Sequence record: L00023.1
Source of the DNA: a phage
Reading direction: 5' to 3' (one strand)
Length of the DNA: 368 bases
Shown here: in pieces, positions 1 to 368 of the stretch
Layout of the letters: every line of letters starts with the position of its first letter
Position numbering within the stretch: the first letter of the stretch is position 1
Made by a program: the position numbers and the translations under genes
The notes under the pieces: generated by a model
What the model saw: only the letters and a program-made list of their open reading frames with translations
Databases searched by the model: none
What the model was told of the DNA's origin: nothing

Positions 1-82
1 TCAAACACCAGCACGGTGGGACGTGGTTCAGAAGGTGTAGCTGCCAGACAAGGTGTATTCCCGTCTGCAGGTTGGTAGCCAT
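1..82 (-). CDS. murI: Glutamate racemase MurI, N-terminal fragment (5' partial; continues beyond window start); reading frame interrupted by an apparent 1-nt indel near 62-67
   Basis: Minus-strand ATG at 82-80 gives MATNLQ. After a one-base frame jump the translation continues DGNTPCLAATPSEPRPTVLVF to the window edge, matching the N-terminus of E. coli MurI as recalled. An alternative in-frame ATG lies at 94-92 (MRQSMATN...). No strong Shine-Dalgarno is evident. The murI start overlaps the btuB 3' end by about 56 nt, as known for this locus. Confidence 0.6.
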   Translation of the reverse strand, partial: MATNLQTGIHLVWQLHLLNHVPPCWCL

Positions 83-122
83 AGACTGTCTCATAATCTT
101 TGTCGAACAGGTTGGCTATTTT
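28..122 (-). CDS. btuB: TonB-dependent vitamin B12/BF23/colicin E outer-membrane receptor BtuB, C-terminal fragment (about 31 codons), cut off upstream at the phage junction; same apparent 1-nt frameshift as murI
   Basis: Minus-strand translation from 122 downward gives KIANLFDKDYETVYGYQPA. After a one-base frame shift it gives REYTLSGSYTF and a TGA stop at 30-28. This matches the recalled BtuB C-terminus and the typical TonB-dependent receptor terminal beta-strand ending in Phe. The reading frame is broken at about 123-128 by lambda core sequence (in-frame TAG at 128-126). Confidence 0.65.
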
Positions 123-129
123 ATACTAA
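115..129. other. Hybrid att core (attL-like crossover region): GCTATTTTATACTAA, 14/15 identical to the lambda common core GCTTTTTTATACTAA; overlap region TTTATAC at 120-126
   Basis: Direct match to the recalled lambda core. The single mismatch (A at 118 where lambda has T) lies in the left core-type half-site. Sequence to the right is lambda P' arm; sequence to the left is btuB/murI, not the lambda P arm. Confidence 0.8.
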
Positions 130-133
130 GTTG
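125..133 (-). promoter_or_regulatory. Core-type Int binding site C' (bottom strand CAACTTAGT)
   Basis: Plus-strand ACTAAGTTG at 125-133 is the reverse complement of CAACTTAGT, which fits the lambda core-type consensus CAACTTNNT, at the right edge of the overlap region. Confidence 0.7.
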
Positions 134-154
134 GCATTATAAAAAAGCATTGCT

Positions 155-167
155 TATCAATTTGTTG
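155..167 (+). promoter_or_regulatory. IHF binding site H' of the lambda P' arm
   Basis: TATCAATTTGTTG matches the IHF consensus WATCAANNNNTTR and sits between core and arm-type sites, as in lambda attP/attL. Confidence 0.7.
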
Positions 168-174
168 CAACGAA

Positions 175-205
175 CAGGTCACTATCAGTCAAAATAAAAT
201 CATTA
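175..205 (+). promoter_or_regulatory. Arm-type Int binding sites P'1-P'2-P'3 (tandem, about 10-bp spacing)
   Basis: AGGTCACTAT (176-185), CAGTCAAAAT (186-195) and AAAATCATTA (196-205) resemble the arm-type consensus (C/A)AGTCACTAT. Exact site boundaries are approximate. P'3 overlaps the int stop codon. Confidence 0.75.
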
Positions 206-368
206 TTTGATTTCAATTTTGTCCCACTCCCTGCCTCTGTCATCACGATACTGTGATGCCATGGTGTCCGACTTATGCCCGAGAAGATGTTGAGCAAACT
301 TATCGCTTATCTGCTTCTCATAGAGTCTTGCAGACAAACTGCGCAACTCGTGAAAGGTAGGCGGATCC
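203..368 (-). CDS. int: Lambda integrase Int (tyrosine recombinase), C-terminal 55 codons plus stop; 5' partial, continues beyond window end
   Basis: Minus-strand translation from 367 gives DPPTFHELRSLSARLYEKQISDKFAQHLLGHKSDTMASQYRDDRGREWDKIEIK with stop TAA at 205-203. This matches the recalled lambda Int C-terminus. By the standard lambda Int numbering (356 aa), the active-site residues are His308 (352-350), Arg311 (343-341), His333 (277-275) and the nucleophile Tyr342 (250-248). Confidence 0.93.
   Translation of the reverse strand, partial: DPPTFHELRSLSARLYEKQISDKFAQHLLGHKSDTMASQYRDDRGREWDKIEIK

What the first reader, a model, noticed from the sequence alone, without database searches (positions are those of the whole stretch)
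1..205. Lambda att junction fused to E. coli btuB-murI DNA: secondary-site integration in btuB (bfe)
Right of the core is the lambda P' arm and int. Left of the core the lambda P arm is missing and is replaced by sequence encoding the BtuB C-terminus and MurI N-terminus on the minus strand. This is the structure expected for an attL (Delta-O-P') junction from Int-mediated insertion into a secondary site about 30 codons before the btuB stop, or for the matching junction in a defective transducing phage carrying DNA from the btuB-murI-rrnB-rpoB side. The last BtuB beta-strand with its terminal Phe is here separated from the rest of the gene, so the truncated gene would give a BF23/colicin E-resistant, B12-uptake-defective phenotype. 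This is a classical kind of event, not a new system.
Basis: partly seen in the sequence, partly recalled or inferred. Interest (0 to 1): 0.6.

Follow-up and report, generated by a model that had tools for sequence, protein, structure and literature searches.

The report
Lambda attL junction inside E. coli btuB
This is the left prophage/host junction left when phage lambda integrated at a secondary site near the end of the E. coli btuB gene, almost certainly as cloned from the 1970s transducing phage lambda rifd18; it is a classical, already known laboratory event.

Summary
Window 119-368 is identical to lambda 27728-27977: right part of the att core, the whole P' arm, the last 54 int codons, ending at lambda's BamHI site. 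Window 1-123 is the reverse complement of E. coli K-12 4165510-4165387 (btuB 3' end overlapping the murI start), with two differences. The parents share only TTTTA (119-123), so the crossover lies at the left edge of the 7-bp Int overlap region, in btuB codons 583-585.

A position matrix built from 304 independently mapped lambda secondary sites ranks this position and orientation first of 3,690 in btuB.

The lambda BamHI site plus the next K-12 BamHI site predict a 7,508-bp fragment. [quoted passage not shown]

The hybrid junction is absent from 5,426 E. coli genomes and from the phage, plasmid, genome, viral and metagenome collections.

They are most likely old sequencing errors. As written they frameshift murI and break the BtuB C-terminal frame.

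The parts
1..118 (-). Bacterial arm (Delta): reverse complement of E. coli K-12 4165510-4165392. On the minus strand it holds the btuB 3' end (window 122 down to 28, stop TGA at 30-28) overlapping the murI 5' end (ATG at 82-80, running to window 1).
64..71 (.). PstI site CTGCAG (65-70) flanked by the only two differences from K-12: a C missing between 64 and 65, and G instead of T at 71. Probably sequencing errors from the Maxam-Gilbert era. As written they frameshift murI after codon 6, change Lys4 to Asn, and fuse the btuB frame to the murI frame.
   Evidence: The deletion is in 0 of 5,426 genomes.
115..129 (+). Hybrid 15-bp att core GCTATTTTATACTAA. Lambda has GCTTTTTTATACTAA and the btuB site has GCTATTTTACCACGA.
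119..123 (.). Crossover interval TTTTA, the only bases shared by both parents (core positions -4 to 0). It lies in btuB codons 583-585.
120..126 (+). 7-bp overlap (strand-exchange) region, phage-type TTTATAC. The btuB site has TTTACCA, so the left 4 bp match and the right 3 bp do not.
   Evidence: The position of the overlap region is established lambda knowledge.
125..133 (-). C' core-type Int binding site CAACTTAGT, a perfect match to CAACTTNNT.
155..167 (+). IHF site H' (TATCAATTTGTTG).
   Evidence: 1 match, 0.02 expected
176..206 (+). Int arm-type sites P'1 (176-185), P'2 (186-195) and P'3 (197-206).
203..368 (-). 3' end of lambda int: last 54 codons plus stop (stop at 205-203), including the catalytic-Tyr motif ASQYRDD.
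363..368 (.). BamHI site GGATCC (lambda 27972-27977), which is the end of the window and the inferred end of the cloned fragment.

Best explanation
The window is an attL-type (Delta-O-P') junction made by lambda Int recombining attP with a secondary attachment site in btuB. The site lies in codons 583-585 of 614, 41 bp upstream of the murI ATG.

Shown: everything right of the crossover is unaltered lambda (overlap region, C', H', P'1-3, int 3' end). Everything left of it is K-12 btuB/murI DNA. The switch falls within TTTTA at the left edge of the overlap region.

Inferred mechanism: the attP intasome captured the btuB site, whose bases match the core at 8 of the 9 positions from -8 to 0. Int exchanged the top strands at the left boundary of the overlap. 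The three mismatched bases on the right (TAC versus CCA) were then settled by replication, repair or host resolution, which fixed the phage-type overlap in attL.

In the lysogen the last 30-31 BtuB residues are cut off from the gene, which should abolish the receptor.

Inferred source: the same junction was retained when aberrant excision produced the defective, gal-type transducing phage lambda rifd18 (btuB'-murI-rrnB...rpoBC joined to attL-int). The window is the lambda-proximal end of its 7.5-kb BamHI fragment, the pKK3535 insert. From memory, this is the reverse complement of the first 368 nt of GenBank J01695.
For: (1) Window 119-368 is 100% lambda 27728-27977, and 1-123 is K-12 btuB/murI with 2 differences.
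(2) The breakpoint lies in a 5-bp interval inside the annotated 15-bp recombination core.
(3) The P' arm site set is complete.
(4) In a matrix built from 304 independent secondary sites (PMC5605937 Table S1), the btuB site scores 8.9 bits. That is above 70% of catalogued sites, only 1.7e-4 of random sequences reach it, and the wrong orientation scores 0.2. It ranks first of 3,690 positions and orientations in btuB with both matrices.
(5) The left half of the overlap is identical, as is typical of lambda secondary sites (PMC2817482).
(6) The window ends at lambda's BamHI site. The first K-12 BamHI site downstream is at 4172644-49, giving 250 + 7,258 = 7,508 bp. pKK3535 carries a 7.5-kb BamHI fragment of lambda rif-d holding rrnB (PMC5187513).
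(7) Lambda rifd18 carries rrnB, tufB, rplKAJL and rpoBC (title of Taylor & Burgess 1979). These genes lie on the side of the junction to which the window's bacterial arm points.
(8) From my own knowledge, not retrieved here: Kirschbaum & Konrad 1973 obtained this phage from a lysogen with lambda inserted in bfe (= btuB).
Against: The reciprocal junction (P-O-Delta') is not in the window, so reciprocity is unproven. No collection searched holds the junction, so the identification with lambda rifd18/pKK3535/J01695 rests on the BamHI arithmetic plus memory, not on a direct sequence match. The site is not among the 304 sites of the 2017 survey, whose only btuB entry is at 4163595 in the leader. 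The bacterial arm differs from K-12 at two positions.
Confidence: 0.93

Rival explanations
1. It is a natural lambdoid prophage (lambda, HK97, HK106 and others share this att/int module) sitting in btuB of a wild E. coli strain, not a laboratory construct.
For: Many lambdoid phages and prophages carry an identical att-int segment. The btuB site is a good secondary site.
Against: No place in 5,426 complete E. coli genomes spans the junction. The exact 38-nt junction is absent from the genome, viral and metagenome contig collections. The window stops exactly at lambda's BamHI site, and the BamHI arithmetic gives 7,508 bp.
Confidence: 0.03
2. The junction is Int-independent. It arose by illegitimate recombination or aberrant excision at 5-bp microhomology, or it is a chimeric clone or assembly artefact.
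For: The parents share a 5-bp microhomology (TTTTA), the sort of homology that can mediate illegitimate joins.
Against: The lambda breakpoint falls inside the 15-bp core, a chance of about 1 in 10,000 for a random point in 48.5 kb. The bacterial breakpoint is the top-scoring Int secondary site of 3,690 in btuB, in the correct orientation. There is no restriction site or vector sequence at the join.
Confidence: 0.02
3. It is an engineered att site (for example a Gateway-style attL cassette) fused to E. coli DNA in vitro.
For: attL-type architecture with a modified core base.
Against: The P' arm and overlap region are wild-type lambda with no engineered changes over 250 bp. The single core change is exactly the btuB base. 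No plasmid record carries the junction.
Confidence: 0.01

Closest known systems
Lambda attL (BOP') at the primary attB site between gal and bio
   Same: Same P' arm, C' site, overlap sequence TTTATAC, and int immediately adjacent. Same Int/IHF chemistry.
   Different: The left arm is btuB/murI instead of the gal-side B arm. The core has A instead of T at -5, and the left core-type site is poor (TGGCTATTT against CAACTTNNT). The parental bacterial site mismatches the right three overlap bases.
Other lambda secondary attachment sites (classical proA/B, trpC and galT sites; the 304 sites of Tanouchi & Covert 2017, PMC5605937)
   Same: Conserved T run at -1 to -3, T at -6, C at -7 and A at +6. The left half of the overlap is identical and the right half is divergent. 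It lies inside a coding region. Its score falls within the catalogue's range, at the 70th percentile. It closely resembles the listed lacA, ompF and cusS sites.
   Different: This particular site (centre 4165387) is not in that catalogue. It lacks the conserved T at -5, C at -10 and A at +5.
Lambda rifd18 transducing phage / pKK3535 rrnB plasmid insert (from memory: GenBank J01695, Brosius et al. 1981)
   Same: Ends at a BamHI site in lambda int. The predicted fragment is 7,508 bp and contains murI, rrsB, gltT, rrlB, rrfB and part of murB. The 16S gene would start at nt 1518 of the fragment, which matches my recollection of the record.
   Different: No direct sequence comparison was possible, because that record is not in any searchable collection here.

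Membership tests
Lambda Int-generated attL (Delta-O-P') junction at a secondary site | Intact phage P' arm (C', H', P'1-P'3) contiguous with int | tested here: met
   100% identity to lambda 27728-27977; sites mapped
Lambda Int-generated attL (Delta-O-P') junction at a secondary site | Phage/host breakpoint inside the 15-bp core, at or in the 7-bp overlap region | tested here: met
   The crossover is confined to window 119-123, core positions -4 to 0
Lambda Int-generated attL (Delta-O-P') junction at a secondary site | The uninterrupted bacterial site resembles the secondary-site consensus, with identity in the left part of the overlap | tested here: met
   TTTA is 4 of 4 identical. The site scores 8.9 bits and ranks first of 3,690 in btuB. 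The rule is stated in PMC2817482.
Lambda Int-generated attL (Delta-O-P') junction at a secondary site | A reciprocal attR (P-O-Delta') junction at the other prophage end | not testable with these tools
   It is outside the window, and no record with the prophage was found
Lambda Int-generated attL (Delta-O-P') junction at a secondary site | Formation depends on Int and IHF | not testable with these tools
   Needs genetics or in vitro recombination
Lambda rifd18 7.5-kb BamHI fragment (pKK3535 insert) | One end is a BamHI site, and the fragment is about 7.5 kb and contains the whole rrnB operon | tested here: met
   The window ends in lambda's BamHI site. In silico the fragment is 7,508 bp and spans rrsB to rrfB. 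pKK3535 is described in PMC5187513.
Lambda rifd18 7.5-kb BamHI fragment (pKK3535 insert) | Base-for-base identity with the deposited sequence | not testable with these tools
   The record is not in the phage, plasmid or E. coli collections. No plasmid spans the junction.
Gateway-type engineered attL | Engineered core and altered P' bases | tested here: not met
   The P' arm and overlap are wild type. The only change is the btuB base.

The most novel reading that the evidence does not exclude
Two related readings are not excluded. First, the 1-bp deletion and Lys4Asn change at the start of murI may be real mutations in the cloned or transduced copy, for example selected because extra murI is harmful, and not 1981 reading errors. 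Second, because the prophage sits only 41 bp upstream of the essential murI ATG and int is co-oriented with it, murI in the btuB::lambda lysogen may be expressed from a promoter supplied by phage DNA (the int 3' end or the P' arm).
Probability: 0.1. Interest if true: 0.2.

Novelty: already known. Interest (0 to 1): 0.1.

Why it matters
The value is mainly historical and practical. The event is the secondary-site integration that produced lambda rifd18, the phage from which rrnB, tufB, the rplKAJL genes and rpoBC were first cloned. It also means the classic rrnB clone, and by inference the reference rRNA record, begins with 250 bp of phage lambda followed by a truncated btuB and murI. Annotators and contamination screens should know this. 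It adds nothing new to Int biology. It is, however, a clean example in which a matrix from 2017 high-throughput data correctly picks out the single best site in a gene that was targeted by selection in the 1970s.

Tried and rejected
(a) I searched for the junction in phage, plasmid and E. coli genome records and as an exact 38-mer in the genome, viral and metagenome contigs. Nothing was found, so the natural-prophage idea was dropped.

(b) I looked for the site in Tanouchi & Covert's Table S1. Its only btuB entry is a different site in the leader, at 4163595.

(c) I tried to read Kirschbaum & Konrad 1973, Heller & Kadner 1985, Doublet et al. 1992 and Ross & Landy 1983. None is held. Full-text searches for rifd18 and bfe gave only a reference title.

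(d) The Rfam scan gave no hit and no terminator was found.

(e) I considered whether the 9-nt repeat CGAACAGGT (104-112 and 171-179) is an arm-type-like site. About 0.26 such repeats are expected by chance in 368 nt (my estimate), and there is no arm-type consensus match at 104-117, so I treated it as chance.

(f) I considered a Gateway or engineered att site and rejected it, because the P' arm is wild type.

Full report
**What is in the sequence**

The 368-nt window splits cleanly into two parents.

- **Lambda part.** Megablast against phage records aligns window 115-368 to lambda J02459 27724-27977 with one mismatch. A direct alignment shows that 119-368 is 100% identical to lambda 27728-27977. 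It also shows that the window ends exactly at the GGATCC at 27972-27977. The J02459 annotation places the 15-bp recombination core at 27724-27738 (window 115-129). It places the int CDS from 27812 on the minus strand, which is window 203 onward. The minus strand of 203-367 translates to the Int C-terminus...HLLGHKSDTMASQYRDDRGREWDKIEIK*.
- **E. coli part.** Window 1-130 hits the btuB/murI overlap in all 5,426 complete E. coli genomes. Against K-12 MG1655, window 1-123 is the reverse complement of 4165510-4165387.

**The junction**

In the three-way alignment, window 118 (A) is E. coli-specific because lambda has T there. Window 124 (T) is lambda-specific because K-12 has C there. Positions 119-123 (TTTTA) are common to both.

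The hybrid core is GCTATTTTATACTAA. Lambda has GCTTTTTTATACTAA and the btuB site has GCTATTTTACCACGA. With the overlap region TTTATAC at window 120-126, the left four overlap bases match between the partners and the right three (TAC versus CCA) do not. The crossover therefore sits at the left edge of the overlap.

Right of the crossover the full P' arm is present:
- C' at 125-133, a perfect CAACTTAGT
- the IHF H' site at 155-167 (0.02 matches expected by chance)
- arm-type sites P'1, P'2 and P'3 at 176-206

This is the Delta-O-P' (attL) architecture. In btuB coordinates the crossover covers the last base of codon 583, codon 584 and the first base of codon 585, out of 614.

**Is the btuB site a credible Int target?**

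I built a log-odds matrix (positions -14 to +14) from the 304 lambda secondary sites that Tanouchi & Covert mapped by junction sequencing (PMC5605937 Table S1). The attB row was left out.

- The btuB site scores 8.94 bits, above 70% of the catalogued sites in leave-one-out scoring.
- Only 1.7e-4 of random sequences reach that score.
- The opposite orientation scores 0.22.
- Of all 3,690 positions and orientations in K-12 btuB, the window's site ranks first. This holds both with the all-site matrix and with a matrix from the 42 sites seen in at least 2 samples.

This is what one expects if lysogens were selected for loss of BtuB function and Int used the best available site. Conservation of the left half of the overlap in lambda secondary sites, and the need for host processes to complete recombination when the overlap is heterologous, are summarised in PMC2817482. 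The site itself is not in the 2017 catalogue. That paper's single btuB entry maps to 4163595 in the leader.

**Mechanism**

*Shown:* the identity and arrangement of the parts, and the position of the exchange.

*Inferred from established Int biochemistry:*
1. The attP intasome captures the btuB site.
2. Int exchanges the top strands at the -4/-3 boundary. This joins the btuB arm to the phage overlap and P' arm.
3. The mismatched right half is settled by replication, repair or host resolution. In attL this leaves the phage-type TTTATAC that is seen here.

In the lysogen the last 30-31 BtuB residues, including the C-terminal Phe, are separated from the gene. From general knowledge of outer-membrane barrel assembly and of btuB (bfe) genetics, this should give resistance to BF23 and E colicins and a B12-uptake defect. 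That phenotype was not tested here.

**Where the window probably comes from**

- The window stops at lambda's BamHI site.
- The bacterial arm points toward murI, rrsB, gltT, rrlB, rrfB and murB.
- The only BamHI site in the next 10 kb of K-12 is at 4172644-4172649, inside murB.
- So 250 bp of lambda plus 7,258 bp of K-12 gives a 7,508-bp BamHI fragment holding the whole rrnB operon.
- The title of Taylor & Burgess 1979 lists rrnB, tufB, rplK, A, J, L and rpoBC on lambda rifd18.

A gal-type defective transducing phage keeps attL and int, which fits. From memory, not retrieved here: Kirschbaum & Konrad (1973) derived lambda rifd18 from a lysogen with lambda inserted in bfe. Also from memory, the Brosius et al. 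(1981) record J01695 is 7,508 bp with 16S at 1518-3059. My arithmetic puts rrsB at nt 1518 of the predicted fragment. J01695 is confirmed only as the standard E. coli 16S/23S reference record.

**Absence elsewhere**

No phage, plasmid or E. coli genome record spans the junction. The exact 38-nt junction is absent from the genome, viral and metagenome contig collections. This points to a one-off laboratory event and not to a recurrent natural insertion.

The bacterial arm has two differences from K-12. A C is missing between window 64 and 65, and window 71 is G instead of T. They lie immediately either side of the PstI site CTGCAG at 65-70.

The deletion occurs in none of the 5,426 genomes. The G occurs in one strain, ESDR8.

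As written, the minus strand reads KIANLFDKDYETVYGYQ and then shifts into the MurI frame (PADGNTPCLAATPSEPRPTVLVF), while REYTLSGSYTF* lies in another frame. murI is frameshifted after codon 6 and carries Lys4Asn.

Errors that hug a restriction site used for end-labelling are typical of Maxam-Gilbert sequencing, so I regard them as probable sequencing errors. Real mutations in the cloned copy are not excluded.

**Rivals**

- **Natural prophage:** rejected by the absence from all collections and by the BamHI end.
- **Int-independent join or chimera:** rejected because both breakpoints fall exactly where Int acts, and the site ranks first of 3,690.
- **Engineered att site:** rejected because the P' arm and overlap are wild type and the only core change is the btuB base.

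**Verdict**

This is a classical and already known event, so interest is low.

Noticed in passing
window 64-71: The only two differences from K-12 (a missing C, and T to G) directly flank the PstI site. As written they frameshift murI after codon 6 and fuse the btuB frame to the murI frame. They are probably old sequencing errors. The G variant exists in 1 of 5,426 genomes (strain ESDR8); the deletion exists in none.
   Followed up: partly
window 1-368, minus strand; K-12 4165255-4165430: int, the btuB 3' end and murI are co-oriented, and the essential murI ATG lies only 41 bp beyond the crossover. The only promoter-like match upstream of murI in K-12 (4165255-4165282) would be cut off by the insertion. 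A weak promoter-like match in the int 3' end (window 243 to 216, minus strand) points toward murI. How murI was expressed in the lysogen is unresolved.
   Followed up: partly
window 104-112 and 171-179: A 9-nt direct repeat, CGAACAGGT, occurs once in the bacterial arm just left of the core and once next to or overlapping P'1 in the phage arm. About 0.26 such repeats are expected by chance in 368 nt, so it is probably coincidence.
   Followed up: no
L001 (J02459) 27814-27854 versus window 176-206 (lambda 27785-27815): The lambda record's 'int 4' binding feature lies inside the int coding sequence, about 30 bp to the right of where the P'1-P'3 arm-type sites map by consensus. This may be a coordinate offset in the old annotation.
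   Followed up: no
E. coli genome collection: Two of the 5,428 places that match the btuB/murI arm are on plasmid records, not chromosomes. Neither spans the lambda junction. I did not inspect them.
   Followed up: no
window 115-125 and 138-148: The inverted repeat GCTATTTTATA / TATAAAAAAGC flanks the core. It is the native lambda core/P' palindrome, reduced to 91% complementarity by the btuB-derived A at window 118.
   Followed up: no

Follow-up and report, generated by a model that had tools for sequence, protein, structure and literature searches.

The window, by which we mean the whole stretch analysed (368 nucleotides of the phage sequence record L00023.1), is a lambda/E. coli hybrid clone rather than chromosomal DNA. 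On the plus strand, positions 115–368 align to lambda J02459 27724–27977 with a single mismatch, at 118, and the 245 bases from 124 to 368 equal J02459 27733–27977 with no differences. Positions 1–123 of the same strand are the reverse complement of the 3' end of E. coli btuB and the 5' end of murI. The order of parts is int' – P' arm – hybrid core – btuB' – murI'. The 3' end of lambda int occupies 203–368 on the minus strand (...HELRSLSARLYEKQ...EWDKIEIK*, the translation ending ...HELRSLSARLYEKQISDKFAQHLLGHKSDTMASQYRDDRGREWDKIEIK*) and is cut at a BamHI site, GGATCC, at 363–368 (J02459 27972–27977). This site is the exact end of the window, which points to a cloned restriction fragment and away from a genome assembly. 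At its other end, the window starts (from TCAAACACC) within a HinfI site of the chromosome (K-12 GGAGTCAAACACC), off the cut position, a coincidence that may be due to chance. The P' arm of lambda attP, at 130–202 on the plus strand, is identical to J02459.

The bacterial segment was compared with K-12 MG1655 (NC_000913.3), taking btuB (b3966) and murI (b3967) as annotated there. Only two differences from K-12 are found in 1–123, and in each of the 5,426 complete E. coli genomes this segment matches where btuB and murI are annotated. By the RefSeq K-12 annotation, the 5' end of murI spans 1–82 on the minus strand, with its ATG at 82–80 and its frame broken after codon 6. The 3' remnant of btuB spans 28–123 on the same strand and begins at about codon 584, so that some 30 codons are left of the gene; its TGA stop, at 30–28 on the minus strand, is in frame only once the sequence is repaired as described below. 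There is also an in-frame ATG four codons upstream of the annotated murI start, at 94–92 on the minus strand (MRQSMAT...). The K-12 murI annotation starts at the second ATG, and the protein accession stands at version 2 (NP_418402.2).

Between the two parts lies a hybrid 15-bp att core, GCTATTTTATACTAA, at 115–129 on the plus strand; the lambda core is GCTTTTTTATACTAA (J02459 misc_recomb 27724–27738). Across the junction, lambda reads ...CAGCTTTTTTATACTAAGTTGG, K-12 btuB in the orientation of the window reads ...TGGCTATTTTACCACGAACTG, and the window reads ...TGGCTATTTTATACTAAGTTGG. A118 is the last base that is bacterial only, and T124 is the first that is lambda only. The TTTTA between them (119–123) is common to lambda and btuB, and the crossover lies inside it, at about nucleotides 1749–1753 of the 1845 of btuB, or about codon 584. 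By what is established on lambda att, the 7-bp overlap region of the core is TTTATAC, at 120–126 of the window. The shared TTTTA partly overlaps this region, and the crossover falls in sequence common to both partners. The bacterial core, GCTATTTTACCACGA, matches the lambda core at 9 of 15 bases, and it matches the overlap region at the first four of its seven positions only; the recombinant core carries the phage-type overlap TTTATAC. The core is flanked by btuB/murI (1–118) on one side and, on the other, by lambda DNA consisting of the P' arm and the int-proximal part; the junction has the B-O-P' anatomy of an attL, made by Int at a secondary attachment site in btuB. The reciprocal attR (P-O-B') lies outside the window.

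Everything from the int end through the P' arm and what is left of btuB to murI runs in one direction, on the minus strand (window 80–368). Only about 95 nt of btuB remain upstream of the murI ATG, so that in the original lysogen the essential murI would have needed a promoter in the remnant or read-through from the prophage int side. Scanning the window for promoters and terminators gave no site resembling a terminator and just two promoter-like matches, both weak, and an Rfam scan of it gave no RNA family at E ≤ 1. A promoter-like match at 100–127 on the plus strand consists of TTGTCG, a 16-nt spacer and TATACT (9/12); it is created where btuB and lambda meet and is directed towards the P' arm, and it is a consensus match only.

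A source can be proposed for such a fragment. The transducing phage lambda rifd18 reportedly descends from a lambda insertion in bfe (btuB), and its BamHI fragment that carries rrnB, with murI just upstream, is presumably the one in pKK3535, sequenced in 1981. The window would fit a fragment running from the BamHI site in lambda int through attL into btuB'–murI' on lambda rifd18/pKK3535. In the literature searched, lambda rifd18 occurs only in one reference-list entry, which names it as carrying rrnB, tufB, rplKAJL and rpoBC. A search of the pKK3535 literature gave nothing on the btuB/murI junction region, and the literature search found no paper that prints the hybrid att core and none that ties murI to Brosius.

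The first of the two differences from K-12 is a missing base at 64/65. There K-12 has CC (GTCCTG on the plus strand) and the window has one C (GTCTG), the NC_000913.3 alignment setting K-12 CCGTCCTGCAGT against CCGT-CTGCAGG in the window. Positions 61–71 of the window read CCGTCTGCAGG on the plus strand, and on the minus strand the loss shortens GCAGGACGGG to GCAGACGGG. As recorded, frame 0 of the minus strand reads ...IANLFDKDYETVYGYQPA and then passes into the MurI frame as DGNTPCLAATPSEPRPTVLVF, so that the frame of the btuB remnant enters MurI at residue 7. In frame 1, MRQSMATNLQ is followed by out-of-frame sequence (TGIHLVWQLHLL...; TGIHLVW...), murI being out of register after codon 6 in a shifted frame that stays open for at least 90 codons when extended with K-12 sequence. 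The end of BtuB, REYTLSGSYTF*, stands in the third frame, frame 2. Neither btuB nor murI is thus intact through their 56-nt overlap. The effect of the frameshift on btuB is moot, since the lambda insertion had already left only its last ~30 codons.

Inserting one C after 64/65 restores both proteins, BtuB to ...YGYQPAGREYTLSGSYTF* and MurI to MATNLQDGNTPCLAATPSEPRPTVLVF (the repaired ends can also be given as BtuB ...AGREYTLSGSYTF* and MurI MATNLQDGNTPCL...). An earlier note, made from the letters of the window, had claimed that a single-base frameshift hits btuB and murI at the same position and had predicted its repair by one inserted base. The window and the K-12 alignment agree on both points, and the comparison with the reference btuB–murI sequence that it proposed as a check shows one extra C/G exactly where predicted. 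The reference string that it expected, ending ...GCAGG, is another matter: the actual sequence is CCGTCCTGCAGT, and the expectation went wrong because position 71 also differs from K-12. This second discrepancy, G71, was overlooked, and the peptides that the note quoted, YGYQPA and MATNLQ, turn out to be those of the window itself, K-12 having YGYQTA and MATKLQ.

At position 71, the window has G and K-12 has T (AAA to AAC on the minus strand), which gives K4N in MurI and T to P in BtuB. The K-12 laboratory strains MG1655, DH5alpha and MC1061 all have T at 71, and G is therefore unexpected in a K-12-derived clone. Among the genomes listed or aligned, the G71 allele is found only in ESDR8 (NZ_CM169472.1), from which the deletion is absent; ESDR8 is also the sole genome that reaches ≥99% identity with the window as query. 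Since G71 is a natural allele in ESDR8, the substitution could be real.

The deletion has no such counterpart. Each of the 5,426 complete E. coli genomes sets 124 of its own bases against 123 of the window. A second query was given the K-12 base at 71, so that any carrier of the deletion would score 100% and rank first; its best matches were 99.2% over 124 bases, with no deletion carrier among the 5,426 E. coli genomes. Sixty rows spaced evenly through the ranking, down to CFT073 at 96%, had 124 bases in every row without exception, and this sample includes MG1655, DH5alpha and MC1061, all with the extra base. A 32-mer that spans the deletion and allows for both alleles at 71 had no exact match in GTDB representative genomes or in JGI metagenome contigs. 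As for the hybrid as a whole, megablast of the window found no place covered to at least 80% in E. coli genomes, phages or PLSDB plasmids, and an exact 31-mer across the lambda/btuB junction had no match in genome, viral or metagenome contigs.

Both differences from K-12 in 1–123 abut a PstI site, CTGCAG, at 65–70, and no other six-base palindrome occurs in the bacterial segment: the missing C is immediately 5' of the site and G71 immediately 3'. The site itself is intact whether or not the C is present. The chance that two independent random positions among 123 bases would flank the site in this way is ~1e-4 per site, and with the four tetramer palindromes counted as well, the flanking probability is still below 1e-3. 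The other 366 bases of the window are free of errors against K-12 and J02459, the mismatch at 118 being the bacterial base of the hybrid core. The discrepancies are therefore tied to the PstI site, and general sloppiness is excluded; they have the form of a restriction-site artefact, abutting a site in an otherwise accurate sequence.

We consider it probable that the missing base is an artefact of sequence determination, introduced where reads were joined at PstI without an overlapping read, and such a read junction is the most likely cause of the two discrepancies. In chemical sequencing from labelled ends, and whenever a sequence is built up fragment by fragment, no base is read less reliably than the one beside the restriction end that was labelled or cloned, and it stays uncorrected unless a read crosses the site. 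The sequencing would probably date from the chemical era, with reads begun or joined at the internal PstI site. If no read ran across it, the adjacent nucleotide could have dropped out on one side (C/G), while on the other it was misread (T as G). PstI cuts CTGCA^G, so the strand running towards murI would start 5'-G-G-A-C-G-G-G, and loss of the second G would give CTGCAG-ACGGG, just as in the window. The opposite strand would start 5'-G-T-T-T-G-G, and there the second base would be the wrong one, with T given as G. A model in which the first base is unreadable predicts a loss on both sides, however, and one side shows a substitution, which makes for a less neat fit. The real DNA would most likely read CCGTCCTGCAGT, as K-12 does, with murI unbroken.

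The explanation to be weighed against a read junction is that the deletion, with or without the substitution, is a true mutation in the cloned or transduced murI, tolerated because the host has a chromosomal murI. We judge this unlikely, though credible enough to set out. The earlier note had argued that murI is essential and that a real frameshift in it is therefore implausible, an argument that carries little weight for a cloned hybrid of phage and host DNA, whose host retains a murI of its own. In a hybrid that is no chromosome, the essentiality of murI sets no constraint, and since murI is dispensable on the clone, there would be no selection against a real frameshift. The deletion may even have been selected, should murI do harm when a multicopy replicon adds to its dosage. 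Overproduced MurI reportedly disturbs growth and inhibits DNA gyrase, and such a harmful excess of MurI would favour inactivating mutations in high-copy clones. It is doubtful, and somewhat more so than a true mutation of any kind, that the deletion is real and was selected by the harm of multicopy murI, the murI of the clone being null or its product altered at the N-terminus by re-initiation. Were re-initiation to occur, in-frame GTG codons (Val24/Val26) stand just upstream of the DSGVGG motif. Spontaneous mutation, however, is not expected to place one change directly on either side of a restriction site while leaving the remaining 366 bases without any other mutation, and the deletion allele is found nowhere else, neither in the 5,426 E. 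coli genomes nor in the exact scans of GTDB and JGI. The two causes that the earlier note had offered divide along these lines. Its base-calling error stands in that an error is favoured, but the discrepancies abut PstI and are no slip in a C/G run. Its mutation tolerated on a defective phage is possible in a hybrid clone, but the flanking of PstI favours error.

It is far less probable, to the point of being negligible, that the frame change occurs naturally or is programmed, some lineage of E. coli having a BtuB–MurI fusion frame or a site of recoding. The deletion does bring BtuB into the reading frame of MurI, starting at residue 7 (...YGYQPADGNTPCL...), and a fusion is formally possible. 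The frame change is conserved, however, in 0 of the 5,426 E. coli genomes and in none of the GTDB representatives or JGI metagenomes, and there is no slippery heptamer at CTGCAGACGGG, an X XXY YYZ heptamer having been looked for in CAACCTGCAGACGGGAAT and found absent. In the window, btuB is moreover cut off by lambda. From the TAG upstream to the point of fusion, the BtuB frame has no ATG, GTG or TTG, so no fusion protein is expected from it. The genome survey effectively refutes a programmed frameshift or a natural fusion.

The deletion is thus most likely no biological feature but a read-junction error beside PstI in the old sequence of an attL clone. The underlying biology, that is, the btuB/murI overlap and the integration of lambda at a secondary site in btuB, is already established. 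For curation, this means that no murI pseudogene and no BtuB–MurI fusion should be called from the hybrid sequence. The real DNA is expected to read CCGTCCTGCAGT, and any reuse of the hybrid sequence should allow for that. If the clone DNA read CCGTCCTGCAGG, the deletion would be an artefact and the substitution real. More generally, an argument from an essential gene needs a prior check of whether the sequence is from a chromosome or a clone.

Three known systems offer a comparison. The first is the b3966/b3967 pair of E. coli K-12 (NC_000913.3 4165428–4165483), with 121 of the 123 bacterial bases of the window identical to its 124-base stretch. The window shares the 56-nt btuB–murI overlap of K-12, in which the two genes use different frames and murI starts within the end of btuB. 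Unlike the K-12 locus, it has one base lost and one substituted beside PstI, so that neither frame is intact, and it has lambda DNA in place of btuB upstream of about codon 584. To the attL junctions of lambda at secondary sites, the window is alike in having the same P' arm and int 3' end and a crossover in a short stretch shared by the two partners; the btuB site given in an NGS survey of lambda integration away from its normal site is a different one from that in the window. The third comparison is with the junction errors of Maxam–Gilbert or fragment-by-fragment sequencing. Unlike the simple pattern of such errors, one of the two discrepancies in the window is a substitution and not a loss. 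The likeness lies in their placement, for here too the bases affected are the two that adjoin a restriction site, and the rest of the sequence is perfect.

Follow-up and report, generated by a model that had tools for sequence, protein, structure and literature searches.

A lambda attL-type junction at a secondary site in btuB, about 40 bp upstream of the essential gene murI

The window, by which we mean the whole stretch of 368 nucleotides analysed here (sequence record L00023.1), almost certainly contains the attL-type (B-O-P') end of a phage lambda genome that was inserted by Int at a secondary site in btuB. The insertion interrupts btuB at codons about 583-585 of 614 (MG1655 4,165,384-4,165,390), so that BtuB is truncated, while murI keeps its full coding sequence. 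Along the minus strand the parts follow one another as int 3' end, P' arm, hybrid core, and btuB 3' end/murI 5' end, and int and murI are therefore co-directional. The sequence-only reading had put the start of the essential gene murI about 40 bp from the phage junction, which agrees with the 36-41 bp measured here for the ATG at 82-80. It had also proposed that the native DNA upstream of murI was exchanged for the P' arm and int, and the sequence matches bear this out. On balance, we consider it probable that the murI transcript would be of phage-derived origin. The junction itself is an ordinary member of a well-known class, the lambda secondary-site attL, and this kind of construct is already known. 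The analysis thus describes no new system and raises no new broad question; its main value is clarification, and caution on chimeric reference sequences.

Positions 115-368 match phage lambda (J02459, 27724-27977) with 99.6% identity in a megablast search, the single mismatch being a118. The lambda core is annotated at 27724-27738, and the match runs colinear with lambda from the core via the P' arm into int. The P' arm occupies 130-202 (with no strand assigned), equivalent to lambda 27739-27811 and colinear with attP. It contains, at 155-167, the sequence TATCAATTTGTTG, which we take to be the IHF H' consensus of attP. The int 3' end lies at 203-368 on the minus strand, and consists of the C-terminal 54 codons and a TAA stop at 205-203, as judged from the lambda match and the lambda CDS annotation. 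In the lambda record int is annotated at 27812-28882, and the end of the CDS at 27812 is position 203 of the window. Read on the minus strand, the window opens within a reading frame whose translation ends in RDDRGREWDKIEIK followed by a stop, which is the int C-terminus. The last six bases, GGATCC at 363-368, are the lambda BamHI site inside int.

The remainder of the window is bacterial. Positions 1-123 match the btuB/murI overlap in 5,426 of 5,426 complete E. coli genomes. The murI 5' coding sequence is found at 1-82 on the minus strand and extends beyond the stretch. Its ATG at 82-80 is the start annotated in MG1655 (b3967; L002 2429), while the alternative ATG at 94-92 is the older, upstream one. 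Both had been picked out in the sequence-only reading, and both are indeed present, co-directional with int and just past the core. The same strand carries, at 28-123, a detached btuB 3' fragment (codons about 585-614) that ends in a TGA stop at 30-28. In MG1655, btuB ends at L002 2484 and murI starts at L002 2429, giving a native overlap of 56 bp, a figure that is also given in a ribosome-profiling benchmark paper. The arrangement in the window is the same, allowing for a missing base described below: the murI start at 82-80 is inside the btuB 3' end, with the btuB stop at 30-28.

The sole native DNA left upstream of murI is therefore the segment 83-118 (minus strand), which belongs to the coding part of btuB (codon about 585 and beyond). 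Ahead of the ATG at 82-80 there are 36 bp of unambiguously native DNA, or up to 41 bp if the TTTTA shared by both partners is included; ahead of the ATG at 94-92 there are 24-29 bp. Within this short segment there is a Shine-Dalgarno-like GAG at 92-90, 7 nt ahead of the ATG at 82-80. Everything upstream of btuB codon about 583 would have been shifted to the far (attR) end of the prophage, as had been argued before, and both the geometry and the logic of that argument are right. An in-frame fusion of lambda sequence to murI was considered and is ruled out, since the sequence has a TAG stop in frame with murI at 118-116.

The hybrid 15-bp att core is at 115-129 (again with no strand assigned), and reads GCTAT-TTTATAC-TAA, where the middle block at 120-126 is the overlap region. 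A three-way alignment in the same orientation compares it with the lambda core, GCTTT-TTTATAC-TAA, and with native btuB, GCTAT-TTTACCA-CGA. Position 118 is the last base that is solely bacterial and position 124 the first that is solely lambda, the intervening TTTTA at 119-123 being common to both. This shared TTTTA takes in the first four bases of the overlap TTTATAC, and the crossover is therefore placed at the left side of the 7-bp overlap region. The question of chance is limited here to the crossover, since there is one single junction and no statistical pattern, and the crossover falls exactly within the 15-bp att core. It is worth adding that positions 120-126 keep the lambda-type overlap TTTATAC, whereas the native btuB overlap, TTTACCA, has three mismatches on the right side. 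Recombination therefore ran across a heterologous overlap, and the attL product kept the phage allele.

The btuB host site agrees with the lambda core at 9 of 15 bases, very unevenly distributed (8/9 on the left and 1/6 on the right). A partial motif match is normal for lambda secondary sites. The secondary-site motif derived from 304 off-site integrations consists of T at -1, -2, -3, -5 and -6, C at -7 and -10, and A at +5 and +6 (PMC5605937). The native btuB site, GCTATTTTACCACGA, has six of these nine positions (T-1, T-2, T-3, T-6, C-7 and A+6), and additionally has T-4 and A0.

In these respects the junction resembles other lambda secondary-site lysogens, which likewise have the crossover in the 15-bp core, a T-run with C-7 and partial core identity, and in which a coding gene is interrupted and host DNA is joined to an intact P' arm and int. 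The type studies of lambda Int insertion at non-attB sites are said to be those of Shimada, Weisberg and Gottesman. What distinguishes the present insertion from such lysogens is its position directly upstream of an essential gene. Off-site lambda integration has been surveyed by next-generation sequencing, and the btuB 3' site is not among the 304 sites found, whereas a site in the btuB 5' leader is listed (Tanouchi and Covert 2017; PMC5605937). Taking the leader site in the survey (L002 about 566-606) together with the 3' site described here, Int can therefore use at least two secondary sites in btuB.

If transcription is to reach murI from the phage side, it must not be stopped on the way. 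Transcripts of int in native lambda run through P', core and P as far as tI/sib, the element of sib retroregulation. On the native lambda leftward strand, about 180 nt past the core, there is a hairpin, ATTAGCGCAAG...CTTGCGCTAAT, followed by U6; folding of this P-side hairpin (L001 about 455-410) gives -23.7 kcal/mol with a z of -5.8. We take it to be tI/sib. It is absent from the window, as the sequence-only reading had noticed: the hairpin sits on the P side, and the P arm and what lies beyond it are replaced by btuB DNA.

The further suggestion, that nothing obvious would stop int transcripts ahead of murI, was also upheld, the terminator scan being empty and the structure weak. The scan, which used a terminator consensus, found no terminator-like site between the int stop and murI, and the 156-nt RNA from the int stop across to murI is no more structured than its shuffles (z -0.32). 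The sole two hairpin-plus-U motifs in this interval reach -4.6 and -1.0 kcal/mol, compared with -23.7 kcal/mol for tI/sib. One is an AU-rich hairpin at the int stop and the other an AAGC/GCUU mini-hairpin followed by U6; both were ruled out as terminators, being too weak. The former (195-215 on the minus strand; -4.6 kcal/mol, z -2.3) is an 8-bp hairpin made up entirely of A-U and G·U pairs, which overlaps the int stop, is followed by UUUU and is native to lambda.

The possible starting points of transcription were then considered. Besides a consensus promoter scan, the minus strand was scored with a sigma-70 position-weight model and compared with shuffles; the scores of this model are approximate. 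The minus-strand promoter prediction that had been put forward in the sequence-only reading disappointed. No sigma-70 candidate on the minus strand is above chance, the best reaching 8.44 bits, a score that is equalled by 68% of the segment shuffles, and the real btuB promoter scores 9.65 in the same model. The best candidate, ATGACA-16-CAAAAT at 216-243 (minus strand), lies inside the int 3' end, is native to lambda and has a predicted start at about 209. Another, TTTTTA-16-TAAAAT at 118-145 (minus strand), spans the junction, scores 8.10 and has a predicted start at about 111. Its -10-like TAAAAT at 123-118 is present only in the hybrid when this is compared with lambda, which has TAAAAA there; btuB supplies the T at 118. 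There is also a perfect -10 hexamer, TATAAT at 141-136 on the minus strand, which has no -35 at a workable spacing. Since none of these candidates is above chance, a promoter in the P' arm or at the junction is indistinguishable from readthrough out of the int region, and no specific promoter can be named.

On the bacterial side there is little to choose from. The sole candidate in the retained native DNA, TCGACA-17-TATGGC at 106-78, would start downstream of the ATG. The native btuB-internal candidates TTGATA-16-TACTGT (L002 2108) and TTATCA-16-TATGAT (L002 2256) have unremarkable scores, and any native btuB-internal promoter for murI would in the lysogen be displaced anyway. No experimental transcription start inside btuB was found, the SMRT-Cappable-seq and Kim 2012 supplements having no entries for murI or btuB. 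On the plus strand, at 100-127, a promoter-like TTGTCG-16-TATACT lies across the junction and points antisense into int; a similar element of native lambda, TTTACG-18-TATACT, has its -10 in the same position (L001 584-613).

Several published observations bear on whether murI relies on transcription arriving from upstream. Price et al. described btuB and murI as overlapping and co-transcribed, in an operon that arose by deletion (PMC1480536). A 2025 study likewise treats btuB-murI as one operon, and reports that promoter and RBS mutations upstream of btuB raise the transcript about 300-fold (PMC11841063). In a TraDIS analysis, Tn5 insertions in the btuB/murI overlap have an orientation bias of about 10-fold, which the authors put down to transcription supplied by the transposon; the same preprint notes that the btuB knockout is missing from the Keio collection (bioRxiv 10.1101/2025.12.01.691526). 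Neither Goodall 2018 nor the 2024 btuB riboswitch paper mentions murI. On the basis of this indirect published support, murI appears to depend on transcription from upstream, and it is therefore reasonable to suppose that in the lysogen it is transcribed from prophage DNA. The Tn5 insertions offer a close parallel, being at the same locus and tolerated where the transposon supplies murI with transcription. They differ in that the transposon carries a constitutive resistance-gene promoter, whereas the prophage inserted here, of 48.5 kb, has its outward transcription repressed in the lysogenic state.

We therefore propose the following, as a model. Neither in the lysogen nor in its descendants, the transducing phage and the plasmid, would murI be coupled to the btuB promoter and its B12 riboswitch; it would depend instead on weak, essentially constitutive transcription running leftward from a start in lambda DNA. 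This start may lie within the AT-rich P' arm or at the junction, with TATAAT (141-136) and the hybrid TAAAAT (123-118) as possible elements. Alternatively, transcription could come from the int region, starting either at ATGACA-16-CAAAAT (243-216) or at basal pI. We lean slightly, and no more than slightly, towards the P' arm or junction over the int region. The transcript would cross the core unimpeded, because the tI/sib terminator would now be at the other end of the prophage. Translation would start afresh at murI's own Shine-Dalgarno-like GAG (92-90) and ATG, and the small amount of glutamate racemase made in this way would be enough for growth.

Leftward int transcription is expected to be very low in a repressed lysogen, where CI holds pL down and where pI, which depends on CII, is nearly silent as well. 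Starts in the P' arm have poor -35 elements, and could be blocked by IHF and Int, the usual occupants of attL. Counting against a phage-derived murI transcript are the lack of any above-chance promoter, the TATAAT that has no usable -35, and the frameshift in murI as written. A more specific version of the proposal, that integration itself made a hybrid promoter in which TAAAAT (123-118) lies below the AT-rich P' arm, is in our opinion unlikely. If it were true, the promoter would have the Int core site on one side and the IHF H' site on the other, murI expression would be set by the nucleoprotein complex at attL, and peptidoglycan synthesis would be coupled to the state of the prophage junction.

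The reading of host genes from a prophage across attL is a classical idea and already known. The closest precedents are the gal and galT::lambda systems, where the host gene is again co-directional with int and immediately beyond B-O-P', and where tI/sib has again been moved to the other prophage end. Shimada and Campbell reportedly used galT::lambda lysogens in 1974 to isolate int-constitutive mutants. The difference is that the gene read in those systems is a non-essential reporter, which gives a strong signal upon induction or in int-c mutants, whereas here the basal level of the repressed state would have to suffice for an essential gene. Enhancement of gal upon lambda induction has also been cited, and has been attributed to escape replication and to N antitermination in trans (PMC2147009).

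No copy of the exact junction turned up among 5,426 E. coli genomes or in PLSDB, GTDB (at one genome per species), IMG/VR and the JGI metagenomes; it arose once, in the laboratory. Measured from the BamHI site in lambda, across the junction and as far as the chromosomal BamHI site in murB, the distance is 245 + 5 + 7,258 = 7,508 bp. The murB site (L004 7345-7350) is the only one within 10 kb, and the resulting fragment carries murI, rrsB-gltT-rrlB-rrfB (rrnB) and the 5' part of murB. This fits the 7.5-kb BamHI rrnB fragment of lambda rifd18 in pKK3535 (GenBank J01695). The two would have in common the end at the lambda int BamHI site and the size, which is 7,508 bp in the reconstruction; the present record also shows old-style sequence discrepancies. 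Brosius et al. are said to have cloned the 7.5-kb BamHI rrnB fragment of lambda rifd18 as pKK3535 in 1981, and the parent of lambda rifd18 was reportedly a lambda lysogen in bfe (= btuB) that Kirschbaum and Konrad isolated in 1973. The presence of rrnB on lambda rifd18 is stated in the title of a reference, and pKK3535 carries the whole rrnB operon. Most probably, then, what was sequenced was a BamHI fragment cloned from a transducing phage. Where such a phage is defective but has kept int, its B-O-P' junction comes unaltered from the parental lysogen, and we therefore infer that a viable lysogen with this junction existed.

The bacterial part of the sequence contains two discrepancies. One G is missing next to position 65 (64-66), where the minus strand reads CTGCA-GACGGG and all 5,426 genomes have CTGCAGGACGGG. 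The missing G shifts the murI frame after codon 6, giving MRQSMATNLQTGIHL... instead of MRQSMATKLQDGNTP..., and if real it would make this copy of murI non-functional. It is probably a sequencing error, of the kind made in reading old gels; this is the simplest explanation because the gap is impossible in a lysogen's only copy of murI. In addition, position 71 is a G (C on the minus strand), which changes murI codon 4 from AAA to AAC (Lys4Asn) and is found in one of the 5,426 genomes (strain ESDR8). The change reflects either an uncommon polymorphism in the strain used or another reading error.

The same features could be read in a different way, namely that no cell ever had to live with this junction, which would belong only to a clone or a transducing phage where murI could be dispensed with or even be defective. 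The last bases of the stretch are indeed a cloning site (BamHI, 363-368), none of the genome, plasmid, viral and metagenome collections examined contains the junction, and murI as written is frameshifted. Nevertheless, we regard this as improbable, since the B-O-P' of an int-keeping transducing phage would come from a parental lysogen, in which murI was the sole copy. The idea that the 1-bp frameshift is real, perhaps selected on a multicopy plasmid, would remove any puzzle about expression and is equally doubtful: the G in question is present in all 5,426 genomes, it is in a G-rich run typical of gel-reading errors, and a frameshift would be impossible in the lysogen.

Two other explanations would make the prophage irrelevant, or would relieve the junction copy of murI of its task, and both are considerably less likely still. 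The former is that murI has its own promoter wholly inside the retained native DNA (83-123). The native -10-like TAAAAT (123-118) is indeed kept, but native btuB has no -35 at 15-19 bp from it and no native candidate that reaches a score of 6; moreover, the retained 36-41 bp is too short for a -35, a -10, a leader and a Shine-Dalgarno sequence, and the Tn5 orientation bias argues that murI needs incoming transcription. The latter is that the lysogen survived by means of a second functional copy of murI, in a btuB-murI tandem duplication or a merodiploid. Insertions near essential genes are commonly tolerated by way of duplications, and the stretch is compatible with this; we nevertheless give it very little credence, because murI, its Shine-Dalgarno sequence and its ATG are intact after the insertion and a simpler route therefore exists, and because correctly oriented transposon insertions in the same area are viable according to the TraDIS preprint. 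Transcription of murI from the phage side is thus the reading that we prefer.

On this preferred reading, with the lysogen presumed to have been viable, the junction would make a clean textbook case of a prophage that sits 40 bp ahead of an essential gene and yet gives a viable lysogen. It would show that murI gets by on very little transcription, and that the ends of a prophage can serve as portable promoters of low strength.

There is also a practical consequence. The stretch is a chimeric laboratory sequence, and its phage part must therefore not be counted as native DNA upstream of murI and rrnB. The junction (L004 88-92) is 975-980 bp upstream of rrnB P1 (L004 1032-1070). Two promoters, P3 and P4, are said to have once been reported about 1 kb upstream of P1. 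Given the distance of the junction from P1, promoters mapped about 1 kb upstream on this clone would be in lambda or junction DNA, and P3 and P4, if they were mapped on this cloned DNA, may be phage or junction sequences and not native E. coli promoters.

Follow-up and report, generated by a model that had tools for sequence, protein, structure and literature searches.

In lambda integration, the Int recombinase makes its first cleavage on the top strand, at the overlap edge nearest the P arm, and its second on the bottom strand, 7 bp away. The point of exchange is not variable within the overlap, because Int cuts at these two fixed edges. Besides its usual attachment site, lambda uses secondary attachment sites, which are reportedly the subject of the genetics of Shimada, Weisberg and Gottesman and of the studies of Ross and Landy (1983) and Rutkai et al. 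(2003). Among the genes that can be hit is btuB, formerly called bfe; cells that lose it become resistant to phage BF23 and to the E colicins. The attL that forms when lambda enters such a site, in btuB included, belongs to an already known, indeed textbook, kind of event.

The window, that is, the whole 368-nucleotide stretch of DNA that was analysed, is very probably a junction of this kind: an attL (B-O-P') left when Int, acting at a weak secondary site, inserted a lambda prophage into the 3' end of btuB. Two parents, each fully known, contribute to it, and their matches overlap at the att core. Positions 1-123 find the end of btuB, together with the start of murI, in every one of the 5,426 complete E. 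coli genomes examined, and positions 115-368 are 99.6% identical to lambda (J02459) 27724-27977, with A118 as the sole mismatch. The lambda side proper, 124-368 (J02459 27733-27977), runs through C', the IHF site H', P'1-P'3 and the 3' end of int up to a BamHI site. In K-12 coordinates the insertion lies at 4165387, in codon Ile585 of btuB. The window is organized as follows.

1-118, minus strand: B-side host arm, consisting of the 3' end of btuB from E. coli, assigned from the genome matches, an alignment with K-12, O157 and ESDR8, and a check of frame and codon.
30-28, minus strand: the stop codon, TGA, of the btuB coding sequence, which is read from the junction to this point (frame check).
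82-80, minus strand: start codon, ATG, of murI, located inside the btuB coding tail, with the gene running to position 1.
113-121, plus strand: B-type core site for Int, degenerate in sequence (TGGCTATTT) and contributed by btuB, from comparison with B and C.
119-123, no strand: crossover interval TTTTA, the same in btuB and lambda (-4 to 0), from a base-by-base table.
120-126, plus strand: 7-bp overlap TTTATAC, of phage type by base-by-base comparison (TTTACCA in native btuB).
125-133, minus strand: the C' core-type Int-binding site of lambda, intact (CAACTTAGT), an exact match.
155-167, plus strand: a pattern match, TATCAATTTGTTG, which fits WATCAANNNNTTR and lies at +32 to +44 from the core centre; from established knowledge of attP we take it to be the IHF site H' of the P' arm.
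176-185, 186-195 and 197-206, plus strand (+53 to +83): exact matches to arm-type Int sites, identified as P'1, P'2 and P'3 in that order, again from established knowledge of attP.
203-367, minus strand: 3' end of lambda int, with its stop at 205-203; the translation gives the C-terminal 54 residues, which end in TFHELRSLSARLYEKQISDKFAQHLLGHKSDTMASQYRDDRGREWDKIEIK and include the catalytic tyrosine motif ASQY.
363-368, no strand: BamHI site GGATCC (lambda 27972-27977) at the end of the window, from the sequence match.

The BamHI site is evidently a cloning boundary. The int gene itself is annotated in J02459 at 27812-28882 on the complementary strand. The same entry (locus L002, 391-431) carries an Int site labeled 'int 4' at 27814-27854, equivalent to window 205-245; the consensus matches for P'1-P'3 fall at lambda 27785-27815, and this old annotation seems to be offset by about 30 bp.

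To place the crossover, native btuB (K-12, O157 and ESDR8) and lambda attP were fetched and compared with the window base by base. The uninterrupted btuB site reads GGCTATTTTACCACGAAC (over a longer stretch, in the orientation of the window, ...GAACAGGTTGGCTATTTTACCACGAACTGTCA...), and lambda at the matching stretch reads ...TCGTTCAGCTTTTTTATACTAAGTTGGCA... Within the core, window 115-129 is GCTATTTTATACTAA and lambda is GCTTTTTTATACTAA, with a single difference, at A118. The sequence is unambiguously that of the host through 118, where lambda has T; TTTTA at 119-123 is common to both parents and hence ambiguous; and at 124 the window has the T of lambda where btuB has C, after which it follows lambda throughout. 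The junction consequently lies between 118 and 124. GCT at 115-117 is also common to lambda and btuB. Host DNA is colinear up to 123, and the joint has neither gained nor lost bases, the parents overlapping by TTTTA. The phage side is likewise contiguous, with C', H', P'1-P'3 and then int at the expected offsets.

These results bear directly on the original prediction, which was made before the parents had been compared. It had held that the core at 115-129 departs from lambda only at 118, and this is so against J02459. It had read A118 as part of a btuB ATA (Ile) codon; the base is in fact the middle base of the Ile585 codon (minus strand, 119-117), in the correct frame. Its deduction that host sequence reaches at least 118 agrees with the presence of a native A there in K-12, O157 and ESDR8, its estimate that lambda sequence is certain from about 124 agrees with T124, and the overlap TTTATAC at 120-126 is intact base for base, as it had stated. 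The switch between parents falls within the 118-124 interval that it had proposed, and native btuB does resemble the overlap, TTTACCA being identical to TTTATAC in its left four of seven positions. The prediction had also placed the exchange inside the overlap, at a secondary site with partial homology. The secondary site and the partial homology stand, and in a genetic sense so does the location, but as a mechanism it is better put as exchange at the left edge of the overlap, which the four matching bases would stabilize, since Int cuts at fixed edges. Judged from the aligned parents, the T-to-A 'change' in the core is native host sequence.

The insertion costs BtuB its last ~30 codons. The insertion, at 119-123, is only ~40 bp upstream of murI and separates that gene from any promoter within or upstream of btuB. 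Elsewhere in the host arm, two differences from K-12 flank a PstI site (65-70). One is a C missing after position 64 (GT-CTGCAG in the window, GTCCTGCAG in K-12) and the other is at position 71, which is G in the window and in ESDR8 and T in K-12. The 1-bp deletion would shift the frame of the btuB tail and also that of the start of murI, an essential gene whose product would begin MATNLQTGIHL... in place of the native MATKLQDGNTP...; because it disrupts both reading frames, the missing C is most likely an early sequencing error rather than a real mutation.

The genes that lie beyond the junction offer a clue to the origin of the fragment. On the host chromosome the order is btuB-murI-rrnB-murB-birA-...-tufB-rplKAJL-rpoBC, and the stretch from btuB to rpoBC matches what is carried by lambda rifd18, a defective transducing phage that reportedly arose from a lysogen in which lambda occupied bfe. 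In 1981 Brosius et al. are said to have cloned the rrnB operon from lambda rifd18 as a 7.5-kb BamHI fragment, giving pKK3535. When the corresponding BamHI fragment is reconstructed from the 245 lambda bases of the window and K-12 sequence up to the next BamHI site (in murB), its length is exactly 7,508 bp. From this fragment-length test, together with the background on the phage and plasmid, the window most likely represents the end on the lambda side of the rrnB BamHI fragment (7.5 kb) of lambda rifd18/pKK3535, and its source most likely a cloned fragment of the 1980s. A junction-spanning record is absent from the 5,426 complete E. coli genomes, 50,697 phage records and 72,556 plasmid records searched, which fits a laboratory lysogen or construct. 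A search of the literature on rifd18, bfe and pKK3535 yielded no description of the junction; all that it turned up was Taylor & Burgess 1979 as a cited reference and work in which pKK3535 was used. The main consequence is one of annotation, in that the sequence would correctly be described as a laboratory-derived hybrid rather than as a natural genome feature.

The plasmid search also returned three PLSDB entries (NZ_CP082339.1, NZ_CP104294.1 and NZ_CP068597.1) that match the lambda attP region at ~99%. Their lengths, 48,499-48,502 bp, are the exact length of the lambda genome, and they are assigned to Salmonella enterica, Stenotrophomonas maltophilia and Paenibacillus sonchi. These 'plasmids' are probably lambda control DNA that was assembled and deposited as such.

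How good a target for Int the btuB site is bears on whether Int made the junction at all. An Int-independent origin would be illegitimate recombination, with the two DNAs joined through the microhomology of TTTTA, for example as the novel joint that arises when a transducing phage is excised aberrantly. The 5 bp shared at the junction are compatible with such an event, and the fragment probably does come from a transducing phage, which contains one illegitimate joint. Overall identity to the core also leaves room for it. The native btuB site is identical to the 15-bp core at 9/15 positions, with +1 to +3 of the overlap mismatched, and this degree of identity is not rare in the gene: it is seen in 11 of its 15-mers, with 15.5 expected by chance. 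Raw identity was for this reason dropped as a measure of significance, and a weight matrix was built instead from 40 recurrent secondary sites (found in two or more samples, attB excluded) in Table S1 of Tanouchi & Covert 2017 (PMC5605937). On this matrix native btuB scores 7.7 bits, as against a median of 15.6 for the real sites and 19.1 for attB, and only 4-7 of the 40 recurrent sites score below it. Even so weak a score places the site, which is co-oriented with the phage core, in the top 0.06-0.17% (6e-4 to 1.7e-3) of 99,952 background positions from 50 kb of K-12. Within the gene its rank is 1-5 of 3,690 positions, varying with the span of the matrix. It is first with a matrix of -12 to +12 and third to fifth with shorter ones, so that it is not the best site in btuB on every matrix.

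The individual positions show where the site is weak and where it conforms. It is without the conserved T at -5, having A118 instead, and without the conserved A at +5; among the 40 recurrent sites the base at -5 is T in 33 and A in three. In the overlap, the recurrent sites agree with lambda at -3 to 0 in 38, 38, 33 and 29 cases, respectively, and are barely conserved at +1 to +3 (15, 16 and 10). The btuB site matches at -3 to 0 and is mismatched at +1 to +3, a pattern that is the commonest class among the recurrent sites (9/40). The homology at the joint is thus of the modal Int-dependent kind, and this, like the rank of the site on the matrix, argues against illegitimate joining. So does the position of the lambda breakpoint, which coincides with the Int overlap and its cleavage sites to within 6 of the 48,502 bonds of the phage genome (~1e-4). 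Moreover, it is established that in a transducing phage of the gal type the illegitimate joint is at the other end of the insert and not at att. Illegitimate joining is therefore very improbable.

Int-mediated insertion at a poor site leaves the question of why that site should have been recovered. The btuB junction site is absent among the more than 300 sites mapped by NGS in PMC5605937; the btuB site that Tanouchi & Covert do list is another one, which lies close to the gene's 5' end and was found in a single sample. Insertion into btuB is directly selectable, and it may be for this reason that a weak site was recovered, with one of the gene's best Int targets being the one used. Table S1 of PMC5605937 (rows rrsA, rrsB, rrsC and rrsG) also gives GCTTCTTTAAGGTAAGGAGG, a secondary site that recurs where several 16S rRNA genes end (3'). 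Its copy in rrsB, just downstream and only a few kb from the btuB site, was found in 6 samples and is a much better Int target.

The left half of the btuB site had been singled out by the original prediction as degenerate relative to lambda C. The degeneracy is real, as TGGCTATTT at 113-121 matches C (CAGCTTTTT) at 6/9 positions, but the comparator was not the right one, because an attL calls for comparison with the B site of attB. Against the canonical B site (CTGCTTTTT) the match is also 6/9.

A different way to account for A118 is to regard it as a T-to-A mutation at -5 of the lambda core, or as a sequencing error, with the true crossover further to the left, between 114 and 115. The probable sequencing errors in the host arm (the base missing after 64, and G71) give this some footing, as does the GCT at 115-117 that lambda and btuB have in common. 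Nevertheless, A is native to btuB at this position in all three strains compared, so that an extra event is unneeded, and a crossover to the left of 115 would be outside the Int cleavage sites; this explanation is exceedingly improbable. An in vitro chimera, in which btuB and lambda DNA were ligated during construction of a library or plasmid and never formed a prophage junction, is extremely improbable as well: the window does end at a BamHI cloning site and its junction is missing from the genome, phage and plasmid records searched, but the junction itself lacks a restriction site, the parents overlap by common bases exactly at the att core, and the 7,508-bp BamHI fragment is colinear between its two ends, the BamHI site of lambda and the next one on the chromosome.

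If the junction was made by Int at the btuB secondary site, as is very probable, the way in which the exchange was completed can be considered. Previous work has indicated that the arm sites fix the order of strand exchange, that the first cleavage is on the P-arm side, and that a lambda Holliday junction containing heterology needs host processes for its resolution (PMC2817482). In the window the top-strand cut would fall between 119 and 120, which is inside the junction interval, and the bottom-strand cut between 126 and 127, which is excluded from it. Consequently, the overlap in this attL is that of the phage, which is what the top-strand lineage would give.

The steps can be proposed as follows. 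The attP intasome would have captured the btuB sequence GGCTAT-TTTACCA-CGAAC, the hyphens marking the edges of the overlap; this much can be read from the DNA. Int biochemistry would then have the first exchange occur on the top strand at the left overlap edge, between 119 and 120, where the matching TTTA (-3 to 0) would permit swapping and ligation, and would have the three mismatches at +1 to +3 hinder the second, bottom-strand exchange. Completion might come about by host processes or replication that resolve the Holliday junction, or by a rare full exchange that leaves a heteroduplex overlap, which then segregates. Either way, the top-strand lineage would yield an attL with host sequence to -5/-4 followed by the phage overlap TTTATAC, and this is the arrangement found in the window. 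In attL, the only junction that the window holds, these two routes look alike, and we therefore infer both that the exchange was reciprocal and how the Holliday junction was resolved.

Of these routes, the one in which only the top strand is exchanged, with the Holliday junction then resolved by replication or host enzymes and Int never completing the second exchange, is a tentative suggestion, with rather less than an even chance of being correct. The site has neither the T at -5, which belongs to the CTT triplet of the B site, nor the A at +5, and has three consecutive mismatches in its overlap, yet the junction has a clean phage overlap, which would fit exchange of the top strand only. If this is indeed what happened, the junction could record how Int integrates at a barely usable site, and if in addition the matching attR kept the host overlap, a classical laboratory lysogen would provide direct sequence evidence for that route.

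The attR predicted for the top-strand lineage has the host overlap and would read P arm...CAGCTTT-TTTACCA-CGAACTG; in the Int model it is P-arm...TTCAGCTTT followed by TTTACCACGAACTGTCA, the latter with the host overlap, or would end in ...TTTATAC-CGAACTG if mismatch repair had converted the overlap. These predictions affect how excision is viewed. The suggestion that the degenerate B site weakens excision is plausible from the sequence, in that the left half scores 1.3 bits when derived from btuB and 7.8 in attB. However, the main obstacle to excision probably lies elsewhere than in the B site. Having gained the lambda overlap and the C' site, the full core of the hybrid attL reaches 16.3 bits nonetheless, and the predicted attR would have the weaker half-site (right half, -0.8 bits; total, 12.4-13.9). 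In addition, the overlaps of attL and attR would differ at +1 to +3 in either replication lineage, and the heterology that hampered integration would thereby be recreated for excision.

Taken together, these features relate the btuB junction to known systems at three levels. As a fragment, the window shares with lambda rifd18/pKK3535 (reportedly) the BamHI end in int, the continuation through btuB, murI and rrnB, and the length of ~7.5 kb; single-base discrepancies such as those by the PstI site are characteristic of chemical sequencing in its early days. As an attL, it has the same P' arm, C' site, overlap TTTATAC, adjacent int and layout of host half and phage half as canonical lambda attL (BOP', from the gal-bio attB). 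It differs in that the host half of the canonical site is the B arm of attB, replaced here by btuB sequence, and in that the overlap of the parental host site matches that of the phage at 4/7 positions in btuB and at 7/7 in attB. As a secondary site, it likewise has the C at -7, T at -6, T at -3 to -1, A at 0, A at +6 and G at +10 of other lambda secondary sites, and is weaker than most of them, in keeping with its bit score and the bases missing at -5 and +5. The A at -5 does have a classical counterpart, since the secondary site in proA (GCTAATTTATAC) has A at this position, like the site in btuB.
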